A stretch of DNA of 64,000 nucleotides from Ramazzottius varieornatus (Eukaryota; Animalia; Tardigrada): assembly GCA_001949185.1 (NCBI GenBank), contig BDGG01000007.1:1-64000 (forward strand), given 5' to 3'. The notes below the pieces were generated by a model, which worked only from the letters and a program-made list of their open reading frames with translations, ran no database searches and was not told the DNA's origin. This document shows positions 1 through 64,000 of the stretch, piece by piece. The first letter of the stretch is position 1. Every line of letters starts with the position of its first letter. Position numbers and translations under genes: made by a program.

Positions 1-1149
1 GGCACAGGTTACTTCTTTCGGCGAACTTGAGGTACTCTTCGTCTATCGTCGGTCTGTGGATGAACGATACTAACGATCGAACTTTGCCGACTATGTCCGC
101 CTTCTCTCCTGTAGCGACTCTCGCAACAGTTTGGACCAAGTGAGCAACACACCAAATCCGGAATGACGGCACTAAAAAGAAAAAGCAACTAAAACGTAAA
201 TACGTACTCTGCAAAAAATTCATCAGATCACTTCACACTATCAAGTGATGAATTTTACCATCAGCTGAGTTACTTCCGAAAAGTCGTCGATCTTTTTCCG
301 TGTCGAGTGACAGTACTCTAAACATAGCTTTCATGGCTGCAGCTCCGTCGGTAGTACAGCAAAGGATCCTGTGCTGTAAGCTGTGCTCTTTCAGCGTGTC
401 GAGAATGACCGCTTTCATATTGTCTGCCGTGTGGATAACTGGAAGGTAGCGGAAGTCGAGGACAATGTTCTTCAAAACCCATTCGTTGTTGATCCAGTGA
501 AGCGTGATCACCATGTACGGCTGTCTTTTCGATCTTGCCTTCCACATGTCACAAGTGATTGAAAATCTACTTGTAACGCTCTTGAGCTCCGCGGTGACAG
601 CTTTGCGACGCTCTGCATAGTCGTTCACGAGCAGCTTACGCAATGTCTGCCGACATGGTACCTGGGAAAGATTGACAAGGCATGGAAACATCTAGAATGA
701 ATCTGCAAGTGGTGGCAGGTAGAATAATTAATTACCTTGTAAGCCGGGTTCAGACTTTTGGAATAAGCAACGAAGTACGGATCTTCAACGGTACTGAAAG
801 GCTTAGCTGAGCACGCAATCCACTTCTTCAGCAGCCCCGTCGCCTCTGCTTGCTTCTGCGTCGATATCTTTGAGACCTCCGCACTCGTCTGCTGACACCA
901 TGCCGGAATGGGTGGCTTAGGTTTAGGCTTGAGCTGTAAGGGGTGCTTGGACATGTGTGCTGTGAGAGTAGATGTCCCAGACGGGTTTTTATACGTCACT
1001 TGGCAGCATTTGCATTTGACCATCTTTACTCCCTTTTCCCAGCTGACGATGTAGTGATCCCATACTGGCGAGGTGGTAGTTTTCGTTCTCTTCTTTGGCA
1101 GTTCAGCTGACGCAGCAGACGTCTCACTCTGAGGGGAGGGAGGCGGCAT
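1..1149 (-). CDS. hAT transposase with BED zinc finger (partial; exons 736-1149, 274-661, <1-171)
   Basis: BED finger SPVWDHY...CKCC...GTSTLTAHMSKH, catalytic Asp motifs SITCDMW and CTTDGAAAM, and CxxH motif (WCVAH). Two GT-AG introns join the exons in frame (AYK|VPCRQT; LFG-M|PSFRIWCVAH). Confidence 0.88.
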
Positions 1150-1426
1150 GTCACTCGAAGAGGCTTCGTCGGCTGGTAGCCCGTTATCGCTGCTCGTTCC
1201 CAGATCTTCAGTTTCATCGTCATCCCTGGCGTCGAATTCCCTGCGGTTCCGGTCATCTTCTTCTTCAGTGGCTTATGTGGTTTGGCGTAGAGCGCAAACC
1301 AGTCTGAGTGGTTTGGTCTGGAAAGCTATGTGGTTTCAGGTGGTCTGGTCTGTCGTCCAAACCACCAACCACTTAAACCGCTTAGACCATTTTGAAAATG
1401 GTCGGGTCTGGTTTTTAACAGCTCTA
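1..1426 (-). mobile_element. hAT DNA transposon (5' part; continues past the window start), inserted in an intron of the + strand gene
   Basis: Terminus TAGAGCTGTTAAAAACCAGACCCGACC on the - strand ending at 1426. Subterminal AACC/AGACC repeats at ~1295-1410. Contains the transposase ORF. Predicted 8-bp TSD is GTTGGCTT (1427-1434); the other end is outside the window. Confidence 0.85.
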
Positions 1427-1442
1427 GTTGGCTTGTTTTTAG

Positions 1443-4037
1443 GTACGTAGGCGCTGTGGTGGTCGAGACTGATTTATTTAAGGTGGACGTTAACCAATGT
1501 CCGGTTTCGTTGGGAAACTCAGCTCCGAACTGGCATGCTGGTACCGACCGTTGCCACAAGGAAACAACGGAGGTGAGGGTGTTCAATGGCAGCAAAAAAT
1601 CCTTGTACGAATTATCGTGCTTCAGTGAACTGAGCGAAAAGGTGTTCTGATATGCCAAGTCTGTTTTTCCAGTGCGAACCGCTGTTAGGCTATGGACTGA
1701 AACGTGGAGGATACCAGTGTCGTTGTCGACCAGGTTACAGACTACCGTTCTACCAGCCAGGACCGTTTCAAGGCGAGCTGATCGAACGAGCCACCGAAGC
1801 GGAATACTTGGCGAAGTTCCACTGCGAACCTATCGGCAGTAAGTATTGTTGCCTTTTGGTATGCAACTGAGTCAGCACACTTTCACAGGGACACCGATGA
1901 CCGAACACGGTCTTTCAAACGGGAAGAAAAAAAGGTTCAACTTCTGTAAACCGTTGTCAGTTTTACTTCACTAATACGATAAATGCTTGTTGGATGGAGG
2001 TAAACGCCCACTGTCATCTGTCTACTTTTTCTAGTAACTGTACATGCAGACGTCAGTTTTCCAACTGGCTCCTCTTTCGTTGGATGTAACCGAGTCTGGA
2101 TGTTTTAGATATCCGCGTGATTACCCATCACGCAGTCAGAGACGAACTCTTCTTGCACCGAAGCTACCTCGGTCCGCAAGGTGGTCAGCGGCCCTACTCG
2201 TACCTCTTCGGCACTGACATGTCCACTCCACCCGATGAGTACCGCTACCCATTTGACCCAGTCCAGTCCAACCGTTCCAGATTCTACAACTTTGAAGGTG
2301 TTCCGCTGGGTCCTGATGGTCGACCTATCGTTTACGATGAGAACGGCCAGCCAGTCGTTTCCGTCACTGCACAATCCTCACCTCCGTACGACATCCTTCC
2401 CACATGGCGAGCTTTCAATGGCAGGGTGTACCACGGACTCATCTCTGCCGAGACCGCTCAAAGGTCCAAGAATGTACAGCTAAAGTTGGACCATCCCAGC
2501 ACAATGCGGATGGAGCGTGCGATCGAACCTGGTCCTGTCGAAGAAACTTGTCCAAAAGGCGATTCTTGCCTGGGTGGGGATATCGACATCACCAAGCCGG
2601 GAAAATCGAGGACCAAGAGGGCCACGACGTTCACCAACAACGTCTTGCTCGGCACACTGCGTCAAATGCGCTTCATCAGACCAGACAACTGCCACCTTTT
2701 CCCCAACGGCTCGCTGCTTCTTCGCGGCGATGTGGCCTATGGCAAAGAAACAACGTTCCAGAATCAGGCCGAAACCGCTCTTCGGCTTGCCCATTTCATC
2801 AGCGCCTTCAACCAGCTTGTCGACCCGCGCGAAGTCTTCTTCGAACGACTCGCTGACCAACCTCTGGACGAAGCTCAGTTGCTGGCCGAAGTCCTGGCCA
2901 ATGTCATGGGCGATATGCGTATTCTGAACAGCGGGATATTTTATGAAACGAACAAGTTCCCCAACAGGACACACTTCGGTAATCCAGGCACAGTTCAGCA
3001 GAAATCAATTGGGAGGTCGGCAAATGATTCTACCCAGAACGTTATCCCAAGTAGCGCATGTCCTCACTGTTACTGGCCGAGAGCGTGCGTCACTTGCGAC
3101 AACAAACTGGCGAATTTATTGGCCGATTATCTCCTCATATTTTTCTGTATTCTTTCTCAGGGCCTTTCGCTCAACGGACAGCGCGATATGCCAAGGCTTA
3201 CTTTGCCGAAGACCGAGCTGGGCTCGTCAACGATCGCAACGCGTCGTATCTGAGACAGCCGTGGTATAGGATGGTGAAAGAGAGATGGTCCGCGAGCCCG
3301 GCTTCCAGACTGACAAAGTTCGCGACGAGGATGCGGGTACGCGGTGACAAGATGGGAACGTACTCGATGAAGTATGATCACTTCCCGATGCAGTACCATG
3401 CGCCCGTGTTGACCGATGGCTACTGGACCGCGCCCTACTACAATTGTGATGGACACATCAGAGAATGGGTTTTGACTTACGCTGTACCATTCTTCGGGCT
3501 GGACAGCCTTCGAGAAGAACTTGAATTCCAGTGAGTTCGGTAAATCTTCCCATTCAGGTTTTCCTCCAGTGAAGTTTGGTATTTTTCAGAGGGGTTGTGA
3601 CTGTGACCGTTCCTCTTCCGGAACTGGACCTGAATCAGTGTCCGGCTGACATCTCCGTGGCCAACGCCTTTAAGAACTCGGATCGATGTGACACGCGAAG
3701 TTCATACGTAAGTACGGTTTCTCGTTTTTCTCATTTCTGAATGTGCGTCACGTTGATAGGCTTTGTCTGGCTACAGTGTGTGCCGATTCTGGGAAGGCGG
3801 TTCGAGATTGGCGGGTACAAATGCGAATGCAAGCCCGGCTATGAATATCCTTACAACGATCCGGTCAATTACTTCGACGGGCAAATCCTGGAGTCGGAAT
3901 GGGAGAAGATGGTGTTGGGGAGACCCAGTAAGTTCTCTGCGCTCAAATGTCGTCTGGTCGGCGCCGCACTACGAATTTATTTGGGCTTCTTTATGCGGCT
4001 GTTTCTGGTCTTATCGATAGCTAGTATATTTATGTAA
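1443..4037 (+). CDS. GPR158/GPR179-ectodomain-like protein (tandem Cache-like + EGF-like modules, C-terminal hydrophobic tail); 3' exons 1443-1572, 1673-1838, 2109-2978, 3161-3530, 3590-3707, 3777-4037
   Basis: Two copies of the DxNQC...C...CxP..G.....GGYxCxCxPGY module, plus GYWTAPYYNC...WVLTYAVPFFG. All exons join in frame at GT-AG sites. RTKR is a furin-like site. 5' exons lie outside the window. Confidence 0.75.
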
Positions 4038-4324
4038 ATACACTGATATATTTGGAATAGTACAACGCCGCCTATTCATAATGGGGAACAGGCAATAAAA
4101 CGAAGAGCTAACGAAAGACTTTGGCGCTAGGAATTTTTGGTGAGAGAAACGGTCGAGGATCGAACAAACTGACGATAAGAGGCCGACAGAAACGTTCCCC
4201 GTGTATATCAGAATTCTGTCACAAGTCGTAGCTGTGTCAGTTATCTAGACCAGAGCCATGGCTTCCAACAGTTCAGTGTAGACAGGAGATTTTTGATCTT
4301 TCAATTCTAACCAGGCCTCGCTTT

Positions 4325-5148
4325 TCATGCATCCTGGCGTCGGCTGACTATGTATCTTTCTGCGTCCGAACGAAGCGTTTCGTCCTTCACCTCCACAGCC
4401 AACAGGTAAATCTCCACCGCATTACTTGGAAGTTTTCGGTTTTTCATCAGGAAGTATGACATATCCATTATATCCTGGACCTGCAAAACAAAAGCAGTTG
4501 AGGAAAAATGCAATCAAAGCTCTACGTGACAAAAAGCTAAGCTGATCTAGATTCAAAGTGTGGGTCTTTAGACCGGAACTCTGGCCAGCGTGACATTACG
4601 CTCGGTTAATTGCCATGATACAGCAGTCTTTTCCCATATTTTCGTTTGGTACGGGGTTGGGTGCAAACAGCACGCCCTGATTGACCTGGACGATCAAATC
4701 GAAACTTCCCTTAAGAGTTCGTACGTACCTGGAAATGATGGGCAAGACTGTAGATATCCGTGCAAAAATGGTGGAACGCGGTGCGACGGTCCTTGATGAT
4801 GTCACACGACCCAGTGTAAAGTGCGTAGAAGAAGTTCTTCAGAGCGACGAATGGGAATTGTCGCACGAACTGCGCCACTTCCAAAGGAGCGCCATCGACC
4901 AACTCGACTTCCGGTGTCTTCCAGGCTTCCGACATTACGGGACTGCGTGCAACCAGAGGTAACTTGTGGAGCTTGAAAGCAACACCATCAGAGGAGTGAA
5001 GTGTAACGTCAGAAAAGTCCTTCGAACACCACAAGCTGTTCCACATCAGTCCGGCGTTCTTTTGGCATCGCTGACGCCCGCGCTCCACGTCCGAATCTCC
5101 TCCGTCGCACATCTTGCTCGTTCCCGGTGATATGGATCCTCTTGGCAT
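4325..5148 (-). CDS. BTB/POZ domain protein (exons ~4729-5148, 4325-4480)
   Basis: FSDVTLHSSDGVAFKLHKLPLVARSPVM...ALKNFFYALYTG is a BTB signature. A phase-0 intron (4481-4728) joins the second exon. Start codon uncertain. Confidence 0.75.
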
Positions 5149-6022
5149 GCTGCCTTTCTTTACACTGCAATATACTAACATCACAATCGCCACTAAATAG
5201 TACGCCACACACGAGGGAATCCCAAGCCATCCACTCCAAGGAGAAAAGAAAAAAATCTGCGGAAAAGATGATGACTTCCGGTGCGTAATTATCAGATCAA
5301 CTAGCGCGTAGTGTCATTGCTGTGCATGGACTGTGGCCAATCAGAGCAAACCGCCAAGATCGCTAGCTGACGAAAACACAGAAAGCATCGAAGAGTTGAG
5401 TTAGCACCCAAAGACAAAGTTCATTTATTATTGCTTGCAAGTAAAAGACCGGAATGTCAGAGAAAAGTACAAGATAGAGACTGTGCTAAGTTTGTAAAAG
5501 CGAAATGCGACACGGTAGAGTGACACTTATACGTAGCCGGAAAGAAACGAGGGACCGACTTTGAATTCGGTCTATCAAATATGTCTACGTGGTCGCAGCA
5601 TTGCTGGCATAGCTACGACTACCAGCCATCCCCTGTAAAACATGTAAAAAATAGAACCAAAGAAAAAAGTATACCGCGAAAGTGAATTACGATACATCCT
5701 TGGGTTAAACACACACCAAAGAACGCTGACGGACCTTCAGAACTGAAATGTGCAGAGAAACGAAACCGGTTTGAATCTAAAGCCTATGTATCACCGAACG
5801 ACCCACAGGTTATAGATTATGATCAAAATATCTTTCGATCATGCAGAGCTCCATAGGTTATTCCACCACTTATTCAGAGTCGGGATTGAGGAAGCCATGG
5901 AACAAAGTTAGGCGGCGGGGCAGCCATGTTGAGGGACCATCACGGTACAAGGATAGCTTTGGTCGGTGAGTAAAAGCATCTTCGCTTCGATAAACTTCGC
6001 TTCGTTTGCGCCGACTATCTTG

Positions 6023-9000
6023 TCAACCTACCCCAAAGACTCCACCCAACACCGATACCAGGATAACTATTAATATGGCAACACAGATCAAGATCATGAT
6101 CTTCTTCTGCAAAAACAGGAAGAACGACATTGTTAGAACTATGATTAGCGCCATCCGCTTCCTCTGCTGTCCCAAATGAGCGAGGATATCTCCTCAAGAA
6201 CCAACCAAAGGAAGCCGAAACAAGCAAGGTGCAAGTGCAGTTGACAGTACGAGCAAATCAAAGCAACATATTCGAGCAAAGTCGTGGCCAGTGGACTATG
6301 AATTTCAGTCTTCGCAGTGACGCCATCGCGGAACTATCGAATCACTGTTTGATACATAAGATTTTCCTCTGTGTCTCTGCGAAGTCGTTGCTGGGTAGAT
6401 AAAAAATGTGATGAAGTAACCTCAACACAGAAGCGAGAATGGAGCCTGACAGAGAATGCGGAGTCGTACGAACTACGACGGAGGGAAGAGGCAAGACCTG
6501 GACAAGACTGGTCAATGAACGCGAGTATTCGCATCTAAATTATTCCGACGGATCCAAAACTGCCCAACATGGCAGCGAGGACAACGACGACCAGTATGAC
6601 GGAGCAACAACTGACCCCGATCATCTTCTGCAAGGAAAGTTAAGACTACAGTGCCAACATCGACTTCCCCGACGGAGTTGCGCAAGGTCTTGGTACCTTA
6701 GGCTTGCAACTCAATGCTTAAAATAAGGCAACGCAATCTGTGAGAGAAGATACGCCTCAGCTACAACTCCTGATCTCGCTACTATCACGGGAGGCAACCC
6801 AAATGTCTATGGTCGAACTTCCTTGAGCAATTTGTCCGTTTATAGCTATGCGGAGTAAAATGGGGCAAACAAGAGGGAGCTGCGCAGTCAATGACAGAGA
6901 TCAAAGTCAGATGGAAAGAAAATAAAATAGGCAATAAACAAAAAACAAATTATCTTGATAGAAGCAATTGAACAGAAGAAAGCAGGAACTGAAGACAAGT
7001 ATACTTTATCACTAAGACTTTAGTAAGCCAGATACCGTACAGATTTAAAATCACTTTTTATACACTACGGTCAGCGCGACGATGATACTGACCACCACAA
7101 GTATCACAATCAGCAGGATAATCAGAAAAAGTTTTTTCTGCAAATATGTCAAAGCCCAACTTAAAAATAACCAAAGACGACAGAAGCTGATGTGCGATAA
7201 TCGGGAGACCGGCAAAATGAAATGTACGAAATCGTTGCCTCGAGTGGCGCACGTTCCCGGCCAGTTACAATCGAAACGTGCGCCATTTGAAACAATTATC
7301 TTTGGCGGCGCACGCTTTTGGCCATCAACAGTGAAAACGTGCGCCATTGCAAAGAGAGTTTCTGTTCGGCTCGTTTTGACGGTCTCCTAGTCTACTTCAA
7401 AACAGTAGCTCAGAGAATCCTGAGCAATAAAAAGGAAAAAGAAAGTGACACTTACTCGTCGAGCTTGGCTCTGGTATTTGACGGCCTTCTTCGTATCCTG
7501 TTTGGCGGTTTCGATGTAGTCCACGGACTGCTGCACGTTGTATTCCACCCGGTCAATCAGTTCACCCTGTCAAGGCGAAACAATCATGTTGGCCCTACCG
7601 TGAGCTCTGCAGTGAACCCGGCTTACCTGGCTTTCCACCAACATGGCCATATCGCAGAACATTTCCTTCAGTTCCTTTATGCTACTCTCCAGTTTGATGA
7701 TGTCTTCGTGCCGTGCCTCGATATCCGCCAAGGTCTGCTTAGCTTGCTGTGAGTCCGTTATAATCTGAAAGCGAATTCCACTTCCGGTTAACAAAACTAA
7801 CGCCACACCTCTCAGCACAAGACTTTAAACAGAAGGTAATATTCAACAGATTTGATCAGATCACGGTCTCGAAAAAAGACAAGACTTACGCCTTGAGTAA
7901 AAATCTGTGGGTTATTGGTTTCGAGCATTTCTTCCAGCTTTTCATTGGTCGTCGCTCTCCCAGCTGCAAAAGAAAACCTCATTCATATCTCTGGAAAATC
8001 TCGAGAAAAACACGAGGGTGGGGAAGCCCGAAACTTACTAATTTCGAGCTGTCGCTTGATCCGTCCTTTACACCGCTCGCGGTAATCGGTTTGGGTTCTG
8101 TTGTATTCTGTCATCACCTCCACAAACTTCCTTGATAAAGTCGCGTGCTACAAGAAAATCACAATGAGTCTTTCGTTGGACAACCGTTAATACGGAAGTT
8201 CGGCAGAAAAGCAGGGAATTGATTACTTGGGTCTTCCGTATGCGGAGATCGGCCGAAGCCTTGTTGGCCTGCTCCTCTGCCTCAATTTGCTGTTCGATAG
8301 CTGCGATATCAAACAAAATGAACTACAAAAGCCCGTCCACAAAGCAAAAGATCCCAGATTACAATGTGGGAAAAGAGAAATCGAAAAGAAATTTTCCGCG
8401 ATACTTTTGAGTTTCCCGCGCGCCGTATTGGCCGTCTTCTTGATGTTGGCCATGAGCTGCTCCAGCTCTTCCTTATCACCTATCGAGCAGATATATTTAC
8501 TACGTGACGGAGCTGCTTCACGGAATGATGGGAGCATCCTTACGGTCATCGGTGGTGGGAGCGGACAAGATAATGCTGTGTTTCTGCTTGACCGACTCGA
8601 CGTCTGCTTCGACCTTCTCGATAGCCGTCCTTATGTCTTCCACCTATCGAGAAGAGCATAATTATGTCATACTTCAGTAGATCCCTCTTTATCGTTAGTA
8701 ATTATAAGCATCTGAAGCCGATGAAAAAAATCAGGCAGAATCTCAATTTTACACGGTGGTTGGACAAAGTGCCGGAAGTGCGCTGATCATCAGATCGTTG
8801 TGGCCAGACGGACGCGTGACGTCAGCAAACTCACTATTGCGTGCGACTTTCACACGTAACATGCTGCAGACCCATGACGTAAGACGCCAGTATACTTGTG
8901 TCGTTTGGTGGTTTTCTTTTGTTTGCTTGTCTTGTCGACTTTGATTAAGAGTTCTGGGTGGCTAGCTGGAGGTTGCAGAAACAAAGGACGGGAGACCAGA

Positions 9001-12000
9001 TAAAGAGCAGGGATCGAGTCTTTTCATTTCATTTGTCAACAACATTGTCAAGCTCGGTGGAGCCGGATCGAAGAGCTTGGCGCTGTAGCGCATCCCGACA
9101 AGCGACCGAGCGTTCATCATGTATCCCCGAGCAAATCCAGCCTGATTATTGACACTTTGCCAAGTTAAATAAAGCACACCAGTCTCCAGACAAACGCAGC
9201 TTTTCTTTGCATCCGCTGTTAGCTCTTTGATGAGGTATCTGGCCTACAAGCATCAAAGATTGCGGCGAGGACGAATAATGCTTGGTGTCAATCAACCATG
9301 AGTCCACCTAGTGCACGCAACGACGTCACAACGGGCAGTTTTGCTGTGCAGTGTGTACTGTTAGGCCTTGATTAGAAGGAACTTGATTGATTTGAACGTT
9401 AACGAGCTGTTGTAACTTGAAGACAAGAAAACCTCGTTTGGGAGATCCTACGACGGTTTCTCACTCAGTGCGGATCACCATGAGTGCCTGAGACTTGATG
9501 AATCGAGAGGAAGACAAGGAGGCGTAAGGATGGCGGCGATTAAAGGATGAATGTCGCCGTTCGCGCAATTTGAACTACTTGCCAGCTTCATCCAGCTCCA
9601 GCTAATCACCTCTTCCTTCTTGAATCTCCTCAAACATTCCACTGGCCTATCCAATCTTTCCCCACTTTACCATCTGCTTTCTTCTTTCTATTCTCCGGTC
9701 ATTTGTAGAGCACCAAAGTTTAAAACAACCTAAGAAACAACAAGAAGGAGTGTCTGGCCCACACGGAAGGAAAAACTCAAGCTCGAAGCGAACTGTCGTC
9801 ATCAGACAATTACAATAAAGATACATTATCGATTGATGCCTCCTTTTTAGCCTGCTGCGAGGAGGGAGGGAAAAAACATGATGCTCTGGTCTGGGATATG
9901 TTTCCGTTGTTTTGTAACGTTTGTGGCTGGCAAGTGGTAACTGCCGAAGGATGATTTTATTGAGGCTGGCTATAGCTGGTGATCGTGTTGATCGATTATT
10001 CCCTTCGTTTGTACGCATTACTTATCCCTTGCTGGCCTCTCGTTCCCTCACATCTGCCAGCAAGCGTCCTCCTTGGCTTCCTGCGGCACACACTAGCCAC
10101 GCGTCAGTCAACGATACGGAGTAAGGAACCTGCATAAAAATTCCAAAGAGCGCATGCAGTCAGTCAAATCGCTATTCACTTTGCAAGAGCTCAAGACATT
10201 TCCTTCGTCCCTCTTCCTCCTCCTTTCTTCACTGCCTTTTGCTTTCTCCTGTTGTTCTTCCCTTTCAGGAAAGCGATGGAAATCCTCTTCCAAAGCAAGA
10301 TACACTTTGCCTGCCACTTGCCTGGTTTGCATCACATCAAACACTTCAACACATTGCATAACTTCTTGGCTTTCCAGTCCGCTGTTCTTTCAGCGGCCTC
10401 ACGCACATGCATACCCTCCGTACTGTTCACTTTCGCTGCGCGCACAGCGGTGAACAAGTGCACACAATCTGGCCCTGCACCTACATACACCGGCATCTTC
10501 CGGTTTGACCACTGGCCGCTGTCCCAGCTTTGTTTCAAGGAGTCTCCGTAAACAGGCCCAGTTTCCTCTACTCAAATTTTTCCAGCAACTTTTTGAAAGC
10601 CATGAACTGTCTAGCGAAGTTCTTTCCATGGTGTGCTAAATTTATCGTACGAGTACTCAGGCTATCGGGAGGCAGTAATAACCAGATGGTGTTCTCCACT
10701 TAAATCCCTCTCTTCACGGCGTACTACCTTCCTCACACAATGAGGCATAGATAATTCAATAAATGGCCCCCCACTCAGTAACGTTCTTACGAAGCAGCCA
10801 AACGTGACGAGTTTTTTCCAGCTTTCACGCTCTGCTTTCTTCCCACCTTCCGAAGCGAACAGAGTACTGGAAACCTCCATCACGTAAAGTGGGAGAAGAA
10901 TGCCAAGGCAGTTTATTCCATTAACGTTCACGCTGGGCCTTCATGAAAAAGCGGCTCCAAAGCCCATCCGAGCAAGCTTCGTAACTCATTAGCCAGTGAT
11001 GATTGTGGTGGTGAAAGCGAACTTCCAATCATCCACATGAATTACAAGACAAGAGTGGCCGACTGCCACGTGGGAATATCCTGCATATTGATAAGTAGCA
11101 GACGCAAACATACCTGCTTGAAAAACTCATCCATGTATCCTCCTTGATTTTCCATTTCGATGTGTACATCATCCACGCCGAGGCCGTCATCCTCGTCGCT
11201 TTGAGCCTGAAACACACACAAATAATGTACTCAGTAAACAATCAACCATGGTGTACCAACAGGGAAACTGGGTTCTTCGGTATCGCTACGATTAGTTCGT
11301 TCATTCTACCCATCCCTGCCTTTTTTCGTCGAGTGGTTACATTGTCCTGATCCCTAGGAGAGGCTAAGTGACATTGAAATTGATGTGCAATAAATATTAA
11401 TCACATTTGGAGGAGCTTGATTTGGGGAGTCTACGTTGACACGCAATGTAAGCGAACGTCAATGTTACGTCATGGGGCAAATTGCCTGTGGCGGAGCATT
11501 GAACTGGTGGTACCGTGCGCCATAAAGCGATGAGCTGCGGTGCAACCAGCCTGGCTCGTCCACTGGTCAGAGACGAATGGCACGCAGTTCGGCGAGCTTA
11601 CAAATTGGGCATCGTCAAGTTATGCATCAAGACGGCCAACAAGGAAACTGCAATGACGAAGGTCGAGGTTGACATTTTCCCGAGCTTCGTCGAGCAATCT
11701 AGGGTCTAGACTGCAGCCATTTATCGAATTGTAGGAATGGACTTTGGCTTCAATGGCTTGTGAACTGTAATATTCTCAAATATCGCAACCAAGCGAAAAT
11801 TGTATGCGCAAGATGCGATGTATGAACAAGAAGCCTTATTGTCCATCCACCAGCACCTTTTCTAATCAGTTGGCGATTTCCCAGCTCTCTTTGAGAAGCT
11901 TTTCAGCTAGTCTGCCGTGAGGAGCTTTCTGACGTTAGCTTTTTGATCACCGGAAGAGCTTTCGTGGACGATGCGCAACCGAACGGAAAGAACGAAAAAT

Positions 12001-12084
12001 AAAAAGAATATACACAAAATAATTCAAGGATAGAAAGGAAAGCACGCTTACGGATTTGAGAGCGGATAACCGATCCCTCGTCAT
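6023..12084 (-). CDS. Syx1A: Syntaxin-1 (t-SNARE); common exons 12052-12084, 11114-11206, ~8544-8643, ~8405-8479, ~8227-8300, ~8039-8147, ~7890-7963, ~7628-7764, ~7456-7566, then alternative TM exons 7051-7137, 6535-6627 or 6023-6106
   Basis: N-peptide [11 protein letters not shown]. Habc segments include [22 protein letters not shown] and [21 protein letters not shown] motif [30 protein letters not shown]...[12 protein letters not shown], ending KYQSQARR before the TM exon. Confidence 0.95.
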
Positions 12085-13278
12085 TGTGAAAACGGGTAGG
12101 GTAGAAGAGAGGAAGAGCAGAAGAGGGTTTATCCAGAGTATTCCGAGCTTGATGAAGCGGGAGGAAGATGCAAAGGCAGTCCAGCAGGCCGAAGACGAGC
12201 ATCCGAACTCAGCTGACGAGGGTTTGCTTCCTCTCGGTCGCTACTCATTCCATGGTATTCTTTCCGGATATCTATAAATAAGCCAGGTAGGATATGAATA
12301 AAGTTCACATAAATAACAGAAGGGATGTAAATCAAGTGTAAAAGTTCGCAGAGGCAACGGCAAATCGGAGTAAGATACAGCTGACATAACTCTGGGGTAC
12401 AAAAAGGGGCGCAGACCTTTCGTTGCACTATAGCTTCGTTGTGGACTCCCGGTTGCCTCGTCCTTCTTCCCGTTGAGGCCTAGACGACAAGGATGGTTTC
12501 CAGCGCGTACGTTAGGCTTGTACAGTCACGATAATGGATCCATTCTGACGCGTGATCCGGATTCCAGCCCGTTACTCCCCGTGCTTCTCTCACTCCCTCC
12601 TCACACGCTGGCGCTGCTCCTCCCTTCCCTGGCTTCGATCCTCCACAAACTCTACGAATCGATTGATCGACAGGACTCGTCCCAACACTACAGTGAGATA
12701 CAAATGATGAAACACACGGGTCTGCTGCGAGGAGCTGCCAGACGAGGGAATTAAAACTGATCAGTGATCACTATGCCACTTTGAAAGGCAACTTTCCTGC
12801 CACGGAATTCGACATCTCGAGGCACGTGAGCACCGCATACGGAACAGACCGTCGGCGACACGTGACAAACCAGACTTCCGCTCAACATCTAGCCCAGGTG
12901 GAACATTCCGATGCAGACTGTAAAACCACAAGCGATGCGTAAAGTTTCCCACTCATGTACAAATTCAGCCCACCTGTCATATGAGTCATGGCGGTTCGTG
13001 TGCTTCGCTTGATTGCCTGCTCCCTGTTGTTTAAACCAGTCAAACAGTTGGGTTCCGCCTCCTGGCGATCCTCTATTGCGACGAGTCAACGCCTCGGTTG
13101 ATTCATCCCGGGCAAGTATCAAGAGTTCTACGAGATTTTCTTCCAGGATCAAAGTTTCTTTCGGCACAGCTGACAGCGGTTGTTCTGGATACTGGAGAGA
13201 TTACACATCAGTTTTACTCGACGAAGCTTTTCTGGGTTTACACGGGAAGCAGACGTTACAGGAATCTTGGACGGAAAG

Positions 13279-14496
<1,218 letters not shown>

Positions 14497-14863
14497 GCAC
14501 GCTACGAACTTCTCCCTTCCGACGTTGGAAAGACAACCGTCGTACTTCAGAGCAGTTTTGCAGCGCTGAGTTTTCTTTTTGTAGTCGCTCTCCTTCTTTC
14601 GACAGAACCCAACATATCTCTCTCTCTCTTTGGTTTTTCTTGTGACAACAGACTGGAAGATTCTGATCCAGACTTCGTCTAAGTTATGAATTTTGAAGCT
14701 TACTATTCATTTTTACGCTATCGAGTATATCGACCATCGTTTTAGATAGAGAAAAATTTGAACCACGAAGTTTATTGTAATAAAAGTTTGCTGGTTTCTT
14801 CCGCTACCCACCAAGGATAACTACAGTACGGTATAAAGTAGGTTCATGAACACATCAGAGAAA

Positions 14864-16401
14864 CTAAAACCGATCGCGTCTCTTTCTGGCAGTGTATTTT
14901 GAATCTGGTCGAGTGTCCCTACACGGAAAGCATGACGTAAGTATTAATTTTAACGATGATTAGCGTAATAATTCGAGCGGACGGAAAGGTAATACGTACT
15001 TTCCTTGCCGTCTTCTCCGCTCTTTCTTGGCCTGGATCCAGTCTTTGCTGTTTTTGACGGGTACTCCAGGTCTGGAAGATGAGCGATCTCTGGCGCCGGT
15101 CCGCTCCTCTCCACTGCCCTGAAGAGCCTTGGGAAGCGTCGGGTTCACTCCACCGGTAGACAAGACCAGAAACATTCTTTGAACGAACACCAAGATAAGG
15201 AAAATCGAAGAAAGATCAGAATGTTGGTAGGAAGTGAGATGTCATCTTACTTCTTAGCTCGCGCACTGTTGGGATAATCCACGACAAGTCCGCCGATGAA
15301 ACCAGCTCGCATCGACTGCTGAGTTATCAGCTCAACCTGAACACCATTGTGAAAGTATGATCGAAATTCCTTCGCATGGGAACATTCCGAAAAGAGGACA
15401 AACCTGAGCGCTGTTCTCCGGGTAAAACTGAAAGACTGCTCGCGAGCCGCGGCTCTGTAAATCAGCAAATCATCGAAAACTACCGTCAATTTGACGGAAC
15501 TAGAGTGACTTACTAGGCAAGCGTATAGTGTGGAGAAGAATTTGAAAAGGCGTTTAGAAGGCACATGTTCTTTTTTATCCGCATTGCACAGCCACTGGAG
15601 AGCAGAGATGCTGATGGCTCCGTCGAAACTACCGGGTCGGAAAGGCAAGCCTTCGCCAAGATCGTTCCTCAATAGGTCGCCATCAATTTCTCTCTCCACC
15701 GCTACCTCTACGAAAATACGAGCAGTGTTATCGAGTCTCAAAAGAATTCGGAAATCGATGAAGGGCTTTACTAACCGAGCATGCTGGGACTGATGTCCAG
15801 TCCGACCCAGTAATGGCCGGCACTCGTCAGAGATTCCCCACTCAGACCTGATCCACATCTGCAACGGAAAAAACTACACGGTCATCCATCTCTTTCGATA
15901 TCAACAGAGAATTTGAAATGAGACGAAAACTCGTAAGCGAAAGAATTTTTGCAAATCGGAACGAGATTGCGTTCGAGAATTAACTTCCGGTCCACTTCCG
16001 CTTGATGGCTTCGAAGTTCCGAGACAGAACCAGAAGTGATCTTTTACCCGAGGTCCAGCAGGTAACACGGTACATCCCGAGGAAGCTGGAGCAGTTCAAT
16101 GGCTCTTTCTGCAAGTTGGAGCTGGATATTTATCATCCGGGAACTGAAAAGAGAGAGTGGTATTTTGCTGATGAGTGATGACACCAGCCTCGAAATTCAA
16201 CACATCCTCAGCGTCGGTTAGTTCACCGTACTTCGAGGTGTACTTCCGCGCTTCGTTGTCATCGTAAAACTGCATAAAACGTAGAGTTAGATGAAAACGG
16301 TTATGCTGATGCAGACTGTTTAAATAGCAGTGAAGAAAGTATGAGTGGACACGAACCAGATCTGGAGGAGCCTGGTGCTCCGGTCGGCCGCGGGAGGACA
16401 T
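14864..16401 (-). CDS. BUD23: 18S rRNA (guanine-N7) methyltransferase BUD23/WBSCR22 (multi-exon)
   Basis: [91 protein letters not shown], and C-terminal [13 protein letters not shown]. Confidence 0.95.
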
Positions 16402-16898
16402 CGGCGTGCTGGGTTTGTCTGGCAGTGACCGTCCACAAAACGGCGCTCCTCCCAGAGTCGGCCGAACATTCAAGCAGACGACGGCCGTCTTCTGCCGTCC
16501 ACCGAGAGATAGAATGCGACGAGAGCCTGTGGATGAAAGAAACAATCGTTTGACAACTGCTGTCTCAATCAACAGTCAAGCGAGCAGTCAATAATGTTAC
16601 GCAAACCGCATACCTGACAGTCCAAGCGGTGTTACTATTTCAAACACCTTCCAAATACGATTCGTCGTGAATGATCTGGTAAGCCGGAAGCCGGCGGAAG
16701 TTCTTCCGCCACGACAGAGCGCTTTCAGCAAGAGATGCAGGGCGTAGGGAGCCGGTAACGGAAAGATGAGCAGGGAGTAAAACAGGACTTACAGGAGGAC
16801 ATTACTGATTTCCACACTGCAGCAAGATAGCTCCGCAACACATAACCAATCAAATCAAGTGTCGTACGTACCGATGAGACATCGTATCACTCCAGCTG

Positions 16899-17055
16899 TG
16901 ACGTCATCTCACATGACGCTTCCGCGTGATGCGTCGGGTACGTCACATGACGCCATGTGCACGGTGGATGGCCGAAAGGGAGCAACGTGGTCGACTTTCC
17001 AACGTGGTTTGCCTTTTCGACCTTGTAGTCACGCTGCTGCCATTTCCACATGACC
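16899..17055. promoter_or_regulatory. Divergent BUD23/USF promoter region with a CRE and clustered E-boxes
   Basis: TGACGTCA at 16899-16906. CACATGAC occurs within 16909-16917, 16942-16951 and 17046-17055. CATGTG at 16954-16959. Lies between head-to-head starts at 16401(-) and 17129(+). Confidence 0.5.
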
Positions 17056-17128
17056 TCACTTTCCTAACTGACCAGACGCCACCGGAAACTTCTTCCTGCT
17101 GGACGTTTGACTTTCCTGCAACCCAACC

Positions 17129-18953
17129 ATGGAGGAAGATGAAGGTAAGAGGCAGAAATTGTATGGAAGAACTTTCGCGGGATATTTAACGGATGTCTTC
17201 CTAGAAGTTGTCTCTGAAGTCGCATCGGAACATGAAGAAGAAACGGAAGGACTACCTATACCTGAGCCAGAGCCTGAAACCACTCCAGAGCCTGCTCCTA
17301 AACGTCAAAAGACTTCAAAGGTGTGATCCAGGCCGAAGGAGGCTTCGTTGAATTTTGAGACCATATTAATTTTTGGGTTTTCTTTCTGTTGTAGAAGCAC
17401 AGCCAGAACGATGCGAACGTGACCACGTTAGAACCTTCCATCACCATCGTTCGTGGGGAAGCAGATGGCACAACTACCTACTACAAGATCATCTCCACCT
17501 CCCAACCAGGTGCTTCCAGTTTGCCGATTCATGGTGGAGGTACTGGCTCGGAAGCCAACGCGGGAAAAGTGCAGGTAAAGATTTATTCTGAGTTTAGCCC
17601 AAATTTTTCCCCGAAAATTCCATCTCGGTTTTCTTTTTGAATATTTCTCTCCTTGGTAGTTGATCAACGGCTCGCTACATTTCCCCAACGGGACCGTGGT
17701 GGCTCCTTCCACTTCCAGTGGAGAAGTCCTCAATAACGACGAGTCGGGCTTAGGATACGCTTCACAACCCACCATGGTCTCAGTAAGCATTCCCGGAAGT
17801 AAGTTCCAACAGGAATGAAACGTTATTATTCTGTAGCTGTTATGAGATGAATAATGGAAAGCATTCGTTGTTTTTGACAGCCGGTATGGTGGGAGCACGA
17901 TACCGCGGCGTCAACCTAGAAGATATGGATTCGAAACGAAAAGGCTCGGGAACGCGGGATGAACGACGAAGACAAACGCACAATGAAGGTGAGGAAAAAC
18001 AGTCATCCCCTTGTTCCTTTACTGTGGGTCGAGTGAACAGAAGATTTAGGGAATTTGATGGTGTTTTTCTTTTGTAGTTGAGCGCCGTCGGAGGGACAAG
18101 ATCAACCAATGGATCACGAAGCTCCAGGCGCTGATCCCGGGAACTCCCGGAGAAAGTACCAAGCATGCACAGGTGAGAACCAGACCGCAGATAATTTTGT
18201 CGATTTTCTTCCGGATTCCTTAGTCGAGAAGACCTTCTGTGATTCGCTTCTCAAAGTATTTCTTCGGGAAGCCAATTTTCATCCAGAAGGAAGAACAATG
18301 TGGGTTGAAAGGCTGAAGGATGCCAGACCATCCTTGCAGTTTCGTACGCTCAAAACAATCGCAATCAGAGAATCCCTCTTGCAAATTTGCAGAATTTGTA
18401 AAACATGATTTTGTTTTCGATCGAACAAGGTGGAAGTCGATCTCGTCAACACTCAACAGCAGCCTTTCTTTTTTTCATGCACCTGCATACTGAATGGCGC
18501 TCTGGCATACGGGTTGGCTGTACGCAGGCTAGTGTCGTTTCTTGTCATGCGAGTCGTAATGAGTTTTTCTGCCTGTGTTGTCTTTTTTACGGTTTTTCAA
18601 AGTGTTTTTCCCACTATAAATGGTTTTTTACGTTGGTTGTTGCTCGTACAAGAATTATCTGGTGGTTTTTCCAGAGTAAGGGCGCGGTCCTGTCGAAAGC
18701 CGTGGACTACATAACACAGTTGACGGATCAAGTGGCGCAGGCCAAAACCATGAAAGACAACAGCCAGAAGGTCCATCTCCTGGCTATCGAGAACGAAGTA
18801 TACAAGAAGCAAACGGAGGTCCTGAAGAACTACATTCGTGAACAGGGACTGGAACTGCCGTCTAACATGCCGACGGCAGCGCTGTCGGCTCTCCACGAAC
18901 TCCAACAGGGCACGGCCATCCTCATCGCCCAACAAACCACCCGTACAAAATAG
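17129..18953 (+). CDS. Usf: Upstream stimulatory factor (USF)-like bHLH-ZIP transcription factor (multi-exon)
   Basis: Spliced bHLH RDERRRQTHNE|VERRRRDKINQWITKLQALIP...Q|SKGAVLSKAVDYITQL, followed by a zipper-like helix (LAIENEVYKKQTEVLK). Confidence 0.9.
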
Positions 18954-19453
18954 CTGTTCCGTCATCTTTGGATGCGGTTTGCTCGTTTCGTTGCCGCTAT
19001 ATCCTATTCACCGTCATGATCTTCAGTGTAATTATTTCTCTGATAGCCAGTTCTCGTTGTGCTTCGGCTGAATGTTGTTTTTTTAGACTTGTTCACGGTT
19101 TTATTTTCATTACGGGCTTACCGGCCTTAGACTTTTGTTTGGTCTGTAAAACTGTTTTGGCAAGCTTCGAGTTTTCTCGAACCTATCCATCTTATGAGTC
19201 GTCGAAACAACGTGAAGTCGAATGAGATAAAAATATGGGACGTGGTCAAATGAACTGACCCAGTTTGTTAGCTCGAGTAGCGCATATTTTCATTGTTGTC
19301 GGCCAGAATTGTGCGCCACTTGGGGGAAACGATCTGGTTCGATTCATTTGCCAACGGACCATAATTATAACGAATGTCCGATGTTGCTGTTAGGGTATAC
19401 TACCGGGGAGTAGTTGGGGATTATTGCAAAAATTTTCTGGAGTGTGGCTCGAT

Positions 19454-20316
19454 CTAGGAGATGAAAGAACTGCCGGAGGACTGAGTTGCACCGGTCAATG
19501 TTGGCTTGGACTTGAGGTAGCAGGTGCCCCATCCAGCCGGTTGGAAGGTCGCCACGTTACACGTTGGATGCAGATGGCAGAAAAGCTTGCAAAAGTCCGC
19601 AGTTGCAGTTCCTCCAATGGGGACGGGCGCCAAGTCATCTCCGAAGAAGTCGGTGGATGGAACATTCGTGAAGCGTTTCTCGCTGAATGCGGCGATGATC
19701 ACGTCGAAGTTGCGGGAGAATGTCAGCTTGCCGGTGGTCGCCGCCGTCTTGAAGAACTTTGTACACACTCCGGTTTCGATGTTGTATCTGACGAACCGGC
19801 AAGGTGGATCAGTACCGGAGTCACTGTTTCGACAGGCATTCAAACACGAGTAGATATCACCTACACGTACAAATAATGACCCGGGGATGACTAACTCAGG
19901 AATTCTTCACTTGAGAGCAGGGTAAACATAAAACGCGAAACTGCCATCTCAAGTGGCGCATGCTTGCATACACAATAGGCGGAGGGCTGCGCCACTCAAC
20001 ATACCAACATTGCACGTTCTGCTTGCCAAGCTCCCATTCGGGGCCTGCGTTTACCTGTGGCGTTAGCGGCTGCTGTTCCCGAATTGGCGCTCGCTGTCCA
20101 GCCTTGAATGATGATGGATGAAGCGAATCCCGGAAAAGAACCTGGTCCGGAAGCACTTCGGCAATTCGGAGAAGCGTTGAGTCGAGGCCCATCGACATAC
20201 ATAGATAAGTTGAAGTCCTTCTGCCTTTCCGCCTCCGATCCCGCTCCAGTGTCAGTGGGCAAGGCGTGCAGTACTCCCGAAAGCAAGATACAAGACAGCA
20301 ATGTCCAGAAACCCAT
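19454..20316 (-). CDS. Secreted PAN/Apple-domain protein (exons 20055-20316, 19454-19860; 222 aa)
   Basis: Signal peptide MGFWTLLSCILLSGVLHA. Two PAN-like Cys patterns: CLNAC...CRFVRYN...C and DFFGDDL...CKLFCHLHPTC...CYLK. A phase-1 intron joins the exons in frame. Confidence 0.75.
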
Positions 20317-20534
20317 TTTGCTTGGTCGTGAGTACGATAATAGACAGCAGTGGGTTCAATGAATGTGAGATTTGGCAAATTACTAGTTGGTTCTTGTGGA
20401 AACAGTGATCCGTTGAACGGTTGCTTGGCCGAAGAGACCAGAGATCACCAACAACAAGGTCATGATGGGTTTAAGTACGTCAGCCGCAGTAAGTTTCGGT
20501 GTTCAAACTGTGAACAGTGCAGTTCGAAGGACTT

Positions 20535-21773
20535 TTAGGATACAAAAACAACTGTTTCGAGCACCAATTTGCCGATTGAGTGTGGTCTTAGACTTCAGCC
20601 AGCAACGCTGGTTCAGGTTGAAAGTAGCCATATCGCACGTCGGATGCCGCAGAACAGCTTGCAGTTGTCGTGGGTGCCAACATTGGACAGCGCGAACAGA
20701 TCGTCGCTGGGATGAAGCGTGGAGGGAACAGCCTCAAAGCGCTTTTCGCCAAAGCAGCTAAAACCGCATCAAATCAAAGTTCGGGCGAACTGGAAGTTAC
20801 CGGTGGTCACTACCGCCTTGAAGAACTTGGTGCAGGTACCCGTTTCGATGTTGTAGCTTACCAATCGGCAGCGCGGATCCTGGTCGGAGGCCTGCTCCGA
20901 CGAGGATCCAGAGAAGGGTAGTTTTCATTCGATACCCGGTGCTAGAAGGTCGGTAGAGATAACCCTTCGCCTCTGGATAAACTCGGCGAATTTAGCGAAC
21001 CGTTGGTAGCATAAGGTCGAGGGGTGTCGATAGCGCTGGCAAAAATACGATAAAGTTCGATACGGTATTTTCGATACAATATCGGCGGATATTTTATCGC
21101 TGTCTTCGATATTTATTCGATATCGATGTTTCCATTCGATATTTTCCCGTTACCGTATTTTCGATATTGTATCATATCGCAGCGATATATCGATATTTCT
21201 GGAATTTGGGTTTTCCGGAATTCCACTGGTTCAAGCCCAAAAACTCAAAGACCCGATTTCCACATAAAGTATTAGTAAGATCGGAAGCGTCGGATGCAGC
21301 AAAGACATGACTATATCAAGACTTCAAACACATGGAAACCTGGACGGAATTAGTACCAGAACCGAATGGGCGGAGTATGCTCGGTACACCATGGCCAAAA
21401 TCAAGTATTCGAAACTAACCATGGTCTTTCGTAAACGATATATTGCTGGCGAGTTCGCCATTCAGCGAAATATCGATATATCGATCATATATCGATATGG
21501 CGCGATACGATATCGCCGAATATCTTATTGCATTATTCGATATGAGCTTCATAACGATAGTTTCGATACGATATCTGCCGCATATTGTATCGCAAAGATC
21601 CGATATATTTCGATACGATATCGATATGCCGTATCGTTGCCAGCACTAGGTATCGACGTACATTTACAAATTGAAATCCTTTGTCTCTCCGTTTCTGAAT
21701 CGTTCTGGATCTCAACGGGCAAAGCGATAATCGCGCTCGAAATCAGGGTACACAATAGGAGTGTGCGAATCAT
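20535..21773 (-). pseudogene. Degenerate tandem paralog of the PAN/Apple gene, interrupted by a MITE
   Basis: MIRTLLLCTLISSAIIALP...ETERQ, then a frameshift, DFNL*MYVD, the MITE, and later RCRLVSYNIETGTCTKFFK...HPTCDMATF...CWLKSK. Collinear with 19454-20316, with frameshifts and a stop. Confidence 0.85.
21031..21648. mobile_element. Non-autonomous hAT element (MITE)
   Basis: TIRs TAGCGCTGGCAA / TTGCCAGCACTA. 8-bp TSD GGTGTCGA (21023-30) / GGTATCGA (21649-56). Dense CGATA/TATCG subterminal repeats. Confidence 0.9.
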
Positions 21774-22797
21774 TTGCAGTCGGAAGCACGACTAAAAAAG
21801 CGTTATCAATAAGTATCGAACAGATGAACTTCAGATATTAATAATACTGTACTGCTTCTCGAGCTTCGCGAATTGACGTAATGAGGCGCGTAGAGTTTAT
21901 GGGTATAATGATACATACGGCACATCCTTCTTATGACGTAACTCGCGAAGTTCAAGAAGCATTACAGTACCACGGTGAGACGTTGAAATTTGCTGGATTG
22001 GCCGAGTGAAAGATAACCGATAACCTCTTCGATAAGGAGCATCGGAAGACTTTTCCAGAGATAAATCAGGTCCAGGCCTAAAGTCTACTGATTTACTCTG
22101 CCCGCTCGACAATACCATATACCCAAGTTTTACGGAAGGCAGAACGGTGTTCCCAGAGTGGGGAAATTACTTCCTGGATCATTTCGCAACTTTATGCGAC
22201 GAAGAACAAGTCTTCAAAACTCCAGCAAGCTACTCGTTACACCAATAACCCAACCTCTGCCTACGCACATCGAGAAATGAACCTCCTGAGTGAACTTTCA
22301 AGTTTGGAAACTTTGCCAACCCGACGATTAAGTGTTCTGTCAGATCCCAAACTGGGTCGTAGTCATTGGAAGGGAGGAAGCCGAGTCCGCGTAGCCTCTG
22401 AACCGAGCGAGACGGACATCAATCTTTTTTCGAATAAACAATAGCTATACTGTAACTGTACTGCGCTCCCTAATCAGATTAAGGCTCCGTGCCAAACTCC
22501 GCTCTGCTTACCGAACCAGCCAAAAATACGATAACGTCTGGTATATATTCTGTTAATACATTTGTGTCACGGCGGATTCGCCTCCTCCGCTCAATATCTT
22601 ATCACCTGTCACGTGTGAATTTTCAAAGTCGATGGATATTATTCACGTTTACTCCACATCAGTCCAAGATAGCAACACAATGTCTGTCGGCGCCAACCGT
22701 TCCCGCAGTTGTTACTATAAAAGCCTACCTGTCACATTTGGCTTCACCAGTTCACGTGTTCGCTCTCCCTTGGACCCAGTACCTCAGATTCGTCACC

Positions 22798-24137
22798 ATG
22801 CAGTACGCTCTTGTTCTCGCCCTTCTCCTCCCAGCCGTGGTCCTTGCCGCTCGTCCTCGTCAGACCGTCCGACTGGACGCCGACAACCATGGCATGGCCA
22901 CACAGGTCCTCACCTACCGCGACGAAACCAGCCACGTGGAAGCCGTCCAGGCTCAAGTCACGTTGAACTGCCGAGCTGGAGAGCACCGCAACATGTATGA
23001 AGTCACTGTCAGCGCCGTCGACAGTCTGCCGCGGTCCGAACAAAGCCGACTGGACATCAAGAACGCTCAAGGAGTACCCCATGGCTTCGACAGTGGGTCG
23101 GGCGTTCTGTCTTTCAGTGGACCCTACCACGATCTGACCGAGAATAAAAGAAGCACCAACTGCGCCGGAAACGAGGTCGATGGGGAATGCGCCATCGAGC
23201 TGACCGGCGTCGCTGAGATCAAGCAGTACGTCCAAGTGCCGGGCTCAGTTCCCGGATCGCTCAACTGGGTGGGAAACTATCGCGTTGTCTTCAACTGCCG
23301 ACTGGTACCTGACAGCCCAGCGGCTGAGCACATCTTCGGATCGCACGGAAGCATCAACTTGACCGTCTGCCAAGACTTCCAGCACACGTAAGTCGATCCA
23401 CCATGATCAAACATTCATACGCCAGGGAGGAATATACTTTCGGCTTGCATTGATTACAGATTGACCATTTCTGCCCTGAACGACGACGACTTCATGAGAG
23501 AGGGTCCTCGAAGCCAGAAAGTTGTGATGAACACGGTGGGAACGCCGTACGGAGTGATGTGGAATGACTGTCATTTAGAAACCTCAGCGCGCGCACCAGA
23601 GAACCGTGTGGCAGCAGTCAGAAAGTACCAGGTCATGCGCAACGGGTAAAAATGTTACTTCTTACTCTGTGTCTTCATCCAGCTTCTGCTTCTGCTGTAA
23701 GGAAATTAGACGTTGAAGCTTTTGAAATTTTAGCATCATCCTGAAGATCAGAGAGGCCGATGTCAGCGGTCGTAGTACCGGTACACCGGGTGAGCAGTAC
23801 CAGATGGACATCAAAGACTTGACGTTGGAGGGGCGAGTGAAGCTTGTCTGCTACGTGAAGAAGTGCCGCAACGTCTCCGCGGTTAATGGGGATACTACCT
23901 TGGACATCTGTCCCGAAGGCCAGCTTCCTCATTCTGCAGGTACGCCAGTGCTTCCAACGCGATATTTTAGTTCAGTTCGAAGCAAATGGGGCCCTCGTCT
24001 AACCAGACTTTTTATTTTCAGGAACCCGAGCCACGTACAGTTCGAGGTCGCGATCAGCACAGTCTTTGCTGAAGAGTGCAGATGTACATTCAAAGGCTGA
24101 TTCCTGTACTTTGAGGGCAGTCGAAGGTCAGCTTTGA
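22798..24137 (+). CDS. Secreted Cys-containing protein of unknown family (exons 22798-23387, 23460-23645, 23734-23939, 24022-24137; 365 aa)
   Basis: Signal peptide MQYALVLALLLPAVVLA, ACCATG start context, TATAAAA at ~22716. Four exons join in frame (1098 nt). Confidence 0.8.
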
Positions 24138-24972
24138 TGATAGTCTGTCCTGAAAACTGCTATATGTATTCAACCTTGAAAAATGGAAACCTCGATTGCA
24201 TATTATCGCTTCGACCTTGAGGAACGGAACACTATTTTATGATAAATGTTTCATTGTGTCGTTAGCACGTCGAGACATGTCTTGTTTGTACAAGAACGAT
24301 AAAACTCGAACTCGACGCGCTAAACTGGGTATATCCGGGCCCATATCAGAATGTATGATACATGAATAAAAATCGGAATGCGCGAAAGAACGGTAAAACC
24401 GGAGTGATTCATGTAAACTATTGTTGTATCAAACACATTTTAGTGTTCATGGTATCCGTTTTGAACTTAGCAAGCCTGTTGACATGTTGGAACAATTTTA
24501 TGTGCATGTATGGTATGGATACGACACCGCAGTAAGTTCGAGTACAAAGTCGACGACATACTTTACACTTCATGGCAATGAGGCCTAATGTTTAACTACC
24601 AATTAAAATATTTATTCTTTGCAAGTAAAAATTATAACTACAAATTCGAAGAAACGTTCCAACTTGAGATGCTATATAACTCTGTCTAGTAAGTCACAAC
24701 ATTTGTTAAACGGTCAATGAGTGATACTTCATGCTCTGTGCATACGAGCATGATCACGTTTCGCGGACACTCCCTAACTTTCGGCCGGAAACTCAGAGAG
24801 TTAGATGTGTCACAGCAGCATCGATAAAGATCGCTTGCATCCGTTAGTTTCGCTCGGGGTCCTTCGAATTCAGGTTGAACAGAGCAGCACAACTGTCAGA
24901 GTGTACGTGTGCGAAGCTGTGTTGGTATACGGTGCAATATCCTTTGCAATCTTCCATCGCGGGAAGTCCTGG

Positions 24973-25887
24973 CATGAAGATCCGTGGCGCTGCCCGCTTC
25001 CTTCAATGGGGCAGTTCGAACCTTCTCGTGAAACTTTTCGTAGTTTATATTATGATTGCAGGTATCAGTTCTACGTATATCTTCCCGCTGCGTCCTACTG
25101 CCATAATTACCTTACATCCGCATGTTTTTGTAGTGGTAGGTTTTGCAAGCTCGGAGCTGCCCCACAGACTGGGTGTGGCGTCCGCTGCTCAGCCTAACCG
25201 TACTTTGCGGATTCCGCACAACAGAGCCACTCCATTCAGTTTCGAGCTTGAAGACGCGGAGCAGCTTGAGACTTTCATCGAAAGAAGAACGCAACATCGT
25301 ACTGGTCCATTCCAATCCGAGGTCACTCTCGTGATCGAGTATCCAGGCGGGGAAGCAGCCCCATCCAGGTGTTACGTCTGCCGTAACAAGTCGGCCCCAT
25401 GTAGTTCTCCGTCTGAGATGATGGAGAAAACATGCAATGCGGGGAACGAAGCTTGCGTGAAATACGGCGAGAACACGCACATGATCGTCAACGCATTCGG
25501 AATTCCTTCCCGAAACATCAGTAAGGAAGCAAATTGCCGCACTTATACGAATAAAGTACCATTCCTCACGGCCGCTGTTTACTCTGGCACCAGTTTCAAA
25601 GGTTTTTAGCAGGAGCATACAGGATTTGTATGGATACTCAAGATATCCTGCTTTACCACAACTACCGCGTCCCCGTGGCCACGCTTAATCTTTCGGATGC
25701 AGATCTCACGAGGGCTCAATGCTGCCGCGGAATCCGGAATGTGGTGTTCGAAACGCAGAACATGGAACTGAACTTCACCGGAGATATCTGCTTCTGTCAC
25801 ACCGACATGTGCAACTATGCTGGTCGGAGCAGTCACTTCTCACGATTGACGTTCGAATCTTCCTTGATGTTGTTCTTTTTTCTGTAG
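24973..25887 (+). CDS. Ly6/uPAR three-finger (quiver/sleepless-like) protein, probably GPI-anchored (exons ~24973-25061, 25140-25520, 25613-25887)
   Basis: Hydrophobic leader, RCYVC...C...C...ACVK...RIC...CFCHTDMCN, and a hydrophobic C-terminus. Confidence 0.75.
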
Positions 25888-26427
25888 TTCTCCGGCTGCT
25901 CGACAATACGCGTTTTCACATCCTATAAATTTATGTGGTGTCATGATATGTACCTGTTCGTGTATTTATTGGCGATGACTTGGTTCAAACTTCAGAAAGA
26001 TTGTCCGAGTACTGGAACTGGAGGCGGAGAACAACAGAGCGTATTCCGTGTGATGTCATGCAACAGAGTGTGAAGTAAGGGCAACTGGAAAATCCGCAGT
26101 GACGTCACCGAGTCACTTGTTTGCGTTTCTCCAGTCCAAGGCAGTGTACGAGGTACTGCAGTAGAGTTGCACGCGTGCAACTGTAACTCCTTTTCGGTTT
26201 AAGTCACCTTCTCGTCTTCCTCTGTAATCTGCGTAAATAGGATGTGGTTTGTTGAAAGGAGATTCGGACCTTTCGACAGTTGGAGAAACGTGGAAGGTAT
26301 GGTATCCAGGAGAATCGGGATTTAGCTGCCGGAGGTGGAAAGACGCATCGATACCCATCAAGCAGACCAAGCACCATCCCCTTTGCTGACTGTCGTTTTC
26401 CGTGTTGACTACCCTCTCCTGGAATGA

Positions 26428-27673
26428 ATGACAATGCCAGTATCTCGGTACTACAGTAGGAGCCTTGCCGAGGGCCGAAGCTTCAGTGTGTACAGTTCGG
26501 AAAAGTCTGAGAAGAGTGCTACCTCACCTCTTTGTCGACAAGCCTCCTTTGCATCCTCTTCGCGCCTCCTCTCCCCACAATTGTCCCACTGGAACGTTCT
26601 TTCATGTCGGTGGATCTCTCGGACGGGAAAGAATACTACTCATTATGATACGTTAGGCGTACAGTCCACCGCTTCTGCGAAGGTAAGGTGGGAAGGCAAG
26701 AAGCAGCACATCCAATTGACTAAATCAACAATCAAACCGGTGTTCGCAGCATGGTGTACACCAAATGAAAACAGCGATCAGACAGTGCTATTTGTTTGAT
26801 TGATGACCAGCCGGTCTACTGCTGCATCATCCGTCAGCTGTTTAATGGTGGGCGGTGTGGTGGTCTGAGCTGTTAACTGTCCAGCTCGCCATGGGTCAAG
26901 CTGCAGCACTGCCTTGGCTGACGAACGGTTACGTTTTGCAGGATATCAAGTCGGCCTATTACGAGCAGTCGAAGAAGTGGCATCCTGACTTGAACCCCAG
27001 TGTTGAAGCCTCGACGAAGTTCCGGGAAGTCTCCGAAGCCTATGAAACATTGGGAAGTGAGCGCAGTCGTAAGACTTACGACGAGAAGTTGGATGCCACT
27101 TCGTACAGTCGGTCAGGCTATGCTAGGCCGACCAGTACAACTTACCGTGACACCAACATGCCTGGCTACGATCCGAACGCTTCCGTGTTCAACCGCCGAA
27201 CAGCCCACCGGAGAGCTCCTCAAAGTGGCAGAGATCAGTACTGGGATTATGATGAATACTACAGGCAACATTACTCCTACCTCCGGGAAAGGCAGTACCG
27301 AGAAGCGCAGTGGAGACAGCATCAGGAAGAGTTCAGAAGTCAACAGATGGCGCGCGGCATGCATCAAATGTCGCGACGCGGGGAAAATACGAAACTCTTT
27401 ATATTTTTCTGCATGATTGCTACCATGTTGATGTTTCTCGATCTTGTAGATACTGAACCTAACCCTTATGCAATGGAGGCTATCAGCGAGAAGCGTAGGA
27501 AGGCAAGAGAAGAATATGTTTTAAGGGAACGAATGAGGCAAAGTGTAAATCAGAGTTTGGATGATATTTATGGGGCTACCAGTTTTACGGGACATAATGT
27601 CTCAAATAATCCTTATAGACCTAATGCAGTGACTCGCGTTGTCACGTCGGAACCTCCACCGACCACTTCGTGA
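26428..27673 (+). CDS. DnaJ (J-domain) co-chaperone, likely mitochondrial (DNAJC30-like); exons 26428-26682, 26942-27673
   Basis: THYDTLGV...AK|DIKSAYYEQSKKWHPDLNP...FREVSEAYETLG contains the HPD motif. Arg/Ser-rich presequence-like N-terminus and one C-terminal TM segment. Confidence 0.88.
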
Positions 27674-27874
27674 TGATAACCGATTTTATCTGTTGTAAAA
27701 GGAACGGAGAGAAAATCGTGCTGCGATACAATAAAGAACAGATGTTCAGAGAAAGCGGAATAAAAACTTAAATAAATTTAGGAAATCTTGGTTTGTCAGT
27801 CGGAAACGCTCAGATCACATAATAAAAAGTTTGGCACTAGAAAATATAACACCGGTAAAGGCAGGAATGTAAGG

Positions 27875-28875
27875 CTAGAAATAGTTATTGGTATTCCGAG
27901 GTCGGCTTGGCGACGTCGTCGTAGACGGAGAGGATGGTTCAGCTTCCACGTAGTGCTGAAATTTATCAGTTTTTATCTGCCGAACATACGCTTCAGAAGA
28001 CTTCTGGAGAAAATCGTCCAGAAAACCATCTAACGGAACAGCGCCTGTCGTAAACTGTTTCCCTAAAGCCTGAAAAGAAAGATACTAGGTCGAGAACCAA
28101 GTGAATATTTAACAAGTGGCAACATGTCAAAATAAAATCCCACCTCGCATTCTTCCGTTGCTTTCTCGGCTAACGTCTGTGCCGATGCTAGTTTAGGTTC
28201 CAAAGGTCCTTTGGAGCTCCTCGATTCTGGAAACGAAGAATTCTCGTCAAAACACAGGCTTCAGATGGGAAGTGTCAGCAACAACAGGTCGACTTAAACG
28301 GCCCAAGCAACAGTCAACTGAATGCGAAGTAACCGCCCAGGATAACTGGCCCCTGACGTCAAGCTCTACTCCACATATGAACTCCTAATAACCTGGTAAT
28401 GCAGATGGACTTATGACGTCACAATTCAGTACTGTGAATTGATACCTCATAACGCCGATTGACGTTTTCTGTCCAATTTTCACCGGTGTCACTCCAGAAC
28501 TGTCCTACCTCGTTGTAGTCTCTCTACTTCCCGACGTTTTTCTTGCAATTCCACTTGCGTTCTCCGTAGTCTGTCTTGAGCAGAACGTAGTTTGGTATGA
28601 CGACTTAACGTCTCCTGAGCGTAACATCTAGTCTCCATTTCCAGGTCGTCTCGCTTCTGCCTTACTCCGCGGCAGAAAGGGTGGTCAGCAACAAATTCGT
28701 CCAGCTTGTCATCATCATTCAGTAAAGCCTTCAGACTTTCTGTGTCGAGCAAATGGAGTCCGTCAAAGGTAGAGCTGAGAATATCCACAGCGGTGCCGTT
28801 GGATCTGCGATTGCTGCTTCTGCTCGCGCTGCTGGCCGTAGAGCTTGGCGTTTCCGTCTTCCTCCTGCTTGCCAT
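27875..28875 (-). CDS. VPS37: ESCRT-I subunit VPS37-like (Mod(r) domain), three exons
   Basis: LDTESLKALLNDDDKLDEFV, a coiled coil, then TEECE|ALGKQFTTGAVPLDGFLDDFLQKSSEAYVRQIK. Confidence 0.72.
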
Positions 28876-29181
28876 GAGAAAGTTGAACCCGTCCAGTTGA
28901 AGCACCTGCGAAGTTTCGGACTGGTAAAGCCAGATCGGGATTTGAGATTCACGGGATAGAAGTTGGATTTTGAGTTCCGGAAAAATTTCTATTTGATGAT
29001 ATCAGAGTCAGTGATGTCATACACGGTGATGTGTTGATACATAGGGGGTTCAATAAGTTTAAAAGCTGCGTTCACCAGAAATTTTGTGGTCGTTCGATCT
29101 CGGCAACTTTTTGCATAAAGCGAAAGCAACTTAGGGCAATACTGCAATATATTACAGCCTAGGCTGGGAAGTCATTCGTTG

Positions 29182-30084
29182 CAGTGTTGTTCCGATAAGA
29201 CTTTTGACGTTTAAATTACAATTACGATTATTCGAAATTCTTCGCGCAGCCGTAATTCGAATTGCCGGTAGTTCGTCGTTACTGAACTGAAGATTAAGAT
29301 TAATCGGAATTCAGCGACAGCAATTCGAATTATTTAAATTATTACGACATCATTTGGTAATTTCAATTTTTAATATAGTATGACCCTCTTTCTTCCCCCT
29401 GCAGACTTCTTTACATTTAGGACTCCACGTTTGGAGTTCCAACATAGATGCTTAGCTCACGGGTTGCAGATGGTGACGGGGGAGGCACGGAATTCTCGGA
29501 GGATTCAAGTCCACGACGGAGATGCGCTCGTGAATGGCTTCTTACCCATCTTCTGCCTATCGGACTTCTGCTCTCCCTTGTTCTGATTATCGACGATGAT
29601 TGAGATGTCAGTCTGAAAATAATAGATCAGCGATAAATTCTGAACGTCGCACAAAGTCACTCGAAAATTCTATGGCTTCAGTTCCGGTGACGCTTTGCGG
29701 ATTTATCTCCTCATTAAATCAACGATCAAGCCCTGATGTGCTAGCCTCTGAATGCGTTAAATCCGGGGGCAAATTGGCGGATTGCACTGCGGGCGCTGAA
29801 AGCTGTAGATTTAACTGGCCAGCTTAAAGTTATAATTTTGCGGTAATAATGCGCTAATTCAAATCGACCGTGGTGTCTTATTCCAATTGTGCATATTTCA
29901 ATTAAGCCACTGTGTGATTTGAATTACGAATTAAAATACTCTGATCATTCCCCATTTAAATTTGAATTGCGATTCATATCGAAATAGGTTGACGAAAGGT
30001 TCTCATGTTGAATTCCCGTACCGGAATTCCAGAAAGGCTTAAATCAGCCGTTTCCAATTATGTAATACAATAATCGGAACACTG
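29182..30084. mobile_element. Degenerate MITE / non-autonomous DNA transposon
   Basis: Imperfect TIRs CAGTGTT(GTT)CCGATA / TAATCGGAACACTG. Flanks ATTCGTTG and AATTTCGTTG resemble an eroded TSD. AATTAC/AATTCG subterminal repeats. Confidence 0.45.
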
Positions 30085-30313
30085 AATTTCGTTGGAAAAG
30101 TTTCAGAAAGTTTTGTAAGGTACACTGGCCTCTTTGATTTAAGGCTCAAGAATGCACGAGGAGAAAACATTTGTGTCCTTCTTTGTCCCGGGTCATTAAT
30201 TCGTTCAATCCTACTTGAAAAATGTCCTGAACAATACTCTTGCTGGCATTAGCCTCCAAATTCTTCATAGAAAACAAGATTGAGAGATCACGTGGCCGGA
30301 AACCGAACCCAAG

Positions 30314-30739
30314 TAGAGCCCTGCGGCAGTAGCTGAAACCAGTACTGCTCCTGCACTGTATCCGGTTTCCAGAAAATACAACTGCACTGCATCTGCATTT
30401 TTGGGCTGTCTTCCAGACTGCCACTGTACTGCACTGCATTTAAAAATTCAGAGTTTCCGCCCGCCAATGGAAATACATGTTAAACACATCGTAAACGTCG
30501 TTGTTTTACGAGGATTCAACCGAAAAACGGTCCCAACCGGCCACAAAACGCAAAAGAAGCCGATTTACTACTTTTCTGGGACAACAACAGTATGTTGCGA
30601 CGAACGGTGCTCACTTTTTCAAAACTGCAACTGCACTGCAGCTGCATTTTCTCACCATTCCGGCGACTGCAACCGCACTGTATTGCAGTAAAATGCAGTG
30701 CAGTGCAGTGCAGAACGTACTGGATGTTGCACGGCTCTG
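30314..30739. mobile_element. Non-autonomous hAT element (MITE)
   Basis: TIRs TAGAGCCCTGC / GCACGGCTCTG. Perfect 8-bp TSD AACCCAAG (30306-13, 30740-47). ACTGC/GCAGT subterminal repeats. Confidence 0.9.
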
Positions 30740-31309
30740 AACCCAAGGCGATAATAAATTAACCCATGGGAAAACGTGAACCTAACGTAACTTTTCGTCC
30801 CCATTAGGACACGCCCCCTCTCGACCCAAACTAGCCAACACATCAAGTGATGTCGTCGTAGAATACAACGAAACCTGAAAACCATTTTTGGTATCCTGTC
30901 AGACAGTCTCGCCCACCGACCTTCCCTACAGTGCCACAAAGCATTCTTCGATACCAGAACGAGTGGCTCCAGAGTACGGAAGTGTGAGCTGACAACTTAG
31001 TCCAAGGGTGGAAGGGTTCTGCACTCATGGAGGGCGCCTGAGGCTATGAGCGACGGAGCAGCAGAGGCGCGGATCGCCGAATTGCGAGCTGACAGGGGTT
31101 CAGGTTTCGCCGCGCCTTGAAGTTAATGGAAACAGACTAAATTTGGGGTTTTGTTTGTTGTATGTGATTTTGTGAGTAGATGACAAGTTTTGAAGAAGTA
31201 TGTTCTGCTAGTTTTGCATGAAGGACAGTCTGATGTTAGTAGCGATAACGATTCTGGATAAGAGAAGTCTGAATGAGCTTATTTGAAGATGGACGTATAC
31301 TGTGGCTGT

Positions 31310-33300
31310 TTAGATGCGTTCAACGATGTTCCGTCCTCGTTTGTTCGACAGCCAGAAACAAACGGCGCGAGCAGTCGACGGGTTCTCGGTGTATGTCGCT
31401 CCGTCAGGTTGTGGGTACAATGGAGCTGAGGGACTACTGTGGATCTTAGGGTGTTCCTTCCTGCCACACTGCATCATCTTCTTCGGGCCGATGCTGATGT
31501 AAAGACAATAGGTAGATGCGATCAAGACCAGAACCACCGAACCGACGATAAATAACATCTTCCAATCCGTAAAATATTCTTGTACAGCTGTAACGATGCT
31601 AGGAATCTGTGATTGGCTATCACTCTTCCTCCGTCGTACAGCTCATTAACTTCTGGGAAACCCTGCGTATAGTATCTAATGTAGCTGTAAGTTGTCCTAT
31701 GATGTCGGTACCTGCGTATTACCGGCCGTTCACGTTCTGGAAAACCGTGAGCGCCGTTGAATCCGCGGTATAGTTGAGCAACTTGGCTAGATGCAGACGG
31801 CTCACTGCGACTGTTGCCGTCATCGGTACCCATTCCGTGCCGTTGTAAGAGTACGCGGTTTGACCAATCTCAATACGGTTGTTGGTATGCAAGCGAGGAT
31901 TAATGGTCAGCACAAGCGTGTAACCGTCCAAAGAAACCGACCTGTTTCGGAAAACTGGTTCGTATCCACACTGTGTGTGTTTGACTGCGACCGTGCTTTT
32001 GATCACTTCACACTGGTAGAGAGTCGCCATGTTTCCTTTGGAATCGATGGTTCTGCAGCGGTCAGAGCCTAGAAGCTAGGCTGCTCGGAACGATCATGAT
32101 TGGCGATACATGGTCAGCAGAGTAGCGGTGTTCATCCTAGTGCTGCGGTCCACCTGTCGTAGCTTTCGATGGATGACGGTGATTTTCTCCATCACATTGT
32201 CGGATACGTACTGCTGATGTGAAATGTCCCATTGTTGGTTAAGACGACCTACCGAGTAGACTGGAGAAGCAGTTGTTTCGGCTTCTGAACGGGGAGCGCG
32301 ATGTTCCTCCATAGGAGCACGAAGGTCTTCCACAGGAGCACGCAACTCTTCCACAGGAGCACGAGGCTGTTGCACTGGGGTATGAGTCACCATAACCTTT
32401 TCCAAACCCTGTCGTGGAATGTCTAGATGGTGGTCATCCGAAGGAGCGAACGACGCTTCGCGATTCACTTCCGTCTGCGGACTTCCAAAGTAAGGCTGAA
32501 CATTTCTTTGGTCACCGGGCACGAAACCGTAGTTCTGGCTGTCACTAAGTCGATAGGCACGATTTCCTTGGTTTCTGTAGACTTCTCTCGAGACGGTAGC
32601 GTCTCGCCTACGAGATAATGGTTCGTGTTGCCGGTGTTGCTGGTTGAGAACTTGACTTGGTAGGGTGGGTGGTGTGTGTGGTGGATTGTCCTGAGTCGTT
32701 ACCTCTGCTGTCGCTGTAGGGGGTCGTTACCTTTGCTGTCGTCTGCTGTCATAACACACGTTCCCTCGAGAATCGAGAAAGAAAACGTTCTGGATATAAC
32801 TTCAATACGTCACAGCCCATCGATCGTGTTCGGGATTTTGCGTAGATATATGTTTCATGAAACTCGTGACATCAGAAACAACCAAGTACGGCTGTGAAGT
32901 AACGAGTATTTAGCCTGCAAGTATTCAAAAATCGAAGATCTCCTTGCGGAATACATTCCGCTTAGTACATAGGTATGCGTCCTACCCATCGTGAGGTGAC
33001 CGCAAGCCTCTCAGTATCCTGTTCTCGCAAGTTATAACAAGAGCTGTGACGTATTGAAGTTATTACAGAGGCCAGTGTATATGGGTATCTCCATACGAGA
33101 ATGCGTCCGAAGTGTGTCTGACAAAATTGTACAGGAGAACGTTTTGAAGTTTCTGGACCCGAAAGTCTCACTGTAACCAGATTTACGCCTACAACAAACA
33201 GACCTCGAGAAACACGAATCTGAAGCCAGAATCAAGTTCCTACCACGGGTCAGAAAGTTACATGCGGCAACCCAGAAGAGCGTGAAGACTGTGTCGTGCA
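31310..33300 (-). pseudogene. Decayed viral-type envelope glycoprotein (gB-like env of Tas/BEL-type retroelements)
   Basis: QQYVSDNVMEKITVIHRKLRQV heptad, then ATLYQC...TQCGYEPVFRNRSVSLDGYTLV...GQTAYSYNGTEW. C-terminal TM (LFIVGSVVLVLIASTYCLYI). Thr-rich insert with a basic site upstream. Intronless, with stops and frameshifts. Confidence 0.6.
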
Positions 33301-34013
33301 TGAATTAGCACGCGCAACGGTCCAATGCGATGTGCGCAGCTGTGTTCGATCAGTTAATCAAACACTAGCTTTTGCCGCACAACATCCTTCGGAAGTGGTC
33401 CCTGATGCGCGTCTCCGGCTGGCGTGCGTTGCCAACGCTAAGATTCCCCCTTAACACCCATGTACTGTCTGATTGGTTAGCTCGAATATATCAAGCGTTC
33501 GTTCTGGTTTCATTACCGCGGCAAAGTGCCCCGGATTGAACCTATTGTACGGTTCAACATTCCAAAGAACTTGATATTACAAAAACCCAATTGCAAGCGA
33601 AAATGCTTTGGACGCATTCTGATATGGGGATTCGCATATCAGGGAAGTCTTTCTAGGGCTTGACGTTCCAGAAGAAATTATCTGGTTTCTTCAAAATTGC
33701 ACGTACGAGTTTGACTTTATGTCTGGATGAAAGAGGGTTGTCTAGTGACTAGCTTTGGCAGAAGGAAGTCAAGCCGGACCGCTGTTCACGCTCGAGAAAA
33801 AAAATCGTTTTTGCACCAAGTGATAATGCGCAATTGAAAAGGGGAAAAACCAGCTGGTGCCTCACCTGATCACCAGTCGGACTTTGGCACCTTTTCTGTT
33901 TTCTCCGCCACGTTCCCATTCCTGATTGAAGTCAGTTTCCACTCTGTATTCCCTTCACACTCAAGTTGCTTTTTGTGGAAGCGCTAAGAAATCATCTGTC
34001 CCGGATATTCGAA

Positions 34014-34222
34014 AAACTTTGGCACGCCGATACGACTTCCGGTACATCCATGCCATACATGCCATAATTTTTAACTGTATATTCACAATCGGCTCGAATA
34101 ACACAGGAATAAAATTACGAGGTGCGCGAGTTTACGAGAAAAACAACATTTTGCATCTTTTCAAAAAACTATGGCATGGATGGCATGGATGTACCGGAAG
34201 TCGTATCGGTGTGCCAAAGTTT
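34014..34222. repeat. Short fold-back / MITE-like inverted repeat (~58-bp arms)
   Basis: AAACTTTGGCACGCCGATACGACTTCCGGTACATCCATGCCAT... is mirrored by ...ATGGCATGGATGTACCGGAAGTCGTATCGGTGTGCCAAAGTTT. Confidence 0.85.
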
Positions 34223-34971
34223 GTCTTCCCTAGCGCAGTTCGACAAGCCATTCTATGTTTCGTCCCGCTATATCCATGCTGATATGGCTGTAGGATGAGG
34301 TCCAAGAACAAAATCAGATAGCGGTGTGGACGGAACATGGTGTAATGTCATGCCTCTTCGGTAGCTTGGTGGTACTCCGCGTACAGCTACAGTAATCTTT
34401 CTACGAAGTAAGAAACCGTGATCTCCCTCTGCAGTCTGCAGACCCGTCATCGCATTGAAACTTTTGGTGACAGAATCTGTCAACCTTACAGATCTTCCTG
34501 AGGATATCGACAACCTGCATTATCTTTTTCACAGCGGCCATCTGGTTCAAGAGCTCTAGAGCAGATCAGTTCACTAACTGAAACCTTCTCGAAGGACACA
34601 TCGCATAGTTATTGAATCGTCACCAGCAAGGATATATTGTTGGTCGAGCAACTGGAAGTGGTGGTCCTTTCGCCATATATTAGCGGAGTGGCTATCCACC
34701 CGTTCACCATCCACCCGTTTTGGGTGGATGGTGCAAATAGCCATTAACTATCTATGCCCCTTGTGGGTTCAAATAGCCTTCGACTATTTGCACCAGCCAT
34801 CTGGGGGCAAGCAGCTGTCATATATTTGCACCACCCTGGAAGAAAATTGTATGTAATCGCCGTTTGACCTTGCTTCATGGTGGGTGCACGCGCACTACGG
34901 TCCCTTTTCATTCCCATCGCACCACACCCTTGGCCGCTACAGATATTGATTGAATTATCGTGCCTTGATTG

Positions 34972-35545
34972 CAGGGTCGAACGGCCCTGTGTCCTTGTGG
35001 AAACGTAGAGCGTCAAAGAAAACTTGATTCTGGCTTAAAATCTATTTTGTCAAAAATTAGGAAACTGTAAACTGCTAGTCATCGTTAACTCTCAGAATTT
35101 TAAAGTTCGAAGACCGACACTTCCAATCAGGAAAAATATATTTTTGGAATTTTTAAAAAGAGTTACGACATGGATTTTTATGAAGGGGATGACTGCAACG
35201 AATCTACTATGTATCTAGCTTTCTGTCGGTAACAATCTTTTTTCATAGAAAACGTGGGGTGTTCGAATTATATCCTACGGTAATGTCAGCCGCATGTTTT
35301 ATTTTCATTCGTACTTTTTCAGTAGTCCGCATACATAATTTCGTTGTACTTTGCTGTTCGTACAATAGTATTCAATGGAAAACCAACACAACAGGTTTCG
35401 AAGTGACGGTCGCCACACTTCAAAATTTTGAAAGTTAACGATGACTTACAGTTTCCTAATTTTTAAAAGAAAAAGATTTTGAGCCAGAATTTAGTTTGTT
35501 TTGACGCCCCACGTTTCCGCAAAGATACAGGGCCGTTCGCCCCTG
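34972..35545. mobile_element. hAT-type MITE with ~150-bp imperfect TIRs
   Basis: CAGGGTCGAACGGCCCTG... / ...CAGGGCCGTTCGCCCCTG. Perfect 8-bp TSD CTTGATTG (34964-71, 35546-53). Confidence 0.9.
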
Positions 35546-35651
35546 CTTGATTGTGTCCCCGGTAGCGCGTTTTTCCATCAGCGATGTGGAATTACGTGCG
35601 ATTTTTCAGCGTTGCTTTAGTTTTTGCATACAGCTGCTCCATTCAAAGTTG

Positions 35652-36330
35652 TTATTCGTTAGTTATAAACACAGCATAAAAGATCCGGTTATTGTTTGTC
35701 AGAAAGAGATGAAATCTCACTGCGAAGATAAGTCTGAACCAGAGGCAATAGAAAACAAAACAGGACCGAGCGCTGCAAATAAGCAAGTTGGTGTTGTGTC
35801 GAAAAAGGAAACAATGTTCCGACACAAGCGATGAATCAGTAATGAGGTCAAAAAACAGGAGGAGGCACCAGTGTTTCTCAGGTTCCGGGGTAGCTCCGCT
35901 TTGCTCGTCACGAGTATCACACATTCTTTTGTGCATCACCGCCATCACGACATCCTTTCGTTCTTGTTCATTCGCCTCTGGGGGGCATTGCCCCAAGAAC
36001 CTCTCGATCGGGAAAAGCTTTAAGCATATTTCTCTACGTAAACTTGCAAAAGCGAGAAGAACAATATCTGACAAAGTTACTTCCTGATGCCTTGCTGCTT
36101 TCTCGCAGGTACTGTAGGCCCATACCTTGGGCGGCAGGTCGCGAAAGTTAGAAGGCGGCAGTACAATATCCCTGCTGGTAGAAGCAACGTTTATTCGGGA
36201 GACCAGTCCAAACAGTCGGACAGAAAAATCGACAAACTAAGTGGGGTGCAAACAGCCGACGGCCATCTGTATCCGCAAAAGGCGCAAACAGTCGGTGCTT
36301 GCTTGCACCTGATGCATGGTACAAATAGTC
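35652..36330 (-). pseudogene. Possible BEN-domain-like gene remnant
   Basis: FVDFSVRLFGL...LPPKVWAY / EICLKLFP...KDVVMAVMHKRMCDTR resembles the BEN helical pattern. Contains in-frame stops. Confidence 0.3.
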
Positions 36331-37086
36331 GATGGCATTCAGAATGAGGGGGCAACAGCCTTAGCCATTATATCGCTGGAACGCAGGAGTACGGCCCCCG
36401 ACGGCCTCCAAAACCCTTTGAACTTTTATCTGCTATACTGTGTTGGCTCAGCGAGTTCGGCATTTTCCATAACAGCCGCTACGAGCTTGGCAAGATCAGA
36501 CTGGTTTCTATATAGGCAAGCGACCAGAAATTGACTAGATTAGAAAGACCCTGTCAGAAGTTTGGGCTGTCTGTCGTATGCAACGTACCCCGATGGAGTA
36601 CGTGACAACTATGCGAATATGATCAGGCTTCCAGCTAGGTTGTAAGGCTAACTGCTACTGGAACATACAGAGTAGATTATACTCAGAGTCAGATGTAGAA
36701 CTATAAGCGCACGGAGCTTATATACTATAGCTAAACATGTAAACAGTAATGAGAATGAGTCTGGCGTAGATGTTCCCAAAGGTAACTTCTATGATCAAGA
36801 TAATTCAGAGGTGGTACAAACTTACTTCCGTTACGCAAGATGACTCAAGAGGCATCCGTATCTCAACGGTAGTACATTGAAATGATGTTGGCACTTGGCA
36901 CACATGTCAACGTACTAGCATACACTACGTCACATGTATCGATCTTAACCTCCACAAACAATGTGTGTCAAATTATGGCGTAAAACACTGACTGGTAAAA
37001 ATGCCGCCATATCCTCGATCGGTTCTGCTTTCTCTTTGTCGACTGAAAACGCTATGGCCAAGTGGGTTTTGCATTTAGCAGCGAGA

Positions 37087-38148
37087 TCATCCAGATCGTA
37101 AGATGTAGACCCGATGGAAAGCACTGCGCAGTTCTGTCAAAGTAAGCACGAGCCATATGGGATCCAGAATGCTGATAAACTCGAATAGCATGGATCCTAT
37201 CGGATGGATACCGGGGACGTTGATGTTGAAGAGTAATAACGTGAAGTAGACCTGATCGGGTGCGAAACGAGCTAGTACACCTATTGTCATTAAGCAGAGC
37301 ACGATGAAGTTACGGTTGATTTTACGAAGCGAAACTTTGATGGCTGGGTTTGCCACAGGGCCCTCGACGTTGTTCGCGTCTTGTCCCCCAGTTTTTGCAA
37401 CCGTTCCTGCTTCGATTGGGCGAGTGGCTGTTTGTCGTGAAGTGATGTTCGTTTCAACCTTTGGCCTGACGCGGACAGCTGGCACTCTGAAAGCTTTCCA
37501 GCAGACCACTGGGAAGACCAGCAGGACTATGACGATTGGAAGGTTGAATATCAGCATTTGCATAATGAGCAGCCATTCGTACGGCGCATCCGTGGCGATG
37601 TTACTGCCCTTGATCTCGACCGGTGGTCGATAGACAAAAACATCCAGTAAAATGCCCGGAATCACACAGATATTGAGGTAGATCCACATGGACAGGCAAA
37701 CGCCGACGGCAAATTTGAGTTGGTGTTTCTGGAGGTAAGAGACTGGGAAGGTGACGGCCCAAAGTCGGTTCATTGCGATCAATGCGTGCGCATTACACAT
37801 GCCTCCACAAAAGACGTAACTGGTATACTGCGCCATGGTACATAACGAATTTCCAATCCACCATGTTGAGTACAGTTTGCCGACCACATCGAGCGGGTTG
37901 TGGAATATAACGGTTATGATGTTGGCTATGAAAAGATTGACAGCGTATACGGTGAAGGGCGTGAGCAGGGAAGGTTCGCGAGCGAACAGATAAAGGACTC
38001 CGCCGTTGGTCAGCAGGGGGCTAAACTGAATAAAGATATTAAATATTGTCCAGAAGTTCCAAGTTGCGACATCGGCTGCAGCATTGGTTCTGTTGGCAAT
38101 TTCATCCAGCCTGCCTGAGAAGTTAAAGACAGATCCGTTCGTGTCCAT
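37087..38148 (-). CDS. Intronless class A (rhodopsin-like) GPCR, 353 aa
   Basis: Seven hydrophobic segments, N-terminal glycosylation sites, TM3 Cys, MNRLWAV (DRY-like) and LDPIWL (NPxxY-like). Confidence 0.88.
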   Translation of the reverse strand: MDTNGSVFNFSGRLDEIANRTNAAADVATWNFWTIFNIFIQFSPLLTNGGVLYLFAREPSLLTPFTVYAVNLFIANIITVIFHNPLDVVGKLYSTWWIGNSLCTMAQYTSYVFCGGMCNAHALIAMNRLWAVTFPVSYLQKHQLKFAVGVCLSMWIYLNICVIPGILLDVFVYRPPVEIKGSNIATDAPYEWLLIMQMLIFNLPIVIVLLVFPVVCWKAFRVPAVRVRPKVETNITSRQTATRPIEAGTVAKTGGQDANNVEGPVANPAIKVSLRKINRNFIVLCLMTIGVLARFAPDQVYFTLLLFNINVPGIHPIGSMLFEFISILDPIWLVLTLTELRSAFHRVYILRSG

Positions 38149-40090
38149 CCCTCAATTTCACGTGAGTTCTCGTTCGGGACTCAGTACTTCAGCTGAACGA
38201 TGAGAGAAGAAGCGATTCGAACGGGTGAATTCAAAAATGCACATCACTGTTCAACTTGTATCATCAACACAGTGCGCATTTGTCGATCTTGATTTCATGA
38301 TCAGTGGACAAATATGTTGGCCAAGACTACCATGAGCTTTTGCGAAAGCTGTGAGTAATTAGACCAGAAGAAGTGATGCCGCAAAAATAATTCATTGTGT
38401 TCCAATACACGTTTAAGAAGTTAGAGTGCGAACTGAGCACTCTGATGCAGCGATTCCACTTCTCGTAACTGGCGCGTTTTTGCCGAGTAGACCAGTGAGC
38501 TTTCTGGTCGACAGACGGGTTTTTGTCCTCTGACAAGCCCAGCGTAATCTCCAGGTATTCTTTTTCCAGCATCGGCCTTGACGTTTAGGACTGGCCATAC
38601 TCGGTGCCGAATGTTGTGCTTTTTCTACGCAGCTCTGCTGCTGTTTGATTAAGGATCGGGTAAAAAGTAGAGTACAGAAGAAACTTTTGGCACGAGTTGG
38701 TTGTCAATCAACCTAAGTAACGTTCATGCACGCTACGGTAGCCTGTGTATTCCGCCTCGAGCGTTTTCATGTTTTTCCCGCCACGTGGGCAATCTTGCGA
38801 CTTCCATGAAGCACGTGGGACTGGATCTGCCGTTTCGAAGCCGTGCATCTTCCGCTCTCGCACAGAGGTTAGCTGATTCTGTACGACACACGTTTGAGCC
38901 AAAACGCGCAAGAGTTTTGCCGGGGATAACGGGATTGCTGCTTCTTCCAGACTCTAGTAAAAAGCATTCCTGCCGGCTTCAATTGTGGCAGTGTCTTCCC
39001 TGCTACGCACCAGTTCCCGAGTAGACCAGATACGTAGACCAGATCCGCTTCCTCGTAGTTTCCTACAAGGAAGAAACACGAACACCCCAAATATCCCTAC
39101 TCACCAGTAGTTCTTTCAAGGTGCTGCCCGGCGCCAGTCAGTATCTCTCAATCAAGAAGTCTTTGATTCCCTGAAATCCTATCTGAACGCAGACTTGGGA
39201 GTCTGGAAGACGGCTGGACCTCATTTCTCACAGGTACTTCCGGGATCTCGAGACCACCACAATCAATCAACCACTTATTTCCTATCACGAGAAATCACAA
39301 GGAAGAGTACAAGTTCGTATCACGGCAAACGGCGACCGAAGATTCTCGCCAGCGAAGCTCTGCTCGCAGGCTGGCAAAAGGTGGGTTGGGTCAAGTACAC
39401 CACAACACCAGATGCGTCAGAATCAGGAACCGAATAAGATATGGGATAAAAATGAATCAACCAAAGGAGAACAAAAGGGAGCGGGGCTGTTTGATTGTGC
39501 CAGGAATTTTTGATTGATGGCAGTGGAGTTCTTTATCCCCGCCACGCAATATTTACTGGCTTGTCACGTGACTACGCGAAACCTTAGAGGTAACACAGTA
39601 TTCAATTCCCCACAGAAGCATGTACCGAACCTAACATACTCTTACCGAACATACACTTAAGTAGGGACCATAGATGCCGCCAGCCAAAAAGTTCGTGCCA
39701 AAGTTCGTGCCGTCACTAGGAGGTGCACCCCTGCACACCGACCTCCAAAGCTTGGGGTCCACCAATACTTCTTAACCTTAGGGTCTAAACTATTTTTTCG
39801 GATCAGCTGCTTTGGGGGAGGGGGGTGCACTCTTCCTAGGAACATGGCACGAACCTCGTATGGCAGGCGACAACCATGGTAGGGACATACCCCATTCTGC
39901 CATGTACCTCCTGAAAACGTTGTTTGACCACCATCTCGACCACCAGTCTAGCACGATCCAGATATCACACGACTTCCAGGCGGCGCTGGGCCCCGAGTGA
40001 CTCACTGCGCCGTGCTTTGGTTTCCTGCCAGCTCCACTCACACGGGAGCGATTCCCGAGCTCACCTGAAATCTGTGACATTTGCTCTTTT

Positions 40091-40120
40091 CACGCCGAGC
40101 GAAGCGAGGCCCTTTTTAGT
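40091..40120 (+). repeat. Possible Helitron-like 3' end
   Basis: GCCGAGCGAAGCGAGGC hairpin followed by TTAG|T (canonical is CTAG|T). Confidence 0.25.
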
Positions 40121-40773
40121 CTGGTACAAAGTCAATGAATGGCACGAGTGATGAAGCTTCCTGAAATCGCAAACTCGCCACTGTAGAAAGATGCGCCAGT
40201 TGATGTGGGTGGCAAAAATTTTTATTCGCAAACCCTGTTTAACTCGGTAGCGTTTTCAGGCTCGGCATACTCTCATCGGCATCAGGCACACCGAAACGAT
40301 ATAAGGGGCCCACAAGACAACGGGAGTCATACAGTACAGCCGTCACAACAGCCCGCCAGGAGCTTCTACGATCCATACGTTTGGAACGTCGCGTGGCGGA
40401 CTGCTGTGCCACTAAAAACGGTAAACTTCAACTTACTTCCCCGTTCTGCCGACTATCCCAGCCGAACTGGCGGGTAAGAGGACGACCGAGAACCGAAGGC
40501 GCGCAGCGCGAGAGAGCGAGTCGTCAGAGGAATCAGGGGGCTCGCCCCCTGATCTTAATATTCTACCGCAAAACGCCAGACGAGCCCAGACTACTCAATG
40601 CCCCCAGTTGACCTGGCGGGTTAGTGGCTCTGGCGAGTTTTCTTTGATTTGCGGAGGTCCCCTTATTATTGATACAAACACTGAGAATAGGTCTGCGGAA
40701 GTGGGCCAGCAGATCATCGATTCATTTTGGGCCATTGTTTGAAGTTATTTGTTTCCACCTGCTGCACCGGATG

Positions 40774-41016
40774 CAGTGGATACTATAGGGTGTCGTCAAA
40801 GGTGTCCGACTAGGCGTGGCGGTTTCCGCGGCTCTGATTGGCTAAATCTGAACACTAACTACAACGGCTGATGGATCCAGTTGATCGGTTCATCTTGGTG
40901 GTCCATTGACTTGATCAATCAACCGTTGTAGTCAGTGTTCAGATTTAGCCAATCAGAGCCGCGGAAACCGCCACCCCTAGTCGGACACCTTTGACGGCAC
41001 CCTATAGTATCCACTG
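40774..41016. mobile_element. Almost fully palindromic hAT-type MITE
   Basis: CAGTGGATACTATAGGGTG... / ...CACCCTATAGTATCCACTG with ~105-bp arms. Perfect 8-bp TSD ACCGGATG (40766-73, 41017-24). Confidence 0.93.
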
Positions 41017-41049
41017 ACCGGATGCGCCGAATCCAGATGCACGTCCGTG

Positions 41050-43300
41050 CCAGCTTCGGATGAATCAGATATGAAGTGATGAGCTGGATTATGGAAACAT
41101 TCTTAATAAAGTATGGTGCTTCGGCAAAATCGATAAAACCCAGAATACTGTCCTCTGACGAGAAACTGTAGTTGTGGAAGAACGACGGTTAGCTGTGCTC
41201 GGGTATGAAGTGTAATGCAACTGTGTTACGGCTACTGGTTTCTCGCGTGCGCTCGGCCTTTCCAGTGGTCAGGACCACTCGCTAGTATACGGCAGAGCCT
41301 CTGAGCCATCGGCGCATGAATCATGTGAGACACTGGGTACTGACGCCATTCTTACGTCTAATAAGTGGGCAGTCCCACGAAAGCTCCAGCTCGAGTCATA
41401 GTGGATTGGCGGACGAATTGGGTTACGCGTGTACCAAAGCCGAAAACCTCAACGGACAAAGTGCCGGAACCCGGAAGGTCGGTACCTTTCCTGTCCAGTC
41501 GGTGTTGAGGCCTACGGAAGTTTTGCTCCATCAGCGGTGAGCCTGCTCAAGAAAGGGGGAAGAGAATACGGATCATACCGAAGAAAGATGGTGGCAGATT
41601 TTCTAGACGAATTATCAGAGTAGGTATACGCGGAAACACTGCCTGTGTTTCAGGAAACTTTCTTTTCCTGGCGGTTTCGGAGGACAGGTTCTAGCTATTC
41701 GTACCCAGAAAGCAAGAAGTGGTAGACTCCCTGTTGCTTGTTCGCAGTGAACATGCATATGACATACATGGCTAATCAACAAACGTTAAAGACAATTAAC
41801 TAGTCTCGTCATTTCGCTTTATATTATCACATTTTCATGTACACGAGTCGCGAACAAGATTCCGTTTTGTGGGAACCAACAAATTGCCAGCTTGCTCAGC
41901 GCATGAAACAAACGTGAACTGGACACTAATGGATGACGGGCTGGAGGAACCGATGCAAGCAAAAACAAGTAAGATCAAGTTGCTACAACCGGAACTTATC
42001 TTGTTTTATGCTCGCCTGGCCCTCTTTCTCGTGAAAGACTGCCTATGTTTCCCCAATGCAAGCTTCTCTAAATTCTGCGGTGCTCTCAGGTCTGCAAGGT
42101 TCCGTGAGTGCTACAGGAAATTCGACGAGATATTCCGAGAAAGTGGGGCGGCAATCACGAACGTCGAGATGACTACCGGCCATGGTGACAAACAGCACTG
42201 CGGAAGTTATCAGTAGACAATCAAACACCCGGTTATGTCAATGCGGTGGTGATTTACTGGTGTGATGACATATTAATAGTTCGCAGGAGTCCCAGGGCCG
42301 ACGCGCCCTATATCGAATGGATCACACTTTTGCTTATGGGACGGCCATGGTGTCGAAACATAAAAATATTTTGATTTGATTGATGAATCACAGTGGAGCC
42401 ATAAAACTGTACTGGTGCCACAACACTTTCGTCAGAAAGTGATCAGAATCCGAAAGCTGGTTCCGGATGCTGACCAGTCGACGTATGCTAGAAGAAGCTT
42501 AATTCCGTATCACCACGTCAAACATTTTCGCTCGATGGTTATCAAGATGCACCGGTATTGTTCGCACAGTCGGAACTTACAACAAGAGAAGAAGGGCAAA
42601 AGTTTTGGTTAATAAGTAAGCGAGAATTATATGAGCAAGACTAAGCTTGATGTTGTATGAGCAATCTTGCTTGATGTTGTTGAGAAGGTCCAGGTCGTCA
42701 GAGTCCATTCGGAACAAATACATCGCTCCAAAGTTGCTGTACTACCATTCGTCAACATTGAACAGCTCATGACCCGTACTGATTTCTATTTCCTCACTTT
42801 TCAACCTGCGTTTGGTACCGCGGAAAGCAATTCCCTGTCTGGCTAGAAGTCCGACGATTTTTGATGACGGAATCGAAACGGAAACCTTGTGGCTTTTCTT
42901 GGAATTAAGCGGTAACATGTTGGATTCTTTGGATGCAAGAGCATTTGCTGTCGCTCGGATATGATAATGTCGGTTGGCTTTCCTACCTGCGTTCTCGGGA
43001 GCCTGGTAGAAATTTGTGATTGGAATTTTGACAAACTCACCGACTTTCTTGGTCGCGGGTACCCCAACCGTGAAACTCAGCGCGCAGTAACGGCAGTAAG
43101 CTGAACGTGTGTTCTTGGACCATTCCAGCCTAGCTAAACACTGCAGATGCCCAGCTAATGCGCACCGAAAGTGTTTGCTGGTGCGCCTCTCCAAGTGAAG
43201 CAGCGTTGTCAACGCCAAGACTGGCCCTAACACCCCTCTGTTTTCCGACCGAAAACGCTAAGTTTTTCGGACATTCGTTCCACTACACTGGTTGGGGCGG
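41050..43300 (-). pseudogene. Decayed hAT transposase of the ZMYM1/THAP12-like (TTF zinc finger) group
   Basis: RLEWSKNTRSAYCRYC (TTF-type finger) and LLARQGIAFRG motif. Downstream sequence is broken by stops. The 3' limit is approximate. Confidence 0.65.
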
Positions 43301-43716
43301 TGGTTGGTGGGAAATAAAGCCCGTGTTGGAGACCAATATCCTAAAGAACATGAAGTCGGGTAACAGCGATTGGCAAAAAAACGCATTCTCTTATGTTGAT
43401 ACCCGTCTGACCAATGAAGTGTGAGTCGGACCTATAGATAAGTGCTGTTTCACGATTTCTTTTATCGATGCGTTGATTAACGCTGTGATCTCCACCACTG
43501 GTTGCCAAAGACTCAACAAAGATGTTGCGTCCAGTATACTTTTCGTAATGACTATTTCAGAGAATTTCATGTCTCACACGCAAATACAGCTGGCGATGAA
43601 GCTCCTATGGCCACAGCCCAGAACTGTAAATCAAATTCTTTTACTACTTCTACAATGTGTTCTTTTACTACTTCTACAATAGCTTTTGAACCGTGAGGAT
43701 ATGTGCACTCCATTTA

Positions 43717-46369
43717 CTAACACCACATCGCAGTAGTTTGCGCAGGTACAGCAGCAGAGGGAAAGCCGAACCCGGGGAAAGGTATAGTTGAATATACCAT
43801 TGGCTGTAGGACAACAACTCCGCCCAAATCTTTGCCAATCACGTTAATGATTTCAGCAGGCGGGCTACTAAATCCAGAAGTATCCAGCGTGTTGGTTCGA
43901 TAGACAGCCGTCCATGATCCCAATGCGGGTATTGAGTTCCCTATAGCGCCACTGACGTACAAAGGGGTCACTGGATCAGAGTCATCATAGTACGTGATGC
44001 CCGATGCTGAAAAAGATTCGCTAGAAGAGAGTGAATGCTAAACTGTACCATGCAGTCCGAACTTACAGTCAACCGTGTATGTTGTAGCTGGCCAGGTGGG
44101 GGACGCACCCGGGTTACTGACAGTTTCAAATACTGAGGTCACGGCGCTGGCCGTTTTTGTCGCAGTTTCTGTCGAGCAGCTGGTGCCGGTACACACGTAC
44201 TGCGTACCAGCCTATCAACAACCAGATAACAAGTCGGGTCTTGCACACGCAGGCCAATCAGAAAGCGGGACACAAGACAGAGTAGCGATACCTGTGTGAG
44301 GATGCGAAGCTGGGTAGCGCTAGTCTGCCAGACGGCCTGCAGTGGGCCAGTGACACCGCCGGAAAAGAGATCGGATATTTGTATCGCAGCTCCCTTCTTC
44401 TTGTTGGTAACCGGGTCAAGTTCTTGTGCGCACATCCCTGGGTGCAAGACGAACAACAGTGCAAGGGCGATTCTTCGTACACCATTAGAGGTTCGCGATA
44501 CTAGCGATGGTCATATCTACAAACCTGCAAACACCATTATTCTGCCGTCCACAAGCCTGGTCGCTTCATCGGGATAGGTACTGCAGATGTCCGTAAGGCA
44601 AGGTGCCACTGCAAAAGAACACGAATTTCGCGTGAATATAACTGCACCTTATACAGCCCTCGCGTTTAGAGTTTGTACGCGAAATCAAACATGCAACCTG
44701 TAGGTCAAAACACCACCCAAGTCAGAAAGTTTTCTGAAAAGAGGCTCCGAGCAACCGCAGGGATGATGGAAAGTGTGCTTCGATTTCGTTATTCGTCTCC
44801 TAAGTTTGTTTACGAGGAAGCTCTGGGCCGACGTGTTACGATCGTGTTTGGCCAGCCTGACCCCGGGTGTTTAGTTCGGAAAACGGCCAGTTTCTCTCAG
44901 AAGAGACCACGAGAGAGAGATGCGGATACCAACAAAGTGTACCTGAATTCGTCATTTGCAAACGTGGAAAAACGTTTTGATTAGGGCTAGAGACAAAAAA
45001 AGCTGTCTGGAAATTTGAGCATAAAATGGCACTGTTCGTGAGACTTACGGGTCGTTGTAGGACCAGTGGTTGTAGTGGCAGGGGTTGTCAGAGCGGTTGT
45101 CAGAGCGGTTGTCAGAGCGGTTGAGGTTGTTGGTGTCTGACTGGCACAGCTAACTAAACATTTACCGAGGATAAAGTTCTGAGTATATTATAAGATCAAA
45201 TGCTATCGACAAATTCGCTTACTGTTTGCACAGAGGGAAGGGTTACATCCGCGCATCATGCTGATTAGTTGGCAGTCGGTGGTACTCAGCGTGCACAGCT
45301 TGGGAATGAAGCCCGGCAGCTTGCCGGCTGGAATGGTGAAGGCCGGAATACCCGTCTTGGCGAAATCTGTCGGCTGATTGTGCGTGATTGAGCAGTAGTC
45401 ATAGGGGAAACGGCTCCAGTAGGCCTGCGTTGCAGTGTACTTCGTATAAGCACCCTGTAACGGAGCAATCCTGTCTGACAACCTTAGTCTCAAATTCTTT
45501 CAATTCCAGTTTGTTTTTGTGCCTTGACTTCTTTTTGACCTATTAATACCTTCCTGACTGTCGGAAAGAACATTAGTTTACCGGAACCGCCAAGTTTGCG
45601 TCGGACTGGACAGTGATCCAGCTGTCGCGGTCTCCACGCTGATGCTCATTGCGTTTGCCCAAGCAGATTGCCAGGTACTTCATGATACTGCAGTAAGAGT
45701 CCAGACAGCCGGTAGGTCCTCGCGCCAGCGACACGATCTGCTCTGTGCCCGTTTGGCGCGCCGTTATGTTGACGCCGGGGACAGCGAAACAGTACGTCTG
45801 AGGCGGGCTACCTCTGTAATCACCAGGACAATTCGATGCATGGTAATACATGTTGAATTAAAGGTCACTTACGGTCCTCCAGTTAACGGAGTGAACTTAA
45901 TTTTGAAGAGGGAGGAACTGGCCGGCACCGGACTAAACGTGACGCAGGAGCTCAAGGAGGCGGTTATGCTATTGATGGCCTGGTTGATCATGTTTACTTC
46001 AGCCAGTGCTGTGAGAAGACGTATAAGATTACCGTTCTTCTGAAAATTATTCAGAATCGCCGTAACGAAAACTTTATTTTCCGGCTTCGTGAGTGATTCA
46101 TTCATGGGCCTTAGCACGATAAACAATGTGGTTTAACTTACTGAAGGCGGGGTCCAGATAGTAGTAGACTGGATTGCCCCACCGGGCGAAGGCCGCGTCG
46201 GCATTCGTCGTTCGCAACTTTTTGTCGTCTGTGAAAACTTTCAGAATCAGGCACCAGATATAAAGCTAAGCGAACTCCAGATTGACTTTCACTCACCACA
46301 AGATCCAAGAGCGCACATGAGAACAAGGGTCAGAAGACCGCAACCATACATCGTCGCTCTTGACGCCAT
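43717..46369 (-). CDS. Secreted pseudo-astacin + Thr-rich linker + hemopexin-like domain (10 exons: 46297-46369, 46142-46228, 45873-46008, 45582-45813, 45223-45454, 45049-45153, 44525-44608, 44292-44437, 44067-44211, 43717-44006; 509 aa)
   Basis: Signal peptide. Astacin hallmarks WGNPVYYYLD, SCVTF, GC...EHQRGDRDSWITV, PYDYCSITH, LSTTDC...MRGC. All ten exons join in frame (1530 nt). Confidence 0.8.
45087..45122. repeat. 12-bp coding tandem repeat (GTCAGAGCGGTT x3), encoding TALT repeats in the linker
   Basis: Directly visible. Confidence 0.9.
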
Positions 46370-47155
46370 CCTGAAGTAGCGGTCTAATACTGAAGTCGAA
46401 CAGTCACACTCGAACACTGAATTGAGAACTTTTGTGGAATTTTGGATATTTTAGGGAAGGTGCTTCATTCTTTCGCCAGATGCATCCAGATGTGAAGTAC
46501 CGAGCACTCCTAACATCCGAAAGATTCTGTGCACCCTCAGCACTATTCCGTTAGATTTGGCATAATGGGAATATTAAATGTGCATGTGACGCCCTTTGAC
46601 TTGGTAAGATAGCATTCTGATGCAGCGGGCTGCTGGAATGAGACTGATTAACAGTCAGATTCATTTTATCCTGCATGCTCGGAGAATTTAGATTCGCACT
46701 CCTTCATTAAAAAATTCTCGGTTATTGGTAATCGATTGCTTTAAAGGCGCTGACGAACTGTGATTTTGAGCATGTGTTCTCCAGTATAACTTGCTTTCGG
46801 CAGAATCAAGATGCATCCTCAAGTTTGCGTGCGATTTTGCGGTTTTTCGCCGATACGTGAAATTCTAGGTACTGTAGACTGAAGAACTGCTACGGAAGTT
46901 CGCAAAGCGCGTATGGCAATCGGTTGTTCTGAGTTCTGCTGTTGACAGTACCCACAGTCGACTCGTTGGGTTAATCGTTTTTGACTTCAGGAGGACATAC
47001 AACAGTCCATCAATCAAACTATCACACTCGGAAATAACACATTACGTAACATTCTTCGTACGGCTTAAAGATTCAAACATAATTTAATAAAAGAAGGTTG
47101 CTCTGTGTGGAACATTAGACTATGACCGATACTGTGAGCAGATGCAGCAATTTCC

Positions 47156-48879
47156 TCAATGGCTCTTTTCAGGATCTTGACGACTGGAAATGAAGGTTGA
47201 CATCTCGTTGCTTTCGGACTGACTGGCTACACTCTCGGGCCTCTTCAACACCCGGTCACACATGGCTCTGGCAGCATCCCGATAATCCATGTTGAGCGCA
47301 AAGAAGATCAGCTGCAACAATAAACACAATAGACAGTGGGTGTGCTTGTCTGAGCGCGTCTTGCCGTCACTGCAGGCAGCCTCCTCGGCTACCGAAATAA
47401 CTTTCCGGAGACGCGTGGAGCAGCTCGATAGTGTGGGTGCGAGTTGACTCGTTCTGACTTCCTGAGCGGTTTTACTGCTTCCCGCTCATTTTACACCAAA
47501 TTTCGCATTGAAATTGGAAATATTATCCCATGCAGTTGTTCACAACAGAAAACTTAGGCCTGAGCAGACTCAATGTAAATTGCTGTTGATTTACTCAGCG
47601 AGCGTAAAGTTTTCTCAGAAGTTTTCAAAGCTGAGCTAAAGCGCCGGGGGTGTTTCAAAATAGTACGTGCCAGCACACGAGCTCTGCTTAATGATGCATG
47701 GAACATAATAGAACAAGATCCCGGTTCCACTCCCCGAGTCCCTTAAGCGAGAGGCACAAGCCTCTGTTTACCTAACGATGCAAATGTCATAGCTCACCGG
47801 ATTCGCCGCATAACCACACAGAAAGACCGTGCGGAGCCATAACTGCATGACAGGATCTTTCTTCAAGGCATCATTAAAGGCCGTGATCAATATCGGCAAT
47901 GGTAGTAAGCAAGCCAGATACCACAATGCCGACACAAACAACATCCGGGCGACGACAATGCGTCGCCGGAGCGTCTTCCGGTCCTGCTCGATACATGTGA
48001 CGTCTTGTCTTGATCGATGGATGGTCCGAATAAAAATGGTGAAATATAGGATAAATATGAGAGACAGTGGAATGTAGTTGCCGATCGCCGTGGCGATGGT
48101 CAGGGCAGACTGACTCTGCGCGCCTATCTCACAACGGTAGAACGGAGGTTTCGGCTGCGAGACGTTGTCGTCGGCGAAGAGCTGCGACGATGTCGCTACA
48201 ATCCCGATGAGCCAACTGAAAGAAACACAGCCAGGTCGTAAAACAGTCGTCAGATCCAGGTCTGGAAACCGACCAACTAGAACCAAGGTTCTATTCTAAC
48301 ACTTCGGCCGTGGTGGGCAAGTTCGTACGTATACGGCTGCTGTGAGCACTGTATCCTATTTCTTCCTTTGTATTCGTTAGTCCTATACCTTGTGACGATC
48401 ATGGCTCGAAGGAGGTTCTTTCGTATCCACCATTTGTATTTTAACGGATAGAGGACGGCCACGTATCGGTTGAATGCCAAGAAGACTGCGAGCCAGCTGT
48501 TGGCATGGATGGTCGTAATGTACAGAAGGAGGTATGTTGGGCAGTGAATGCCGGTATGGGTTGCTTTGTGCTGATGGAAGTTGATGAACATAGATACGGT
48601 CTGCAGGGGACTGCACAAGCCGCAGATGATGCATTCTTGAATGATGAGGTGGATAATCAAGATGGAGGAACCCGTTTGAAAGTCCTTTCGTTGGGCGATT
48701 ATACGGAGGAGGAGGAGGAAGAGGGTCGTGCTCGTTATGCAAATTAGCATGGACACCGCAAACCAGATCTCGAACCACAGTACGCCGTAAGGGGATAATT
48801 CAATTGAATCATCGATGTCATCAAGTTCAGTGGAATTGGGAGCAAAGCTCGATAGTTTGTCCGTAAAATAATCTTCCAT
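47156..48879 (-). CDS. Class A GPCR (exons 48389-48879, 47798-48215, 47156-47311)
   Basis: AFNRYVAVLYP, ACLLPLP in TM6, and ANP|LIFFALNMDYR in TM7/H8. Exons join in frame. Confidence 0.88.
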
Positions 48880-49849
48880 GTTTCCCCGCACCAGTATGGA
48901 CTGCGAAGTGACCATAAAGCAAGTAGGAAAAATCATTAATGATACGGATCAAGTACGATTTAATGGGCGATGCTTCGCCGTGGGACTTCCGGGGTGACAC
49001 GGGTGTCAAATATCGATGGGATGTTGGGTTGGAAATCGATAGGGGAAATTTCAATCTTGCTGCTCGCTGTGCAATCAGATGGAGGTAAGAGATAACAAGT
49101 GGGCGGATTGTACGCGTTGGATTTCCAGATGAAGTCCGAGGATGGATCGAAGTACTACTTGAGAAACAGTACATTGCCTTGAGATGACGACTGAGCTCAT
49201 CAGGAGGCGTGGAAGTCTTTGAAGCGCTCGGTCCGATCTGACGGGTGGTTCGCTTCCAATCTGAGGAGCCTCAGTTCCTCAAGTACAAAATGTTGGGAGT
49301 ATGATGTCACGTCTGACGTTGTCTCCAAACTCCGTCATTGTTGCGTCTTGGACAAGTTAAAATTGATAGAACTCCTGGGTAGAACATATGACTGTGTCCT
49401 CCGTCGGCTCGGTTTTGCTACAAAAACTTTTGCAGGACAAGTTATGCCAGTTTCACCTACAGTAATACTTAAGCAAAGCCATGTGTCTGCTGTTCAGAAC
49501 CGCGTTTTATTCCTGTCAATCATACGTCGGATGCTGGGAAGAATAAACATTTGATCAGGTGTACAGTCGATAGTCCTACCTTGCTTCCCTGCTGCCCCTT
49601 GCTCCTGCACAACTGGTGCTTCGAACGTATGCCAGCAGCAAAATTTTTTCTGCACGCAAAACTTTTCTGACATACTGTACAAAAAAAAATTCACAAGAAC
49701 TTTAGTCAAAGGCTCGGAACATTAAAACGCGCTCCAAACCGTGAAAGCGGTTGTTGTGAATCAGACAGCTTGATCCGAAAACCTGTATACAGCGCGAGTA
49801 CATCCCTGCTCTCCTTTCTGCTGACATAAAAAACTCGGGCGCTACCTTT

Positions 49850-50330
49850 ACCATCAGGGGTAGCACGTTTGGAAGGCGCAGGCTGCAGAAATCACGCATG
49901 ATGAATCCTCGCATCGGGTTCGCCCTGTGTTCCGAAGATCTACCTCGGCGCTTTCGGCAACCTTCTGATCATGATCGTCATCGTTCGAGGCGGCTGGTGG
50001 AAAAGTGGATGCTGTTTCCTGATCCTCGGCATAACCGTCGCCTACCATCTGACCACCCTCATCTTCTGCCCGCAACAGATTGTCAATACGCTGTATGGAA
50101 GAGTGTATCCTGGACAAATGCTACTTTGAAGGGCTCCCTTGGTGCGGATGGCGGTTGGGATGTGATGGCGGACATTGCGTCGTAACTGTGGAACCCAATG
50201 TCGTCGGCACCCAGCATTCCTTCCAATAACAGTTCCTTTCGCCACGGGATAAGACGGAAGAGCTCGAACGACGGGAAGCGTTTCTGAGAACCGCGGATCG
50301 ACGAATGGTTCAGCACGCGCACGTCGCTGC
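49850..50330 (-). pseudogene. Trehalose-6-phosphate synthase (GT20/OtsA) fragment, bacterial-like, decayed
   Basis: FPSFELFRLIPWRKELLLEGMLGADDIGFHSYD matches the GT20 FPS..FR.LPWR.E.L.G.LGADLIGFHT motif. Flanks are eroded and frameshifted. Confidence 0.72.
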
Positions 50331-50559
50331 GGTGGCAGCTACGAAGTAACGGGTAACAACGGTAACAAGGTAACTCGTACTGGTAACAACGGTGGCGGAA
50401 CGCAACTGTAAAAATGGCAGAAATAATTATGGAGTCCTATCTTGAATTCTATTGTGCTACCTTCCCATGGTACTGTTCGCTGTGTTCATTTACCACATTA
50501 TCCCGCAACGGACACTGCCAGTGTAACTGATCTTTGAGTACTACTTGAGTGCTTGTTTC

Positions 50560-51584
50560 AATCCGGTCTTGCCGAACTTAAATACTTGCGCACACTGGTT
50601 ATTTACAATATTTTTGGGGAGGTTGTGTACTGTATGATGAACAGCGAATATCGAACTGTTTATCGGAACGAGATGGCAAACTTCGAGAAGTTCTGGTCAA
50701 TTGTATGGAGAGCCGATCTGACTTGCCAACCGTATCTTTCTCATGCTGGGAAATGAAAGGAACGTCAAGAGACTGCTCGCACTTATTTTTTGATTTTTCT
50801 AGGACACATGGCGATTTCTGTTCTTGTTACTGTCTATCTAATAGCCCGAAATCAATTTTACCATGACACAAACCGACGTATTTCGACTGCTTGAGTTTCT
50901 CGCATTTTGTGTAATTCCAATGTAAGGCAACCGAACACCGTTTTCAGCCACTTGACGTCGGCAGACAGATTAAAGTTTTTCCGAGAAAACTGTTTTTTAC
51001 ACCCCGAGCTCGATTCTCCACAGCTGTTGTATAATGGGCACCGTGTCATGCTTGATCCAGAGAAACGGCTTACGTAAACTAAGCCTGGCCAACATCGTTC
51101 AACATCGTTGGCCAATCGTTTCAAAGTCATTGCCAACCGACCAGCTGGTATCATCATGAGCGCTACTTGCTGGTTAATCCCATACATGCTGTTCATCCTG
51201 CCGTTGGTGGAAGTTGTTGACAGATTTGGTATAGAGTCAAGATTTGGCGCGTGTACTTGGCTCGGATGGACCAGCTCGGAGGCTCTGGTTTTGAGTGTCC
51301 CAATCATCAGCGCCTACATTCCTACTATCATCATTTTCGGCTGCTACAGCGCCATCTTCGTATACCTTCGCGCCTCGGACCCACGAATGGCCTTGCACAC
51401 TCAGCAAGTAGCTCCGGTGACAAACGCTAGTGCCAAAACCAAGAGCTCGAGAGGTGTGAAAGTGGCAAAAATGATGTTGGTAACGTATCTCGTGTTTCTC
51501 ATGTGTTACCTTCCCATGAGGATCTACACTTCCACTACCCATGCACCCAAACCGACGGTTCAGAGGTGGTCGATCCCCAGATAA
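50560..51584 (+). pseudogene. Fragments of class A GPCR(s)
   Basis: 51108-51584 encodes TM3-TM6 (ANRFKVI...CYSAIF...VFLMCYLP) and lacks TM1-2 and TM7. A TM7/H8-like piece (VVYCMMNSEYR) lies upstream at ~50600-50680. Confidence 0.6.
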
Positions 51585-52351
51585 AAAAGTCAAAATAGTA
51601 AGACACTGGAAGTGGATTCGATACACTACCGATTATTACTGGTGTCTAACATCCATCAGCGGTGTCTTGAAAATCTGGCAGGTCTACAACTTGTGTATTC
51701 TGCTCTCAGTGTCTTACTCGGACGTTTCAGTTGTACTGCGGGAATACGGCGAGAGACTGATTCGTGTATCCTCACAGGCGCTTTAAGTATGCGTTACATA
51801 GCATTACTGGAATGTTTTATGTCTGCTAAGAGCCAATTCGAACCCCACTGCGGGTATCTTACCGTTGCACTTTATGATTCTGACTACGATATTGAGCAAG
51901 AATTATTAAATTAAAAAACTGAGCCAGATAAGCGCTGTTTGAAACGTCAGGTGGTAGAATTCGGCAAATCTAAGGCAGTCACTGCGGCGGCATGGCCCTT
52001 CATCATCGGTCCAACTCCGCCCCTTGCCGCGCGAGATGGACGCGTCTCGAAATCCGAGAAAACATGTTGTGACGGACTGGTTGCGCAATCTTACGCTTTA
52101 TATCACTGAAACACTGTCGCGAACTGCAAAAGCACTAGGAAAGCTTCTCGCCGTTTTCTTTGTAGCTTTCTTAGCCAAGTTACGACTTTCATCATGTCAA
52201 CCCAGGAGTTCGACGAAGTTGGAGGGCTTCATCTCATGCATCTCAACATTCCGATAATCTTTACTATATTTGTTTATGGATGGAGAGTTTGTATGTTTAG
52301 TTGTCTCTTCTCTTAGACTTTGTATTAGTTCAGAACACTGTCGACCAGAAG

Positions 52352-54126
52352 ATGCGAGCCATAAACTTTGGCCAAGTTAGAGGTGGGAACTGGGTAAAGA
52401 TCAGAATGGACAAGGAAAGCCACCTGGGTGAGAACGGGCTCCGGGTTGGCGACAACATCGTCGTGTACTTTGGCCCCACGGAAAAGAGCAAGCCTGGCTA
52501 CTACTCCACCATAGTTCGCGGTGTCTACGATGATAAGAAGACTTGTGATGAGGCACTGAAAGCTCTTCGTGCCTCTAAACGGAAATCAGCTGGCCCAGTG
52601 ATAGAAACTGAACGCACTGAACGTCTTCGAGGAGTATCCCAGTTTCAAACGGACGAAGATCTGGCCGACGGTAATAAGTGATCGAGCTCTTTACTTCCAG
52701 AACGCTTCTCGAACTCGATCCTCCATAGGTAGCCTCTCAGCACATTGCGAAGACGACGGTAAGCATGTAGACTGTTAACGTTGGCGTACTAATTAGTTTC
52801 GGATTGCCAGTTTTACCAGGTGCTTCTCCGGAAAGAAACGTTCAGGAGTCTTTTCAACGTACGTAATTTCTCGCTCGAAACGTTTTCGTCATACTACCCA
52901 CAAGCTGTCGAAAGTTGGAAAATCGACCGCTACTGAATACGGCGAAGTGCTAAATCCAACTTTCGTGTCTTTGAAATGTCCATGTTAATTTGTTTGATCG
53001 CGCATCTTGTGTTCCAACTATCAAACAGGTTAAGAATTTGGACCGTTCGTTTGGTTCACCCTTAATCACTGAACGCTGAACAGCTGTAGCTTCAAAGTTG
53101 CGAAAGTTGGACCCCACGCTGCTCGGTCCAGCAGACTAACATGGAGATTTGAAAGACACGAAAGTTATATTTATCGCTTCGGCTCTTAACTGCAAAATTC
53201 GTTTTCCCAACTTTCGAATCTTCTGTTCTCCCGTAGCCAACTTGAGCCGGGACAACACTCCAGATTCAGCAGTCGGCTTATCATCAGCAACAGAGAATTC
53301 TGGCCGTAATGCCGCTCGAGGTAAATATTGCACAAGCTGGCCAAACGAATGCACCCTAATTATTGCTGCTCTAGACTCAGCTGCGCATTCTCCACGTATA
53401 GATCGGAGCTCAAATACACCAGCGTCAAGTGAGTAAGCCTTTTTCAACCGCCTCCGCCATTTCGATACTGAAAAAATTGCCTGACCCATATAGGTAATAT
53501 TGCACCTTTGCCGGGAAACGTGTCTCAAGCTGGAACACCTACCAAAGAGCAAGACAGTGAGTAGACTCGGAAGCTAGTCGTCTGATGGTCAATAAAAACA
53601 GTGGAATTGTGTTGCAGTTCACAAAAAGCTACAAAGCATCGTCTCCTCGTTCTACTGAAAGAAGCAAACCCCTGGTTCTCAACATATCCGATCTGGGTAC
53701 GACGATAAAGAAGACGATAAGAAGACTGGATAAAGAAGACAGTTCTGGCAGATCTGGTCCAACATTACGGTCCCGAAGCAGTGTGTCCAAACAACGGACG
53801 GCCACAGTACGCGTGGAAGTTGGTGCTACACGTGCTTGGAGGAGAAGAAAGCGTGTTTGCGACTAAATCCCCGAAGAAGATCGGGGCGGACGCAATTTTG
53901 AAGGAGCCAGCTATACTCGTGGTCATCGGCAAGTTTACAGTGTCAAAACTGATGAAATGCTGAAAGTCTGAAACATTTTCTGTTCGTGAGTCTAACCATA
54001 ACCTTGATATCCGTCCTTTTAGGTCACGTCACCGAGATCTTCGCACTTACCGACCCCATCAACAAGGCCTTTTTCAAGCAGAAGATGAACAACAATATGG
54101 CATCGGTCAAGAGTCGCTTCGTTTAG
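52352..54126 (+). pseudogene. Multi-exon gene with a C-terminal BEN-like domain, apparently disrupted
   Basis: PQYAWKLVLHVLGGEE...ILKEPAILVVIG|HVTEIF...FKQKMNNNMASVKSRF, using a G|GCAAGT donor. There is a frameshift just upstream and a stop in a predicted middle exon. Confidence 0.4.
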
Positions 54127-56223
54127 CCATAACTTTCTGTTCCCACAATAAATTCAGTTTCGACAGTCGTAGCTCTTCGTTCCTTCCATGATGTTGGTTC
54201 ATCATTAGATCGAACACTTAATCCAGCACTGTTACGCACATGAGAGAACAAACGAAAACCGCTCATTGAGTCTGACTCCCCACTTGGCAGTATATCAGCT
54301 AAGGGTATCAAGTGCGTGGTTGACAGATTCGGTTTCGCTAGCTGGAATATTAAATCATGATCGTAGGTGTACTGCACTTCTCTTACAGCCATCCTTTTAA
54401 TGACTATCAAGCGCGTTTCTTAGTTTTTGAGAAAGATTCGGCCCCTGGCCTTTGAGTTTACTGCTAAAGTACTGCCAGATCTCAGCTAATTATCGGTCAG
54501 ACGTTGGCGAGTGCACTATTGCAATACTTGTGGTGTGCGAAAGCAATCTGTTCAACCACCCAGCAGGCGTCATTCGGTAGGCTGACTGCATCTTGCACGT
54601 GTACGGTATGAGGTTGCTGCAAATTTTAGCAGTAAACTACGGAACGCCGACCACACTCGCTGTCAGTAACCAGTGTTCGACCAGTGTATGACCAGTGTCT
54701 AGCGAATCTTGCTGACATATTTCAACGGCGCTTTCGAAAGATGACCACAGTACGACAAGTTCTCGTTGACTGTGTTTCTGCTTAACTATCTGGATGGACT
54801 TTCCATGGACTGAAACACAACCTTTACAGATCCACCACAGGTTCTCCCTAAATTCCGATTTTTATATGGGATCTTCAGCTGCTACCTGGGTGCCTGCTGC
54901 AACCCGGTGAGTCCAGTCTGTCGGCCATCCTTCGTACCAACGCAGGTCACTTTTACGGATTGGGACGAACCATGCGCACAGTACATCTTCTCATTCGAGC
55001 TAACTTACATGCTGCTTCTTTTGCCAGAGTTCCGAATCATCAGAAACGGCCCATCGAAACCCGTAAACGGCGGACGCGGCTGCTTTTGCTGCGAGAAACG
55101 CATATCGAACGATCCATCACCTGCGCATTGTGTTGTTCTGTCGCTGTCACAACTACATTTTGGATATACATTGCCGAATATTACGCTCGTGAAAAAACTT
55201 GGAGTAAACAATCGCGACTACTGGTTTTCATCTTCACTGAGCCATGATTTTGCCATATCGTGCGCTGTTTGTCAAGAGTTTCCTTTGGTATTTTGTAAAA
55301 AGCGCCGATGATGTCAAGAATGCACTCGAAGAGGAATTTTTTTGCGGAAAGCGCTTCCGTGCATCGGCCATACAAAAAAGGGGATAAAGTTCTGCAGCAC
55401 AGGACTACAACCATGAGCGGGACGTACGAGCGCGTGGAAGACTTCGAAGGAAATGAAAACACCGAGCACCACATAAAAAGTAGGTCTCAACGATTTCGAA
55501 ACGATTTGCAAACAAGAAGGTTGAGAAACAGCGGGAACTGTGGCCATGCTTTCTAAAACACGATTTCTCATCAAATTGTCGATAACGAGAGCTGGTTTAC
55601 AGAGTGGACGCTGGAGTGTCAAGCAGCCTCTGTCGGATGAGTGCAAGCGAAGCGGATGTTGTACCGATGAATACCAGTATGCACACGAACTGGCAAACGG
55701 GCGAACATGTAACTTCATGTTGGAACTACAGTGTTTTCACACTTTCGGAAAACACGTGCAGAGTTTTCGGAACAACGTCACTGCAGCCAGATCCTTTGTT
55801 AGCGCGTTGGAGTACTGTGACATACGCGTGGTATACGTGGCTTACTACTGATTTATTCAGTCATGAAAAGCGGTGTAGGATCTTGCTTGAAGTTTCATTC
55901 GCATCATGATGCAAGGGTATCAGATTCAGAAGTGCGCCCGCGAGGAATCGTCCATGCATGCAGCGCTTGGCGATACAGCGGTTGGTTAAAGATAGCACAC
56001 TGCAGTGACTGCGCTGTGAGCACAGTACGAGACAGTCTTGCGAGAACACTTACGCTTCCACCATTTATGGCCAGGTTTGCTTAGGTTGGCTTGCTCTTCA
56101 TTCACAATCCCAACTTCCGAGCTCTTTCACAACTTCCCACAGCATCTGATCTTTTCCTGACAGTTCCGCACCGGTCATTGAAACGATTGTTTTCTTGTCC
56201 ACAAGTTAGAACGCACTAGGATC

Positions 56224-58423
56224 ATGCAGGCAGTCGCGGATCAAAGCAACGTCTTCGTCAACCTGAAGAAAGTTAAATCGAACGATCCAGATGGAGATCC
56301 TGGCATTCTCGTCTCCATCCCGGGAGAACTGTATTCACCCATTGAAGAACTGGAACAGAGAAACCTCAAGTCATATTGCTCGAACGATCGAAACTACTTG
56401 CCAGGAATGAAGCTGGCTGGTATGACCGTCTACATGTACCACGTCGACAGCCGCTCGTTCAGAGAACTGACAGTGGAGGAGCATCGTCTTCTACTGTGCA
56501 TCAAGACTTTCCCGCACCGTATTGACTTGATTAGGAACGAAGCGAAATTCCTCAGCATCAAGAACTTGACTGTTGGTAAGTCTTCAAAACTTTGAACTGG
56601 AATTTTCATCCTGTCCCTAATCATCTTGCGCTTGACCTGTCCCTATACACTTCTCCCTGCGAGATGTGACAATTGCTCCTCCTGCGACTGGACAGCAATT
56701 CTGCGCGGGCTTGCTCGCCATACACCGCGCAGCACGATCAGCTGATCGACGCCCGCTTCTGGCTACACTTGATCAAGTAACCAAGCGGATGTCCGATCAG
56801 CTGATGCCTAATTGTTTTCATGCAAACGGCATGACGAGCAATTCCGTGGACATATGAACTGTCCGGAACTACGACTGCGACTGTGTATATTTGAGCACTA
56901 GGCAAAGCTTTCAGTACGGCGTTGCCATTATATGCAGCGACGTTGAGACAGAAAAGTAGCTGTTCTGTAAACACTCACGTCAGTGGATCCCTTTGATCTA
57001 GACGACTATTTTGATTGGTTGATACAATTTGCTATTCTATCGATGCCCGCTCTATACTGTGTAATTTAGCCACGCCCAGTGCTCATTTATTCAGAGCAAG
57101 ATGTCAAGTTCGGTCCTACGCAAGATGGCGCTGTACCGAGGTGGCGGCAAACGTGTACAGTACATTGAAGAATACCTCTGTGCTCTAGGGGATCGGGTCA
57201 AGGCTTACTGCAGCCGCGATTGGCGATTCGGACGACTTGGCTACAAGGGAGCCATTCCGCAGAACAACAACGATCTTGAATTTAGCGAAGACGGCTCGGG
57301 AACCTGGTTCGGGGTGGAACTTCTCGGAGAGTCCGCCGGACGAGGAAAATGTGATGGGACCGTCTTTGGAATCCGACTGTTCCATTGCAATCCCGACTGT
57401 GGTGTGTTCGTCACTGCCGCATGCATTCGTCCCGACAACACTATCCCAGCGCTTCAGGAAAATGGCGGAGATAACGGAATTGAGGTCGTACAGTCTGCAG
57501 CACCGGTTGCCAACACGGTAAAGACGCAGTTCAAACGATAAAACTACGGTATTGCTAATTCTGATTTCGTTTCTCAGATGCCGGGTGCGGACAACGCCGT
57601 GGAAATGTTCGTCATCCCGGCCGACTTGTTGAATCGTTACGGCAAGCGACCTCACGAAGACCACATCAGGGCTGCCAAGCTAATCCCAGCAATTTCCTGG
57701 GTCCAGTTCAACGAGCGCAACAACAAGTGTTTGATCGAAGGCGGCAATGTCGACGTCTGTCGTTATGCGCGCACGACGATCGAGCTTTTCCAAGAGCTGT
57801 ACCGTCTACCCAACCAACTATTGGCCAAGTTCACCGAGAAGAACTACAAGAAGATCAATGGCATTCGCAAGGTGTCCAACGCAGTCATCACTGAAGATGA
57901 GAAGAACGAGTTCTACACTTTGTTCCGCGTAGTTGGCTTGGCCAGTGAAGTACGTCGTGGAATGGAGGCGTTTGAAGCTGAAGTGGCCAAACTGGGCGCT
58001 ACTCAACAATCAGCAACAGGAGCTTCTACTCCCGCGCCGTCCACAACAGGAACCGGGACCGGTAACAGCGGGAGCGGAAATGGCGGGAAAAAGCGCAAGA
58101 ATCGTGGCAACACCGGCTCGAATCCCGGTCTGTCGGACCAAGTTCAGGCAGGAGTGGAAAGTATGGAGGTGGACAACGTCGATATTAACGTAGAGGGAAG
58201 ACTTCCCCCGGATCCAGAGAGACTGGATCTGCCACCTATTGTGGGAGGAGATACCACCAAGGAATGCATAATTTGTATGGTGGAGGTGCCGGTAATGGTA
58301 CTCTACAAGTGCGGACATATGCAGACTTGTCGAGGATGCGCGGAGAAACTGTTCTATAGCATGAAAAAAGAATGCCCGACTTGCCGTAAGCCCATCGAGG
58401 ATATCATCCGTGTTTTCGAATAA
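56224..58423 (+). CDS. Chimeric CYLD-like N-terminus/CAP-Gly + tandem KH-like + RING E3 ligase (exons 56224-56575, 57189-57517, 57578-58423; 508 aa)
   Basis: LLLCIKTFPHRIDLIRN...LTVG|DRV...GTWFGVELLGESAGRGKCDGTVFGIRLFHCNPDCGVFV (CAP-Gly). KH-like pair in exon 3. C-terminal CIIC...VLYKCGHMQTCRGC...CPTCRKPIEDIIRVF (RING-HC). Splices are in frame (1527 nt). Confidence 0.85.
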
Positions 58424-58823
58424 AAGCTAGGAAACATGTAAAGCAGAAAAAGTTTGTGCTATGCATCTACAAAATATTCGCTGTGGACGCTTTTTCAATT
58501 TTACCCTTGGTATCGATGGTCGGTTTCAATCATAGTGCGTTGTCTTCTTCAATCCTGAATACGCTTCACGCCTTGTATATTCTCGTCTTTTCTTCACTAC
58601 TGTTTGGATTTCATACTTACGTTTCATCGTTCCGTTCGTAAATTTGGTCTGTGCTGCATACTTGAAATACTCTACACATTAATATGTCCATAACCCAAAA
58701 TTCGTCATTTTATTACACAAGGCACTTTACTGTAACCGGAAACAAACCCGAAAGTAGAAATTTACAAGGGATAATGTGGTCGATTAACTTGATTAGAGAC
58801 CTCTCAATACAGAGTGGCCCAGT

Positions 58824-59600
58824 TTATCGGAGGAACAGCGCATTCTTCTCCGGTTGAACAACAGGTCGTACAATAACAGGATAGAACGATGCCGACATTC
58901 TTCTTGTCAATATAAACAAGACCACGGTCCCGTGGATCATACTGACCAAGCTAGCGATACCCGTCATAAGTGTTACCCAAAAGCAACAAACGATCGCCAT
59001 ATCGGTACTCGTTGACCGTGGCTGTATAACCCGGATCGTCGCTTGGTACAGGCAGATGGACTGAAAGATTACGAACAGCACGTTGCCGATAACTTCGATT
59101 ACGCTGGTGGTCAGCGTGAACAGAACCTTGGACCGCGAAATGTCGGCACCGTGGAAGTCCGAGGCTCCGCTGAGCGTAATGGCGGATGCATGTCGTGGGT
59201 TGAGAGCATGGTGGACATCAATGACCACAGTGGTTTGGGACACCATCGTCCGCATCTTGCCCCAAAAGCCGATCAAAGGAAGGGCGGCAACCAGAACGAA
59301 AATGATGTTGGTTAGTCCATAGTATTCGACGAGGTTATGGTTGACTGCATCAGGTGATGTATAAAGTACGACGAATACTATCGATAGCACAGAAGAACAA
59401 ATCCTTAGTACACCCTATCAGATAGTTTCAATGTCCTGAAAGGAAGACTTACGGGTGGTACCGACACTGAGCAATATTACGGCGAGAACAACACGATGGA
59501 TGTTCGTGCTCGAGAGCTGACCGAGATGAACGGTGTGCGGGGTGGTTTTGACGGTGTTCCGGTATCCGATTTCGTATTCTTCCCGACTGAGAAAGTCCAT
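58824..59600 (-). CDS. Multi-pass membrane protein of unknown family (two exons, ~59481-59600 and 58824-59414)
   Basis: About four hydrophobic segments. Phase-0 acceptor at 59415. Donor is tentative. Confidence 0.55.
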
Positions 59601-60689
59601 TTTTGGAACAGTTACGTCACAAGCTCCGAAAAGCTGAGAGGAAAGGCTGCGGGGACTACCGTTGTAAAAATGAAGCGACGATTGTGCATGGTTTTTCGAA
59701 GTGCCGGTTTTCGGTACGTCATTCAGCGCTAACTTTTGAAGAATCTCAATGCACTTTAGACGACATGATCATATCTGGGCAACGAAAAGACCGCCAATTC
59801 AGGACGGTGCATGTTTATTCTTCGTTCATCTTATTGGATAATCTGACATTTAAAAACACAGCTACCATTTTAGTTAGGTAGGTCTACGCGCGCTCCTTCT
59901 TCGGAAGAGAACAACACTGGATCAGTACCGGATCAGTTATAAAAATGGTGAAGGTACGTATACTATTAGAAGGCAGTAGGCAATATTCTAGTTAGCGGTC
60001 TAAACAGATCTCCTTCCGAATTCGGGTATCAGAACAGAGAAAAGAAACCTGAACCCAAATCCCGCTTATTGTATACGCGAAGTTTACTGGAACGATTACA
60101 CTAGACCAAAGTCAACTAAAAAAGGGTGTGTACTGTGTAGATGTGTGCAATCTGATAGTTTCCTATTGTGTGTTTTTTCCCAATGGAGCAGTCTCCTGAC
60201 TTTTCTCGAACTTCCTCGTCGCCGACAAAGGGGAGCAAAAGAACAGGCACTAATGTACTTGCTGCGGCTACGAATCGTGTCAGGTCCCGCTTGTAGAAAC
60301 GGTCCATCGCAGGTTCGTTCCCCTGGTCCAAACTACCGACAAAAACAGACTCACGTTACTGTACTCATGTATCACTCCCGTGCACGATACCGACAGCGCG
60401 ATGCAAATATAATGTCTTCAGTACTTGCCTACCCCCATTACCTGGTGCTGGTTGCCATGACTGATGTGTTCCGTTCATGCGGTACCGAGTAGAAGGACAT
60501 TGCGACCTCAGGAAATTACAGTACGAGGAGCAAAACCTAACTTTTTTCACGAGCATGCTTTGCTAGGTCAAATTCTGCAGGTGGCGCGGTCCTGTGTCCT
60601 GTCAGCTGATAACGTTCTACCGCCATGAGGACCGAGCAAGAGTTAGCGAAGTTCTGGCTGTTCTGATTTGCGATAGGAATGATGGTAAC

Positions 60690-62801
60690 CATCAGTGTGC
60701 ACCCACCACGCAGACAGTTTATTTCTACTGTCGGCGTGCGTCGCGTACGACTGAACCACCAGGCAAAGTTGCCAACAATTCGCTTGGAAGTTCGCAAAGT
60801 TTTAGCTGTTCCGATTTCGAATAGAAACCAGCCGTAAAGCTCTGGTGATGACGCTGTACAACAACTGCGCGATTTCTATTTGCTAATTAGTAAAGTTTAT
60901 AATCGGCTTAGCTTAGAAAGCTTAAGCAAGTCTTCGAATTCGGTGATAGACCAGAGGCACCGCAAGTGTTGTTGCTCACCTGAAGAGCATCGTTGGGATA
61001 ATATTGCTGTAGAATGACGCCGCCTCCAACGACCGTGCCGTATGCATTCAGGCTGAAGTTCCCAGTCCGTAAGGTAAATGTTCGACTATAGAACACCCGA
61101 GCAATGTTTCTCTCGTCTTCTAGTAAGTGAGACCGGTTGCTGTCCAGAAACCCTTGGACGACCTACGAAACAACCGACAGGCAATAAATAGCAAGGACGG
61201 AAGACGCCTATGCGATTCAAATGCGCTACGGGTGCTGCCTGGTGTTGTGACTCACCTGCGCGGTCGACAAGAACATGGCGTATGCTGCAGTCACATGAAA
61301 GTTCTACAAAAGAGTGGTACCGAAGGTTTTCTTGGCAGATTCACTCGAAATATGTGCGACACAACTTACCACAGAATCCGGAGTGTAAGAAGAATTGTAT
61401 CTCTCACGGCTGACATCACGCTATCTTTCTCTTAAAAAGTATAAGTCGGACCCGCAGGGTGGATAATCATCTACCGTGTCCTTTTCCAGAAACAGAACAG
61501 TTCTGTATGCATCTTTCATCGTCTGGGACGAGAAAGCCATGTTACAGAAACCCTGACCAACGACGATAAACCCCTGCGAGGATTTTTACCACGTCGTCCT
61601 TTTCCCCGTATCGCCAGGTGTAGTTTCCTAATATTGGATGACGGAGCAAAACGAAGCAGATGTGGACCTGCGGAGCGAACAGGTGTGCATCTAGTCACTT
61701 TATTTTCAAGCAGTCTGTCGATCTAGGCCTGTTACGTACAAAATCTCCTTGTGTCATGTTGGCAGACTGTGCCGCCATCTGCATAATGGCTAAAATCAAG
61801 GTTCAACGTCGGGCAGCAGTTTTCTGGAGCCGCTTCCTACCATAAGTTTTCTCAGTGTTCCGCCAAACACCATGTCGACGATCACTGTAAAGAAATTTGT
61901 AAATTGGTGAAAGGCCTGCAAAACACTGCTTTCCGACCTGTGGTACTACGTGTAGACTGCACGGTCCTGTACCTCGGGTTTGTCGGCGAATTTCCTCCAT
62001 CACGAAAGTATAGTTTGTCGTGTTGAGAAACCCATCGACTTGAAGTGTGGTTACGTTGGACTGAAGTGCCGTGCTCAAGCCGTTCTGGTTGCCGGTACAC
62101 CACAAAAGCAGGGCAGGATTTCGATTGACGTCACAGACGATCAAGACCGTGATCCAGTTGAAATGCAGCAAGACGCCCCTGAGCATGCTCACAGACCGTA
62201 TCACGCTCGATTTTCCTCCTGCCCCAGATTCTATGCGCGTTGGCCATTTTTCCTTGTTGTCAATATCGCTCACATAATTCGTGCTGGAAAGCCAAGTGTG
62301 ACTTCACTTTACTTCCGGCCAACTTTTAGCCGTTAAAATATTTACCCAATGGTAAGTTTCCGCAGGTTAGTAGCCAAGTAGGTGGTCGCATGACCATCGC
62401 AGTCTAGTATATCCAAGTTCAGTGGTCATGAAACATTCCGCACGAAGCTCTCTAGGTGGTTATACCGAAGCGTTTCAGAACTCACCTGCTTCGTTGGTGA
62501 GGAATATGGTAAGATTAGCAGCTCGCCATTTCGACAGATTCGAGTAATAGAACTTGGCCAGTACGTCGTCACTGACAGGCGTCAAATCGGTGCATTGACT
62601 GTATTCCGGACCGGTGATGATATTCTGGGAGATGCTCAACCGAGGATAAAACCTTCGGATGTCTTCCAGTGCACTTTCGTAAGCTGGCTCAACCAGGAAA
62701 TAACTTCCCATCTCTCCGGCATAATTTAAGATGAAAGTGATCACTTCGACACGGAACAACGGTTGACCGTAGGTGTTGCTGCTAAAGCTCAAGTTATTCA
62801 T
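60690..62801 (-). pseudogene. ANF-receptor / receptor guanylyl cyclase-type ligand-binding ectodomain gene with an in-frame nonsense codon
   Basis: VEPAYESALEDIRRFYP, DIDNKEKWPT, LLHFNWITVLIVCD, MTQGDF|VHI, YTWRYGEKDD, YSRTFTLRTGNFSLNAYG across short in-frame exons. TAG at 61421-61423 lies inside the exon starting at 61522. Confidence 0.6.
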
Positions 62802-64000
62802 TTTTTTCGTAAAGGTATCTCGCTAAATGATGAGTCTTCTGCATACTGCCAGCTCTGCTCGTTGGATCCCACACCTCGACATTCATGGATCACTGCCTGG
62901 CTGTTCACGTCAATTAGCAAACCATGCAAAAGATTACTTCCCACCGACCAGTTGCTCTTTGTACGATTTAGAGTAGTTTCCCCAAATGGATGAACTCCTC
63001 AGAACTTAGTAAGCCCCCGACATCCTTCATGTGTTGACGCACTAAGTCCCAAATATGGAAGTCCCAAATATATGAAAAAGAGAGGTGGCCTCCTTCCATA
63101 TACCAGGTTGACTTCTTGGAAGAAACGCACGAAATTTCCCCCGCGTGTAATTCTTTCGAAGGCGACCCATACCTTGTCGCAACTCGAGGTGCATGTTTGC
63201 GAGGAGCTTTAACGGTCTTCTGCGCAAAATTTCCAACTCGCTTGCTAGTTTGTATGGGCGCTCTTACACAGTTGTACTGGTGGTAGGCGCTTTCTTTCCA
63301 TCTTTATATAAGCGCTGGAGTTTTAGGCTGGGAGACGACAGGTTCATGCCAGAGTTTGACACGGCCGTGGTTTCTCCGGTGTGAATGTGGCCGTTCTGGT
63401 TGGGGCTTTCGGGTTGCTCGCCCGGAAGTGGCGAAGGTGCGCCACTGCCACGGGGTAACGTCTAGGCCTTGACCACTTCTTCTGCTTCCTTGTACATTTC
63501 ACCTTCGGGTCAGGATGGATTATCACTGTCCACGTTTAACCTGAGAAAGAAATCAAAATGGAGAAATGCTGAAGAAAAATAACGTGTTCTTCAAGAGAAG
63601 ACAGCAATGAAAGCAGGAGGCCAAGTTGAAATCAACACGATTTCTCCCTCGTTAGGATTTGAAACATAGAATATCTCTCCGAGTCGGCAATATACATTAT
63701 GCCGGCTACAATGTCAGCCTTCGGGCAATCCTCTTCTACTGTATTACTGAGAATCGGTAATGCTTATTCAACCGTTGCACAGTCAACAAAGAAAAAAAAC
63801 AATATTCCGAAACGAGCGCTACTCACAACTACGAGGTAAACGACATAATCCGGCCGTACCCGTTTTTGGGACGTTATTTGGACGGCTGTTTTTTCAATAA
63901 TCTTTGGATGGTTTTCCATCCTGTATGATTCACGGATCAGAAAATCTTGTTTCCTAGAACTCTAAACGGTTCTGGAGAAGATCCGATGGTCAGAGGATGA

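Follow-up and report, generated by a model that had tools for sequence, protein, structure and literature searches.

The locus described here raises the question of whether a front part resembling the deubiquitinase CYLD, a KH tandem resembling FMR1 and a RING finger really belong to one protein, and of what such a protein might do. It lies in a window of 64,000 nucleotides of the Ramazzottius varieornatus genome, this being the whole stretch of DNA that was analysed, and all of its features are on the plus strand. The open frame of three exons and 508 residues proposed in a first-pass annotation was confirmed in frame, exon borders and length, as the three exon translations are 100% identical to GAV01116.1, deposited as 'hypothetical protein RvY_11877' (508 aa). 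The ATG at 56224 is also the start of the deposited protein. Exon 1 (56224..56575) encodes residues 1-117 plus one base, exon 2 (57189..57517) residues 118-227 (100% identity to GAV01116.1 residues 119-227) and exon 3 (57578..58423) residues 228-508 and the stop codon (100% identity to residues 228-508). They are separated by intron 1 (56576..57188; 613 nt, phase 1) and intron 2 (57518..57577; 60 nt, phase 0), both GT..AG. Intron 1 also carries a dispersed repeat of about 115 bp (at about 56690-56805), of which at least 40 copies with 79-90% identity were found and which matches itself in reverse. An Rfam search of 55900-58900 gave no match. Sequence searches used the exons singly or the deposited GAV01116.1 as query, and the exons were joined solely to sort strain differences into synonymous and non-synonymous.

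Origin of the three modules

The middle of the protein, encoded by exon 3, does fold as KH. In the AF2 model residues 230-375 form two type-I KH domains with a pLDDT of about 95. The first (57596..57781; residues 234-295) shows the order beta-alpha-alpha-beta-beta-alpha and the second (57785..58015; residues 297-373) is followed by a long C-terminal helix, both being delimited by the model and by alignment to the corresponding FMR1 domain. A Foldseek search with the tandem placed FMR1 KH1-KH2 (2qnd) first (E 1.6e-9, TM 0.73, rmsd 3.3 over 143 columns), with a TM of 0.42 or less for every other KH tandem, and the structural neighbours in the Atlas belonged to FMR1/FXR and CYLD clusters. The 2qnd chain was also matched by phmmer (E 4.9e-5 over 97 residues) and by the family KH profile (5.1e-7). 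Moreover, an HMM built from 21 modules of the family, without FMR1, gave the tardigrade FMR1 36 bits (E 5e-9), above all the other KH genes of the same genome (vigilin-like 24 bits, MEX3-like 20 and 8 bits). The relationship is seen by profiles only, and BLASTP of the window KH tandem against tardigrade FMR1 returned no match. A maximum-likelihood tree of 15 KH-tandem modules had long branches and did not resolve them. The true FMR1, on scaffold C9 at about 1393k, was the sole match of a genome search with KH_9.

The first-pass annotation had noticed that both GxxG loops are lost, and the alignment to 2qnd bears this out. Where FMR1 has GTHG in KH1, RvY_11877 reads G-K-R-P(-H) (57641-57652) and has one residue inserted, and the GKNG of KH2 has given way to E-K-N-Y (57836-57847); in the AF2 model each replaced loop links helix 1 to helix 2 of its KH domain. 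Among family members the loop of KH2 varies and is degenerate. These results show that the middle is an FMR1-type KH1-KH2 tandem that has kept the FMR1 fold and inter-domain geometry and has lost both loops.

The CAP-Gly domain (57215..57418; residues 127-194) is the single CAP_GLY match in the protein (PF01302, E 2.1e-12; 47.2 bits against a cut-off of 26.5) and is of the CYLD CAP-Gly-1 type. In the PDB, exon 2 matches CYLD CAP-Gly 1 best (1whl, E 3.4e-9). A profile made of six paralogous CAP-Gly exons likewise placed 1whl first (6.2e-10), with CYLD accounting for four of the five top matches, and the best match of the family profile in the genome, outside the family, was the CAP-Gly of the real CYLD gene. 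In addition, BLASTP aligned residues 89-199 to tardigrade CYLD (E 6e-8), an alignment that takes in residues 89-117 from exon 1 and the 'LLLCIKTF...' stretch ahead of the CAP-Gly. The head, at about residues 89-199, is thus a paralogue of the front of tardigrade CYLD, consisting of the helix before CAP-Gly 1 and CAP-Gly 1 itself.

The likeness to the CYLD N-terminus that had been noted for exons 1 and 2 could not be extended to the first 88 or so residues, for which a comparison of the family N-terminal profile with tardigrade CYLD by hhalign was not significant (E 0.45). Exon 1 (56224..56575) encodes an N-terminal region with no known domain; the last 30 or so residues of the exon are homologous to the CYLD segment that comes ahead of CAP-Gly 1. 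Exon 1 had no Pfam match and no PDB match, and its AF2 model, made from five sequences, was of low confidence (pLDDT 50) with no assignable fold. Four paralogues have N-terminal exons homologous to it, and an 'LYGPL..EL'-type motif is common to them all.

The canonical tardigrade CYLD was located on another scaffold, C2, at about 4246.1-4250.0k, and its USP part matches 2vhf (E 1.6e-38). A search with PF00443 found no match near any CAP-Gly match in the genome; that the genome might have no canonical CYLD was ruled out by the C2 locus, where the sequence itself and a PDB search gave a full CYLD.

After the KH tandem comes a low-complexity linker of Ser, Thr and Gly (58016..58258) with an AF2 pLDDT below 50. 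Within it lies the basic patch KKRKNR (58088-58105; residues 398-403), and a K/R-rich patch is found at the equivalent place after KH2 in every paralogue. The protein ends in a RING finger (58259..58420; PF13920, zf-C3HC4_3, E 9.3e-14), whose score exceeds the Pfam cut-off, as does that of CAP_GLY. A regular expression recovered the pattern C-x2-C-x11-C-x-H-x3-C-x2-C-x11-C-x2-C at residues 457-496, so that all eight zinc ligands, from C457 to C496 (58265-58384), are present in C3HC4 order and spacing. By its sequence the finger is a complete RING of the C3HC4 type and belongs to the Pfam family of MDM2, IAP, MEX3 and Neuralized. Its PDB matches were MDM2 (2.1e-5), MGRN1 (7.2e-5), MEX3C (5zi6; 2.5e-4) and cIAP2 (3.6e-4), in line with the Neuralized/MEX3-like RING that had been proposed. 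An Arg follows the last Cys immediately and the tail ends in ..RVFE; the 'C-P-x-C-R' followed by a hydrophobic or aromatic C-terminal tail is common to the paralogues and to relatives in Hypsibius.

Proposed mechanism and a possible nucleic-acid-binding role

RvY_11877 is probably a modular RING-type E3 ubiquitin ligase that arose by domain shuffling, with a CYLD-type head and a KH part that would serve mainly as a scaffold. The RING is predicted to recruit the ubiquitin-loaded E2. In dimeric RINGs of the MDM2/IAP/RNF4 type the last zinc ligand is immediately followed by an Arg, and an aromatic residue stands two positions from the C-terminus. The protein probably acts as a dimer too, because it has both of these features. 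The disordered linker, with its KKRK patch, joins the KH tandem to the RING. In KH domains mutation of the GxxG loop abolishes nucleic-acid binding, and the degenerate tandem may be mainly a rigid scaffold or a protein-binding module, not a classical RNA binder.

The CYLD-type CAP-Gly would bring the ligase to acidic-aromatic C-terminal tails on microtubule proteins or to protein partners of the kind that CYLD has. Classical CAP-Gly domains carry a GKNDG motif and bind C-terminal EEY/F tails. The loop of RvY_11877 reads GRGKCDG, and the aligned chain of CYLD CAP-Gly 1 reads GRGQGFTDG. Binding of EEY/F tails by this CAP-Gly is therefore uncertain, as the classical motif is absent. A complex prediction of the CAP-Gly (residues 115-205) with the alpha-tubulin C-terminal tail of the same genome scored 0.03, which counts neither for nor against such binding. 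In the full-length AF2 model the CAP-Gly and the RING are of low confidence, because the alignment is thin in those parts, and the N-terminus is of low confidence as well. Antagonism to CYLD and a link to RNP granules, both raised in the first-pass annotation, are speculation.

A less probable reading, although the strongest of the alternatives, is that RvY_11877 is a MEX3-like E3 ligase binding RNA or ssDNA, in which the nucleic acid would be held by the basic G-K-R-P loop in KH1 together with the KKRK patch within the linker, the RING would ubiquitinate proteins on the bound RNP and the CAP-Gly would tether the complex to microtubules. The FMR1 fold and tandem geometry, kept with high confidence, speak for it, and so does the KH tandem being the most conserved part between strains. 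Moreover the KH1 loop is basic and retains its first Gly, the K/R-rich patch after KH2 is kept in all members of the family, and by features exon 3 came closest, at low scores, to Atlas clusters of KH + RING (MEX3-like) proteins. However, both GxxG motifs are replaced, the first with an insertion, the loop of KH2 is not maintained in the family and Pfam KH_1 recognises neither domain. The ligase with a scaffolding KH tandem is the reading that we prefer.

Gene family, selection and transcripts

The fusion is not a unique chimera, as the genome contains at least four further loci with CAP-Gly, KH tandem and RING, plus decayed relics. In Hypsibius there are relatives with KH tandem and RING that carry other heads, and no CAP-Gly-headed orthologue was among the Hypsibius proteins returned. 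Outside tardigrades no relatives could be assigned. A metagenome scan using the ENA protein P0003 as query had one match, covering the RING only, and a word-indexed protein search returned only the query's own cluster, so it is uninformative on wider relatives. RvY_11877 is thus a member of a birth-and-death family, so far of tardigrades only, consisting of head, KH tandem, basic linker and RING.

Several members of this family are in decay. The paralogue at C1:391k has an in-frame TAG, and in that at C1:891k the frame shifts within a G run. At C6:1557k, C15:23.7k, C16:1118k and C1:2161k there are stops or the zinc ligands are degenerate, and a lone RING exon is left at C13:1612.6k. These loci, together with the lack of a CAP-Gly-headed orthologue among the returned Hypsibius proteins, could suggest that RvY_11877 is likewise a lineage-specific gene drifting to loss and transcribed without a selected function. 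We consider this improbable. All 508 codons form an uninterrupted frame in which the eight zinc ligands are kept, and the gene undergoes splicing and is represented in the transcript assemblies from four studies. Furthermore, its strain differences are 11 synonymous and 8 non-synonymous, a synonymous excess. A comparison with P0001, a relative of 95% identity, showed 3 changed residues out of 148 in the KH tandem, 8 out of 78 in the linker and 3 out of 55 in the RING; between strains the linker changes fastest, and conservation is about fivefold higher in the KH tandem. Relaxed selection on RvY_11877 nevertheless has to be allowed for, as the family decays in part and the strain sample is small.

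The transcript contigs come from public runs of four studies, mapped to the region. The RNA nature of these runs is a guess of the tool, and they are taken as spliced transcripts because the GT..AG introns are missing at the contig joints. In two runs all three exons are found on each single contig (1892 and 1845 nt). The full-length layout is 56063..56574 / 57188..57516 / 57577..58600, in which exactly both introns are left out. Contigs start at 56043, 56063 and 56075, which gives a 5' untranslated region of at least 56043..56223, and the full-length ones stop at 58589 and 58600, placing the end of the 3' untranslated region (58424..58600) approximately. In a third run both joints occur on short contigs, the second joint being flanked on one side by just 23 letters, so that each intron is skipped in contigs of three runs and the predicted junctions 56575/57189 and 57517/57578 are both seen. 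That the three exons come from different transcripts, or from a mis-joined model, is refuted, as single contigs of 1.85-1.89 kb cross both junctions at exact GT..AG joints in two runs, the short contigs of the third run repeat both joints and the same gene model has been deposited. The RvY_11877 gene is intact and transcribed.

Significance and comparison with known systems

No paper on the gene or on its architecture was found in the literature search. The earlier statement that no such protein had been described holds to this extent, and it has to be qualified in that the gene was already deposited, as uncharacterised, and belongs to a multigene family. The combination of the targeting head of a deubiquitinase, an FMR1-type KH tandem without RNA-binding loops and a RING is undescribed in the literature searched. 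It is a clean natural example of domain shuffling, with the two donors, CYLD on scaffold C2 and FMR1 on C9, still present in the same genome, and it allows one to ask how a KH tandem works after the loss of GxxG.

RING ligases with modular targeting domains are common. Only tentatively, the family could be viewed as a tardigrade-private E3 toolkit of fast turnover, with a fixed core (FMR1-derived KH tandem, basic linker and dimeric RING) and interchangeable peptide-binding heads, these being the CYLD-derived CAP-Gly in Ramazzottius and, in Hypsibius, an OB fold resembling RPA70N together with as many as four or five KH tandems. If so, RvY_11877 would ubiquitinate the partners that CYLD deubiquitinates, RPA70N-headed members would act at DNA damage sites and the family would matter for the stress tolerance of tardigrades. 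Its confinement to tardigrades, on present sampling, and the exchange of heads between genera make the family a reasonable candidate for lineage-specific regulation.

With FMR1, FXR1 and FXR2 the protein shares the fold of the KH1-KH2 tandem, the orientation of the domains and a detectable sequence homology. In contrast, the Agenet/Tudor domains, KH0, the RGG box and the FXMRP1 C-terminal core (FXMRP1_C_core) are missing, with no Pfam match to Agenet, Tudor_FRX1, KH_9 or FXMRP1_C_core in RvY_11877, and so is the long variable loop of FMR1 KH2. The GxxG loops that FMR1/FXR proteins have in KH1 and KH2 are both replaced.

The order KH-KH-linker-RING and the PF13920 RING are those of the MEX3 family. 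However, the KH domains of that family are of the MEX3 type whereas those of RvY_11877 are FMR1-like, as the family profile scores indicate (36 bits for FMR1 against 20 and 8), and the PDB search from RvY_11877 gave no sequence match to MEX3 KH chains. Moreover, MEX3 proteins have intact GxxG loops and no CAP-Gly, and RvY_11877 has replaced loops and a CAP-Gly. Neuralized has NHR domains, for which RvY_11877 gave no Pfam match, and the RING family is all that the two have in common. With MDM2/MDMX, cIAP/XIAP and RNF4 are shared the position of the RING at the extreme C-terminus, the Arg next to the last Cys and, within the last three positions, an aromatic residue; all the parts upstream of the RING are different, and for RvY_11877 dimerisation is deduced from this likeness.

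Compared with CYLD, the CAP-Gly-1 type with its longer G-R-G-x-x-x-D-G loop and '..F.C..DCGVFV' end is the same, and about 30 residues ahead of the domain are common to RvY_11877 and tardigrade CYLD. CYLD has three CAP-Gly domains where RvY_11877 has one, and it has a USP catalytic domain with an inserted B-box, whereas no exon of RvY_11877 gave a UCH/USP match, its whole length being taken up by the N-terminal region, CAP-Gly, KH tandem, linker and RING. CYLD is a deubiquitinase, and the RING of RvY_11877 is of the ubiquitin-ligase kind, which would be the opposite enzymatic direction.

Gene model, transcripts and constraint

RvY_11877 (56224-58423, forward strand) is an intact, spliced and conserved gene. 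Three open segments join into a frame of 508 codons across two GT..AG introns (613 and 60 nt), and this arithmetic was checked. Homology searches were made one exon at a time. The exhaustive HMMER search with exon 3 retrieved the Logan ORF P0001 (95% identity), in whose cluster lies P0151 (GAV01116.1), deposited as 'hypothetical protein RvY_11877' of R. varieornatus, 508 aa, with the UniProt entry A0A1D1VJZ3, 'RING-type domain-containing protein'. Each of the three exon translations is 100% identical to the corresponding segment of P0151, and therefore the frame proposed by the first-pass annotation is the deposited model. The window itself is the initial 64 kb of scaffold C7 of the R. varieornatus assembly.

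Contigs from four public runs, belonging to four studies, were aligned over 55900-58900. Two runs (X1 and X4) each gave a single contig, of 1892 and 1845 nt, covering 56063-56574, 57188-57516 and 57577-58600. Both lack the two introns to the nucleotide (613 and 60 nt, GT..AG ends), thus spanning the predicted junctions (56575/57189 and 57517/57578) and carrying all three exons together rather than on separate transcripts. In a third run, whose sequence equals that of the assembly, the two joints occur on shorter contigs, and one flank of the second joint is just 23 letters long. Although the RNA nature of the four runs is a guess from the tool, intron-less joints at the splice consensus show that the transcripts are spliced.

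Intron 1 contains a dispersed repeat of about 115 bp (56690-56805), with at least 40 copies in the genome at 79-90% identity. It looks like a MITE because of a partial self-match on the opposite strand, and it explains the short, very deep contigs of 31-36 nt found at 56713-56755 in all four runs. Elsewhere the window holds two rhodopsin-family GPCR open frames on the minus strand (37087-38148, 7tm_1 E 1.6e-17; 48277-48936, 7tm_1 E 4.1e-10) and a DnaJ-domain open frame on the plus strand (26855-27673, E 1.5e-14).

The two full-length contigs bear the same organism label; their divergence from the assembly is about 1.5% of positions, which makes them the product of another strain or a close relative. 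Taken with the 5% of residues that differ between P0001 and the window gene, this means that the R. varieornatus label covers at least two strains or cryptic species. The coding differences listed (n=19) comprise 11 synonymous changes and eight that are not. Between P0151 and P0001 the changes affect 3 of 148 residues in the KH region, 8 of 78 in the linker and 3 of 55 in the RING. In this small sample, the synonymous excess and the regional pattern point to purifying selection, which would be strongest on the KH tandem.

Origins of the head and of the KH tandem

The CAP-Gly head of P0151 is CYLD-derived, as the first-pass annotation had suspected. Exon 2 encodes a CAP-Gly domain (PF01302, E 2.1e-12) whose closest solved relative is CYLD CAP-Gly 1 (1whl, E 3.4e-9), with an E-value about 400 times better than that of the runner-up, the CLIPR-59 domain 1whh (E 1.5e-6), and the match takes in the CYLD-specific end of the domain. 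A profile of six paralogous CAP-Gly exons of R. varieornatus also placed 1whl on top (6.2e-10), CYLD chains making up four of its five best matches. Within the genome its top non-family match is a CAP-Gly on scaffold C2 (~4246.1-4250.0k, minus strand; L058:2598-6448), itself closest to 1whl. This locus reads as an N-terminal region and CAP-Gly domains, with further exons downstream that end in a USP with B-box. The USP matches the CYLD USP 2vhf (E 1.6e-38), and the locus is the canonical CYLD of R. varieornatus. A six-frame PF00443 search of the genome did not detect this USP; since a real CYLD was missed, the lack of a UCH hit is no evidence of USP absence. Residues 89-199 of P0151 align with residues 91-190 of the tardigrade CYLD (E 6e-8), an alignment that takes in the stretch of about 30 residues ahead of the CAP-Gly which had been matched by eye to human CYLD. 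Homology among the paralogues extends to the first 88 residues; for these no link to CYLD was found by hhalign of the family N-terminal profile against the tardigrade CYLD, and no fold could be assigned by Pfam, PDB sequence searches or AlphaFold2 of exon 1. Like CYLD CAP-Gly 1, the P0151 CAP-Gly lacks the classical GKNDG motif.

The KH tandem is FMR1-derived, with both GxxG loops gone, and on both points the initial reading was upheld. Pfam KH_1 gave no match to P0151. A phmmer search of exon 3 against PDB sequences retrieved the FMR1 KH1-KH2 chain 2qnd (97 residues, E 4.9e-5) and also an FXR1 KH1 chain, and a profile of the Ramazzottius paralogues reached 2qnd at 5.1e-7 over both KH domains. 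An AlphaFold2 model built on aligned family sequences gives residues 230-375 a pLDDT of ~95 and shows there two beta-alpha-alpha-beta-beta-alpha units with a long helix behind them. With this model, Foldseek against PDB returned 2qnd on top (E 1.6e-9, target TM 0.73, rmsd 3.3, 143 columns), whereas the remaining KH tandems (IMP, PCBP2, Nova, FBP, KSRP) had TM of at most 0.42 and rmsd above 11; the tandem is therefore FMR1-like in domain placement as well as in fold. In the ESM Atlas, the structural neighbours of the P0151 model are clusters of FMR1/FXR (residues ~213-488) and of CYLD, at low TM and as a lead only. In place of the two GxxG motifs, the alignment to 2qnd shows GKRP(H), which includes one inserted residue, and EKNY; in the AlphaFold2 model each of these loops connects helix 1 of its KH domain to helix 2.

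The tardigrade FMR1 was located via PF17904 on scaffold C9 (~1392.6-1393.3k, minus strand; L019:472-1569). It retains intact GxxG loops (GAGG, GKSG) and a long Gly/Arg-rich tail. A family HMM of 21 modules, none from FMR1, scored it at 36 bits (E 5e-9 in a 20,000-protein search space), the highest among 29 KH_1 hits in the genome. A vigilin-like gene followed at 24 bits; the two MEX3-like genes reached 20 and 8 and matched over a single KH only. The C9 gene is the likely donor lineage of the tandem. Two loci with two KH_1 hits and then a RING hit on the same strand (C1 ~1340.7-1342.5k and C4 ~4379.5-4381.8k) are probably MEX3 orthologues separate from this family.

A family so far known from tardigrades alone

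That P0151 is a singleton chimera is ruled out by further CAP-Gly, KH tandem and RING loci in the genome. CAP-Gly and RING hits are paired elsewhere on the same strand, 1-1.5 kb apart, and by six-frame reading and profile searches share the order N-terminal exon, CAP-Gly, KH tandem, K/R-rich linker and RING. One paralogue is apparently intact over the parts read (C3 ~3170.4-3171.8k) and another is broken by an assembly gap (C6 ~1580.9-1582.7k). Two on C1, which may be pseudogenes or assembly errors, have an in-frame TAG inside KH1 (~390.9-392.5k; TAG at L014:3576-3578, ~391.6k) and a GGGG run in the KH tandem that shifts the frame by one base (~891.0-892.2k; L013 ~7410, ~891.4k). A degenerate relic lies on C16 (~1118k). 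The other decayed copies, namely one with degenerate zinc ligands (C6 ~1556.7-1558.2k, L017), a CAP-Gly with two stops (C15 ~23.7k), a short KH fragment (C1 ~2161k, L060:3234-3632) and a lone RING exon (C13 ~1612.6k, L003:1447-1677), together indicate birth-and-death turnover. Branching in the tree of KH modules was not resolved.

The exhaustive search of 1.84 billion representatives gave only three proteins beyond E 1e-10, and all its KH-tandem-bearing matches are Ramazzottius, Hypsibius or ENA records. The ENA protein P0003 combines CAP-Gly, KH tandem and RING and looks like an orthologue of the C1 ~891k gene. Hypsibius exemplaris has five deposited hypothetical proteins with the same KH tandem and RING, none of the five with a CAP-Gly. 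Among its proteins, P0002 (OQV12127.1) has three full KH tandems and a half module, and P0004 (OQV19701.1) two full tandems and partial modules after an N-terminal region. This region in both faintly resembles the RPA70 N-terminal OB fold, the Rep-A_N score of P0004 (20.7 bits) being below the Pfam cut-off of 26.7. A long tandem repeat, 'PSSGNP.TT', is a further feature of P0004, which shares a contig with P0097 at a distance of four locus tags.

A predicted E3 ligase and its possible mode of action

We class RvY_11877 as a predicted RING E3 ligase of modular build. Its domain combination is undescribed and lineage-restricted, and the two donor genes can be named. The first-pass annotation knew of no described protein with such an architecture; no paper was found on the gene or on the CAP-Gly, KH tandem and RING combination, but the gene was already deposited, only as an uncharacterised protein, and belongs to a family.

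The main rival reading, an RNA-binding ligase of the MEX3 kind, is kept alive by the strong conservation of the KH tandem; we consider it rather unlikely. In the preferred reading, that of an E3 ligase probably dimeric through its RING tail, the head would pick the location or substrate, its possible ligands being acidic-aromatic tails associated with microtubules or CYLD-type partners, and the KH tandem might provide a rigid scaffold or a surface for binding proteins. The linker between KH tandem and RING is disordered and carries a basic KKRK patch, a possible nuclear localisation signal or site of non-specific contact with nucleic acid.

The Neuralized/MEX3-like RING was correctly recognized. 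Residues 455-502 match PF13920 (zf-C3HC4_3, E 9.3e-14), whose members include MEX3, Neuralized, MDM2 and IAPs; the top PDB matches are MDM2 (2.1e-5), MGRN1, MEX3C (2.5e-4) and cIAP2, and all eight zinc ligands are present (residues 457-496). The last RING Cys directly precedes an Arg and the chain terminates in ..RVFE. In active dimeric RINGs (RNF4, cIAP/BIRC7, MDM2) an Arg 'linchpin' stands behind the final zinc ligand and the C-terminal tail carries an aromatic residue, and one protomer uses its tail to hold the ubiquitin carried by its partner's E2; by analogy these features may apply to the RING of P0151.
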